Below are positions 1 through 64,000 of a DNA stretch of 64,000 nt, piece after piece. Location of the stretch: contig MU058221.1 in the NCBI GenBank assembly GCA_013265495.1, positions 4,882,066-4,946,065 of the forward strand, written 5' to 3'. A model generated the notes under the pieces. The model saw only the letters and a program-made list of their open reading frames with translations. It did no database searches and was not told the DNA's origin. The position numbers were made by a program, and so were the translations under genes. Each line of letters begins with the position of its first letter. Positions within the stretch are counted from its first letter, which is position 1. Source of the stretch: Vicugna vicugna (taxonomy: Eukaryota).

Positions 1-625
1 ACCCAACCCAGGTCACCCCATGTCAGATCCCCAATTCACAGAGCAGTGGTCCTCACATTTTCTTGCTCTCTGCGAATGTATCGTCTCCTCTATTTCTAGC
101 TGAACAAAACCCTTTTAGCCCATCACGGATCAAGCCTCCCCACGCTGTTTTGTCCTCATGGAAGACATTCTTGTTTCTCCTTTAAGATCATCTCTGGAGT
201 TGCCTTCTGTTGCCTTGGGGTGGTGGCTTGACCCCCTGCTCCCACATGCAGCTCTGCTGTGGTACTCCTGAGCTGTCCACTTGTTTCTGGAGTAAGACTG
301 GGCTTCTGGAGGTCTAGATACCGGCTTCTGGTTCAGCTTAGAGTTCCTGGCACATAGGAGCTTCATAACCAAAGCTTATTGAGTTGATGTTTCAATGAAA
401 GGGCAAAAGGCATTTTAAACTCCCTCCCCTCTTTGCCACCATCCGTCAGATGTCCCCAGATCATCAGAATTACTCATCCACTCCTACCCGGTAAAGGTGG
501 CTGCAGCCTGGACCTGAGAAACCAGCCCCAAGCGGCCCCCAGCACGCTTCTGAGAACCACTAAGATAAACACGGAATGCACTCTCGCCGAATTCTGAGAA
601 GGAAAAGCCTTCAGAGGTCGCAGGG

Positions 626-811
626 TCCAGAGGCTCTCAACCCCGGCCGCACATTAGAATCATCTGGGGAGCTTTTAGAGAGTGCTCGTGCCCAGCCCCC
701 ACCCCCAGAGATTTTCATTCAGCTGGTCAGGGGTGGGGCCGAGGCTCGGGTGGAATTTTCTTAAAGCTCCACAGGGGCTTCTAATGTGCAGCCAAGTTTG
801 TGAACCGCTGC
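626..811. mobile_element. MER5-family hAT-Charlie MITE (MER5A/B-like)
   Basis: Motifs 'ctctcaacccc...cacattagaatcatctggggagctttt' and 'ttctaatgtgcagccaagtttgtgaaccgctg'; ~190 bp with quasi-palindromic structure. Confidence 0.8.
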
Positions 812-1059
812 TTTAGACCAGAGCGCCGTACGGAACATTTGAATGAAGGGTCTAAAAAGAGCTCTGCCTGGCGAGGTGGGGGCCTCCCCAAAAGACCACG
901 GGCTGGTGGCAGAGTCGCCAACGGTGACCCCTGGATTCTCTAAGCCCCTCCCTCCATTGTCCAGTCCTGTCGTTTCTTGACTGACTTTCCTGTGAGGAAC
1001 CAGAAGCCAACTCTGAACAGCATCTTGTTTCAAACTGAAGAGTGGCACGGAAGGGTGAT

Positions 1060-1375
1060 GTGTGAAACCACGGTGTCGGCAGGGTTTCTCCTGAGGTCTG
1101 CGAGGGGAGGATCTGTCCCAGGCCTCTCTCCACGGCTCACAGGGGCCGTCTCCTCCCTGCGTCTCTTCACATCTTCCCTCTGCCCGTGTCTGTGTCTACG
1201 CTTCCCCCTTTTATAAGGACACAAGTCATATTGGGTCAGGATCCACCCTGATGACCTCCTCTTAACTTGACTGCCTCTGCCTCTGGGAAGACCCTGTCTC
1301 TAAATGAGATCGTATTCTGAGGTCCTGGGAGTGAGGACTTCAGCATATCTTTTGGAGGGACATACAATTCAATGT
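1060..1375 (-). mobile_element. MLT1B/C-like MaLR LTR fragment
   Basis: Reverse complement reads 'ttgaattgtatgtccctccaaaagatatgctgaagtcctcactcccaggacctcagaat...', a typical MLT1 LTR 5' part; also 'ttttataaggacacaagtcatattgg'. Confidence 0.85.
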
Positions 1376-2892
1376 TTAAACTAATGCTCTCCAAGCTCGC
1401 CACCTGAGCTGCAGCTTTTAATGGGTGGAGCCCCACAGTAGAGTTTCCTTTACCCCCAAATCACTCAGAGCACGGAGACCAGGGCCTGTCGCTTCTCAGC
1501 ACCCCGCACTAACTGGCCAAGGGACTGACATCTGTTCCCTGGTTCTGGGGACACTTGGAGGACGATGGTTTACGTTCAGGCTTCCCCAGGGATGGATTTA
1601 TTTCCCCACAGCGGCAGGAGCAGCCGAGAGGCCGGAGGTAGAGGTGAGCCATGAGGGGTGGGCCTCCCTGCCCCAAGTAAAAGCCAGAGTCATGTGCTGG
1701 TGTTAAGCATCGGTTTGAGTGGATGCGCGAAAACGCTTCGGATGGAGGGCCTGTGTTGGTGGAGGTCCTGCTTTGGAAAGTACAGACTTTATCGCTGGTA
1801 AATGGTGAGGGAGTTGACGAGGGTGTGGAGTGAAAGCAGGCTTTCTCAGCCGTGGAAGTCACACATCAGCTGCTCACTCCTAAGGTTCTTAACGTGAGTC
1901 TGTCCACGGCCAGAATTTGGCGAGGGCTCTGAAAACTTTGATGGGGAAAAAAGTTACATCTTATTTTCGCAGCCTGAAAGTTTGCGTTTCCTTCGATTAT
2001 GAATGTAGACCGCAAACCAAAGCGATGTGAACAGCAGCTTAGACTGCCACCAGTAGGAACCGCTGAGATGATTTTTTTTAAAGCTAGGGCCATCGTGGAT
2101 ATCCTGAAGTACTGTTATCTTCATCACTGCTTCAAAACTAAGGTGGCTCCGAGACTGACCACTAGGTCTCATTTAAGGTGTTGATTAAATATTACTATAC
2201 AAAAATTTAAAATATTCTGATAACTGCATGTTCCTGTAATTGGTTTCCTCCTGCAACGCCATGTGTTTGTGCACTTTTTACCATTCTGAGGAGGGTCCCC
2301 AGGCTGCCAGCGGGGTCTGTGGTGCTGAAGAGGTTAAGAAGCCTTGGTGTGTGACTGTCATATGCCTTCCTATCCCCAGCGAGTGGGTAAATCCTACAAA
2401 TGGAGATACGTCTAGATTAGTCTTGACAATCACTGACGTAGCTAATATTTGTAGCTTTCATTTTTGGCTCCTTGGGCTAACCCGCGTGTGCATGTGCACT
2501 CCCATGGACTTGGACACCTCTTCTTTTCAAAAACGTTAAGGATTAGGTAGGCGTTTTAGAACACGCTCAGCCTTAAATCTGCTCTCCTGTCCTGTTGGGT
2601 CCTGCTTGGGAAAGCCGATCCCTGTCTCTGTCCGGTCCGCTCTACTGTGTGGGGCTGAGAGTGGCTTTTGGCAAAATAACCATCTACTTTCCCAGAGCCA
2701 GATGCACTGGGGAGTGTCCTCGGTCACTGTGCAAATGTGCAAACCTTCCTTGCACTGGTGCCTGCGCTGCCCGTGTTGGAGGTGAAAGCTGGGCTCGGAG
2801 AACCCGTTCCAGGAAAAACATAAATGGTGGGCGTGAAAATGATCTGATTGAAGTTGATCAGGGTTATGGGTTGTTTTTGGAATTTTGTTTGC

Positions 2893-3195
2893 TTATTACT
2901 TTTCTTTCGAAATAATTAGACTCACAGGTAGGCAGAAATGGTGCATTAGGGTCCCGGGAATTCTTCCAACGGTTTCCCCCTGGGTAACATCTTATTTATA
3001 CAGCTCAAGTTCAATACCAAAATGAGGATATTGACACTGGTACATTACTGTTAACTGGATTATAGGCCTTATTCAGGGCTCGCCGTTTTTAACACGCCTT
3101 CACTGTGTGTGTGTGTGTGTGTTTATACAGTTATATGCAGTTTGTTCCCATGTAGAGATTTTTCTAACTCCTCCAACAATCATGATACAGAATAG
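2893..3195 (-). mobile_element. Old L1 (L1MC/L1MD-like) 3' end
   Basis: 'gaaataattagactcacagg...ttccccc..ggtaacatctt...gatattgacactggtaca' plus internal (TG)n, typical of L1MC/MD 3' UTR antisense. Confidence 0.7.
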
Positions 3196-6100
3196 GTTAT
3201 AGGGTGTATTTTTGAAGCTTGGTTTTTTTGAGGCACATAGCCTGGTTGTTCCATTAACCAGAGCACGGTCCGTCAGCCTCAGGGCTGGAGGTAGTGACTT
3301 GACGCGTCCAGAGGCCTTTGTAGCATTTGAACTCCAGTCCTAGGTGTGGTTGCCATTCACAAGGTCCCGTCTGGACCTGGAGCCCCGCAGCAGGAGTCTT
3401 GGCTGACGAAGGGGCCCGCAGTCTGTAGGCACAGCGCCCCGTGTTTCTCTGGGCTGGGGAGGGGGCGTAAGGCAAGAGAGAGGCAGGGAACTAGGGCAGA
3501 AGCCAACTCCCTGGGGTTCAGAGAAGGGCTCCAGGCCTCACAGGGGATGGGGGGCCAGGCAGGGACGAGAGGATGCCTGGGCACACATGGGGTGGGTTGT
3601 CGGGAAAGGTCATAACTCGGTGGGCTTGGGAGGACCCAGGGGCCCTGCCCATCCTTCCAGACACCCCTGACCTGGCTGTGCTGAGTGCTTCCTCTGTTGA
3701 TGTGGCCTCAAGATGCAGGATGGGAATGTTTGTTGCCTCGCTGCCCATGCTCTTGTTGTGAGGTCGTGGTACAAGAGAAGATACCTGATACAGATTGCAG
3801 AGAACACTCAGAACAAAGGTGGCAACTTTTCCCAAAGCCAGCCGTGTGTTTATTGTGCCTTTGGCGCTTCCCAGTTACAGGACGCCTGATTAAGTGGAAC
3901 ATCCATTCCCCAACCACGCAGAGTAACAGGGCTCACCGCGTCTGGGTTTATGATTTTAGCTAGCCGTTTGGAGATGTTGGCACACAGGTGTCTATTTTAT
4001 TTCCTGTTTGCTGGTTTTTCCAGTTTCTTTGGTTTAGGTTTTCAGCCAAGCACTTAACAGGACCTAACCTCTAATAGTCGGAGATGACACCCTGCTCCAT
4101 CTCTGCAGACACACCCCGCTGCTGGATGATTCTGGCAACATGGGGCTGCCTGGTAAGTGCCAGTGGATGGTACAAGGCTAGCTCCCAGGAGCACGTGCTG
4201 GGACGTTGGATGGAAGATGCTGAGAAGGGGAGAGACGGAAGGCTGATTCAGACAGGCAGGCCCAACACAGGCCCTGAGGGGCTCCAGGAACCCAGGTGGA
4301 GGTGGAGGTGGAGGTGGGGCCAGCATTCCAGAGAGGAGGCCAGCACAGTGCCAGGGAATTGGGGGAGGCCAGGTGCCGCCGGCGTGAGCACCAGCCACTG
4401 ACTGGCAAAGCTGGGGTTCAGACGGAACCCGGGAGCTGCAGCCACAAGCAGGTGGTCAGAGGACAGCCTCGCAGGCATTTGTAAATAAAATTTTTGAAAC
4501 CAAACTTGCAGTAGGAGGCCAAGGTTGCTACCATCCCAGGAAGGAAATCTGATTGAGATAATGTCCTGGCTCCATTTCCTTCATTCTGCTCACCTTCCCT
4601 TTCCGACCAGTTCCATCTTCCAAAACACCATCATCCTGTACCTTCATTTCTAAGAAAGCAGCAGTTACACCTTTTTACTTCGTACACCTAGTTCCCGAGG
4701 CCTTCCGCACCTGACCTCAGCCAGTCGGGCCAGCCTGACTTCTAATGAGTCCTGTCATTCAGCGTTTCCGAACACGCCCGTTTCCCACACTTGGGGCATT
4801 TCTGCTTCTCTTCCAGACTTCATCCTACAACCTTCTGTCCCTTTGCTAACAGCGCTGGCTTTGATGAGCTGAACTCCACATTAACCCACTGTCACGTTTC
4901 TCCCATGTGCCTCACAATCAAACACAATTGGTTTGTTATATAATGGTACCTTTATTGTCTTGTAACTTCTGTATGTTACTTATCTATGTGTGATAGTGAG
5001 TTAGACAAAGCATGTTGTGTTGGTCCCTAATTGGAGGGCGGGCAGGGACCCTGTGCTGTATATTTTGTCCACCTTGGGCACGTTGGACACCAGGATGGCC
5101 ATCTCCATGCCTCATCAGTGCTTGCTGAGTGATGGAAACAGCCAGCTCCCATCACGCAGCACCTGACAGCTCTGCTCTGGGTCCTTATTCCGCAGGCTTT
5201 TCCAGAGCAGACTGGAATTTGCAGGCTCCCTGTGTAGTAGTCATTAGCCTGGAATGCAAGGGACTAGCAATCAGGGTATTTTAGTGAATGGTCAGGTTTT
5301 ATCTGAGTGTGTGATAATCAGTTAAACTCACTTTGAGTTAACTGTGAAAGATCAGAATTGGGAAAAAAAAAACCAGAACAATATTTTCTTGTAATTACAA
5401 CTTGAAGTAGTTAAAACTTACTTTCTGCAAACTCAAGTCTAGAGCGTGGTGAGGTAGACTTGAAAGAAGAAATTTTGATGAGGTCTCAGGGGCCAAGAGT
5501 TTTCTAACTCTCTGAAAGGGCTCCCTCAGCCCAGTGAATAGGGATGTCTACACTGCCTTCCCTTCAGTGTAGAGAGAGGAGCTGACTTGGCTCCTTTGGG
5601 CCATCTTAGGCTTGGGGCAGAGGCCACGTGTTCCGTGGGTGGGCCTCATTTTCAGGAACATCGAGTCTAGCGTTTTTAACAAAGTAAGCAATCTCTGACT
5701 GTAGAATTAAGTCAGTTTGTTGGGGGGAAAGTCATATATATTCATCAAAGGGAAATCAAACCATATAGAAAGTCGAGATACTAAAAAGTTTAAGGGGCAA
5801 ATAACACTGCCCCTGGTTTGGATTGCCAGATTGTGGGCTGTTTCAGCTACCATCACTCTGTTCTAAAACATGCCAGAATTTCCAGGGATAGCCAGCAGCT
5901 CCTTCTTGCTTTCTCTGCCACTGCCTTTCTGCTACTGTCTAAAATTCCCTTATTATGGGCAGAGAGAGTTCTGTGATTCCTCCTACCCCTCTGTCTGCTA
6001 ATTGGAGCAGATGGATCTTTAGTGCTGAACGTTTCAAGAAAGAAAAATGGCGCCCGGGGGACTCCCCCAGAGTGGAGCTTTGAAAGTCAGTTTTTCCTGC

Positions 6101-6644
6101 CCACCCAGGAAGCCAGCGCACGGTAGGTGCGAAGGTGGTGCCCTCTCTCCTGCAGGGAGCCTGTGGACGGAGAATTCACTCGGGTTTTCCTGTCTAGGAG
6201 TATTTTGGAAAATGCACACCTCGAAGTTAGTTTTGTTTCCATTTGCCAAAAGGATAGTGAGGCGGTTGGGTTTTCAGACATTTGGGGGAAGGACCGTGCC
6301 AGAGTGATGTGGGGCAAGGGCTGGGGAGCAGGGATTCTGTTTTAAAATGCAAAGGCCTGGGCTTCGCCCCTGGGTATTCTGATTCAGGTGGGCCAGGGCT
6401 GGGCGGCGGTAAGGACTCCTAGGGTGGTTGTGACCACAGCGAGGCCCAGAAACCTCATGGTGTGCGCTCCCGACTCACAGGGCCCGGCTGTGGACCTTGA
6501 AGAGAATGTCTGTCTCCTTTAAGGACCTTCAGTGCTTCTGCTGTGGGTCAGGATTGGTCCATATGAAACTGCCATTCTTGGAGTTTGCAAATAGCTGATG
6601 ATCAGCCATTCCGTATGATCGAACTGATAGAAAGACCATGAAAT

Positions 6645-6790
6645 CAGGCCCACCTGGGCTTGGAGCCGAGCGTCTCCCGGCTGCCAGCCTCCCAGCTTTG
6701 GCAAGTCCGTTTTGTCATCTGTAGGATGGGGATTGTGACCTCACCTTTGCCAGATTATCTTAAAGCGGAGCGATCACGCGTGTCGAGTGA
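6645..6790 (+). mobile_element. MIR SINE fragment
   Basis: Degenerate core 'ttggcaagtc...tttgtcatctgtaggatggggatt'. Confidence 0.55.
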
Positions 6791-7239
6791 TTCAGTCTCA
6801 CTGTTTTTACCGTATTGGGGTAACTTTCGCCGCCTCCCCCATCCAACTTCTTACTCTAAAACACATCCTTTTTGTGGATGTGGGTCCTGGGGGTGCCTTG
6901 GGGCTCCAGTTTCTCAGTTTCCACTGCTCCTGCGTGTTCTCCTGGACTGTCCTGTGAGTTGGGCTGTGCCATCCTGTATCCGTCACCAGACGCCCCTGGC
7001 ATTTCATGCCCCAAGTCACACTCAGCAGTGTGTCCAGCCAGGTGTGCCAACAGGGTTGTCAGCATCACAGAAAGTGATGTCCAGGTCCTGGGGCGACGTT
7101 GAGGGAATGACGGGGTGATAGCCCTCCTCCTCTCGGTCCAGGCAGAAGCCAGCATCCTCCCCCTCTGGCCCCGCCCCCTCACATCCTTTGTTCCGCCCAT
7201 ACTTCTTGTTTCCCTCTGGGCTGCTTCAGAGCCTTTGTG

Positions 7240-7535
7240 CTTGCTGTGTGCCCCCTCCACCGAGAACATTCTTCCCTCTAACTCCATGGCTCACTCCCCC
7301 ACTTCTTTGATGTGACTGGCATCTCCTCGGTTTCCTGACCACCTTATTTCAGATTGCAGCCCTCGCTCTCCCTCTCCCCTGCTCTATTTCACTCCATGGC
7401 CCTTGTCACCGCTGTTTGTCACTGTCCCTCCCCTCCTACTAGAACATCAGCCCCACGGGGGCTTGTCCACCACTGTGTCTTGGCACCAGAGCAGTGCTGA
7501 GCACACAGTAGGTGCCCAATAAACAATTTTTAATA
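7240..7535 (+). mobile_element. L2 (L2a-like) 3' end
   Basis: Terminal motif 'cagtgctgagcacacagtaggtgcccaataaa' preceded by 'ctagaacatcagcccca'. Confidence 0.75.
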
Positions 7536-7562
7536 AAAAAATAAGCAGCCACAGTGTTTTAA

Positions 7563-7660
7563 CTTTTTTTTTCTTTTTTGTTAGTGGAGGTACTGGGGAC
7601 TGAACCCAGGACCTCGTGTGTCCTAAGCATGCACTTTACCACTGTCCTATACCCTCCCCA
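7563..7660 (-). mobile_element. Camelid tRNA-derived SINE (Vic-1-type), short form
   Basis: Reverse complement 'ggggagggtataggacagtggtaaagtgcatgcttagg...ggtcctgggttcagtccccagtacctcc' plus A tail; perfect 13-bp TSD cacagtgttttaa at 7550-7562 and 7665-7677. Confidence 0.9.
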
Positions 7661-8199
7661 ACAACACAGTGTTTTAAAAGATCCAAATGTGCCGACTTTT
7701 CTCATCCAGACCTTGTTTCCAGAGGAAAATTCAACTCATCCGACAGACCTTCCTTTCCAAAGGAACACGAAGACGACAAGGTGATCTTCTCCCCACCTTT
7801 TCCTGCTCAGTGTCAGCAGAGGGGCCTCACCCAGGGGCCTGACTGGGACCATCGGCTCTGAGCATCGGGACAAGCAGGGACCTACGCTTGCGCAGCTGAG
7901 GTGGGGGGAGGGGGCGGCGGCGATGAGACATCCTGACAGTGGCCCGATGTTGGCTGACAGCCTGCCAGCGAGCATCGAGCATCGGAGGCAGGAGACAGAA
8001 ACCCAAAAAAGGGCACCATGTGGGGATATTAAGGAGCACTTTGCGGAGGGGGGGCACATTATTTTGATTATAGCACATGGTGCCCAGTCAGTGAGTATTG
8101 AAACAGTGACCTTGAATTGTTAGTAAAGATTACATTGAATTGAACATACCCCGTACATCAAGGAGAGTAGCAAACATATTTAGACTCCCGTCAAGCCAG

Positions 8200-8612
8200 T
8201 TTTTAAAATAACAGCTTTATTGAGACAATTTCCACACCGTAAAATTCATCCTTTTAAAGGGTACAATTTAGTCATTTTTATTATATTCGCAGAGTTGTGT
8301 AACCATCACCACTGTCTAAATTTAGGACATTTTTGTCACCCTGTGAGCAGTCACTCTGTGTTTTCCCTTACACCCAGCCCTTGCAACTTTCTTTCTCTAT
8401 GTTCTGGATATTTTGTATAAATGGAATCATGCTACATATGATCTCTTGTGTCTTGCTTCTTTTATTCAGCCTGATGTTTTCAAGGTTCATCTGTGTTGTG
8501 GCATGTAACAGCACTCTATTCCTTTTTATGGCTGAGTACTATTCCATTGTATGGATATACCACATTTTGTTTACCCATTCATCTGTCAGTGAACATTTGG
8601 ATTCTTCCTACT
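8200..8612 (-). mobile_element. L1MB-like 3' UTR
   Basis: 'aacagctttattgaga...aaaattcatccttttaaag.gtacaatt...ttgtgtaaccatcaccac...tattccattgtatggatataccacatttt'. Confidence 0.85.
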
Positions 8613-11600
8613 GCCACTGAGCCATTTTGAAAAGTGATGGAGGGCTTGATGCTAGTGGGGTTTCCTTGCTCCTAAATTGGAGGCTCACACCCTTCTGTGC
8701 TGGTGTACATTGTGTGAGATTACCAAAGTCTTCCTCTTTGACCTGCAAGTCAAATCTGAACTCAGTAGCCTCCCCACCTCCTCCCTCCAATCTCCATTCC
8801 TGCCCGCCTGGTCTCTCCACAGTCAGCTCTGAGAGCCTCCCGTTCTCCCCAGCTGTGCTCTCCCCAGCTGTGCCCTCCCCTGCTGGCAATCCTGGGCTTC
8901 TTGCAGTCACTTCAGGTGCCTGTGAAACCCACTTCTCTGCCTCAGGACCCTTGTATTAGGCCAGCTCTGAGGGCCTTTTTGGCATGACTGCCTGAGACAG
9001 TTACTGATGTTTACATGTATGTTTTCTTGTTAAGTATACTTTTTTCCCCTTTGATGTCATTGCCTTGCCTTATGGCCTCCACCAAACCACGCATGCGACA
9101 CTGCCGGACAGTGTCTTGTAATGTCCTTGTCCCCGGGCCCGCCAGGGGCAGCTCACGGTGGGTTCTCTGAGTGCTGGCTGGTTTAGTGTCTGGGAGTTTG
9201 GAGCCCTTTGCCATGTAACTGGAGAGGATGGAGGGATGAATGGAGCCACCTGCTCAGCTGCACAATGGTCTTTAGAGGGGGGATCAGGTTTAAATCACTT
9301 CAAATTCTGTGTTGACCTCCCATTGTTAATTGCTAAGAGTGTGTGGCCGAACCAGCTGAAAAGGAACTGGAATTTTGGTTAAAACTTTAAACCATGGATT
9401 TTCTTGGTGACCATGTTCACCTGCGTGAATGCCACAGAATAGCAACAGGTGCCCAGCGCCCATTCGGGGGGACCTTTGATAACTCCTGTTCCCTTCCCTC
9501 CTGGTCACAGACCTAAGCATCAAGTTAGTGTAGGGGGGTGGGGTGTGACTTGCGATAACCACATCGGGAACAACGGGGTCCGCCTGGTCCTTTGTCCCCT
9601 CGCAGTCTCTGTTTTCCAGGTGGATCCGGTAATCCACATCAGCAGGTAACTTAGTTGAGTTTTTTCACTGCCTCTCTGTTGTCTGCGTTCATTGTCTGCT
9701 GAGATGATAGTGAACAGCAAAAGAAGAAAATTAAAATAGGAAGGTGGGAAGGGCAGGAAGAGAATCCGTAGGCTCGGTAAACAAAAGTTGGCTGTAACAG
9801 GAGCCAGGATGTGGAAGCGCGACCAAGGACTTCTGCCTCTCTCGGTGCAGGCCCTCCGTGTCTTTCGTTTTGCTTGGCTCATCTCCCCGTCTCATTCTTA
9901 CCAGACATGTTTAGGTCAGCGTTTTTGTTTTTTGTTGTTGGTTTTTTTTTTTTTTCGGTGGGGGTGGTGTGGGCAGGGGCTGTTCCTGAAGAAAAGGAGA
10001 GATAATTAGATGGATCTCTTAAAGTCAGAGTTTGAGATTAGACGGCTGGGTGGGTTGGTTCCAATGAAGACGGACTTCCTTCTGACGCAACGTTTCCTAG
10101 CTTTTGTAGGAAGCCATCTCTTCCTCCCTGCAGTGGTGACAGACGCACTCATCCTTTTCCCCCTGTGGCAAGGGTGTAAAATGATGACTTTTGCAGGGTG
10201 TACTGGGATGAGCAAAAAGGTGGGAGCTGGTCAACCCCGGAGGCTCTGTTGCCTTGGGCATACTCTGGCCCACTGTGAGGCCAAGAGCCACCAGCTGGTT
10301 GGAAACTGGTGTATTGGTCCAAGCCCTGGGAGACCTGGCTTTGAGACTCTGATTCCCACTGACTGTGTTTACCTCAAAGCAGATCGTGGTTGGAACTGAT
10401 TTCTGGAAGCCCCTGAGCCCACCAGTTCCTGCAGGTAGATTATTCAATACCTTCCTCCCCACACCTCTGCACGGAGGAGACCAGGGTTTGGTGGTTACTT
10501 CTGCTGTTGGACAGCTCCACTGGGTTCCAGAGAAGGGCGTTTCTTCCTTAGATTTAGCTCCTGTCTTCTCCATTCCTCACTCTGGAGTCCCCCAGGGTGA
10601 CCTCCTCTGTTTCCCTGGCCATCAGGCTATGCTGTCTTAGAGCGACTGGTCCTCATGTGGGCTGTGCCCTTCTCGTCCGTCACCATCCTGTCAAATATGG
10701 CTTTGTGCAAGTTACCTGTTCTTGTTCCAAAGGAAGATCAGTGGCTCCTGAACACCTGCTATATATATATAAGAAGTTATGTATAATATAAGACACTACA
10801 TTATAGATAATTGTGTATTTATTTTAAGGTCAACATCTACCCCATTATATAAAAAAGGTGATAATTTCATCACCTAACGAACGTATTTTCATTTGAGTAT
10901 TTCCTTTGCTTTTATTCTGATGAATCCAGTTGTATAGTTATCATCAGAGTACAATATACAGAGTTGCAGTCATTTCCTCCACAGTTCTCGGCACCGTAAG
11001 ACGAAGACTAAAGAACACAAACATTTTGCGGCTACAGTGAGCGTTGGGGTGGCTGCACCTCGTTCAGCGGAGCAGACCCAGAGTCTAGAAAGAGACACCG
11101 AGTAGAGAGCAGACCAGTGATGTCGGGGGTCCTCCCTGCCCTGGGAGGAAGCAGGGCACCTTGAGGGAAGGGGAAGGAGTCGGTGTGAGGTCGGGCCACC
11201 TCCTGAGCTCCCGGGAACCTCTCCGTACGCAGGACAGTGAGCGCTTAGAGAGGAAAGGAGGAAGTTTGGGAACCGTTTTAATCTTTTAGAAAAGAAAAGA
11301 AAGCAGTGCCCTTTTAACACACTTTTCAGAATTTCCTGTGTTTCATGTTAGCGGTGCCTGTTTTGGCTTCCTTTCATGGTAGTAAACACAGTCTGATTTG
11401 TTTAGCAGTTTCCTTCCCCCTCAAATACCATCGCTGATCAATTCTGCCGTTGCCGGAGTCATACATGCATTCACCAGTCTCTTTCCTTCCACCTCTCTCC
11501 CCCAACTCCTCCATTTATAGGCTCCCACTGTGCTCTCAAGGCTCCAGGAGGGGCTGTGATCGGGGGTGTTGGGGGGAAAAGGGGCAGCTGTGTAGGAGAT

Positions 11601-12359
11601 GCTTCTACCCTCCGTCCCAGGCGGCTCACTGTCTTGAGGCTCAGAGCACTGGTGTTTAATTGTCCTCTGAGATAGTGGTTTGCCCATTTTATAGAGAGGG
11701 AAACGGAGGCCTGCTTAGTCACTGGAATCGGAGGTCGGCATGGCCTCGCTGCAGCCCTGGCTCGGCTGTGGTTGCCGTCTGTCCTGTCTGAACTTCGAGA
11801 GCCACCGAGACAGGTGGTCAGGGCTGCGTTTTTAAACACTGTTGTCTTAAGTGTCTCAAGCAAGGGTCACTGTGGTGCCTCAGCCGGCCCTGCCGGCGTC
11901 TCCTGGGGGCGAGTGGAGCTTGGGTGGAGGAGACAGTCAAGAAGAGGGTGCACAGGAGGAGACGGGGGCTGGCTGGCCCAAGGTGAGAGGGTGGGGCCTT
12001 TCAGAGGCCCTGCTGGGAGAGGACGGGGTCCCGCAGGCCAGGCCGATGCTACTCAGATACGCCCAGCTGCGTTCCCTCCAAAGCCACCCACGTTCTGCAG
12101 GCGTTGTCTCCCTGGCCTGGAACAGCAAAAAGGGAGTAAGTTGCCTGTAACTGCCGTGGTAAAATCAGTACAGCCACTCACCTTGAACTCAAAATAAGGC
12201 TGACCTTTCGAATGAAATTGGGAACACCTGGAGTTTGTTTCCTACCAATTGGGCACAGAGCGGTTTCTGGTTTTTCTCGGAATGAAACACAGCCTGAGGG
12301 CTGGAGGACTTCACCGGGTCTCAGGTGCACCAGCTTCGTCTGCAGGGCTGGGTGGTCAA

Positions 12360-12485
12360 CGCTCATTGCTGGGCCCACCCCAGAGATTCATGTTCCAGGG
12401 GGTCCGGGTGGGGTGGGGGCCCTGGGAACATGCATTTCTGACAAAGTCTCCTGTGATGCGGCTGCTGCCCTGAGGTCCTCTGTCC
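12360..12485. mobile_element. MER5A-like MITE fragment
   Basis: 'attgctgggcccaccccagaga...tgcatttctgacaa..tcctgtgatgcggctgctgc'. Confidence 0.65.
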
Positions 12486-12742
12486 TGGGGCACCTCTCAG
12501 ATCTGGGGCTTTGTTCCCGTCTTCACCCTCCAAAACCAGCACAGTGAGCGCGGTAGAGAGCTGTTGTCTAAAAGAGAATTTATTTCCTTTCAGCGTATGG
12601 GGTAGTCTAGAGACTCTGGCTGAGGCCCGAAGCTGAACTGCCCCCCCAGCCCTGCCCACAGCCCTTCCTCCGTCCCCCGGGGCTGGATCCTTCCGTTACC
12701 TGCCTCCCTGCGAAGGGGTCAGAATAGGGCTTGAGTGAGCCT

Positions 12743-12911
12743 GACCTCGAAGAAATGGACAAATCTCTAGAAACATACAGTCTTCCCAGACTGAATCAGG
12801 AAGAAATAGAAAATCTGAACAGATTGATCACCAGTAAAGAAAGTGAATCAGTCATTAAAACAAAAAAAACCCCAGCACAGAGAAGTCTAGGGACAGACAG
12901 CTTTACAGGGG
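12743..12911 (+). mobile_element. Isolated internal LINE-1 ORF2 fragment (region just upstream of the RT domain)
   Basis: Translates as [52 protein letters not shown], matching ORF2p [37 protein letters not shown]; no 3' UTR or poly(A). Confidence 0.92.
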
Positions 12912-14213
12912 CCGTCGGCCTAGTTCCTTTCAGCCTGTGAGATTTGACGAGCTAAGCGTTTTCCGTGGTAAGTGCATAAAAAAGATTTCTGATTCTTTTT
13001 TGAAAGAAAGAAATACAACCTTTCTCTTGAGTCATAACTGTTGTTAGATGCTGAATGAAAAAAGACAGTGCTCTGCTCCTCTAAACAGTTTTCTCCGACT
13101 TCTTTTTCGCTCTCAGAAGGTCTCGAGAGTTAAATTTTAACGGCTTCAAGTGTGTGGGGGAGTCGCGCCCTCCTGTCGAGGATGTCGCTGGTCAGGACGC
13201 AGCTCAGCAGGGCCTGGGAACAGCTCCAAGTGGGCCAGGAGTGGCACAGGGACACCAGCTGGGGAGAGGGTCAGGAGACCTCCTTGGGGGGTGGGAGGAG
13301 CGATGCAGAGCTGGGAGCCTGGCGTCGAGCCCTGAGGCTTCCGGTCTGCACAGCGCTCCCTTTGGTTGACTTTAGGACCTCGCTGTGCGAGCTGCCGGCT
13401 GAGTGACTGCTTGCCTGGCCCTCGGCCGTCTCAGCCTCAAGGTCAGACCTAGCTTGTTACCGTCCCCCCTCAAATGTGCTTCGGATCCCCATCCTGGTGA
13501 ACTTGCTCAGTTGTCCACACCGCCTTCTCCCTTGGCCCCCACAGCAGTGACTCCCAGCCTCCCCGGATCACTGTGTGGTTCATGCCGCTGCCACCTCCTT
13601 AGATGGCGCTTGTGTCTTGCCTAGACTACTCCAGTAGTTTGCAGCCAGTCTCCGATTTCTCCCCGACCCAACCTGCCCTTTCTACCACCGCCGTATCGCC
13701 ATCCGCACCCCTGCTGAGCCCGGCTGCTCCCCACCCCCTGGGACTGCAGAACCGTTGATGGCTTCCTGCGGCCCATGAGAAAAATCCCATTTCCTTGGCA
13801 TCAGCGCTTTCCTATCTGGACCCGTCCTGTCTGGCCAGAGTAAGGCCCTGCGAGGGGTCTTGGCCATCCCGATAGCTTCTGGGTATCCAGCTGCTAGAAG
13901 GGGTGTATTTGACAGGCTGATGGCTTGCCACAGGGCAGCCAACAGCGAGATTTGCTGACCCCTGTGAAGGGGGTGGAGGAGGAGGGTGATGGTGAGGTGT
14001 GGGGCAGAAGCCGTGCCAGGGAGCAGTGGAGAGAGCTGGGGAGAAGGGCCCCGGCATAAAGAGCTGATTTCTCCGAGCCTGACTAAGAAACCCCATTCCG
14101 TGCAGACCACCCTCACTGGGAAGACAGCTCAAGAGGCCTGGCTTCTGATGGTGCTCATGCTGGGGCCGCTCGGAATTTTGAAGGATGTCACAGTGTGCAA
14201 ATTTGGCTCTTTA

Positions 14214-14430
14214 TAAGGAAGAGCAACCCACGGGTCAGACTGTCCAAAGGTGGGGTAATTGCCCAGCATCAATAATAACAGTAATAATAATAATAGCTTA
14301 TTTTTTTCTGGGACACTTTACAGTTTGCAAAGCCTTTGCATGAGAGGTGGTGAGCCCTCCTTCTCTGGAGGGATGCAAATTCAGGAGGGGATGTTGTTGA
14401 GGTGATTCAGGCCCTTCTGAGAGTTAGACG
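14214..14430 (+). mobile_element. L3/CR1 3' fragment interrupted by a short MIR-like tail (about 14270-14340)
   Basis: 'ataaggaagagc...gtcagactgtccaaaggtgg' and 'gaggtggtgagccctccttctctggagg' resemble the CR1/L3 3' end. Confidence 0.5.
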
Positions 14431-14481
14431 GATCCAGATGGGTGTTTCCCAAATGTGTATCAGAATAACATGGGGGTGTTT

Positions 14482-14742
14482 ACAGATACAGAGAACAAAC
14501 TAGTGGTTACCAGTGGGGAACGGGACGTGGGGGAGGGACAGGATAGGGGTAGGGGATTAAGAGGTACAAGCTACTGCACATGAAATAAATAAGCTACCAG
14601 GGTATGTTGTGCAGCACGGGGAACATAGCCAATATTTCATACTAACTATAAATGGAGCATAACCTTTAAAAATTGTGAATCACTATGTTGTACACTTGAA
14701 ACTTATATAATACTGTGCAGCAACTACACCTCTAGAAGAAAG
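14482..14742 (+). mobile_element. Artiodactyl-type L1 3' UTR (5'-truncated)
   Basis: 'acagatacagagaacaaactagtggttaccagtgggga...gaatcactatgttgtacacttgaaact...caactacacctc'. Confidence 0.88.
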
Positions 14743-14800
14743 TTCACTGTGAAAAGGAAAATGAGTTATGTGGATGCTTCAAAAATATTCAGTATCTTGA

Positions 14801-14848
14801 GGGGGGGTGGGTATAGCTCAGTGGTAGAGCGCATGCTTAGCATGCATG
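14801..14848 (+). mobile_element. Vic-1-type SINE, 5' half only, followed by a (TA)-rich tract
   Basis: 'ggggtgggtatagctcagtggtagagcgcatgcttagcatgcatg' is a tRNA-Ala-like head with A box; the B box and tail are missing. Confidence 0.8.
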
Positions 14849-15207
14849 GTATAGATATATAATATATGTATATGTGAATATATATGAATATATATACCCA
14901 TACTTTTTTTCAAAATAGAGAAATCTGCAAAACTGAAATGTGTTTAATTAAGTCACTTCTAAACGTGAGGTCATCGCTGCCAGCCTGTTCCGTTACTGCT
15001 GACTCAGCTCCCCTTAGGTACGGGATCAAAAGGGTTGAGCTCTTCCCTGCACCATCCTTGTGAAGTTTTCCAGTTGCTCTTCCTCGGAGGTCACGGGAGC
15101 TGGAGGGTTCTGTGGTCCAGAGCTGCCCCTTGGCTCATAAGGATCTATGCTCCTTGCCTTGCACATTCTACGGAGGTGAGTGACCTCCCAAAGTGAGGCT
15201 GGAGGAC

Positions 15208-15425
15208 ATAATTATAGTAATAATAAGAGTAAGAGCCGGGCCCTGAGGAGTGTTTCCTGCACACCAGGCTCCGTTCCGAGTGTCTGTATTTATTCCCGCC
15301 TGGAATCTTTAGAGCCGCCCTGGGCTGTTAGTGCCTATTAGCCTTATCAGTCCTGTGTTGCAGGTGGGGAAACTGAGATGCTCTGAGGCTGCGTGATTTG
15401 CCCGACATCGTGCAGCCAGCAGATA
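15208..15425 (-). mobile_element. MIR SINE
   Basis: Core 'ttgcaggtggggaaactgagatgctctgagg...tgatttgcccgacatc..cagc'. Confidence 0.7.
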
Positions 15426-17150
15426 ACCAGCAGCTAGACTGCCTGTTTGCCTGCAGGTCTGACGCATGTGGTTCCCAGACCCAGCCCAAGTCCCAGCTTG
15501 CTCAGGGCTGCTGACAGACACGTCCCCCTTCCGCTGGACTGGGGCAGTCAACTGTTTCTCCTGATGGAAAAGGAGAAGAAGAGGCTGGTGGTTTCAGGTT
15601 TCATAAATTTCTGAGGCTGCCTGCCCTGTCACCCCACTTGGCTTGGGGCTTCTTGGGGGGAACTGGGGATGAGGCTTGCAAAAGAGAGAGGTGCTGTGAG
15701 CAGGGGCACCTGAGGGAGGGCTGGATCTCTCGGTGAGCAGACCTGCCTAACAGGAGTGGCCGGCAGGCGTTCGGGGTGGGGGAAGGGTGGAGGGCGCACA
15801 TTCCTCGTCCAGTTTGGTGCGTGGCCAAAAACCTACGTGTGAGAAGGTAAGCCACATCCTTTAAAATTGCCCAGGAAAGGCCCTGCTTTGGGTGGTAGCG
15901 GAGGTATGGGAGGTTTGCAGGGGTATGTGTGCTTCTATGCGAGGCCTGGGAAGTAAACAGCTCATCGGAAAAAAAGGATGGGTGGTGGGGAGACAGTTCA
16001 GCACAGCAAGGGAACCTCAGGCAGCTCCCGGAGCCCAGGGGAAGCGTTCTTTCTTGCGACTGAATAATTACAGAGGAGCAAGAGGCCGCTTGGAGGGGAA
16101 AGTCTGGGGCCATAGTGTGCCCCCAGGGAAGAAGACTAGTCTGTGTCTCTGAATCTAAAATCTAGGTTCACTGGTCCCGCAGGCACATGTACAGTACCAC
16201 CAGGGCGCTCACCTGGGGTCACTGTTCCCCCAAAACCTCACTCATCAGTCACTAAGCCGGCATTCGGTGAATGCCAATGTCGTGGTTGCTCCATGTCCGG
16301 TGCCAGGTCTTAGGGGTACGTGGGAGGCATGCAAAACACAGCCCCCATCCTTAAGAACTGTGTCTTAACGGGGAGACACAGACCTTTGTGTGAAGCAGTT
16401 AAATGGCTTGGGTGGACTCGGTGCCGTCTGAGGCCACTCTGAGAGCGTCAGACATAGAATATCTACGGACACAGGAGAAGGGAGAGCCAGCGGACTTGTG
16501 GGGGAGACCTCGAGGAGTAAGTGGGATTTCCTTTGGAGAGGAAAGGGAAAGATGGCGAGGAGACACCAGGTCCTCGAAACTGAACCCGCGTGGCACGGGT
16601 GGAAAGATGGCCATCCAGGCCCCTCAGCATGGCCTGGGACCTGGGACTGCAGAAACAGGGTCCCTGGTCCTCTCTGCAAACTCGGGCCCAGATGCAGGCT
16701 CTGGGCGCCCCTAACTGACAAGCAGGCAGGTGCTGGCCCGGGGTGCCAGGCCGGCAGGAGGGCTGGAGGGCGGCAGGAATGCGTTAACACCGGCAGCTGG
16801 CTGCTATCTGATCCTGGCCCGGCAGCGACTTCCGCTTCCCCCATTGTTAACATACCAGCCAGACTGTGACCGAATGAATGAGTGGGTAGAAAGGGGTCCT
16901 GTGCAGGCTCTCAGCGCCGAGATAAAATAACCCCAGCCTGCTTGTCCTGCCAGCCTTTGGCATTGGGAATCCCCAGGTGGGACATGGCCCCAGTGAGGAG
17001 ACAGACCTGAAGTCCGGTGATTATTATTTCAACTGGGACAGAATACCTGCTTTGCAAAATGGCTCCGCAAATGGCTTAACACAATGCAGCTTTATTCCTA
17101 TCTCCAGTGCAAGCTCAGATCTTTCCCTCTAAGGGCTCTGCCATCTTCTG

Positions 17151-17320
17151 CAGCAGTGGTTTCCCACCTTGAATGTGTAGCTCAGCCACCTGGGGGCTTA
17201 TTAAAACTCAGGTCGCTGAGCCCCACTCCCGCAGGAGTGGGCCTGAGAATTTGCATTCCTAACCAGTTCCAGCTGCTGCTGCTGCTGGTCCAAGGACCAC
17301 ACTTTGAAAACCACCTTTCT
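17151..17320. mobile_element. MER5A MITE
   Basis: 'cagtggtttccca...gggcctgagaatttgcattcctaaccagttcca...gctggtccaaggaccacactttgaaaaccac'. Confidence 0.85.
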
Positions 17321-19349
17321 AGGACTTCGTGGCTCTCCACTGAGGCTTGTGTATCCAGCCAGGAGATGGGGGATGAAAGAGAGCAGAGGTCAGTGCCAGT
17401 GGCTCCACTGAACTCCAAGAGTTCCTGAGAAATAGAGTCCCCTTGCCGGTCCCGGAGAAAGAGAAGGTGGCCTTGTTGCTGCCACAGTGAAAAAGGGCAG
17501 CCCAGGTCTTGACAGCACTGATCTCTGCCTGAATCACTAGGTTTCAAGTGCGCGGAGGAAATCAGCCAAGGCTTGCATGGACTCGTGGCGCAGAGGAGGC
17601 AAAACCTTCATGGAGCTCATTATCAAGTGTCCAACTTGTCCCACACCACGTGAGTCACCTGAGACTCAAGTTCCTAGGTTGGGTTCCTAGGTTGGGCACC
17701 CCTAGTCCAACTCTTACAGCTCAGCCCTAAGGGAGAATGCTGCAAACAGCACCAGATCGTCACACATGGTGGCCTTTGTTCTGAATGTCCCCAGTTCTTT
17801 CTTGGTGTCTGTTTTCATTTTTGTTGCCCGATGACTCAGAGCCTATGACCCTGCTTGCTTGCATAGGGCAAGGGGTGTCTTTTGGTCAGAACCTTAGCCA
17901 TAGTGAATGGGTTCATATCATGTGGTTCAGGCCTGATTTGGGGTAAAATCATTGGGTGAATCAGCAGGTCTTATATGCCTGCCTGTGCCAGAGGATTCAA
18001 GAGAACACGGCTCCAGGACATCTTCAGTGACCTTATCTGGCTGCAGAGGCCGGGGCAACCCAAATACAGACATTCCTCATTTTATTGCCCTTTGCAGATA
18101 CTATGTGGTTTTTTTTTTTTTAATGAATTGAACGTTTGTGGCCACCCTGCCTCCAGCAAATCTATTGGTGCCATTTTTTTCCAACAGCGTTTGCTCACTT
18201 CGGGTGTCTGTGTCACACTTTGGTAATTCTGGCAACGTTTCAAGCCTTTTCATTATTATTATGCCTGTTATGGTGATCTGTGATCAGTGATCTTTGATGT
18301 TATACTGTAATTATTTTGGGGCATCAGGAACCATGCTCATAGAAGACAGTAAGCTCAACAGACAGATACATGTATTCAGATTGCTCCATCAGTCAGTTGT
18401 TCCCCCATCTCTCTTCCTCTCCTTGGGCCTCCCTATTCCCTGAGACACAACAATATTGAAATTAGGCCAGTTAATAGCCCTACAGTGACCTCTGCACATT
18501 CAGGTGGGGAAAAAAAAATCACACATCTCTCACTTTAAATCAAAAAGTAGAAACGATGAAGTTTAGTGAGGAAGCCATGTCGAAAGCTAAGAGAGGCTGA
18601 AAACTAGACCCCTTGGACCGAACAGTTTGCCAGGTTGTGAATGCGAAGGAAAAACTCTTGAAGGAAGTTAGAAGTGTTACTGCAGTGAGCATGTGAATGA
18701 TAAGAAAGTAAAACCAGCCTTATTGCTGATACGGAGAAAGTTTGCGTGGTCTGGGTAGAAGATCAGACCAGCTACAACATTCTCTTGAGTCTGAGCTGGA
18801 TCCAGAGTAAGACCCCAGCTCTCTTTAATTCTATGCAAGTGGGGAGGTGAGGAAGCTGCCGAGTTTGAAGCTAGCAGAGAAGCCGTCCCCGTGACAGAAA
18901 AGTGCAAGGTGAAGCAGCAAGGGCTGGTGTACACGCTGCAGCAGGTTGACCAGAAGACCTAGCTGAGATCATCGATGGAAGTGGTTACGCCAAACGACAG
19001 ATTTTCAGTAGACAGAACAGCCTTATGTTGGAGGAAGATGCCATCTTGGCCTTCCGTGGCTGGAGAGAAGTCAATGCCTGGCTTCAACGCTTCGAAAGAC
19101 AGGCTGACTCTCTTGCTAGGGGCGAATGCAGCTGCTGGCTTTAAGTTGAAGCCAGTGTTCATTTACCGTTCTGAAAATCCTAGGGCCCTTCAGAATTATC
19201 CTCAACCTACTCTGCCTGTGCCCTGTAAGTGGAACAACAGAGCCTGCAGGACGGCACATCTGTTTGCAGCGTGGTTTACTGAATATCTGAAGCCCACTGT
19301 TGAAACCTACTGCTTAGGAAAGAAAGATTCCTTTCAAAAATTCCTCCTC

Positions 19350-19824
19350 TTTACTGTGTCAACTTTTTCTATAATACAGCTAAGCTTTAAGTATCAGTAA
19401 GATACCAATTTGGAAAAATACCGCATTATTTAATGCTCGTGTTTTTTAAGGATAAGCTAAGAGGTCCAACTTATTTTTATTTCAACGATCAACATATGTT
19501 CCTATATTAAGCAAAAGATTAACTTCATTTTTTTCCAGTAGAGCTTTAGTTTTTGTAAATCTTTAGTATTTTCTCCATCAAAATTCGAAGTGATTAAGAG
19601 AGAAGGGCTTACCTTCTTTTGGAGGTTTTTCTAATTTGCACCATGGCACCAGATAAGTAATGTCACTCTCTGGTCGATCAATAAGAGCCAAATTTGCAAT
19701 GAGAAATTGTTCCTGCCATTCCTTATCTTTGGCCAAAGCTTTCTGAACTTCAGTTCGATGAGCAAAATTGTCTATGGAAAGAAAAAGGAGTAAAAAAATA
19801 AAAATGTTAAATTAAAAAAAAAAA
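19350..19824 (+). mobile_element. L1-machinery-mediated insertion of non-repeat DNA (orphan transduction or retroposed antisense RNA)
   Basis: TSD aaaaat(t)cctcctc at 19336-19349 and 19820-19832; AATAAA at 19797-19802; A-run 19814-19824; splits the contiguous Tigger1 sequence 'ttcctttcaaaa...ctcattgacaatg'. Confidence 0.9.
19613..19771 (-). pseudogene. NIPSNAP3A: Single 159-nt internal coding exon copy of NIPSNAP3A/3B with intact acceptor and donor
   Basis: Minus strand: ctcctttttctttccatAG|ac aat ttt gct...cca aaa gaa g|GTaagc; translation (D)NFAHRTEVQKALAKDKEWQEQFLIANLALIDRPESDITYLVPWCKLEKPPKE(G) vs recalled human NIPSNAP3A DNFAHRTEVRKALAKDKEWQEQFLIPNLALIDKQESEITYLVPWCKLEKPPKEG. Confidence 0.93.
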
Positions 19825-20049
19825 TCCTCCTCATTGACAATGTACCTGGTCACTCAGGAGCTCTGATGAAGAGGTACAGTCAGACTGTTGCTGTTTTCAT
19901 GGCTGCTAACACAGCATCCAGTCCGCAGTCATTCTTAAGTCTTTGTCCTTTAAGAAATACATGTCATTAAGGCTGTAGCTGCCATAGATAGTGATTCCCC
20001 TGGTGGACCTGGGCAAAGTCAGCCCCTTCTGGAGGGGAGTCACCATTCT

Positions 20050-20150
20050 TTTATTTATTTATTTTTTTTAATGGAGGTACTGGGGATTGAACCCAGGACC
20101 TCGTGCATGCTAGGCATGTGCTCTACCCCTGAGCTATGTCCCTCACCCCC
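20050..20150 (-). mobile_element. Vic-1-type SINE nested in Tigger1
   Basis: 'atggaggtactggggattgaacccaggacctcgtgcatgctaggcatgtgctctacc.ctgagcta'; degraded TSD ggagtcaccattct / ggattcactatttt. Confidence 0.9.
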
Positions 20151-20554
20151 GGATTCACTATTTTAAATGCCATTAAGAACATTCATGATTCATGGGAAAA
20201 GGTCAAAATACCAACATGAACAGCAGTTGAGAAGTGGACTCCAACCCTCATGGATGACTTTGAGGGGGTCAAGACTTCAGGGGAGAAAGTAGCTGCAGAT
20301 GAGGTGCAAAGAGCAAGAGAACTAGCCTTACAAGTGGAGCCTGAAGCTGGGGCTGAACTGCTGCATCTCACAGTAAGACTTGAATGAAGAGCTGGTTCTC
20401 ATGGTTGAGCAAAGAAAGTTGTTCCTTGAGATACAACCTACTCCTGGTGAAGATGCTGTGAAGATTGTTCAAATGACAACAGAGGACTTGGACTATTTCA
20501 TAAACGTAGTTGATAAAGCCATGGCAGGGTTTGAGAGGACTGACCCCAGGTTTT

Positions 20555-20714
20555 AAAATTTTTTTATTTATTTTTAATTTTTTTTGGAGGGGGCGAGGTA
20601 ATTAGGTTTATTTATTTTATTTTATTTATTTTTAAATGGAAGCACCAGGGATTGAACCCACGACCTCGTGCATGCTAAGCATGCAGTCTACCACTTGAGC
20701 TATACCCTCCCCCT
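20555..20714 (-). mobile_element. Vic-1-type SINE, long form, nested in Tigger1
   Basis: tRNA-like head plus extra 'gaggtaattaggttta' segment; TSD ggactgaccccaggtttt / ggattgaccccagtttt. Confidence 0.9.
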
Positions 20715-23700
20715 GGATTGACCCCAGTTTTGAAAGAAGTTGTCCTGTGGGTAATGTCAAACAGCACTGCATGCTACAGAGAAATCATTCATGAAAGAGT
20801 CACTCGATGTGGCAAACTGCACTGTTGACTTATTTTAAGAAATTGCCACTGCCACCCCAGCCTTTAGCAGCCACCGCCCTGATCAGTCAGTCGCCATCAA
20901 CGTTAAGCCAAGGCCCTCCACCAGCAAAAAGATAACGACTTGCTGAAGGCTCAAAGACAGAGTTCTTCAGCAATAAAGCATTTTTGAATTAAGGTATATA
21001 CTTTGGTTTTGGGGGGACACATGCTGTTGCACACTTAGCAGACTACAGTATAGTAGAAACATAACTTTTATATGCACTGGGAAACCAAAAAATTCGTGTG
21101 ACTTACTTTATTACAGTATTCGCTTTATTGCAGTGTTCTAGAACCAAACCCACAGTATCTCGGAGGTGTGCCTGGGAAACGAGTGAGGGCCCAGACAGGG
21201 CTGCGTGTGTCCAGTGTTCGAGCCAGGGAGCCCAGCTCAGGGCAGAGAATGGCCCTGACAACTCGGTCCTGCTCAGCCCACTTCTGGAGCTTTCGGCTTA
21301 GTTCTGGGAGCTGCGGTCTCAGTGGGCCTTAGACAAAGCAGTGATTTCGAAGGGTCTGTAGGGGGCCCTGGCCTGGGGAAGATGGAAGGTGATGGGCTGG
21401 TTGGCCATCATGATCTTTGTAACGTTGGGCTGTGGTCATGGGAACAGAGCGGACGTAACGGGCAGTTCCTGGGGAGAGCGAGGCAGAGTGAGGGGCATCT
21501 TTCGTTGACTCAGGGCGTGGAAGGGGAATTTGTGAACCATCGTGGTAGCCTGAAGGCAGCACAGCACACTACTGCTTTGCACTACACCAGGACTGCTCAC
21601 ATGGAGCAGGGCAAATCCCATATTCAGGCGATGACTTTGGGAGAGCAGCTGTACTGGAAGAAAACAAAGTGTCTGTGGAAGGAAGAAACCTGAAAGAACC
21701 TTTTTTGGTGGAGCCGGTCTTCGGCCAGGCTGTGACAGCCAGGCAGGATCTGGATGGACCGAAGGAGAGGGTTTCGCAATGTAGACATGCATCAAACCAT
21801 CAGCTTGTACCACTTGCACCGTATGTCAGTTGTATCTCAGCAAAGCTGGAGGAAAATGAGGAGGGAAGGCCTTCCAGCCAGCAGACGTGCACCGAGGGTG
21901 GGGTCCGCAGGAGAGGGCGCGAGGCACGGGCTGGGCAGGCCTTGACAGCAGGGAAGAGGTGCTGGACCAGGCCTGGCGGGGACTGCGTTCTGGAAAGTGG
22001 AGTCTGTCTGAGGATTGTGGGATCTTCCACAGTGAAGGTGACGCGGAGGCGGCTTGAGAAGTTTGGTGACGAGTGTCCAGATGGGGTTTTGGGGGAGAGT
22101 GAAAGGGACAGTGGGCGAATTTAAGAGCCAGCTTGTGCGGATGAGGTCTGTAGTCCTTGGTAGTTCTAGCATTTTCACGATGGCGATTATGAAGAGGCCT
22201 CCCTGCGCCTCCAGCCCTGAGAGCGTGAAGGTGGGAGGCCATGGTGCTTCCCTGCGGAGCTGGGTGCGGGATAATCTCATCAGCCCGCCCCCTTCGTGGC
22301 CCATCCTTGCCACGTGGAAGGTCAAGGCTGCAGGACTTGAACGCTCTCCCAGTGGATGCCGCTGTGCTTGGCCTGAGAGGGTGGCCCCCCGATGCTCCCT
22401 GCCCACGCTGGGGTGGGGGGGAGCCAGGCGGGCTCTCAGTGCCTACTTCCCTCTGAGCGCCCAGTCCTGACCTTTGCTGTTCGATTCAGCCACGAGCCCT
22501 GTTATGGCCAGGTGGCGGGGCAAGAGGGTCAGGGACTCTCCCGTGGGTCCTGCCTTCTGATCCCCACAGCACCTCTGCAGGGCAGGAACTCTGAGCATCT
22601 CAGAGAGGCCCATCCCAAGGTGTCACAGTGAAGTGGACTGACAGGTCTGCCTGGGTCTCAGTTCTCTGACTTCACATCTGGAGTTTGTTCCAGCGTTGAG
22701 CATCTTTCAGGGCCCTGGATGAAGAATTTCACATTCCTTAAGAATGCGGCTGCCTGGGCGGGACTGAGACTCCTGGGAAATCATCTGTAGGCGCGTGTGC
22801 ACTCGGATGAGAAGGGAATTCGTAATAGCCAGCCTGCACCGAGGGCCGGGCCTGCCTGTTGACTCGTGAATTCGCATCTCGGCATTTTGGAGACGAGGCC
22901 ACTGAGGCACAGAAAGCCTCAGTGGGTTGCCCAGCCCCGAGCAGGAGCTGGACCTTAGAGCCCCCGCCCTTAAGCTCAGGGCAGCCGGGCCTCCCAGACG
23001 CTCGCTTGGCTCCGAGCGGCCTCTGAAGCTCTGGAGAGGGTTGGCCTGTCTGTGCCTGCGGGCTTTCTCCGGAGGCTGCCTTGAGTCAGGAATGACTGGG
23101 TCTCAGCCTGAGATGCCACCTGCTCTGAGGTGGTGGCTGCTCGCTGCCCCCGGTGGGTTTCTGTGACTGACTGGTGGAGAGGAGGATGATCAGAACTGGG
23201 AGGGCCCTCAATGTGCCGTGGCCCACGCTGGCTGCGGCCCTGACTCTGGGTCTCTCTGCGTGCTCTGCTGCCTCACTTGAACTTGAAGGGCATGTCCTCT
23301 GAACAGCCTCCCGAGGCGATAAGGGTTTACCTGCTGGTCAGGAGAGAATACAGGGTCCCATGCAGAGTGGCCTGTTAAAGCGACGGTGGCTCCTCCTTGC
23401 CCTCAGGGGGCGCCGTTGAGACTTGAAGCCTCCTCTCTGAACATTCTTCCCACATGGATGGAAACAGTGAGCAGCGGCAGCCACAGATCTCATGGACCAC
23501 GTTCCCCGGATTAACTTTCTCATCACTGTTGTTTTTATATGCTTATTCCTCAAGTTAGCTGTATGACACAAATTTATAGTTTGGTAAATATGATTACATG
23601 ACCATATGGCTTTTATCATGCCTTCTGACTTGGCCTAGGTGAAATTTTTGTTTCTACAAAGTATTAAGAGTTAAAAGCCCTTGATTGTTTTTGATTCTCT

Positions 23701-24459
23701 GGAAGTCAGTGATAATGCCCACTGTAGCTGTCACTAGAATTCTCCAAGAATAAGTTCCCAAAGAGGCATTTGCCTAAGCAGTGCCATTAAACATCCACGT
23801 AAAGAAATAATAAACTCAAGAAGGAAAATGCTAGATAGATAATAAATACATCTTCCGTACTGTCAATCCTGTTTGGAATATAAATTCTTTGTTTTGTGCT
23901 AGATTTGTGCTCTGCTAAGGAGGGAACCTTAGTCCCACCCCCCCTCCTCCTCTTACACCTCTACACACACTCTCCTCTTCTTGGCGTGTACGGTGGTGGG
24001 TACCGCGTGTGGCTGTCTGCTCGTGTTGGGGGGGTGTAGTTTGGTGAAAACCCATCATCAGCACCATAACCGCCAGTGATGCTGAAACCAGATGGGGATC
24101 TTGGAAGAAGTGACTGTGGCTTTGTCAAGAAGGTGGAACTTGTCAGAACGTCATCTTTTTCCTCTGACTCCTTTTCACCTTCCTCCGTTCTCCTTAGTGC
24201 TCAGTGCCTATTTAATTTTACTTCCTTTTAGAGCCTCCTCTCAGCTGTGAGCTGGAGAGCTTGTGATACTCTAATTCACCCCAAGATTTAAAGTTCATAT
24301 CTTATCTCCCAAAGGAATTTTGTGGATGAGCCTCTAAGCCAAAGGTATGACTGTGTAATAGTGGAATTTCAGTCATTTGGGACAGACCAGAGGAGAGGAT
24401 GTAGTACGAGGCACTTCCTGGTGTTCTGTGAATAACAGAGCTCAGCTATCTCCATGTTT

Positions 24460-24850
24460 CCTGTTTTTTTCTAGAAGTTTAATAGTCTACGTTTTACATT
24501 TCAGTCTGTGATCCATTTCGAGTTACTTTTTGTATAAGGTGTGGAATTGAGGTTGATATTTGTGTGTGTGTGTGTGTGTATGTGTGTGTCCAATTGCTCC
24601 AGCAGCATTTGTTGAAAAGTCTTCATCTTCACCCCTGATTTCATTGCACAGTATCAAAAATCACCTGGGCGTATCTGTGTGGGGCTAATTGCGAGTTCTC
24701 TGTTCTGTTCCGTTGGTCTGTGTGTCTCTCCTTCAACCAGAACCATGTTGTCACAATTACTGTAGCTATAATAGTAATCCTGAACATTGGAAAGAGGGAT
24801 AACTTCATTCTTTTTCAAAATTATTTGGGCTGTTTTACGACCTTTCGTAA
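24460..24850 (-). mobile_element. Old L1 ORF2 segment (inverted 5' part of the adjacent element)
   Basis: 'tccatttcgagttactttttgtataaggtgt...tccaattgctccagcagcatttgttgaaaag...tctctgttctgttcc.ttggtct' is antisense L1 ORF2. Confidence 0.85.
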
Positions 24851-25499
24851 GAAGAAACTTACACATGAATGCTTGTAGCGCTGTTATTCAAGACAGCCAC
24901 AAGCTAGAAGCTACCCAGATGTTCTTCAGTAGTGAGTGTTTGAACAAACTGTGATACCTCTACACATACATGGAACACTGCTCAGAAATAAAAAGGAACA
25001 AATGATCGATACATGCAACAGCATGGATGAAATGCAAAAAAACTATGCTGTGTGAAAAAGCCAATCTCCAAAGGGTGCCTGCTGTCCTGTTCCATTTATA
25101 GAACACTCTTGAAATAATAAAATTACAGAGATGGGGAACAGCTTAGTGGTGGTCAGGAATTAGGGGTGGAGGCAGGTGATTAGGTCCCTATTAAGGCATA
25201 GCATGGGGGAGTCTGGGGAGGGTGCAGTTTAGTATCATGATGGGTTACACAAAGCGACACATTTGTGATCAAGTTGTGTGCACACACGCACACAGGTGCT
25301 TGTAGAATTCGTGAAATCTAAATGAGCCTTCTGGATTGTGCCAACGCCATTCTCCTGGTTTTGGTGCTGTGCTACAGCTACTTGTACCAGATGTCCACGT
25401 TGTGAGGGGGCTGGGGGGAGAGTGCATGGAACCTCCCTATTCATGTCATTTCACTTTCCTGTGAATCTAGAACTATTTCAAAATGGGAAGTTAAAAAAA
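24851..25499 (+). mobile_element. L1MC/L1MD-like ORF2 end and 3' UTR
   Basis: 'aaacttacacatgaatg...aaacaaactgtgatac...gatacatgcaacagcatggatga...ttcctgtgaatcta.aactatttcaaaat...aagttaaaaaaa'. Confidence 0.85.
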
Positions 25500-27864
25500 C
25501 ACACAACAGCAGTCCATATTTTTACAGGCTTGCCATTATCGATGCGACACGTACAGACTTTAATGTTGTGTGTGTGGTTTTTTTTTACTTTTTTATTTAT
25601 GAAGAAGGAGGGCCAAGTGACTTCTTCTGGGGCCATAGCATTTTACTTCTTAAAAAAAAAAACAACAAAAAACCAGAACCCGAAGCAAATATGACAAAAT
25701 GGTAACATTTGTGAATTTGGGCTGATGAGTTTATTGGTGTTGTCTCGTTTTCTCCGGCCTTTTCTTTAAAAAAAAGTTTGAATTATTCCATCATTTAAAA
25801 ATAAACAAAACTAATAATGGTGCTTGGGTACGTGTCTGCCTCCACGTTATCTTGACCTGTTCACCGAATTGGTCTGGACATTTCGTATGTCCTCAGTGTA
25901 ACTGCTCAGTCACCAACTTCTCCCTTCTTCCTGCGAGTTACTAAGCCTGGGTCAGGAAGCCTGAGAACGCAATCTGTCTTTTTTATTATGACAAGCTAAT
26001 TTAACTTTAATTGCTCATTATAGGATTGCAGAATGAGGAGGAACTATCTTTAATTATCTTCTCGGGGGTTTGTTTCCAAAGTAATGTGATCTCGGGAGCT
26101 GAGAATCGTCCTTTCCGAAGTAGCCACCTGACGATGCGCTTAAAATATTTGTGCGCAGCAGTGGAAGTAGACGTCTCTGCTCCTCTGACTGGCAGAGTCT
26201 GCCCTCCCCTTGAAGCAATTAAAAGAATTCCAGGTGGGTGGCTCTTCCCTTCCTGGTTCTATTTAAAAATACAAATGTCTTTTTGGAGAATTTTCCCCCC
26301 CTAGGAGAACACTAAGTGAGTGACACAAGAATGGGACCCTGCCTCTCCAACCCTCATTTAAATATTGGCCGTGTCCTTTCGAGGTCATTTTTCTTGGTGA
26401 CATGTTAAACAATCTCAGGTCAGCCGGAGCCCTTGAAGGTCACTGTGGGCGTCAGGAATGCAGCCCTAACTGATGTACAGGACAGGCACGCGGAGGCGCC
26501 CTGCCTCCCCTCTGGCCAAGAGCCCCATCTTGCTATGAACGAAAAGGGTATCCTGTGTATTTACTGTTTGTTGGATTTCCATTGCTGCCTCCAGCCCTCT
26601 TAGCCGCCCCCATGTAGCCCCAGCCTCTGCTGCTGCTGCTGCTTGAGGTGGGGGGTGGGGGGTGCTGTGCACTTGGCGCCCAGAAGATGCCATTGAAAAC
26701 GCAGAGGCGTCTTCACACTGCTCTTTGTGGAGGGATGGCCTCCCTTCCCTTCCCGTGGGCAAACCCCGGGCCTGGAGCCCTCCCGGCTGCCCAGTGGCTT
26801 TTGTGTGTGTGCAGCTTTCAGCTCCTGTCCATCAGCCTGAATGGGCCCATTCAAGGGCATTCATGCGCCTCGGAGACCCCGGCCGCCTGGGCACAATCAG
26901 CTGAGCAGGGCGCTGCGGGCCCCGCACATGAGAACGCACCGGCTCAGCCTGCCTCCGGGAGCCCCCAATTGTTCTGTGGAGCCCGGGGCCCAGGAGTGAG
27001 CCCAGAGGGGTGATGTTGGAGCCCACATTGGGGCTCATTCGTTCTGTGCACTTGGGGGCTGTGGCAGGCCGGGGGAGGAATACCTTGTAGCAGGGAGGAA
27101 TGTGCAAGCTGGGGCCTGCTCCAGCTTATCTTTGGCTCTGACCTTCCGCTTTTATCTTTGTGTACCACCCACGTGACTCCCTGCTTAAGAATGGAGACCT
27201 TGTCATTTTGATCTTCTTGGCCCTACATACCCGAGGTGCTCAATAAGTGCTCGTTGAATGAGTGAACCAAGGTGGTGGTCCTTCTGTTCAAGCCCAGGGC
27301 ACACCCACGATGTCCACGTACTCGGCTGTTGTTTGAAGAAGCTGCACAGTGTGCTCTCTGCCCCTGGGGGTGCAGGCAACCTACTGGAGGAACTGGCATC
27401 ACCTCATATTTGGTAGATCTGAGACCCTGAAGGGACAAAGGACATTTTCAAGGTGGGAAGTCACAGAGAAGGGCCCTTTGGCTGTCAGGGACCTGCATCT
27501 GGAATTTGAAAAGCTGTGTAAGGTGTACCCCGAGGCGTCTGCAGAGATCAGCCTCAGGCCCTTTGCAGGAAGGGGTCGTGCCTTTGGCTGACTGGGAACC
27601 GGTTAGCAGCAGATGTGGATTCAGGGGCTTGGACTTAATTGACTCCCTCTGGCTTGTGCCATGTGGCAGCCAAAACCCTCAAAAGCTCTGGCTCTCAGCT
27701 CCAGCTTGTGCCCTCCCTGCGGCTCAGGCCCCCTAGGAGCAGGCTGAGAAATGGAGGGGATGAAAAGGACAGGCCGAAACGCCAAGGAGCCGTAGTGTTC
27801 CCAGCGTTACAAAACCATGTTGGGTGATTGCAGCAGCAAGTTGCAGCGATGGGCTAAGAAGAGG

Positions 27865-28110
27865 TAGAGCCTGCTAGTTACTGGGAACGTACTGGGCTGA
27901 GTGCTTTGTATGTAATACGTGATTTGACTTAAGCCGTTAAGCGGTTGTGCACAGGCACACACGTTTGTAAAATATATACGTATGTGCATCATAAGCGCTT
28001 TAGGTACGGAGGTAGGAAAGATGGTTATTCCCATTTACAGATGGAATGACTGAGGCTCAGAAATAGGAAGAGGCCTCCTCGGGTGAGTGGCAGAGCTGCA
28101 GTGGAGACGA
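27865..28110 (-). mobile_element. MIR SINE
   Basis: 'ttattcccatttacagatggaatgactgaggctcaga'. Confidence 0.7.
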
Positions 28111-29139
28111 GGGCTTGGGCCCTTAGCAGCGCAGGCGCTGGTGCTGCAAGTATGACTCCGGTGCAGTGAACCAAGTTATCGTTCTAATTTTTATCTCAGT
28201 TTTAAGGGTTAAGAAAAAAGGAAGGAAAAGAAATGCACATTTTTGTTGGGGCCATGACAGTCAAAAAGGTAGGCATCTTAAGAAGTCTTAAGAGCCTCGC
28301 GATTTAGTTGGGAGAATGCAGCTCACAAACGTAGAAGCACTTTCCAAACCGCCAGCAGCCAGAGTGGCGGCAGCGTGGGTGCAGGGCACCGGAAGGGAGG
28401 AGCTTTCCCACGTGTCACAGAACCTGGGGAGGTGGTCACGAACCCGCTGGGACAAACGCATGGGTTTTCCTCCTGAGAAAGGGGGTTGGTTTGCTCCGTG
28501 GCTAATGGAGGGATGAGGATCCACTTACCACGATGCCAGCTTCCAAACATCTGGCCCCAGCAGCTTGTCCCAAAGGGCACAGGCGCTCTGTGAGGTCTCG
28601 CAGAGCTGGGTCCAGTGCCAGCTCAGCCCGGGGCAGGTCACAGAACCCGGCAGTGAAATGGGATGCCTCCTATGGTTAGTCAGCGTTGGAGGCATGGTGT
28701 GTGCTTAGTACTCTTCCATTTAGTGCATTAGAAGTTGGTTTCTTCTGTGGATGTGGCCAGCTTCCCACGAAGGGATGGGATTTCGTATCCAGCTCCATAA
28801 GGAAAAAGCTCTTCATAGGGAGGGGCCAAAAATTCAGCTCCAGGCCACTAAGAGAAATCGTCTGGCAACATGAAACTTGGTGTAGTTTTGTTTCTGCCGT
28901 GGTCCCAGAATCCCTTTGTCCTCTGCCCAGTGGACTCCGTGCTGCACTGTGTAGGACCAGAGTGCTCCCACCGTGGCCCGCTGCCCCCTTGGTGGTCTCT
29001 GTTCGGGGACTCTGCTTCCCTCTAATCTAGGGGGCTTAGTTTAGTCTAGAGAAAATCGGTCAGACTGCGAATGGCAAGGTGTGTTTTCTTCCCTTCTTGG
29101 TTCTAACTCTGAGTTTAAGCCTTGAAGACCTTGAGAAAA

Positions 29140-29275
29140 AGACCTTGACCGTAACCCCCTACAAGCTCAGTTTCTGCATCTGCAGAATGGGGTAACAGTG
29201 GGAATCACGGGGCTTAGATGAGATGGTGCATGTACAACAGGAGGGGTTCTGACACTAGTAATCTCTCAATAAAAA
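29140..29275 (+). mobile_element. MIR SINE
   Basis: 'ctcagtttctgcatctgcagaatggggtaa...tagtaatctctcaataaa'. Confidence 0.65.
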
Positions 29276-29515
29276 GAGCTTCTCTTTTTCCAGCTGAGTG
29301 AATTGTGTCTATACCTGGGGAAGCTGAGGTCGCGATTGCGACCCCGCGGGGCTCATCGCCTTTGTTACAGAGCACAATCCCTAAAATGCCTATGGCTTCT
29401 CTTGCCCTTTTATGCTCATGGGTGATGGAGGGTGGAGCCCAGAGACGAAAGTGACTTGTCCAGTCTGGATGGACATGTCAAGAAGCTGCCAAGTGCGGTC
29501 CCAGCATTGTTCAGC

Positions 29516-29901
29516 TTGGACTGGATCCTGGACCATGGGTTTGTTCTGCTTACCTATTTATTTTTCTTGCTCTAAAGGACATTATTGGGACAATTGGCAA
29601 CATCTGAATAAAAGGCTGACGATTGGATGATAGTATTGTATCCTGATTAAGTAATTAACCTGGTAATGTAAGAAAATGTCTCTTTAAGGAAATAGACACT
29701 GAAGTATTTAGAGGTAAAGGGGTGTCTTGTGTGCATTTTAGTCTCAAGTAGTTCAGAAGAAAAAGCTGTCTGGTGAGACAGAGAAGGATAAACTAGATTA
29801 AATGTTAACCTTTGGGGTATTTAGGTGGAGGGAGCTCATTGTAACTATTCTTGCAACTTTTCTGTAGGTCTGAAATTATTTCAGAATAAAAAGTTAAAAA
29901 T
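29516..29901 (+). mobile_element. L1MC4-like 3' UTR
   Basis: 'ggactggatcctgga...aaaggacattattgggacaattgg...cactgaagtatttagaggtaaagg...ttgcaacttttctgtaggtctgaaattatttca.aataaaaagtt'. Confidence 0.85.
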
Positions 29902-30744
29902 AACTCTCACGTGGTTAGGGCTCATGTGAAATAAAACCACTTGTGTGTCAGTTCTTCTAGAACAGACTAACCCGGGCAGTGTTTCTAGAAACACTTGCTG
30001 TGTGTGTGGCGGGGGATCCGCGGCCCTTGGGAGCGGAGGGATGGAGACCATGTGAGTGATGAGAGAAGAGGGTGAATGAACTAAGAAAGAGAGAAGTGGT
30101 CCCTGAACACGGGACCTTTCCACCAAAAAAGGCGGGACTACCCTCTGAGATGATGTGGGCAGAGCCCAGGGGAAACCTAGGCTGCCACGACAGACAGCTC
30201 TGATTTGGGCCATGGAGAGTGAAAATTGTGAGAGAACGAGGCAGCAGGGACGGACCGGGCAGTGGACAGACAGGTCAGAAGGTCCTGTGGGGATGCTGGG
30301 GCCATCTGCAGCTCTGAGACCCTCAAACTTGAATGTGTGCTGAACACGGCTCCCAGCCGCCCTGGAGCCCAGGGCCAACAACTTGTGTGGTTCATACAAC
30401 TAGCAGAGTGTGTGACCCATCACAGCAGACACCCCGGGAGGGGCTTATCACAGAAGAACCAGGAGGAAAACCCTGGCATATCGAGGTGTGGGGCTGAATC
30501 CTCACGTCCTTGGCAGGAAGCTGCTGCCGAAGCATTGTAGGCACCCCGGTTCAAGTGTGATCACCCCAAGTGTTTCTGAGAGTAACACATGGGTGGTGCA
30601 CGTGGTGAAAGATTCCAACCAAATAGAGGCGGCACATCAGAGGCTTTCTCACCTCATCCCAGAGGCGAGGGGTGTGGACAGTGGGTCTCCCTGCGGTCCT
30701 TTTGCAGGGTATCTGCAGTGTGCTGTTTGCGTGGTGGCTGGGAT

Positions 30745-30970
30745 CGTGGGCTCTGGGCGCAGACCTGCGTTCGCAGACCACCTCCACTGCCTGCAAGCTG
30801 TGCATCTCTGGGCGAGTTACTTCCCCTTTTCTCTGCCTCCATTTTCTCATCAGTAAAGTGTGAGTAACAGTACAGGCCAAATAGGGTTGTTGTAAAGACT
30901 GAGTGAGTTGGTGCATGGAAAGAGCCTGGAGCAGTGCCTGGCAAATGGTTAAGAAATGTTAGCTATCATT
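30745..30970 (+). mobile_element. MIR SINE
   Basis: 'ctgtgcatctctgggcgagttactt...ctctgcctccattttctcatcagtaaagtg...cagtgcctggca'. Confidence 0.8.
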
Positions 30971-31039
30971 ACCTATTGACATGTAAGGACCTATTTTTTT
31001 TTTTTTTTTGGTTAAAAACCAGGCATTCCTACTCTGTTT

Positions 31040-31330
31040 TTATCAGTAGGGTTCTTAGTTGCAAGCAACAGGTATCAACTGACTGATACCAGCAGAGAAG
31101 GAGTTTCTTTAAGGGACGTCAGGAGGTTTCCCAGACTTGCTGGGAAGGCTGTGGACTCAAACTTGGAAACTAGGTGGCAGCCCAGACCAGGGCCACCGCT
31201 GTGCCACAAAACCAGACCGGTCAGGACGCTGCCCGTGTTGATCTGCAGCTTTCAGAGTGAGAGGCGGATTCTGTCCCCCACCAGGACTCATAAAGGGAGC
31301 AGGGATTCCTAACTATGGGAAGGGAAGCCC
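31040..31330 (-). mobile_element. Old MaLR LTR (MLT1K/L/N-like)
   Basis: 'tatcagtagggttcttagttgcaagcaacag' is the reverse-complement MLT1 3' terminus. Confidence 0.6.
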
Positions 31331-31659
31331 AAGCCAGGGGCCACATGTCTCCCCGAGTAGTGTATTATTTGTTTGAGCCATCAGCATTCTTTTTCGTGGT
31401 TGCATAGTATTCTCAAGACGGCCCTTGACTCACTGGACCACTGCCCTGGTGATGAACTCCCAGGTTCTCATGCTTTTTGCAACATGCCCCACTGAACATG
31501 CTTACACACGTGTCTTTACACAAAAACGTGGCATTTCTGTTGGATTAATTCTTATAAGTGTAGAATTATAAATGTAGTCATTATTTTTCAAGTTAATGTT
31601 TCTTATATTCTGTGGACATTGAAAGACATTGTGAATATAAATGAATAGTATTTTAAGCA

Positions 31660-31897
31660 GCTGTTTAAAAAGCTGTGGTGAAGTACACATCACATAAAGC
31701 TTGCCATCTTAACCGTTCGAAAGTGTACATACGGATCAGTGAAGTTATGTTCATGCTATTTGACTATCACCAGCATCCATCTCCAGGACTGTATCTTCCC
31801 AAACTGGAATCCCACACCCATTAAACAGTAACTCTCCGTTCCCCCTTCCCCAAGGGAACTCCTTTCCTACCTTGTGTCTCTATGAGTCTGGCTGCTA
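31660..31897 (-). mobile_element. L1MB3-like 3' end
   Basis: 'gtggtgaagtacacatcacataaagcttgccatcttaacc...catccatctccagga...cccattaaacagtaactc'. Confidence 0.8.
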
Positions 31898-32087
31898 AAC
31901 AGTTTTCCTCGTGTTGTCACGGAAGTCATCTGCACAGGAATGATGGTTGAAGGGCTAAGAGATATTTCTGATTGGGAGCTTGAGCATTTTTAAAGACGGG
32001 TGTGAGCAGGGACTGGAGACACGACCAGTGGTAACAGATCGCATTTTTCCAGCACGTCCCTTGGGCCCGTCTGCCTGTGCTGCGCGG

Positions 32088-32240
32088 GCCGTGGTTCTCA
32101 CCCCAGCGGTGCCTTAGAATCACCTGGGAGCTTTGACAGGCGGATACCCAGGCCAGGCGTAGCACAGGACCCAGGGATCAGGACTTTACAAGGCTCCAGA
32201 TGATTCCAGCGTGGTAGGCAAGGTCAAGAACCGCTGCTTC
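32088..32240. mobile_element. MER5-family MITE
   Basis: 'gtggttctca...ttagaatcacctgggagcttt...ccagatgattc...aagaaccgctg'. Confidence 0.7.
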
Positions 32241-33699
32241 TGGAGGACAGCTGCATTTCATCAGCACCCCATCTGGGGTAAGGATTATGATTATTCCTAA
32301 CTGACAGACAGGAAGGCAAGTCACAGGGAGCGAGGCATTCTCACCGCCCAGCGCACACCCCTGCTGCGGTGATCTCACTGCTGCCTCCCTGGGCGTGGAG
32401 CAGGGCGGGGAAACAAGGCCCTCGGAGGAGGCTGCCCCTGCCCCTTTCTCTGCCCCGTGTGCTCCCGGCCTCGCGAGCCTGCTTTCCGATTGTCCAAAAC
32501 CCCCCGGTCCCTGGGTCTCACGCTCGGAGTTTGCCTAGGACGTTGTTACCCTCCATCCTCACGTAACTCATTTCCACTTATCCATCCCCTCATCCCCTGC
32601 TCTAAAGTGGGCCCCCGTTCTTTTCCCTTGGTAATGCTAGGAACAGCATGTGATCATGTACCTATCTGTTTTGATTTCCCAGTTGCCTGGTACTCAGTAG
32701 GCACTTGCTAAATAAGATGAATGAGTGGGAAGAAAGCAGTAATGAACAGGAGCACGTGAGCTCTGTGAGGACAGGCGGCAAGTCCCGAGAGCTGGCTCCC
32801 TTCTCCGACGGTGGTGAGGAGTAAGCGCAGACATGCGAGCGGCATGTTCCTCAGGGTCGCATGGGAGGCTTGGACCAGCTGGGTGTGATCCTGCTCAGAA
32901 CTGGGTTAAACTTCTGAAAATGGAGACAAGTGGGACCACAGAGCTGTCCCCTCCAGCCTGCCGCACAGCTGAGTCACCTGGGGAGCTCAGGGACGAGTGT
33001 GGCCTGGGTCTTTGGTGGGAGGCGGAGGTCAGAGGGGCCGGGGCGGGGATGCTGCGGCAGGAGCAGGTGGGAGCTTGCAGGAGGCCGGGTCGAGGCCGTC
33101 CCAGCTTGTGGGAGCAGCACCCTCGGTCAGACCAGAGAGCCCTGCGGGGTCATCGGGTGGTTCCTGTTCACTGCTATGGGTCCCATGCTTTGGGGGTTTC
33201 TCAAATTTTGAACTTGATTTTTTTAATTTAAAAAAGTTTTTATTTTGTTTATTTATTTATTTATTTTTACCAAGTAACCAAAATAAAACATGCCTGATTA
33301 GATAGCCCACATTTCAACAGGCTGGAGACCACCGGTGCCCTAATGGAGCTTCCAGGGTGGCTCACACTGGGGCGGGGGAGTCCCCTGCCACCTTCTGTCT
33401 ATTGGAATTTCTTATAAACGTGGTATTGGTTAGAAGCTTGGAGTCCAGCACCTGTTTTGCTCAGTGTTCAGGCACAGTCTGCTGTCAGGCCACTACCCAG
33501 ATGCCCACGCATGCCCTTCATGGGGTTGGCGGCTCTGTCTTCATGGCCCAGTGGCCAGTTCGCTAATGTGGGATGTGTCGCCTGGTGGAACTGTCCCCTG
33601 ATATTTCAGGCTTCTTGCAAGTTTTGGGTGCGTCTTGCTTGATTTTTATGTGTGATAAGAAACGAGCAGTTGTTCAGTAGCATGGGAAGCCAGCACGGC

Positions 33700-33900
33700 C
33701 TGGTGGTTCAGGTATGGAGCCTGGACGTGTGTCCCAGCTCTGCTGTGTGCTGCCTGTGTGGCCTTGGGCAAGTCGGCTAACCTCTCTGTGCCTCATTTCT
33801 TCATCTTTTAAGTAAGGATCATGGTAATGGTGTTGTAAGGCTTACACAAGTAAAAATATAGGTAAGGGGCCGAGAATAATTACCATGTAAGTGTTTTCCA
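33700..33900 (+). mobile_element. MIR SINE
   Basis: 'ctgtgtggccttgggcaagtc.gctaacctctctgtgcctcatttcttcatct'. Confidence 0.85.
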
Positions 33901-33978
33901 TTGTTTCTAATATTATTTTAATGACTCTTTGAAACAAAAATTTTCTGCCACTGTTTCAAATTTTGTACGTACTGAACT

Positions 33979-34225
33979 CATGCATTCTCAACCAGAAAGG
34001 TGTTGCCCCCCAGGGGGCAGAAAAAAAAATCTCACTATGTGGTGATGGTTCATGGCTCTCCAAAGGGTCACCGTGCATGGAACCGAAGGGTCAGTTGCAT
34101 GGAGTATCTGGTATTAAGATTCCTGGTGGAGGGGGCACAATAAGGCAAAATTGTCTAGCAAGTCTCCTTGTTCAGGGGCTGCGGGGGAAGGTGCTTCATA
34201 ATGAAAGAAAGACCAAGAAACACTG
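33979..34225 (-). mobile_element. MER112-like hAT-Charlie element
   Basis: Ends 'catgcattctcaac...gcccccagggggc' and 'gaaacactg'; internal 'ctccaaagggtcac...tatctggtattaa'. Confidence 0.7.
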
Positions 34226-35935
34226 GTTTTAACTAGGGACCATTTTAAGATCCGAAGGGAGTCTCCTAAAAGCCAGTTAGCATTTTCTACCACCTGTCTG
34301 TAGAAATCAAGATTTTTCTCAGCTCTGTGCAATTAAAAACAGGAATCAGAAATAAGCGGCTAGGTGATGTGGCCAGTTAGAGGACAGCTGTCGGCCATAA
34401 CCGTGGGTGTCAGGGCACAGCGACACACCTCTGTACGTCTCCCTGATGGATCTGGTTTTTATGTCGAGGATTGGCAGCCTCTTTAACACAGAGGTTTCCT
34501 CCCCGGCGAGTTTCAGCAGCCAGCTTTGTGGCAGCGCTGCGGCTCCTGCCGGGTGGGTGGCAGGTGGGAAGCAGAGCCCGCGCCGGGGCAGTGGGTTCCC
34601 CTGGCTCTCGCGGTGCGGGCAGAGCAGGGTGCCTCTGCCCAGAGCTCTGGCGGGCAGGGTGGCGGACGTGGAGAGCGACGTGCGGTGTCCTGCATCTCTG
34701 TGAGGCTGTCTGCGGGGCTCCTCGGGGAGGTTCAGGCCCCACGTTCCGTGCAAGGAAAGACAAAGACCTTCTTTATTGGTACAAAGGCGGGTGGGGTGAC
34801 TGAAGCCCCCAGATGGTGTGCAAGCTTGAAAACCCAATCAAGTTGACCAACAACCTTCAGTTACAGTCACGTGGCATCTCCATTACTCCCGAATTTCCCG
34901 TTTGGGGTTTTATTAGCTTTCAGTCAAAGGCGACATTGTGAAGAAACCCAGGTTAGAATTCAACTTTTAAAACAGCTCAGTGAGAAAGTGGGGACGAAGA
35001 GCCAGGGAGCTGCACAGAAAATCTTGGAGAGGTTACTCAGCAAGCTCAGACCCAAACCAGCGCGGTGTGCGTGCTCCTTTCGAGGGAAGGGGCAGGAGCG
35101 CCGAGCAGCGCCCCGGGGGAGGGGAGGGGGCTCCCCGTTCCTGGTCTCCGGGGCCTGGTGGCTCTCCTGATCGGGGAGGAATTTCCCACGGGCAGGGGCT
35201 GGGTGGGGGCCCAGACAGCCTCCCACAGATGGACTAATGAACAACACGCACTGACCATGACTTTGCCAATTGGAAACAGCTTTGGGGCTCCGAAACCAAC
35301 GTGGAGCCTAATGCAGACCCGACGTGGGTTTCACCAGCTTGAGGGAAAATCATGAAAATCAGACAAGCCGTGTTCGAGGTCTGCGAGCTCCTGGACGGGA
35401 GCTTGCCTGAGATGAGGAGGTGGAATAGCCTCGTCTTCCCACCATTGTAAGAAAAGCTGGTTTGTCATCAGGGTAGGGACGGGATGGTTCCGAAGGTGAA
35501 GCTGGTGGACTTGAGACTTTGCAGTTTTTCCAGACACGTTTCCATCCAGCCTTTCTGCCCCTTGTACCGACAATACTCAGGTTGAGTGGATGTTTCTAAT
35601 GGTTCCTTCTGTTGGAGTAGCTTGAGAAAGAAGTGAGCTCGGTTCCCAAGGACTCAGTTTTAATTCGATCCCCATTGCAGCTCACTATGGTGACCTCGGT
35701 GTGTGTCTTAGCCATTTTGTACCTCAGAGTCTCTGTCTGTATGTAAAATGGCAACCTGCTGATCTTTAAAAAATGTATATACATATACAGAAGACACAGT
35801 AAAATAAAATCCCAGTTTTAACAACCAGAAACTGTGAGCCATTTAAACTCTTGTTTGTCTCATGTTTATGAGAAAGGATAAAATGACAGATACCTAAACC
35901 AACACCAGGGACTTTTTTGAAAGCTCAAATTCTAG

Positions 35936-36120
35936 GGCAGCCTGTTCTCAGTTTTGTCTGCACATTAGAATCAACTGGGGAACTTTTGAAAAACACTAGT
36001 CCCCAAGCTCCACCCCAGACCAATTAAATCACAGCCTCTGGGAAGGAGGTCCAAGCGTCTGTGTGTTTTTTAAAGTTCCCCGCGTTATTCTAATGGGCAG
36101 CCAGGATTGGGGACCATTGT
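35936..36120. mobile_element. MER5B-like MITE
   Basis: 'ctgcacattagaatcaactggggaacttttgaaaa...ccaccccagaccaattaaatca...ttctaatgggcagccagg'. Confidence 0.85.
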
Positions 36121-36221
36121 TTGGGGTATGCCAGTTGGATGTAAAGATTCAGGCTTATTTCCAGAAATATTGTACGAGATAATTTTTTCCTTCGTTCCTT
36201 TAATGGCTTGAAAAGAAATCC

Positions 36222-37490
36222 TGTTTATTGAGATATAATTTGCATACCATAGCATTCACCCTTTTATTAAAGTGAACAATTCAGTGGTTTTAGTATATTC
36301 ACAGAATTGTGCAACCATCACCACAAATTCCAGACCATTTTCATCACACCAAAAAGAACCCCTAAGCCATTAGTTGTCACTCTCTCTATCTCCTCCCTCT
36401 AACCTCTGGCAACCACTAATCTACTTCTCCATGGAGTTGCACATTCTGGACATTTTGTATAAATGGGATCATACAATATGTGGGATTTTGTGATTGGCTT
36501 CTTTCACTTATCATAGTGTTTTCAAGGTTTATTCATATTGCAGTGTGAATCCACACACAGTCCTTCTTTATGGCTGCATAATATTCCACTGGGGGATATA
36601 CCACATTTTGTTCATCCACTCATAAATTGATGGACCTTTGGATTGTTTCCACTCTGGGGCTATTATGAACAGTATTATGAGTACTTATATTTGTGTATAA
36701 GTTTTTGTGTGTATATTTTTAATTATCTTGGGCATAAACCTAGGAGTGGAGTTGCTGGGTCGTAAGGTAACTCTCTGTTCAGACGTTTGAAGAACTGCCA
36801 GTCTGTTTTCCAAGGTAGGTCCACCATGGTACCACTAGCAGTGTACAAGGATTCCAATTTCTGTACTTCCTCGCCAACACTTGACATTGCCTGGCCTTTT
36901 CATTATAGCCATCTTGGTGTGCGGTGGTATCTTGTTACAGTTTTTTTTTTTAACATTTTTTTATTGAGTTATAGTCATTTTACAATGTTGTGTCAAATTC
37001 TAGTGTAGAACACACTTTTTTAAAGCTGTGCAGCATCTTTTTATGTGCTGATTGGCCACTGGCCTGTCTTCTTTAGAGAAATGGCCATTCAAATCTTTCA
37101 CCTTTTAAAATTGGATTATTGTCTCTTTATTAAATTATGAGTCTTTATGTATTCTGGACACTAGATCCTTATTCGACGTATGATTTGCAAATATTTTCTC
37201 CCATTCTGTGGGTTGTCTTTTCGTTTCCTTGATAGTATCCTTTGAGGCACGGAAATGTTGAATGTTGGTGATTTATTTTCTCCTTTTGTCTTTTGTGCTT
37301 TATATGGAATATCTGAAAACCCATTGCCTAATCCTAGGTTATGAAAACTTATGTCTGTGCTCTCTTCCAAGACTTCTTAAATTTTAGCTCTTAGGGTTGA
37401 AGTCTTTGGTCAGTTTTGAGTTAATTTTTCTGTATTGTATGAGGCAGGTTTTATCATTCCAAAAGATTAAGGGTCCAGCTTCATTCTGTG
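36222..37490 (-). mobile_element. L1MB7/8-like element (3' UTR plus ORF2 end)
   Basis: 'tttattgagatataatt...ttcagtggttttagtatattcacaga.ttgtgcaaccatcaccac...tgatttgcaaatattttctcccattctgtgggttgtc'. Confidence 0.9.
36941..37021 (-). mobile_element. Very short camelid L1 3' tail nested in L1MB
   Basis: Poly(T) plus 'ttattgagttatagtcattttacaatgttgtgtcaaattc.agtgtaga', the same tail as at 37844 and 51603. Confidence 0.8.
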
Positions 37491-37843
37491 CAAGGTAGTT
37501 TGATAATCTTAGAACGGTAGAGCAAGGGACTTGGGAACCCCAGCCCACTTACTGTAATGGCAAGGAACCTGAGGGACTGAACTATTTCAACTGAGGGGCA
37601 AATACTGACTGACTCTGAGGTCCTATAGAAACCTGAAATACTTGCTGACTCTCATGAAAGGTTAGGGTATATTCTCCACTTTCAGTGAATTTTAGTAGCA
37701 TTTCTAACATTTGAAACCTAGCACTTATCTCTGAGGTGTTACGTGCATCTTAACACCAGATTAACTAAAATGACCAGAGCACCGCATGTCCCTGCCACAG
37801 ATGAAATGCCAACTCAGTATCATGTTTAAAGATGTTCATTCTT

Positions 37844-38009
37844 TTTTTTTATTATTATAGTCGTTTTACAGTGTGTCAAATTCCAGTGTAGAGCACAATT
37901 TTTCAGTTATACATGTACATATATATATTCATTGTCACATTTTTTTTCACTGTGAGCTACCACAAGATCTTGTATATATTTCCCTGTGCTATACAATATA
38001 ATCTTTTTA
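37844..38009 (-). mobile_element. Camelid L1 3' tail, 5'-truncated
   Basis: TSD aaagatgttcattctt (37828-37843) / aaagatgtttattctt (38010-38025); 'gtgagctaccacaagatcttgtatatattt ccctgtgctatac'. Confidence 0.88.
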
Positions 38010-38551
38010 AAAGATGTTTATTCTTGAGTAGCTGGACAGCCGAGAGTAGCTGAAATGCAAGTTCAGATTATAGATACATCAGACTCAAACTAAGTGGAAA
38101 ATTATATCATGAAAGAAAATTAATTCCCGGTGGATTAGCATGTTAAGAGGTTAAAAAACTAAGACACTTAAAAAAGTTTTGAAAAAGATGTTAAAGTGTC
38201 TTGTAAAACCACAACAAGGGATAATGATGCAATAATAGACCAAAGGAACATCAGGGAGAACTCAAACAGGTTCAAGCACGTATAAAGGAAGGGATGGCTT
38301 GGAATGGGCGGCTGGAGCCCTACTTCATACTGAAGTCAAATATATCGACTGGATTAAAGATTTTCTTCCATCATTCTTTTTACACTTAAGAGAGGAATGA
38401 ATGCAAATTGCAGTAGAACAGTCAAACAGCACAAGTACAATGAAATTCTGTCTTGACCCTCTCCTTCCTCTCTCTCTGCCTCGCTCCAGTACATGCCATA
38501 CTCTCAGCTGTTTGGTGTGTGTCCTTCCAGGCTGGTTTGAACATGTACCTA

Positions 38552-39371
38552 CAGTGGACCCTCTGTGTCTGCAGGAGACTGATTCCGGGATCCCCCATTA
38601 TGGATTCCAAAATCCGAGGATGTCCGAGTCCCTTATATAAAATGGCATACGGGCATACCTCGCTTTATTGTGCTTTGCTGTACTGCACTTTGCAGATTTT
38701 TTACAAATTGGGTTTTTACAAATTGAAGGTTTGTGGCAACCCCGCTTTGAGCAAGTCTGTCTCTGCCATTGTTCCAAGAGCATCTGTTCACTTTGTGACT
38801 CAGTGTCCCATTTTGGTAATTCTAGCAATATTTCAAACTTTCTCATTACTGTATTTGTTATGGTGATGTGTGACCAGTGATCTTTGATGTTTCTATGCAG
38901 AAAGATTATAACTCCCTGAAGTCTCAAATGATGGTTAGCAATTTTTAACAATAAAGTATTTTTAATTAAGGTGCGTACATTGTTTCAGACATAATGTTAT
39001 TGCACACTTACTAGACTACAGTATAGTGTAAACACAGCTTTTATGTGCCCTGGGAAACAAAAAAAATTGTGTCGCTGGCTTTATTGTCATATTTGCTTTA
39101 TTTATTGGAACCAACCTGCAGTATCTCGGAGGCACGCCTGTAGTATGTGCGTATGAGCTATGTGCTGCCTCCCTCATACTTCACATCATCTAGGTTACTT
39201 CGAATACCTACTACAATGTAAATGCTATGCGAATAGCATTTGCCCAGTGTGTGGCAGGTTCAAGTTTAGCTTTTTGGAACTTTCTGGAATTTGTTTTTTC
39301 CCCGGAATACTTTTGATTTGCGGTGGGTTGAATCCAGAGATGTGGACCCCAAGGATATGGAAGGCCGACTG
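38552..39371 (+). mobile_element. MER2B-like Tigger MITE, split by a Tigger1-derived MITE
   Basis: ta|cagtggaccctc...aaaatccgaggatg..agtcccttatataaaatggca; resumes 'gtatgtgcgtat...tacaatgtaaatgctatg...ggatatggaaggccgactg|ta'. Confidence 0.88.
38650..39140 (+). mobile_element. Internally deleted Tigger1 derivative (Tigger1a_Art-like MITE)
   Basis: TA|cgggcatacctcgctttattg ... gtatctcggaggcacgcctg|TA; the left and right Tigger1 ends are joined without transposase. Confidence 0.92.
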
Positions 39372-40385
39372 TATACAGCAACTGTGTATTATTTTGTGTA
39401 ATTTTTTTTTAACACAAGGAGGATCATATTACTCATATTCAGCAACTTGTGTGTTTTTTCCCACTCAGGGTATCTCAGAGACCTTTCCAGATCAAGTACG
39501 TATGGGTCAACCTCATTCTTCTTAACTGCTCTGTTCCGTTCTATAGTAAGGATTACCTTGGAACCGTTCCCATGTTGATAAACGTTAAAAAAAAAAAAAT
39601 CCTTGTACTTGTCTCTGTGTGCCTACAAGTTAGTCTTTCTCTAGAATAGATTCCTAATGGCATATTTACTGGATCTAATGGTATGTATGCATCTTAAATT
39701 TTCATAAATTCTGCCAAAGTGCCATCTAAAAAAAAAAATGCTTTCTGTAAATGGACATGTGAATAGAGATGACACTTCCATTAACAGTATGGGAATGATT
39801 TTCCATACTCTCAACAGCGTCTTAAATTTAAACTAATTCAACAGGCAGAAATTATGCCTCATTTTTTGCGTTTTCTTTATAAGCAGAAAAAAAAATCTTT
39901 GTTCAAGGTATTAGTTTTTTTTTCTTTAATCTTTGCATAGAAAACCAGCTGGAAGTGAACAGGGTTGGGAGAACTTTCCGCTTCCTAAATTTGAGTCCTG
40001 TTTCAGGTTGTCTGAAGGTAATATGTGTATATTGACTTTGTAAATTGAAAAACAAGGATATTTTAAAAGCCAATATCAAACAAAGCCCCCCTTAAAGGTG
40101 GTTTACTTTTTCTGTCTCCCTCTCAGGGCAGAGCTGGCCTGGAGCTGAGGGCAGCAGGAAAGATGTGCATTAAAAGCCTTTGTTTTTTCCTGCAGCAGAG
40201 GCTGCACACCTCTGTAGGGGCCACTGTCAACCACAGGCTGAGTATTTCGAGTCTTGAAATGATGCATTCATGTAAGGACAGATTGTGTGTGCCTGTGCAT
40301 CCGGGGCGCTGGATATATTGACAGAAGAGGTTGGGAGCAGCAGACAGGAGTGTATGGAGTGTATGTCAGCTCCTGTCCTTTTATT

Positions 40386-40532
40386 TTTTCCCCTGGTTTG
40401 TTTTGTTTTGCTGGGGAGAGGTAATTAGGTGTATTTATTTAGTTAGTTATTTTAGTGGAGGTACTGGGGATTGAACATGGGACCTCATGCATGCTAAGCA
40501 TGCTCTGTACCACTGAGCTATACCCTTCCCCC
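40386..40532 (-). mobile_element. Vic-1-type SINE, long form
   Basis: 'gaggtaattagg...gtggaggtactggggattgaac...catgcatgctaagcatgc...ccactgagctataccc'; TSD gctcctgtccttt / gctcatgtccttt. Confidence 0.9.
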
Positions 40533-42049
40533 GGCTCATGTCCTTTATTCCATTTTTTCATATAATAATTTCCAAGTGGTTTTTCCAGCTCCTATGGGTT
40601 TTTAAAACAGTAGACTTCATGTAAAAATTAAACGGTATCACTTTAGTTGGAGGCTGGAAATGATAAGTCATTGATAAGGACAGTCATCCGCTTGGATGCT
40701 TCCTTTTCTTGGTTTGAAGTGCACAGCCAACCTTTTATTAATAATGACAAAGAAAGACAGTTCCAAGTGAAGGAAGGCACAGCCACCTGGGGGCATTAAC
40801 TTGCTCCTGTCGGGCTCCTGTCCTCTGCCCGGAGGGTTTGGGGCAGAGAGGCCCTGGTGGAAAATGAGGGCATGTGGCCTGAGGGTAAGCCGTCTGTTGG
40901 AATTGCTTCCACCTTGTGGGAAAGTTGGTGGCCTTTCTCGCACCTGCACAATACTGACTTGCCTTGTTGGTGGCCCTTTGTATCACTGAGACCTTGTGCG
41001 TTAGTTTTTGACCAGACAGGCTCTGCATTCCTCCCTGGCCCGGTGGGGCTGTGTGACCACAGAATGTGTCAATGGGTTAGCGGTTTTGTGCCAACTAAAG
41101 ATTCTGCTAGAAAACACTGAAGATGACAGTGCAAAAGTTACAAGAACAGTCATGGTTCTGTTTGCATTTTGGGGACCAAACAGGGATCCCCGCCACTTAC
41201 TGATTGACTGCCAAGTCCCGGGCTTCAGAATGGGTGCTCTTCAGAAGGCATCATTTCATGTAATGTTCTGGAAAATCAGTTCCAGAGCTTGTAATCCCAC
41301 AGCTAGCTTGAGGCAGGCACCGGACTGAGAGCAGGATTTGTGCTAAACCAGACCAGGCGAAGTCTTTAAACTGAGGTTCCTTCATCTCATTAAACTTGTT
41401 TTCAGGCTCTTTCCTGGGCCAGGCACTAATCGTGGTGCCGGGAATCCAGAGTTAATGCCTCCCTAGAGGGAGCTAATAGTTCAAGAAGGAGATCCTCTTT
41501 CATTTTATGCAAATTAAATTGTTGCATGTGTTGTAATTTTAGGAGGAGAAAATTAACCCCAGGAAACAAAAAATAAGAAATATTTTGCTCTAGTGAAAAA
41601 GAAAACCCAGCCTTCTAAGTAAGGATTTGTCTTTAAGACTACGCACATTGAATTCGGTTCCCTGAACCTGAATGTTGACTCCACTCTCCAGCCAGAAACG
41701 TCATTCTGAACAAGGAGGGGAAAGGTGGGAGGGGGGTGGATTCTTTGACCGAAAAATGTTTTAGCCACATTGACTCCTCACTCCAAGGTTTTCTCAGACA
41801 TTTAAGAAGTACCTTCGCTGAGGCAGAAACAAATGGGGGGTTTCAGCCCATATTTTGATAATGAATTTTAGTCCTCTTTTATGATTGGTGTGAGAACAGA
41901 CACTTCGAGTTGTCTATTCCCTGCTTCTATAAATCCTGTAAGCAGAGTCGACGCTTGACTGGCACTGATTGAATTCCAGGTCACCGCCCGTCTGTCTGCC
42001 TGATGTGGGTGGACGCCTTCTTGTCCTTCATGCCCGTGTCTTCCTCACT

Positions 42050-42420
42050 CACGTCCACCAAGCTCCTCCCATCCTGGACCGTCCTGACTGCGTCCCTTTC
42101 ACTCCACTCTGCACCTGGGCAACCCCCTCGGCCTCCGGGTCTCAGCTTACGTGCCACCTTCTTTGGGGAACCTCCCTGATCCCCTAACCTGAAATCGGTC
42201 CTGCGCTTTGCGTTCTCATAGCCCTCGCCTGTCCTTTTCAGGCGCTTATCTCAAACAGAGCTTTGTATTTTGTGTGCACACATCTGCCTGGGGTCTGTCC
42301 CTCCAGAAGCAAAAACCCACGTCTGTTTTGTGTCTGTCTCTCTCCCGTTACATAACATCCATCGTGGCGCCTAGATCATGTGGGTGGATGTTTGGGGAGG
42401 GCAGTGGATGGACTGATGGG
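42050..42420 (+). mobile_element. L2 relic
   Basis: 'gtctcagcttacgtgccaccttc.ttggggaacctccctgatcccc' and a terminal gatg/gaat-like repeat. Confidence 0.6.
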
Positions 42421-42823
42421 CAGATGATGGGGTCCTTCACTGGGTCCATTGACCTGGCAGGCACTTTCGAGGGACTGGGCATATAGCAATGAGGAAGAGG
42501 TTAGCTCTCAAGTTCTTCTGACTGGGGGTGGGGGGGAGACAGTGAGCACAGTGACACTGTGTGCCAGGTGTTGATGAGGAAAATAAAGCAGAGCAAGACG
42601 CGTGGAGAGGAAAGATGGCGATGCTGTTGAACGGTGGCGTCAGGACAGGCCTCACAGGGGCGACGCTTGAACAGAGACTTGGAGGAGGTGAGGGGCGAGC
42701 CATATCGAATTCCTCGTTGAAGAGCTAAATTCTTACCATTCCGTGTTCTCCAGGTGGCTTCTAGGTATGTGTTTGTCTTGTCACACACGCAGCTTTAGTT
42801 TTCCACGTGTCTGGAGCCGAATA

Positions 42824-43170
42824 TAGTTGGCCTTCCTCATCCGCAGGTTCCGAGCAGGGGATTTGACCAACTGCGGGTCGAAAATATTCGGGGGGGGGAG
42901 AAAGAATTCCAGAGAGCTCCAAAAAGCAAAACTTGAATTCACCGCACAGTGACAACTATTTGTGCTATTATTTGTGCTAAATATATATATATTATATATT
43001 TGTGCTATATACTATATATACTATATAATAGCACTGACGTTGTATTAGCTATTACAAGTCGTCTAGAGATGAATCAGAGTGTGCGAATACGCCGTTTCAT
43101 GTGAGGGACTTGAGCATCCATGGATTTTGGTTCTAAAACCAATCCTCTGTGGATACCAAGGGAGGAGCGC
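42824..43170 (-). mobile_element. MER2B-like Tigger MITE with an internal (TA)-rich expansion
   Basis: 'aaaaagcaaaacttgaatt...gtctagagatga...gagggacttgagcatccatggattttggt...ggataccaaggga'. Confidence 0.85.
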
Positions 43171-45636
43171 ACACAGAGTCCAGTGGACGGAGAGCCTTTG
43201 GAATGGTAGGATCTCCCTTTTTTGTGGAAGGGACAATTCCAGGAAGAAAAAAAAAAAGATGTTTATGGGCCACATTTTTGCTATCTTCAGTTCATTTTTT
43301 ATTATCTTGAGGAAGTGACTCATTATTAAAAGAAAGTTGAACTTTTTTCTTCTTCCCCTTGGGAATCAACACGAAATCAGTAAGAAGGCGACTCTGTCCA
43401 AGTAATCTGGGCCTGCAGGTTCGGCCCCATGTGTAATGTCATTGATTTCTTTTTCCTCCGTGTATTTTACGGATTTTACAGTAGTCATTGAAAAACAGGG
43501 GCAGATAGTTCTCTGAATCTAAAATGTACCACCGGGTGAACAGGTAAACAGGTGGTCTGGTTAGGAGAGCTTTTGCCAAGCGGGACAGGTGATGTGTGCA
43601 TCCAGGCTACCCAGGAGAGACCTGGGGCGTGAATAAGGAAGTCAGTCCCCAGGCAACAGCCCAAAGCAGGAGGGCGACTGGGGACCCCAGTGTAGGGCCC
43701 ACAAGTATAGCTTCTCCTTTTTTTGCGTGAGGCTCTGAGAAGCCAATGGCGCTGTTCTCTCTGGGCACATGAATGAGACGAGGAGACTTAGCTCCGTGCA
43801 TCCTCCGTGGTTGGGGGTGGGGGCTGCAGCGCCAGGAGTTGCTGGCCAGCCTGCTTCTTCTCCTGCCGTCTGCCCACTGCCTGTGCTCCCAAAGGGAGCT
43901 GCTTCAGCTCTGAATGTCCGGGTGGGCCTCTTGGGTCAGAGGAGGGAGCGGGGAGCTCCAGGGAAGATGCTCAGGGGCTTCAAAGCTGCAGAACCGTCAG
44001 GACAGTGATTCTCGAAGTGTGGTCCAGGGAACCCTGCTTCAGAATCATCCCAGCTGCTTGTTGAAATGCAGATTCCTGGGTCATCCCAAGGGGCAGAAGG
44101 TGTGGCCTCGAGATGGAAAGGCTGTCTCCAGGGCCGACACAGGGAGTAGGTAATGGAAGCAACGCCTTTGCACAGAAACCTACTGCTGCAGCTGTTGCAT
44201 TTCCGAATTATGGATGATTTCTTCCCCCAAATGTGTCCAATAGGTCCAGTCCTGCGGAGGCTACTTAGCAGACCTGGGTGGGGGCTCCAGACAGGAAAAC
44301 CAACAACGTTGACGGGTTGGGAAACCCACTTGCCTTCTTTGAAGGGATCTCCATTTGAGACATGAATGTCCCTTGTAAGAGAGGAGGCGTTTCAGTCTCC
44401 ATATACCTAAAATCCTGGAGAAGGCGAGAGTCTAGAAGGACCTGTCCTGGGTTGTGCCCGTGGAGACAGGACACAATCTTCACAGATCAGTGTTGATTCA
44501 ACATTACTTCTTGGATCCTAGCACTGTGTCAGACCTGGTGGGGGACCCTCCCAGCCGTGTGACCATTACTGCTTCCTTATGGTGATGTCAGCTCTGCCCC
44601 TCCCCTTGCCTCCTAGGAGGTCCCCCCTCCTGCCTGCCCCCTTCTCCACGCACGCTGAGTGTCCCCATCTCCCTTCTGGCTTCTCCCAGGAGCTGCCTGC
44701 CCTGCTGGGGAGGCTTTGGACCTACCCAGGCTGAGCCCTACAGGGTCTCCCCTAGGCAGGCATCTCCAGCGGTGCCTTGGAGTCGCTGCCAGGTAGACAA
44801 GACAGACGGGCCTTCTCCTTTGAGGAAATGACAAGTGCGGAGAGCTGGGGAGGGAGAGAAGGGTTACATGGGTGTGGCAGCCAAGACAGTAGATTGGAAG
44901 ACAATCATGGTTTGCTGATTGCCTACGTGGAAGCCCAAGAGGGTCCAGGGAAACCCACCATAAACCATGAGCCACAGCCGAGACACCCGGAGGAGTTTTC
45001 ACTGGGCCATGGAAGGAAGCATCCGGTGGCAATGTGGAGGGCTGGGTTCATCCAGGTTGGTCCTGACACCCTGTCCTTGTCTGCTGGGCCTCTTCGTTCC
45101 ATGGGGGTGACAGAGATGCATCAACAGGGCTCTGAACACCACCACTCTGGAGGGGTTGCCACAGGCCAGACAGGGCCCTGAACACGCACAACAGCCCTGT
45201 GAAGCGGTGAGCACGGTCAGCACCGAGCTCATCGCCCCCATCTGACAGGTGGGAGACTTGAGTGTGGAGAAGCGAGGAGACTGGCCCCAGGGGGCCACGC
45301 AAGGCTCCCCTCCACCCTGAGCTGCCTTTGGCCACACAGCACGAGGGGCCTGTCCCCCGAGACACTTTGCTTTTCCACTCTGGGACCCCCACCCCTGGAG
45401 ATTTAGCCAACATCACTGAACAAGCCTTTGTCTCCAGGGCAGTGTCCAGTCCTCGAGGCAGACGACGTAGCCCTGAGAGCTCTGAGAACTTAGGTGACCA
45501 GGGAGCCAAGTGCTTTATTATTTACTGAGAGCTTTTCGAACATAAACAGTTCCCTCATTCATTAATGTAAGAATTGATTTCCCTGCCTGGAACCACAGAG
45601 ATAGAGCGCATCGACCTTGATTTACAACTGCTCCGT

Positions 45637-45709
45637 GAGCTGGAAGGAGCTGGAGGGAGCTGGAGGGAGCTGGAGGGAGCTGGAGGGAGCTGGAGGGAGC
45701 TGGAGGGAG
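45637..45709. repeat. Minisatellite (GAGCTGGAGG) x about 7.3
   Basis: Six perfect 10-mers preceded by one variant (gagctggaag). Confidence 0.97.
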
Positions 45710-46167
45710 TGGGCATGGGGCTGCCACCACCGCCTGAGACTTTTAGTAAGAGACTCAATGCCTCTTAACCCTTCAGGGTCTTCCTTTGTTTAGAAAGAAT
45801 GAGGATTACATAAGCCGATATATAGAAGAATCTAGAACAAGTGTTGGCACATATTAGGGTTTCTAGACAGTCAGGCTCTCCCCTGTTCTCCCCAGAAGGA
45901 CGAGAGGCCGTGCAGGGTTTCACGAAACACGATGGCCTGTAAGACCTGCTCTCTGTCCTCGCTTAGCTTGTGATTTAGGGAAGGAGGGCTCTCTGCAACC
46001 ACAAACATCGGGACTCCAGGCCTGCAAGGAGAGACCCCACGGAGCGGTGCCGGCTCAGGGGTCGGAGGCGTTATTCCCGGCAGGCATGGCCTGTGCCCAC
46101 TGGCCCAGTCCCGTTTCAGACATGACTTGGGGCTGGTACGGAGATTTTGCAAAGCTTGAAATTGTCG

Positions 46168-46271
46168 GTGCTCGCTTTGGCAACACATATACTGAAATTC
46201 GAATGATACAGAGATCAGCGTGGTCCCTGCGCGAGGATGACACGCAAATGTGTGAAGCACCCCATGTTTTT
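46168..46271 (+). pseudogene. RNU6: U6 snRNA retro-pseudogene, full length and diverged
   Basis: gtgctcgctttggcaacacatatactgaaattcgaatgatacagag...gcgaggatgacacgcaaatgtgtgaagcaccccatgttttt aligns end to end with U6; several substitutions, a 3-nt deletion by the ACAGAGA box, no PSE/TATA upstream. Confidence 0.95.
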
Positions 46272-46458
46272 CTGTGTGTAAAATAGAGAAACAGCAAGGT
46301 CCTGCTGTAGAGCACAGGGAACTGTATCCAATACCTTGTAACAGCCTGTAATGAAAAAGACTATGAAAAGGAATATATGTGTATGACTGAATCACTCCAC
46401 AGTACACCAGAAATTGACACAACATTGTAAATCGACTGTACCTCAATGAAAAAAAGAA
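46272..46458 (+). mobile_element. L1 3' UTR tail fused directly to U6 (U6/L1 chimera)
   Basis: 'aacagcaaggtcctgctgtagagcacagggaactgtatccaatacc...cagaaattgacacaacattgtaaatcgactgtacctcaatgaaaaaaa'. Confidence 0.92.
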
Positions 46459-46724
46459 GGAAACTAGACAATTGGAGAAACTTGAAAAACATAACCTAAA
46501 ATAAACCAGCATTAAAAAAATAAATAAAATAAAAAATAAGCGTTCTGATCATCAGACAAGCAAAAAAAAATCATATAAAAACCCCAACTTCAAGCTTCTC
46601 TTGAAAAATCAGAGGTGTAGCAAGGCTGGGCTCAAATTCCTGCGGGGTGACAGTTGGCGGCCTCCCTCCCTCCCGGTTTCCACGCCCACTCCTCCTGCAG
46701 AGCTGTGTTTGGTTGGGGCCACAA

Positions 46725-46850
46725 GCAGGGCTGGGTTCAAACCCTGGCCCCACCACTTAGCATCGGCCATGACCTTGAGCAGGTTACCTGACCTCTCTGT
46801 ACATCCTGGCAGTGACGGTGCCTGCCGCACGGGATGATTATTATCATGGT
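46725..46850 (+). mobile_element. MIR SINE
   Basis: 'ctgggttcaaaccctggccccaccactta...tgaccttgagcaggttacctgacctctctg'. Confidence 0.8.
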
Positions 46851-48739
46851 TTCTGTTTATTATCACGACTACTCTCCGCCTGGCCCTGAGAAGTGTTCAC
46901 GTGTTTGACCCCTGGTTCCGAGAAAGGACGGCTCATTGCAATCTGAGGTCTTGATGTTTTTTTGAGTTGTCTTTTGAATTGAGTCTGAACTGGGAGAGGA
47001 AGGAGAGGATGCCGGGCCGGGGAACAGCAAGAGCCAAAGCTTGGAAGCAGGAATGTGCAGGCTGCTTTGAGTGGCTGCAGACCCACATACAGTCTTCCTT
47101 CCACTGCCACCGAGAGCTTTCTCACCTGCTCCCGTGTGACTTGCACAAGGTTTTGGGCCCAGGTGCTCCTCACACCTTCAGCCCCGAGGAAGGATGTGCT
47201 CACTCACAGGTTGGGTACAGGCATTCCTCCTTTGGATCCGAACACCACCCGCTGAGCAGGCTGTGGTGTCAGGGTCACCGTGCGGTCCAAACAGACTTAC
47301 AGGAAGGGTCTCCCGTGTCAGTTACCAGGTTAGGAAACAGACTGGCCTTTAGAAACCCCCAGGACTAGAACAGGACAAAACTTGTCTCTCAGCAGCAGAG
47401 AATGTTTGGCTCCAGGAGGAGTCCCAGAAGGGGCCGAGGTGGAAGGAGGGTGTGTCTGCTGAGACTGGAGCGCCCAGGAGACGCCTTGAATGGGAAGCCT
47501 CCAGTCTCCCCGTGTGCCGGGGGCAGGGGAGGGCTTTGAGGGCCGGGTGTGTGGATGGGCCCTGGCTCCTTTTTGGACCCGAGCGGCAGTGACAGAAGAC
47601 TGCACCGGGCTTGGAAACGCTGACCTTGAGAGTGGCCTGCATCTGTGTCAATTTTCAAGTTCTGAAATTTCCTAGGGGTCCTCATCACAGATCAGCAGAC
47701 ACAGGCCTACAAACCAAGAACACGCCACACTTCCCCTGTTCGTACCCCTTCGATCGTCTCTTGCATCTAGAAGTCATACCCCAAAATACCCTCTGTGGAG
47801 TCCCTTGCCCCGCTGTTTTATTTGGAAGGGAGCGTCACTGCATTTATGTGTCAGCCATAAACGCTTGGACAAGAGAATGAATTCCTGAGGATCCGCCACT
47901 TCCGGCTGGCAGCATTAGATCCCTTGGAGAGCCCTGTGTCCCAGTGTGCCAACAGATTTAGAATTTTAAAACAGTCATGGAAACAAACAGGTGCTGAGCG
48001 CAGCTAAAAATAACCACCCTGGGAAGGGAAGTTGGGGCGGCGCCAAGGAGTTAAGGTGAGCAGCAGTGCACTTCTGGGGGAGGTCAAGACTGCGGCGGAG
48101 AAAGCCAAGAAAGGAAAATCCTGCCCCTCCCTCCCGGTGCTTTGCTCAGGACGTCTTCCTGTTGTGCTGGCCTCTTTACATCATCTCCACCGCAACTTCT
48201 TGCAACCCCATGCCCACCCCCAGGCCTGGTGGCTTTCCTGCCTAGACTTCTGAGTGAAAGTCCCAACCCTGCAGGGAGCCCATGTGCGTGTGTGGCGAGT
48301 GGGCAGCCTCTTCATGCGCTGGTGGGAGGGCTCCTACTGGGGTGGTGAGAAGGGTGAGGGACAGCCCAAACCCAGAGGGCACTCGGAGCCCAGACATTCC
48401 AGCCGGTGTCATCCTGCTCCTCCCATGAAGAGCCCCGGCCACATCCTCCGTGCCCCGCTGCACTTCCTGTGGAGTGAAAGATGGTGGCTGTCAGCGGGTG
48501 AAGGATGAGGGTGACAAGTGGGGTAAACACAGCTTGTTACTACCAGATTCAGTTACTGGCAGTGCTCGAAGACAGATGGCCAGGGGCTTGTTTGCCCCTT
48601 GAGGACAGGGCATCTTAGGCGCCATGAGCAGGGTCCTGGGAAGAGGAATTGCAAATGCCACGGGATTGCCTTACAGAGCAAAGCTGGTGTAGCGGACAGG
48701 ACTGTAATGCAATGTCAAGTTTTCATTCTTGGTAGTTTT

Positions 48740-48872
48740 GGTTTTGATTTTTTCATTGAAATATAGTTGATTTACAATGTTGTGTGAGTTTCTGGTGTAC
48801 AGCATAATGATTCAGTTATACATATATAAATATATGTTCTTTTTCATATTCTTTTTCATTATGGGTTATTGG
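48740..48872 (-). mobile_element. Artiodactyl/camelid L1 3' tail
   Basis: 'attgaaatatagttgatttacaatgttgtgt.agtttctggtgtacagca.a.tgattcagttatacat'; TSD cattcttggtagtttt (48724-48739) / cattgttggtagtttt (48873-48888). Confidence 0.9.
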
Positions 48873-48949
48873 CATTGTTGGTAGTTTTTACTTGGGAGCG
48901 TGGGTTTCACCCTGAGAATAACCCAAACTGCTCAAAAGGTGTATCTTTA

Positions 48950-49215
48950 CACCAGAGACACGCTCTATGATTCCATTTGCTCAGAAAGAGGCAAAAATGT
49001 CTGACGATGAAGATCAGAATAGTGGCTACTTTAGAGGCAAAGGAGTAATGCCTGGGAGGGGACATATGAGAAACTTCTAGAATGGGTTCTAGAATGTTCC
49101 ATATCTTGATCTACTGTTGGTTACAGGGGTTTATACATATGTAAAAATTAATTGGTCTGTACATTGAAGATGTGTGCTCATCATTGTGTGTACGTTATCT
49201 CAAAAAATTTAAAAT
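48950..49215 (+). mobile_element. L1ME-like 3' UTR
   Basis: 'tatgattccatt...aggcaaaa...atcagaatagtggctac...aatgttccatatcttgatct...ggttacaggggt.tatacat.tgtaaaaatt'. Confidence 0.75.
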
Positions 49216-51602
49216 GTGCATAAAAGGAGAGCTGTGAAGAAAAGCACCTTGGCAATATTTGAATAGTCTGGCTTTTCCTACCCTTGGAGTTTGCTGTCCC
49301 GTGGCCCCAGATCCTAACAATTTGACTTGGTTCAGTCCAGAAGTTTTAAACTACAGCCACTATAAAGGAATAAAGTAAAGAACGCGAGTCTCTTCCAAGT
49401 CTGACAGTCAAGAGAGTAATTTGGAAACTGCCAACCCAAATCCTGAATCAGAGTCTCCATTGCTCCACGATTTAACGAGATGACTGGGCATCAGTTTCAA
49501 GCTGACCCGGCTTTGAGTTGTGCCCTGCTTCTTACTGGCCCTGGGACCTTCTCGAAAACTGTTGCCCTCTCCAGGGCTCAGTTTCTTGCTCTGTGACTTG
49601 GCTGATCTTTCAGGAGTGCTCTGCAGTGAGGGAGGACCTGTGAAGTCCTCGCTGGATGCCCAGTGCTTCACAAGTGATAATGAATGTTAATGCTGCCGCT
49701 GCTGCTAATGGCCACTGTCACCAAATTGTGCAAAGTCCGCGGGAAGTCCGGGAGCCACCGTGCTCACCAAGGAGAGTGCCGGGCATCTCTGCGGTCGCTT
49801 TACCAAACGGTTCCCACACGACCCAACTTTTCCTACAGTTGGGCCGGCTCCAGGGTGCAGAGGCCCCCTCTGGCTTGGCCGGATTCTCTGGCTGCAGCCT
49901 CTGCCGGTTCTCAGAGCAGGGGCATGGTCGAGTTGGACAGCAGTGTACCCGCGCTGAAGCAGCTGTGACGAACATCTGGCTCTGATTATCTGGCTGGGAA
50001 TGGCTGGGGGTGGGAGCTCCGTGATTTATAGATTGCTCCTCTGGCTGTAAATCCCATCTGTAATTGTGACTTCTCTGTCCCTAATTGTTTGCAGAGAAGA
50101 GAGGAGCTGAATGGCTTACAATCCCTGGCAGGGCCGGAGGCTGCTGGGGGGTGAGGCTGGTTGCTAGGACACCACCGCCTTTGTTTTGGTCCCTGCTCAG
50201 CAGTGTTTTTAAGGCCCTGTATACATTTCTCTGTATTGTTAATGTAATTTGTTCAGGCAGTGAACAGCCAAGTTCAGCCGGAGGAATCCGATACTCATAA
50301 CAGAAACACCAGAGGCCAGGTTTTTGTGGTCAAATTAGGGTTTTGAGGCCTAGGAAGAGAATGAAATGTTTGAGCTTGGCCAGGGGGACAATCTCCCTTT
50401 CTCTCCTGCGCTAACACTGGCCTGCGTTCAGCTTCCTTGCGGACCTCGGCTTCAGGGGCGCGGAATCCACCACATTCAGGGCTGTGTTAGGTGGGGAGCA
50501 GGGCTGCCCTTCTGGGAGAAAAGGAATGCAGATTTTATTCAGAAGGGATGAAAGGAAACTAACAAACTGTGGGCAAGTTTGAACCCTCTCTGCCCAGCCT
50601 TCCCCTCACCCCCTCCCCCGCTCCGGGCACCATTTATCTACGCGCCACTCCCGCCCTTGAATTACTTGACTGGTGCGGAAATAATAGTTGGGATCTGCTG
50701 AGAAGGTATGTGACTGTGCAAAATGCAATTTGCCATTTCCGTTGCCCGTGAAGACCCGACAGCCCACTTGCCATCTGGGAACCTCGCATCCTGCTGTGCT
50801 GGGAGTTTTCGGAAATGGTGGATTCCAAACAACTTTCAGTGAGTGGTTAGTGATGTTAACTCCGCTCCTTTTACCCTCCTCAGAAAAGAAAACCAATCCA
50901 AACAAACACACCAGCCCACAGACATTTTCCATGCTTTCTTATGCTTCTAGGATGTGTGCATGTTGTGAAATTAATCAGAGCAGCAGTATCAACGCCCTCC
51001 CTGCCCGCTTTGGAAGAATGCCTGGGGTGCATGCGTCCGTCCATCCATTTAACAATGACTGAACACCTTCTGTGGTTACCAAGTAGAACATGACAGGGTC
51101 CCAGCCCGTGGGAGCTTGAATTGCAGGGGAACAAACAGGAAAACCAGTCCTTACGATACTGACAAAGCAGAATAAAACATCAGGTGGAATACCTGTGAGA
51201 GGAGCGGCTCAGGCTCGGAGGGGTGAGGGGTGGCCCTGGCAAGGGGGTATGTGGGCCAAACCCTGCGGGACAACACCAAGCAGCAGGTCTAGGAGTAGTC
51301 GGGGTCCCGCTAGCCTGCCTTCCGTTCCAGTGATGGGAAGCCCCCTGGAGACGGGAGAGAGCCCCTTCGTCTCAGTGACCCTCTTGTCCCGAGAACGCAG
51401 GAGATTGGTCAGGAGTCTTCAGAGGCTGCCCATCTTCATTCAGAAGGTGAACCTCATGACACGTGGCGTAGGCACCCCTGCTCTAAACACTTCCAGACAC
51501 TGATGTCGTCTTAGAAGAAGCTGATGCTTTATGGGCGTATTCACGCCTCAGTACATGTTCACCAGTGGCTGGACCAGATAAGCCCGTCAGCTTCCTATTC
51601 TT

Positions 51603-51910
51603 TTTAATTTTATTGAGTTATAGTCAGTTTACAGTGTTGTGTCAATTTCTGGGGCACAGCACAATTTTTCAGTCATACATGAACATACATATATTCATTT
51701 TCATATTCTTTTTCACCGTGAGCTACTACAAGATCTTGTGTGTGTGTATGTGTGTGTGTATATATGTATATATATATATATATATATATGTATTTCCCTG
51801 TGCTATACAGTATAAGCTTGTTTATATATTCTATATATACCTGTCAGTATCTACAAATCTTGAACTTCCAGTCTGTCCCTTCCCACCCCACCTCCCCACT
51901 GGCAACCACA
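51603..51910 (-). mobile_element. Camelid L1 3' tail with an internal (TG)n(TA)n microsatellite (about 51737-51791)
   Basis: TSD tcagcttcctattctt (51587-51602) / tcaacttcctgttctt (51911-51926). Confidence 0.9.
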
Positions 51911-53094
51911 TCAACTTCCTGTTCTTGATCGTGATTGACTTCTGTCCCCTTCCCCAAAAAGCCCATACTAGCATTAAATAGCACCAATCAGTTTATATTA
52001 AAACAGTTATTTTTCTCGTCTATCTCCTCCATTAGATCATGAATTCCTTGGGATCAGAAATGGTGTTCCTCTCTCCCCACGCCTAGAAAGGGTACCCGAG
52101 AGTGTTCACTGTGTATTTATGGGGTAAAAATTTCATGTATCTCTGCCTTTTATCCCTTAAGAAATTTGGTTCTCCAGACAGTAAATGCTTGCTTTTCAAA
52201 ATGCTGAAATTAACTTTAGCCGTTTTTGATGGAACTGTTCTAAAATGCATCCTACGCTTTTCTGACTCCTTAAATAATGAAGATGGAACCTTTGTTTTTT
52301 GTTTTCCATTTCGTTTTGTTTTTGATGATTGAGGATCAGCTTATGAATCCCAGTTTTGTCTAGGGCTGAAGTAAAACGAATTTTTCACAGGTTTTTATGG
52401 TATCGTAGAACCATTAAATGTTTGAGTTGAAAGAACAAAAATTTTAAGCCATCTAGTTTGTCTCCTTGTGCAGACTACGAAAACGAACTGGAATCAGCAG
52501 CCAGATCTGACTCGTAGCTGAGTGTATTTTCCGTCATCACGTGCCTTCTGCCTGCCTCTCCTTTCTGCCCTGTCCCCTCCTGAGTAACTGAAATGACGCT
52601 GCTTCCTTTCACCGGGCTGGGGGGGCTGCACACCTTTCTGTTAAGAGGAGGGGATAGCTCTCTGACCTCTGTCTTGTCCTTTTTTTTACTGCATCCCAGA
52701 GTTGGGAGTTTGCAGTACTTTTCTAGATATTATACTTTTAGTGTTTCAAACATCTGTATTAAAATTAAGAACGAGGAACTGTTTAGTTAAAACAGGCCCT
52801 CGTTCCACTGAAAAGTTGGTCATATTGTTCCTTACTAGAGTTCTTGCTCTTTAATCCAGAGGTGGGGCCCCTGGACCTTTACCGGGGATTTTACTGACTT
52901 GATTTAGGAGCACCGCTTGGTTACTGGATGGTCAGATTAAGTGGCAGCTGACCACCTAGACAAAGGCAAAGAGGTGCAGCAATAATACAGCAGGGTGCTT
53001 GGTAATGGGGGGGTCACGGTGGTGATACAGGATGACCAGAAGAGGTTAAATGCATTCTATGCTTTCTGTTTAAAAAGAGAAGCCGGATCAGGGA

Positions 53095-54710
53095 AATGAT
53101 ATTAAAACAATGAGATGGCAAAAATTAAAGTCCAAGAGCACAGGTGTTGACAAGGATGTTGGTTAACAAACGATGCTTAAATCAGTATACCTACTTGGAG
53201 GAGTGATTTGGTGACAGCTAGTAAAACTGAAGCTGCCCGTGTCTTATGACTCAGCAGATCTCCTGCATGTGGTGCGAGGGACGTGACCCAGAATAACTGT
53301 TGTTGCATCGCCTGCAGTAGCACCAACTGGGACATTGCATAGCCATCAGCATATTAACTAAGTAAACAAATACAGCTATATGGTAGAATACAGTGATTTA
53401 AGCAGAGCTACGGGCATAACATGAACGATTTCCTGAAGTCTAATGTTGACTGGGAAATGCAGGTTGCTCAGGATACTCACAATGTAAGAGCATTAATATG
53501 AATGTTTAAAACGCTCCCGAGAGTGATACTTTCACTGTGGTTACATAGAAGAGTGTCCTGGGGCTTAGGAGAGCCTTGCTGAGGGATTGGAGGGTGAGGC
53601 GTCAAAATAGCTACACTTAACTTTCAAATGATTCAGCAAAATAAGTGTGAGCGTGTGCATGTGCGTGTGTGCACCTGTATAGAGGGGAGGGAGGTAAACA
53701 TAAAGCCAATTTGGGACCATGTTAATGATGATAAATCTGGTTGAAGGACAGATGGGTTTTCACTGTTCTTCTCCTACAATTTTCCCGTAAATGTTTTCTG
53801 AATAAAAAGTTGAAGAAAACACCCAGACTGAATCTGTAAACTGTGGCTAATACATATATACGTATTAAATACATGTAAATAAAATTATAGACACATGCAG
53901 AGGTTTGGTAAACAGCACTTTTGGACAATAGTTACTTCTGGGGAGGGTGGGGAAATGAATGGCTGAGATTAGAAACTTTACCTGTGTATCAGAAACACTT
54001 CATTTCTATTTTAAAAAGTCAGGTGAGCTCTGAGATCAGTGTGGGGAAGTGTTAAATTATTCAGTATGGGTAATGGGTACATTAGTGTTACCAGTTATTT
54101 CTTTACTTTAAAAAAATATGTACCTATAGTATTATGTATAGGTAGTTTTATAACTAAAAGTAACGTTTTTTAAAACTACTGAGAAGTAGTTAAATGATTT
54201 GGTTTCATGTGTTATTAGAAAGTATTTTGGCGCTTAAAGGATCATGGAATACCTCCTTCTCTCTGATAGATACCTGTCGGACAGCTAAGGATTAAAAGGC
54301 TCAAAAGAGAGAGGGAAAGATGTATACTGACCCACAGCAACGTATGGACCACATCTGGGTCCTGATTGAAATACATCAACTGTAGGGGGGAAATGATTTT
54401 TAAAACAATCAGGAAAATATAAGAGATATTTTATAATATTAGAGTACTGTTACATATAAAAACATCATAATCATTTTGTAGAAGCTTTTAGAATTCCTGT
54501 CTTCTTGAGATATACAGTGAAATGATGTGCTACTTGGGGTCTGCTTCACAGACGTTTGGGGCTCAAGGTGGGGTGACCGTGGACTGGACGGGAGTAGATG
54601 AACCGAGATTGGCCACGAGCTAGCATGCCTGAGGGCTTAACCAGGCTCCTTATATTATTCTCGCTCCTTTTGTATATGTTTGAAATTTTCCAAAATAAAA
54701 AGCTTTATGT
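53095..54710 (+). mobile_element. Cluster of old L1ME/L1MC fragments
   Basis: 'gatggcaaaaattaaag...gtgttgacaaggatgt', 'ctacaattttcccgtaaatg...aataaaaagtt', 'cttttgtatatgtttgaaattttccaaaataaaaag'. Confidence 0.6.
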
Positions 54711-55085
54711 ATATGTGTATATATTTTTTTCACCTGGAAGATCCAGGATAGGAGTTGAAATGCTTCCCACATAGTTGCGTGTTTGAGCCGGACCAGTAAA
54801 CGGGAGGGAGGGAAGAGAGGGGCCAGCCTGGGCCAGGCCTGGTCAGGAGACCTGCAGGACAAGGGTCTGCAAGCAGTGATGTGTGGGTGTGCGCTTCCAC
54901 AGGTGGACTGGATTTAGTGCGCCGAGAATGAGGAGGGAGAAACACAAAGCAAATGCCCAGGGAACAGTGCACAAGGGACTGTTGACAGCAAAGTATGGGA
55001 GAATGTGCGATTTAACACTGTCTGGCAAATAAGAAATCCTTTAGTCCTTAAAGCCAAGCCCCCATAAGGACTACGCTGTTCTTTC

Positions 55086-55223
55086 CTTTTTAAAAAAAAA
55101 AAAAAAACAGAAGTATAGTCAGTTACAGTGTGTTAATTCCTGGTGTAAGCATAATGTCCCAGTCATGCATATATGTACACATATTCATTTTTATATTCGT
55201 TTTCATTAAAGGTCATTACAAGA
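55086..55223 (-). mobile_element. Camelid L1 3' tail
   Basis: 'gaagtatagtcagttacagtgtgttaattcctggtgta.gcataatgtcccagtcatgcata...ttcattaaaggtcattacaagat'. Confidence 0.85.
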
Positions 55224-55344
55224 TGAGATTTTTCTTAATGTCACTTAATCCTGTCACCCAAATACAACCGTTTAAACATGTGGGTCCTTTCTCCTGGTGT
55301 GTAAATTACATACTTGTTTCTCTTTTCCAACATCAGTGTCTTCA

Positions 55345-55670
55345 CACTATGAACTCATCTACAAAACAGAAACAGACTCGCAGACACAGTAAACAATCTT
55401 ACGGTTACCGGGGAAAGAGGGTGGGAAGGGATAAATTTGGGAGTTTGAGATTTACAAGTGTTATCCACTATATATAAAACTAGATTTTTAAAAAAGTTTC
55501 TTCTGTAGAGCACAGGGAACTATGTTCAATATCTTGTAATAACTTTTAATGAAAAAAATATGAAAATGGATATGTGTATGTCTATGCATGACTGGGACAT
55601 TGTGCTGTACACCAGAAACTGACACATTGTAACTGACTGTACTTCAATTAAAAAATAAATAGATAAATAA
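55345..55670 (+). mobile_element. Camelid L1 3' UTR, same subfamily as 55086-55223
   Basis: 'atgaactcatctacaaaacagaaacagactcgcagac...atgcatgactgggacattgtgctgtacaccagaaactgacacattgtaactgactgtacttcaattaaaaaa'. Confidence 0.92.
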
Positions 55671-57134
55671 TTTTTTTTAAAAAAGACCAAACAAATTATG
55701 AAGGGAAAAAAACACATCGCTGTCTTTAGACTGATGTCTAATTTGGTATCTGGCTTTTTTCATGTAATACTTTACCACAAGCTTTGTCTCCAGTGGACAC
55801 ATAACCATCCCCCTATTTTTAGAAACTCAGGTTTTTCTGGAATTTTACGCTTACAAACAATAGAGCAGTGCGTGTCTTTTATGAGTAAAGATTTTTCTGA
55901 ATTTAGGATTATTACCCTAGAGTGGATTCCCAGACGTGGGCTCCTTGAGTAAAAGGTTAGAAACATTTTGAAGCTCTTGGTCATGTTGCCAACATTCCTT
56001 ACAGTGGGCTGAGCCAGTTTGTTCCTGGGGCTACTGTGGGGTACCCATGTCTCCTGCACCCCTATGTGGCACTCTCTTCTGTAGGGTAGAACCAGTAGGA
56101 TTACAAGTCCTTAAAAAAAAAGTAATGGCCTCGAGTTGTCGATATTTTTATTGGTTTACCTAGACTGTACACCATATATAGTCGCCTTGATTGTGTTGCC
56201 CGAGGAAAAGCTTGACAGGGTAGGTGGATGTCTGTCGCCTTTTAATTTGCTGTTAGTTTGTCATAAAGGAACAAATACCGTAAACTTTCCAAAACTTAGG
56301 CTAAGCTTGGATAGATCCTTTGACTTTTGAAATCGGTTCTCAGGATTAATGCCCTATTTAGTGGGGGGGAGAACATATAAATGTTCCCAGAAACATTATG
56401 GGGTGCATTGAAAATCCTTTGAAACACCTGCAGGAATCTTACTGATGGACGAGGTTGAAAGCAAGCCAGAAGGAACAGCCCGCCTCACCCTGGCTAGGTT
56501 TGACGGGGTCACCAGCCCTTGGGAAATGGGGTCGGTCAGGATGCTCTGGGCTGCAGGGTTCAACTCCGACCTGGCCGCACAGGACATCTCCGCGCAGCAG
56601 CCAGGCTTCCGTTTCTTCATTCCATTCCTCACTTGCTCTCGGAGACCTGAGAATCACTTCGCATCTGAGAATAATTAATTGTTAGCTGAGATCACAGGGC
56701 TATCTGGTCCAACAATTTGTTGTCTGGCCTCTGCCTGGACACCTGCAGTGATGGGGGCAGCCCAGAGCAAACTGAATTCCTCCTCATCCACGTGATGGCC
56801 TTTCACTTTCCGGAAGACAGCCTTCCCGTATCGTCTTCTCTCCACCCTGACTGTCTGCAGATAACGTAGTTTTGAATGTCCCTGACTTGCCTCCCCACTC
56901 TGGACAGAACTCCATTCCCTGGTCCTGGGAGGAACATTAGACACTGAAGCAGTCTTTGAGGGGGGCACCAAAAGTTACTGTCACGTATGTAGCTGTCAGT
57001 TCAGCCATACCCCCTCCCACGCCCTTCCTGCCCTTAGTGGTGGGATGTCTGTGGGTGGAAGACTTGACCTCTGATAGCCTTTGTCTTCATGGATTTATCC
57101 AATTTTCCGGTTGTGTAGGGGTTACACAGACCCT

Positions 57135-57320
57135 TGGGTCAGGGTAGGTTCAGATCCCCCCCTGGGCTAGTCAGAAAGCTCCCTGTGCCTCGGTTTTCTC
57201 AATCTGTAAAATGGGACCCAACAGCTCCCACCTCAGATGGTTATTGTGAAGATGAAGTGAGTTAATGCTAGTCAAGTACTGACCACAGCGCCTGGGTGTT
57301 GTAAGACACAGAAGTGCTAG
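57135..57320 (+). mobile_element. MIR SINE
   Basis: 'ctgtgcctcggttttctcaatctgtaaaatggga...ggttattgtgaagatgaagtgagttaatg'. Confidence 0.8.
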
Positions 57321-57907
57321 CCCTGTTGGGGTGTTTTCGATTTTCACTGTGTGTTCCCTCCAGGTCTGAGAAGGGAGCCTGTGAGATCAGAGGCCAGCTT
57401 GGCGAACAGGTCCGGGCTCAGTAGCTCAGGGCTGGATAGTCAGGGCTCCCGTGCCATTCATCTGCTTTCTGTCTGCTTTCTGTCCTTCGCTTTGGAGGTT
57501 GATTTTGTGGGGTTTTTTTTTTTTTATGTTTTGCTTTATGTGTGTTCAGTTTTGTAATGTTAGTTTAAATCTCTCTCAGCACACTTCCTAATACTCAGCT
57601 TGACCTGTGTGAATCTTCCATGTATTTCTTCTCCATTTTTCTCTAATCAAATTGTCTCCTCTGAGCTCCTGCCTCAGGGCTGTTCATTATTGGGCAAATA
57701 CGGATTATGCATCTTGTCACATGCATGTGGGCGCCATGTTGTCCTGGCCACTGGGGCCACCGCAGGGATGGAGTGTCCTGGTGAAGCTGCCATTCCAGGG
57801 ATCTAGATGACCTCTGTGAGGCTGCACTGACCTTCTGCACCAAGACCTTGAATTTATTCACCTCTGTTCAGCATATGGACGTTAACCCACTTGAGATCAT
57901 AAACTGC

Positions 57908-58056
57908 TTTTTTTTTTAATTTGGGGGGGAGGTAATTAGGTTTATCTATTTATTTATTTAAATTATTATTTTTAAAATGGAGGTACTGGGGGTTGAACCC
58001 AGGGCCTCATGCATGCCAAGCACATGCTCTGCCACTGAGCTACACACCATCCCCCC
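57908..58056 (-). mobile_element. Vic-1-type SINE, long form
   Basis: 'ggggggaggtaattaggttta...atggaggtactgggggttgaacccagggcctcatgcatgccaagcacatgctctgccactgagcta'; short TSD actgcttt. Confidence 0.9.
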
Positions 58057-58365
58057 GTGCACTGCTTTCTTTTCATCCTCTTCCCACTATTTCCTCTCCT
58101 ACTTATTTCCTCCACTGTTAGTTTTTCTTCCCAAATCATACACAGAACGAGCAAGGCCGCAAAAAACAGAAACAGATGAGCTTTGGGTCTTGAATATATT
58201 CATCTTTACCTTCACCGGGTTAGAGAGAACAGAGTCAGGGACTGAAAAGAGTGCGCTGCGCTTGGAACCGGGCAGGTGTAATTCGGGAGAACCGTGCAGA
58301 TTCTTTATTGTTTCATCTTGGCCTGAAGAGTCAGTACCCTGTTTCCTAAAGGACTAAATTCAGAG

Positions 58366-58825
58366 TTTTTTTTCTTTTTTTGGCATACTATAAAATTCAC
58401 TGTTTCTGGAGTACGGTTCTATGGGTTTTGACAAAGTTTACCACCAAAGTCACAGTACAGAACAAGTCCATCTGCCATCAGCTCGGCATCCTCTGAGAGG
58501 CAGCCCTCCCCTGTAACCAGTCCCAAATCCTGGAAACCATGGATCTGGTCTCCACCCCTATAGGTTTTGCCTTTTCCAGAATGACACAGAAGTGGATTCA
58601 TGCAGTGTGTGGCCTTTTGAATCTGGCTTCATTCACTTAATAGAATGCATCTGAGATTTATTATTGCTGCTGCCTGTTTCAGCAGTTCTTTTTCATTCCT
58701 GAATAGTATTCCAGTGTATAGATGAACCACTGTGTGCTGATTCATTCACCTGTCAGCAGACATTTTGATTATTTCCAGTCGGGGTGGTTATGGATAAAAC
58801 ATTCACCTAAAGTTTTTGTGTGAGA
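58366..58825 (-). mobile_element. Old L1 (L1MC/MD-like) 3' UTR
   Basis: 'aaaattcact.ttt.t.g.gtac.gttctatgggttttgacaaa...ttttgccttttccagaatg...ttgaatctggcttc.ttcactta'. Confidence 0.8.
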
Positions 58826-58871
58826 ATAATTTTTTTCCTAAGGCTTTTTACACTTCAGTTCTTTTTCTTTT

Positions 58872-59077
58872 NNNNNNNNNNNNNNNNNNNNNNNNNNNNN
58901 NNNNNNNNNNNNNNNNNNNNNNNNNNNNNNNNNNNNNNNNNNNNNNNNNNNNNNNNNNNNNNNNNNNNNNNNNNNNNNNNNNNNNNNNNNNNNNNNNNNN
59001 NNNNNNNNNNNNNNNNNNNNNNNNNNNNNNNNNNNNNNNNNNNNNNNNNNNNNNNNNNNNNNNNNNNNNNNNNNNNN
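58872..59077. other. Assembly gap (206 N)
   Basis: Run of n. Confidence 1.
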
Positions 59078-62000
59078 TTTTTTTCCTAAGGCTTTTTACA
59101 CTTCTAGTCATTTTACTTCTCATTTCGTATTGTTTCGCTCTGATTGAAAGGCTGTGGGAATTTGCTGGTAGAAGCTATGTCTGATAAATTACAGGTGGCA
59201 GTGCATATTGTGAAGAAACTTTTCCCCCACTCTTTCAGAAAAATGAGATTTCAAGAATTCCCAGACAAATGCCAAAGAGTGTCTCACCTCTAAGAAGTAC
59301 CGGTTTTGAACCACACTCTCCATCCACTGGAATTTATTTGATGCCCCAAGTGAATCGCCTACTTAAATTTTCATTCTTTACCTTTGGGTCGATATTTTCC
59401 TAAATCACAAAAAATACAGCGATGCTGAGCAAATGATAAAGATGCCAGAGGTCCGGGAATCTCAGAACAAGGGTTTGTCCTCAACTTTGGACACATGGGA
59501 AGAAGGGTGAGGTGAGCCGGGGTGTGTAGATGCTGGCATTATCCTGGGTGCTGGGAATGGGATGAGGCTTGGGGATCTGACTTGTTTCTGAAGGGCATTC
59601 CCAAATCCTGCTCTGGGATAATTCCCCAACCACCATTTAATCAGCTCCATTAAAGACTGCCCTGTCTAGTGCACGGTGCTCCAGACACAGCTCTCCTGGG
59701 CTCTCAGTAGTAGCTCAATTGTGTGTAAGTGGCTGTGAAGAGGCTCTGTGTGCTGGATGAATAGGCGCCATCTCCATGGAAACCAGCGCTGGCTGAGGGG
59801 CTGACCTTTGACCCACTTGTTGCCACCATACTGTTAACCACTGGTGCCTCTTGGGTGGAGAAAGAAAGCAAGGAAATGGCTGTCAAAGTTGTTTTCATTT
59901 TCCCTTAGTTTAAGCCTGAGTCCATACTAAGTAGAAGTAACACACCAATATTAATCCAAAGCGCTCGGATTTTATGAGTTTAATTTGATGATGGATTCTG
60001 CCCGTCCTCCCCTGCCCTCTCACAAGCCTCTTCCTCGTCCTACAATGCAGAAACCCAGCCCCGGGTGGCAGGACTGGTTTGTCATCCCCCCTCTGGAGGC
60101 GCCCGGAGCGTAGCCCCTAAGGGGAGTGTCTGGTGTGACCGGGCGCTCACTCCCTCACCTGTGCAGTGGGCCTGTTGCTCTTCCTGCGACCCAGGACCTT
60201 GCGAAGCTCAGTGAGGAGGCGTGTGCCTGTGAGGCTCTCCACTAACCCAGGCATTAGGGTCTCAAGTGCAAGGATAAATCACGCACCTTTTTGGTGACGA
60301 TCAAACCTCGGCCGTGTGACAGCCTTTCAGATCGGCCAGGGTGGCTTTAGCAGCTCTGCAGGGATTCCTGTGTGTGTCAGCAAGTGCTGTAGTCCTGGTG
60401 GGCACTCTCTGAGTACAAGCAGATTTTTTTCCAAGCTCCATCCTTTGCTCTGAGCTGACTTGGGTTGTCCTGGACCCCATGAAGACATCACAGACAGAAT
60501 CAGGGCTGTCATCCCCGTGTTTCCCTGCAGAGGGGCCCCCGGCCGGGGTCAGACCCCAGGGTCTCCTCTCCTAGGTGTGTGGCGGTGGCCTCTGGATGAG
60601 TTTGTGTAAACGTGCTGCTTGACCCTGGGGCCCAGAGTGTGAAAGTGTTTCAAAAGAAATCTGACTTGTCAGGTTTCTAGCTGTGGCCACCCCATCAGAC
60701 AAATCAGGTAATCTGTTGAAAAGGAATATTTGTTAATCCCTAAGTAGAAAAGCAAAGTGACCCTTGGTGCCTGCAGTTCTGAGACCCCGGGGGCGGGGTG
60801 GGTGGGGTTGGGCAGGCCGTATGTATTTATCTGTCTGAGAATGTGTCACCCTGAGGGAGTGGACCACAGGAGGCAACAAAAGCCCCAGACTAGTTCCTCG
60901 GAGAAATTTAGTCAGAAGGCAAAGTAATAATTCTTCTTTAGAGACAGAAACCTCAAAAGTTCCATGGCTTTCCAGGAGTCACTGTCTTGAGCTCTTTCAT
61001 TTGTCCTCTGATCGGATTTAATACAGGCCAGTCTGGGGTACTGCCGCCACTACCTACCCTAACGAGGAGTGCTTGAGACGTGTCTGGTCTGGTCTTCCCG
61101 CCTGGCTTGGACTGTGGTCACGGAGCTGATCGCTGGGGCACATCTTAGGTCTGGAGATGTCCAAAATGCTTTCCAAGTCTTTCGCTAGTTAATTTACTTA
61201 GTTTAGTTCTAAGATGCTTGTTAGAACTGGACAGTTTGTCTAGTGGGAGTGTTTTTTCCCCCTGCAGCTTGCCCGCAACTTGCTCAAGCCTTGGATGCTG
61301 TGATCCTCAAACAAGGATGCCGGCTGCAGTTGTCCCCGGTTGGAACCCTGGTCCCCTGGGGGTCTGCGGTGTGCCTACCTTTCCGTTGCTTACATTCTGG
61401 GACTCAGGTCGCGCGGAACAGCCGCTGGTCCCTTGGGCCGCGGAAAGGCAGCCTGCGTAGGCGTCCACGAGCTCATTTACTGTAAGCGGTTCCGCATGCG
61501 TTTCCAGTCCCCAGAAAGTGCCATTATCAGCGGATGGACCACTTACAGGAGGCAGGGTTGGGGTAGCATTCCCACTGCCCCAAGTTGTGGGGCGCCGGAA
61601 ATATACACACATTAACCCGGGGCTTGGGGAGGGGAGAAATGAGCGTCGGTTCGTTCTGCAGCTGTGTAAACAGTCCAGGGGGAGAGGGGCGAAGCTCAGG
61701 ATAATGGGGGAGGGGGGATGCCCGATAGAGGGGCCTCCCTGGGGGCCCTGGGAGGACTGTGAGTCCGGTGGGGGAGGGGCGGGTAAGAGTGTGACGCGGA
61801 AGGTGGCGGGGGCGGGTACACAGGCTCCCAGGGTTTTCACAGGCGAGGACACTTCCGCGCAAGGAGGGCTGATGCCGAGTGATGAGAAGCATAAGTGATC
61901 TGGGCCTACTTGACCTAAGGAAAAGGAATGAGGGGAAAGTGATTGGAGAAGAAGGTGATGGGGGCGGGGGGGGGACCCGCCAAGGAGGGGGCGTGGCAGA

Positions 62001-62384
62001 TGACAGGCCCTGCGCCCTCGGGTCAACGGCGGAAAGGCTCTCCTCCTCCACTCAGTCGTTTGTTCCAGCAGCAAATGATTATTAGGTTCCTGCTGTATAC
62101 CAAGAACAGTGGCAGCGGCCCGGGGGTGGAGATTCCATGTAGGACACGGGCCCTATTCACAGAGAGTCCGTAAGCCGGTGGGGAAGAAAGGGCAGCACAC
62201 AGACGACTCCACTCCGAGTCCTTTGTGTCCCTGGAGGGGTGTTGGGGGGAGGGGTGTTGGGGGAGGGGCGGGGCTGCAGGAGCACATTGCGGTGCGGGGA
62301 GGGTTAGAGCCTTAGCTGGGGTCTATCTTCCAGGTCCTGCGGGAAGGGCTGGAGCAAAAAAGGCTAGAAACAGTGACAGGGCAA

Positions 62385-62530
62385 GCGGGAGCGTGGCTTT
62401 GGAGCCAGGTCAGGGTTTGAACCTCAGCCGCCACCGAATGAACTGGACTCTTTCATTTCCTCCGAAATGCAGATGACGGCAGCTCTGAGGGTGGGGGATT
62501 CAATGCAGCATTTTACCCAGAACGTCGCAC
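62385..62530 (+). mobile_element. MIR SINE
   Basis: 'gtggctttggagccagg.cagggtttgaacctcagc...ttcctccgaaatgcagatga'. Confidence 0.6.
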
Positions 62531-62589
62531 GTGTGTGTTGTAGGAACTGAGCCCTCGCGCACGGCTGTGGGCACTGCTCCGGGGTCTTC

Positions 62590-63100
62590 TACATTCAGCA
62601 CTAATTTATGGATTGCCTTCAAGAGCCAGCCCCTGTTCTAGGATCTGAGACAGGCTAGGTCTCCGCCCTCGGGGACATCACATTCTATTGGTGGAGACGG
62701 ACATCGAACATATAAAACACCGCCAGCAGTAAGGATGTGCTGGGCAGAGAACTGAAACAGAGTGTGGGGGGGTGTTTGAGGTGCTACTTTGGGTTGGGCA
62801 GAAGGCGGTGGAGGGGAGAGGGGTTGAGGAGACAACAAAGCTGAGATGATGGGAGTGACAAGGAGATCCAGGGAAGGGTGGTGTCCCTGGCAGTGGGAAC
62901 AGTCAAAAAGGCTGTGGGGTGGGGAGGGAGTAGGAGACAAAATCAGAGTGGATGACGGAAGCCAGATCAAACTGTCGAGTGTGGGTTTGACTGCATGTGC
63001 ACAGGGGTTGACTGGAGGGTTTTAAGCAGAGGGGTTATGACTTCATCTGATATAAATTTTTAAATCTCCAACGACTGTGTCAAAAAGGAATGGAAGGAAG
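62590..63100 (-). mobile_element. L2 relic
   Basis: 'cattcagcactaatttatgg...ccctgttctagg...cacattcta.tgg.ggagac' and 'ctggagggttttaagcagagggg..atga...atctga'. Confidence 0.7.
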
Positions 63101-63489
63101 GAACAGGTGTTGGGTCTATGGGGGTGCCTTTTTTGGAGGTATGTGCACCCCACCTTCTTTGCTGGACCCAGCTGCCAGGCTGAGGTCCCCCTGCCACCCC
63201 TGTGCAAGCTCCCCCAGGCAGGCAGTCAGGGCTCGCCCTCCCTGAGGTCCGTGTACCCTTTTCTCCCTGCCGCTGGGAGGGTTGAAGCCCTTGCACAGGA
63301 TATAGATGGCCAGGTAGCATCCTTCACGTCTTTCCTGGGCACAATACAGACCATTTCACATCTGTATGTCAGGCTCTGCCCCTAGTTCCTCAAGCGCTGG
63401 GAAACTATGCCAAAAAGCAGTAGGAGCAGTGGGGTTAGCCCCGGTGTGCCCCTGGCCCGATGGGTGACTTTGCACTGACCCCTCTAGGG

Positions 63490-63590
63490 CAATGCTGTCC
63501 AATAAAAATAAAATGTGAGCCCTGGAGATAATTTAAAATTTTCTAGTACCCACATTAAAAACAAATGAAAAGGAAACAATGAAATTAGTT
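63490..63590 (+). mobile_element. MER33-like hAT element, 5' part, interrupted by L1
   Basis: 'atgctgtccaataaaaataaaatgtgagcc...taatttaaaattttctagta.ccacattaaaaa'. Confidence 0.8.
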
Positions 63591-64000
63591 TTTTAATTGA
63601 TGTATACTTGATTTACAATGTTGTGTTAGTTTTAGATGTACAGCAAAGTGATTCGGTTGTACATACATACATCCTTTTTCAGATTCTTTTCCACTATAGG
63701 TTATTACAAGATATTGAATATAGTTCCCTGAGCTGTCAGTAGTTCCTTGTTGCTTACCTGTTTTATATATAGTTATGTGTGTCTGTTAATCCCAAACACC
63801 TAATTCATCTCTCCCTACCCTTTTCCCTTTGGTAACCATAAGTTTGTTTTCTGTGTCTGAATCTATTTCTGCTTTGTAAATAAGTTCATTTGTATCATTT
63901 TTCTAGATTCCACATGTAAGTGATATATGGTATTTTTTTCTCTGTCTGACCTACTTCACTTAGTATGATAATCTCTAGGTCCATCCCTGTTTGTGCAAAT
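63589..64000 (-). mobile_element. Artiodactyl/camelid L1 3' UTR, running off the window
   Basis: 'aattgatgtatacttgatttacaatgttgtgttagttt...tttggtaaccataagtttgttttct...tagattccacatgtaagtgatat...cttcacttagtatgataatctctaggtccatcc'. Confidence 0.92.

Follow-up and report, generated by a model that had tools for sequence, protein, structure and literature searches.

A retrocopy of a NIPSNAP3A exon and its intron flanks, probably derived from an unspliced antisense RNA, within a Tigger1-type transposon of the vicugna

A 464-nt segment of a NIPSNAP3A-type gene, comprising exon 3 and parts of both flanking introns, interrupts a Tigger1-type transposon in the vicugna genome. It lies within the window, which is the whole stretch of DNA analyzed here (64,000 nucleotides). 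The segment is bounded by a target-site duplication and ends in an A run, and its exon is encoded on the strand opposite to that run. We consider it very likely that the segment is an L1-type retrocopy of an unspliced antisense NIPSNAP3A RNA, either 5′-truncated or copied from a short template, which has since then been neutral and unused.

Structure of the insert

The body of the retrocopy (positions 19350 to 19813 of the window, 464 nt) was found by blastn against the same genome to be colinear with C6644:901142-901603, with an identity of ~96-97%. The match spans query positions 2-464 on the minus strand of C6644 (E=2.5e-213), and in the alignment, the homology begins at tTTACT and stops at ...GTTAAATT. 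The RNA sense of the body corresponds to the plus strand, antisense to NIPSNAP3A. On the minus strand, alignment to the parent and a tblastn exon map of the parent identified the last 42 nt of intron 2 (19772 to 19813, containing a pyrimidine tract and AG), the complete exon 3 (19613 to 19771, 159 nt, phase 1), and the first ~262 nt of intron 3 (19350 to 19612). Only three genomic matches to the 464-nt body were observed, namely itself, the parent, and a paralog (83%), and the insertion is therefore a single event.

A preliminary description of this DNA had predicted a colinear exon-plus-intron match at the NIPSNAP3A/B locus, and had named a failure of the flanks to align to NIPSNAP3 introns as grounds for rejection; the match was found, and both intron flanks align. 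The insert of ~475 bp that it described is real, with its size revised to 464 nt plus the tail, and the ~260 nt of downstream intron were measured as ~262 nt, with the 42 nt of upstream intron also retained. The origin, given as NIPSNAP3A/3B, is indeed a NIPSNAP3 exon, and the parent could be narrowed to the NIPSNAP3A-type copy (96% identity versus 83% for the second copy). The target-site duplications, AATAAA, A run, exon, and splice signals that it listed were all present where it had placed them.

The exon (19771-19613, minus strand, 159 nt) is free of stop codons and comprises 53 codons, a multiple of three. In the parental gene, exon 3 encodes residues ~91-144 of a 247-aa protein, which correspond to the C-terminal half of the first NIPSNAP domain. 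The 52-aa peptide matches Pfam NIPSNAP (PF07978) with E=2.6e-6 and 28 bits against a cut-off of 22.3, and the match covers model positions 57-102 of 102, that is, half a domain and not a protein. A search with the peptide returned 116 proteins, nearly all named ones being NipSnap homolog 3A or 3B, and tblastn with four NIPSNAP3 proteins (P0002, P0004, P0005, and P0045) gave 81-93% identity at window positions 19772-19611. The Pfam, protein, and tblastn matches thus agree with the earlier reading of the peptide as an internal NIPSNAP3A/3B exon. No other NIPSNAP3 exon was detected in the 64-kb window by tblastn with the same four proteins, the remaining matches having E>=0.13, and the insert is therefore not the real gene, nor does it stem from a segmental duplication.

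Host transposon and target site

The left part of the host element (18061 to 19335) lies on the plus strand, in the sense of its transposase, and was delineated by blastn to 11 other genomic copies with 71-76% identity. The right part (19833 to 21174, plus strand) was traced by blastn to other copies over 19818-20049, 20151-20557, and 20715-21174, and is itself broken at ~20050-20150 and ~20558-20714. The repeat totals ~2.38 kb once the three insertions are removed, and we take it to belong to the Tigger1 subfamily, presumably with the 2.4 kb length of that subfamily. The ORF at 18963-19349 matches positions 1-73 of 177 of Pfam DDE_1 (E=4.7e-15), and the named proteins closest to it are tigger transposable element-derived protein 1 (TIGD1), with 64-69% identity; these relatives carry DDE_1, HTH_Tnp_Tc5, and CENP-B_N. 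At least 1005 candidate copies of the repeat were counted at first look in the genome. The DDE_1 domain, the TIGD1 relatives, and the abundance of candidate copies bear out the original proposal that the insert splits a Tigger1.

The left copy of the target-site duplication, aaaaattcctcctc, occupies 19336 to 19349, and the right copy, aaaaatcctcctc (aaaaa-tcctcctc), occupies 19820 to 19832, both read on the plus strand. They agree at 13 of 14 positions, the right copy having one T fewer than the left. The other copies of the host repeat run uninterrupted through the site in 11 of 11 cases (...TTTCAAAATATTACTGCTC/ATTGACAATG..., the slash marking the insertion point), with the target sequence present once; the homologue of the duplication, AAAATATTACTGCTC, is single in each of them. 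The duplication is therefore real. From the sequence and the other host copies, the site before insertion reads tttc/aaaaattcc. The L1 endonuclease prefers TT/AAAA, and we take the insertion site, TTTC/AAAAA, to resemble a target of the L1 endonuclease type.

A tail and poly(A) signal

The whole A run at the right end of the insert consists of 11 A (19814-19824), of which 6 (19814 to 19819, plus strand) form the tail if the next 5 are assigned to the target-site duplication. The parent reads t-aaaa-tcacc at the end of the homology and has no A run there; the tail is therefore untemplated, and it is antisense to the exon. As a criterion for a retrocopy, an untemplated 3′ A tail receives moderate support here, the tail being short (6 A beyond the duplication).

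An AATAAA hexamer (19797 to 19802, plus strand), the putative poly(A) signal of the antisense template, lies 11 nt before the end of the homology. The parent has the hexamer at the corresponding position, and the sequence after it, aaattt/aaaatcacctgtacgttttctgagtttcatt, is a U/GU-rich downstream stretch; the paralog, which reads aaattacaa, has no AATAAA at this place. It had been suggested that a cryptic AATAAA was formed by the complement of the T-rich acceptor region, and this holds, since the parent already has the hexamer on its antisense strand but not the A run. Together with the colinear parental match, the pre-existing AATAAA and the untemplated A run also uphold the earlier view that the segment was retroposed from an unspliced antisense NIPSNAP3 RNA, and that RNA was presumably cleaved and polyadenylated just past this hexamer. 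Reverse transcription may instead have been primed within a longer antisense RNA, at an A-rich stretch and not at a true poly(A) tail. The tail is just 6-11 A long, the parent carries TAAAA directly past the end of the homology, and the product would be nearly identical.

The arrangement of the tail also bears on the possibility that a sense NIPSNAP3A pre-mRNA served as template and was inverted on integration by twin priming, the tail-bearing 3′ segment being lost later. The unspliced parental pre-mRNA certainly exists, whereas the antisense RNA is hypothetical, and 5′ inversions are a known outcome of L1 activity (PMC10760644, in excerpt). Twin priming, however, leaves the tail on a 3′ segment that is not inverted, whereas here the A run directly adjoins the piece that would have been inverted; the other end of the insert has no A run, and the homology stops 11 nt past a hexamer, AATAAA, found on the antisense strand only. 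We regard twin priming as very improbable.

Weak microhomology between the parental TAAAA and the target AAAAA would suit an event at the DNA level, by which the segment entered the Tigger copy as a segmental duplication, as filler DNA at a double-strand break, or by a chimeric assembly. An origin of this kind appears highly improbable. Against end joining, the 14/13-nt duplication of a target that occurs once in all 11 other copies, together with an untemplated A run 11 nt after AATAAA, constitutes the signature of target-primed reverse transcription. A chimera would be expected to match the parent exactly, whereas the insert carries 15 substitutions and 3-4 indels relative to it over 461 aligned positions (K2P 0.033). 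The assembly mis-join that the preliminary description had raised against its own reading is disfavored, as the insert is not identical to the only possible source. A weak and indirect indication against an empty site or a chimera comes from 14 DNA runs with five organism labels, which contain 0.62-0.76 of the sampled words, slightly above the maximum of 0.59 that an empty site and the parent would give together. In a metagenome collection, a 30-mer across the junction gave 0 exact matches, as did its 21-nt core. Four Logan/ENA proteins (P0003, P0011, P0012, and P0020) were considered as copies of the insert elsewhere and were rejected, being read-through ORFs of the parental-type locus in other animals, with different intron-derived ends.

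The parental locus

The parent is a normal multi-exon gene of the NIPSNAP3A type on the plus strand of C6644, as revealed by the tblastn exon map. Its exon 3 is located at C6644:901183-901344, between introns of ~1.7 and ~1.5 kb. No antisense RNA is known at NIPSNAP3A; the excerpts of the closest-matching paper mention NIPSNAP3A and antisense without linking them.

Two features near the parent lie on the right strand to be possible antisense sources. ABCA1 is convergent and ~29 kb from the parent, with its 3′ end at about 927-930 kb of C6644, and the CpG-island promoter of the second NIPSNAP3 gene is ~11.4 kb away, at 913.0-913.75 kb. An ABCA1-like ORF between the two NIPSNAP3 genes was also considered as a start of the antisense template and was rejected, since it belongs to an old duplication, at the DNA level, of exon and intron sequence of ABCA1, with 69-77% identity and no sign of transcription.

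An antisense template could also have been supplied by an L1 element lying antisense inside or downstream of NIPSNAP3A, if read-through reached the cryptic AATAAA and extreme 5′ truncation left only the flank. Such orphan 3′ transductions are an established class (PMC10760644, in excerpt), and the product would look alike, lacking L1 sequence, carrying a target-site duplication and an A tail, and stopping at a downstream poly(A) signal. What remains of intron 3 directly upstream of the 5′ end of the template, 1224 nt, is single copy apart from the paralog. A Pfam scan for L1 domains (reverse transcriptase, endonuclease, and ORF1) gave none in 97 of the 137 listed ORFs of at least 45 aa in C6644:900001-914096, and none in 145 ORFs of at least 55 aa in C6644:914100-940000. 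T or A runs of at least 10 occur in the 900-914 kb interval of C6644 only at 912.15-912.24 kb, ~10.5 kb off. With no L1 found upstream in the parent, an orphan transduction is very unlikely.

Proposed origin of the copy

We propose that an unspliced RNA was transcribed antisense through the NIPSNAP3A-type gene. This RNA would have stopped 11 nt past the AATAAA spelled by the complement of the intron-2 pyrimidine tract, and would then have been polyadenylated. Either the last 464 nt of the antisense RNA would have been copied, or the RNA itself may have been short. The likely agent is LINE-1-type machinery, with an endonuclease nick at TTTC/AAAAA followed by target-primed reverse transcription. 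Landing in the Tigger1-type transposon would have generated the 14-nt target-site duplication, and the empty pre-insertion site, in its outgroup form, would read ...TTTCAAAAATTCCTCCTCATTGACAATG... The copy would afterwards have undergone neutral drift. The divergence of 3.3% suggests an age of roughly 8-17 My.

Fate of the exon at the new locus

The acceptor consists of a pyrimidine tract, lengthened by a T run, followed by AG at 19773-19772 on the minus strand. The donor, at 19612-19607 on the same strand, reads GTAAGC, and the parent has GTAAGT. A candidate branch site, TTTAAC, is present, and by eye, both acceptor and donor seem intact. Against the parent, the exon shows 5 changes in 159 positions, all of them nonsynonymous, and the non-exon parts show 10 in 305. 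The exon thus diverges as fast as the introns, as is expected without selection, and it would have remained open and kept its AG and GT only because the copy is young relative to its length. The proposal that the exon is splice-competent, a ready exon-shuffling cassette, is not supported beyond the splice signals that are intact by eye, no coding exon of a host gene having been detected in the ORFs scanned.

One possibility is that the copy is not inert, its exon being spliced into a minus-strand transcript, or its plus-strand RNA acting as an antisense regulator of NIPSNAP3A. The intact AG, pyrimidine tract, possible branch site, and GTAAGC, together with a length that is a multiple of three and the lack of a stop, would allow the former, and PMCHL1 is such a copy that turned into a spliced RNA (excerpt of PMC2621205). 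That all five substitutions in the exon alter an amino acid, and that the exon has diverged as fast as the intron parts, argue against a function. The RNA runs listed contain only 0.09-0.16 of the words, which is no more than RNA from the parent itself can supply, 171 of 821 31-mers being shared with the parent; RNA shares of 0.05-0.23 can likewise be put down to parental RNA and provide no evidence of expression. We give a functional copy very little credence.

A Pfam search for coding exons of a host gene, which is blind to short exons and to non-coding genes, gave only the transposase and the NIPSNAP exon match in the longest 150 of 151 window ORFs of at least 92 aa. It gave none in 150 of the 190 listed ORFs of 55-91 aa between 6000 and 34000, the scanned ones reaching 27806. 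The copy is most likely an inert genomic fossil. A combined scenario, in which it is the dated fossil of a polyadenylated antisense NIPSNAP3A transcript (from ABCA1 read-through or from divergent transcription at the neighboring NIPSNAP3 promoter) and carries an intact, symmetric exon that is now spliced into a minus-strand transcript at the new locus, seems a distant prospect. If it were true, exon shuffling by antisense retroposition would have been caught in the act, with half a NIPSNAP domain carried into a new RNA.

Relation to known retrocopies

The copying of antisense transcripts is an already known, rare kind of retroposition, with PMCHL1 as the closest precedent; according to the excerpted report, PMCHL1 arose through retroposition of an antisense PMCH transcript (PMC2621205). 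The primate PMCHL1 and PMCHL2 resemble the vicugna insert in having a template antisense to a protein-coding gene, exon and intron reversed with respect to the 3′ end of the retrocopy, and a location far from the parent (PMC2621205, excerpt). Likewise, the parental exon and intron are reversed here with respect to the poly(A) end, and the AATAAA and U/GU-rich stretch are located on the minus strand of C6644. PMCH, unlike NIPSNAP3A, has a known antisense transcript. PMCHL1 lies in a CDH12 intron, where it gained new splice sites and gives rise to spliced transcripts in testis and brain, as described in the same excerpt (PMC2621205), whereas no coding exon of a host gene was detected for the vicugna insert in the ORFs scanned.

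Ordinary L1 processed pseudogenes share with the insert a target-site duplication, an A tail, an L1-like site, 5′ truncation, and a single parental locus (PMC10760644 and PMC5470649, both in excerpt). Processed pseudogenes are, however, spliced and in sense with the tail, whereas the NIPSNAP3A copy retains both intron flanks, of which 42 nt belong to intron 2 and ~262 nt to intron 3, with the exon on the strand opposite to the tail, and is thus no processed pseudogene in the strict sense. Orphan L1 3′ transductions are likewise composed of unique non-L1 sequence that has a target-site duplication and an A tail and terminates at a poly(A) signal downstream (PMC10760644, excerpt). They depend, however, on a source L1 of the same orientation close upstream, and none was found at the NIPSNAP3A parent in the ORFs scanned or in intron 3. 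Retrocopies of non-coding Pol II transcripts, such as those of microRNA host genes, are similar in that L1 acts in trans on a polyadenylated RNA that is not an mRNA, and in that the copy records transcription of the parent (PMC7692494, excerpt). Their templates are annotated, spliced, and sense, whereas the NIPSNAP3A template would be unannotated, unspliced, and antisense.

The insert appears to be a clean, fully resolvable case of L1 machinery copying an RNA other than a mature mRNA, and it would record a past unspliced antisense RNA at NIPSNAP3A that ended at a cryptic poly(A) site. Such copies are one route by which an exon with working splice signals can be moved elsewhere, and they are missed by pipelines that seek intronless, sense retrocopies (PMC5470649, excerpt). 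Being the only copy, apparently unused, and of a kind already described in the literature, the insert is chiefly a curiosity for annotation, with a possible further use as a phylogenetic marker of the lineage in which it occurs.

Structure of the insert and its parent locus

Inspection of both strands of window positions 18800-20400 revealed every element listed in the preliminary description. On the + strand, the insert body (464 nt, 19350-19813) is preceded by the left target-site duplication aaaaattcctcctc (19336-19349) and carries AATAAA at 19797-19802; a run of eleven A (19814-19824) is followed directly by tcctcctc, ending at 19832, and no A run is present at the opposite end. On the - strand, a stop-free exon of 159 nt (19771-19613) comes after a pyrimidine tract with AG (19773-19772) and is directly followed by the donor GTAAGC (19612-19607). 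The exon is in phase 1 by its open frame, its length is a multiple of three, and its peptide scores above the Pfam NIPSNAP cut-off.

When 19350-19813 was searched against the same genome, only three places were recovered, the insert itself and two on contig C6644. A colinear exon-plus-intron match at the NIPSNAP3A locus, as had been predicted, was found at C6644:901142-901603 (opposite strand, 96% identity, query 2-464, E=2.5e-213), and the paralog matched at 917452-917768 (83% identity, query 146-459). Tblastn searches of C6644 and the 64-kb window, using four NIPSNAP3 proteins from the protein search, revealed a tandem pair of NIPSNAP3 genes on the C6644 + strand, the first with exons at ~896.42, 899.23-899.43, 901.18-901.34, 902.83-903.04, and 906.11-906.36 kb, and the second at 913.40-922.67 kb. 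By this exon map, the copied exon is exon 3 of the first, NIPSNAP3A-type gene (residues 91-144, over which the parent's version is 100% identical to the database protein P0002). Intron sequence flanks this exon in the insert, namely the terminal 42 nt of intron 2 and the initial ~262 nt of intron 3. Other NIPSNAP3 exons nearby, which would have pointed to a resident gene, were not detected in the 64-kb window with these four proteins (remaining matches, E of at least 0.13); because exon 3 alone was found there, the insert is neither the NIPSNAP3 gene itself nor a multi-exon duplicate.

A CpG island lies at the start of each NIPSNAP3 gene (C6644:896001-897000 and 913001-913750). The order on C6644, NIPSNAP3 copy 1, copy 2, and convergent ABCA1, is presumably the arrangement of human 9q31. 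Compared with its 247-aa relatives, the database entry P0004 (230 aa; Camelus dromedarius NipSnap-like protein 3A by name) is 17 residues short where exons 2 and 3 join (LVGYW/NNFAH); this gap, at the junction of the copied exon, looks like an annotation artefact.

Host element and target site

The insert flanks belong to a high-copy repeat, with at least 1005 first-look candidates in the genome, and the left flank shows 80-85% identity to 39 scored matches other than the window itself. The left flank encodes the beginning of a DDE_1 transposase domain; among named relatives, the top matches (64-69% identity) are 'tigger transposable element-derived protein 1'. The host element spans ~18061-21174, or ~2.38 kb without this insert and two other insertions. 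The flanks are contiguous in 11/11 other repeat copies fetched, with flank alignments overlapping by 5-8 nt in eight, and local divergence but no insert in three. Uninterrupted copies read ...TTTCAAAATATTACTGCTC/ATTGACAATG... at the site; since the target is single and the flanks are contiguous, the 14/13-nt repeat is a true target-site duplication. The nick site, tttc/aaaaa, resembles the L1 endonuclease preference.

The two other insertions, at 20050-20150 and 20558-20714, both resemble one ~110-130-nt stretch of another locus, L015 (83% and 78% identity, respectively), and so probably both belong to a single SINE family; by eye, the former looks tRNA-derived.

Divergence and coding potential

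Global alignment of insert and parent revealed 15 substitutions and 3-4 indels over 461 aligned positions (p = 0.033, K2P 0.033). This divergence rules out a mis-assembly in which the parent locus was pasted into the window contig, the form of assembly chimera considered beforehand. Mammalian neutral rates are 1-2.2e-9 per site per year, from which an age of ~8-17 million years can be roughly inferred. Ten substitutions fall in 305 non-exon positions and five in 159 exon positions, so that the exon has not diverged more slowly than the intron parts and there is no sign of constraint on its sequence. All five exon substitutions are nonsynonymous, with P replaced by A, K by R (through two neighbouring changes), Q by P, and E by D; polarised with the paralog, three can be assigned to the insert lineage, and the other two are ambiguous.

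The exon still has its acceptor, a pyrimidine tract extended by the T run, a candidate branch site, and a good donor (GTAAGC, vs GTAAGT in the parent), which makes splice competence plausible from sequence. Use of the insert as an exon-shuffling cassette appears unlikely. Host coding exons were sought with Pfam scans, a method blind to short exons and non-coding genes. Of the 151 window ORFs of at least 92 aa, 150 were covered, as were 150 of 190 ORFs sized 55-91 aa in the interval 6000-34000 (those scanned span 6037-27806); no coding exon came up apart from the transposase remnant and the copied NIPSNAP exon. No prominent CpG island was found in the window (maximum observed/expected CpG in 1-kb bins, 0.58). 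The window (1-64000) is ~50% G+C with many long open frames, yet in the ORFs scanned, domain matches were confined to the transposase remnant and the copied exon.

Sampled words of the insert region were recovered from DNA runs of five organism labels with a share of 0.62-0.76, compared to a maximum of 0.59 expected from the empty site plus parent; these values lean towards presence of the insert in all five. The share in RNA runs, 0.09-0.16, can be explained by the parent's own RNA. Exact insert-junction sequences were not found in the metagenome collection.

Template strand and proposed mechanism

Homology to the parent stops at ...AATAAAAATGTTAAATT, beyond which the parent reads T-AAAA-TCACCTGTACGTTTTCTGAGTTTCATT, whereas the window has eleven A. 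Thus, NIPSNAP3A already has the AATAAA on its antisense strand, 11 nt short of the homology end, and the A run is untemplated. The hexamer is followed in the parent by a U/GU-rich stretch, a feature of genuine poly(A) sites, and is absent from the paralog. Intron sequence kept on both exon sides shows that the template RNA was unspliced. The strand, tail, AATAAA, and intron findings together fit a retrocopy in which an antisense, unspliced, polyadenylated NIPSNAP3A RNA would have been copied into the Tigger1-type element by target-primed reverse transcription, and so support the originally proposed retroposition of such an RNA ending at a cryptic AATAAA. Because the parent has TAAAA beside the homology end and the tail of the insert is short, reverse transcription may have been primed at an A-rich stretch inside a longer antisense RNA, not on a poly(A) tail; only the polyadenylation detail would then change.

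The closest precedent for such an antisense-transcript retrocopy is PMCHL1: as described in PMC2621205, an antisense transcript of PMCH was retroposed into an intron of CDH12, and the copy later became a spliced non-coding gene. The mechanism is thus already known, and the NIPSNAP3A insert is a further example. According to PMC7692494, non-mRNA Pol II transcripts are also copied by L1, and the review PMC5470649 states that retrocopies with introns are easily missed. Among the papers listed for NIPSNAP3A and antisense, the top-ranked one treats the two terms separately, and no report of antisense RNA at this gene was found.

Possible sources of the proposed antisense RNA

Orphan 3' transduction, a class described in PMC10760644, would require a source L1 at the parent. 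On the upstream side of the template's 5' end, what remains of intron 3 is single copy. Among the ORFs examined for L1-type protein domains (97 of 137 listed in C6644:900001-914096, and 145 with at least 55 aa in 914100-940000), none carried one, and the closest A or T runs of at least 10 lie ~10.5 kb away; this origin is therefore unlikely. Two candidate sources lie on the correct strand. One is ABCA1, oriented convergently to the two NIPSNAP3 genes; ~29 kb separates the template from the last coding exon of ABCA1 (930208-930690, minus strand; R1_ABCA1 domain, E=4.4e-31). The other, ~11.4 kb away, is the CpG-island promoter at the start of the second NIPSNAP3 gene (913.0-913.75 kb), from which a divergent transcript would have 16 AATAAA hexamers in its path. 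A cryptic start within NIPSNAP3A is equally possible.

Between the NIPSNAP3 genes, C6644:907522-909674 (L006:7522-9674 under its locus handle) holds an old DNA-level partial ABCA1 duplicate, one exon plus intron on the ABCA1 strand, with 77% identity to C6644:942295-943365 and 69-78% to 947259-948462. A 111-aa ORF within it (L006:7796-8128, minus) matches both Pfam ABC2_membrane_3 and ABCA1 at residues ~1652-1704 (E=1.6e-18 against PDB ABCA1 chains). It counts as another stray exon, this one located at the parent locus and formed by a different route than the insert.
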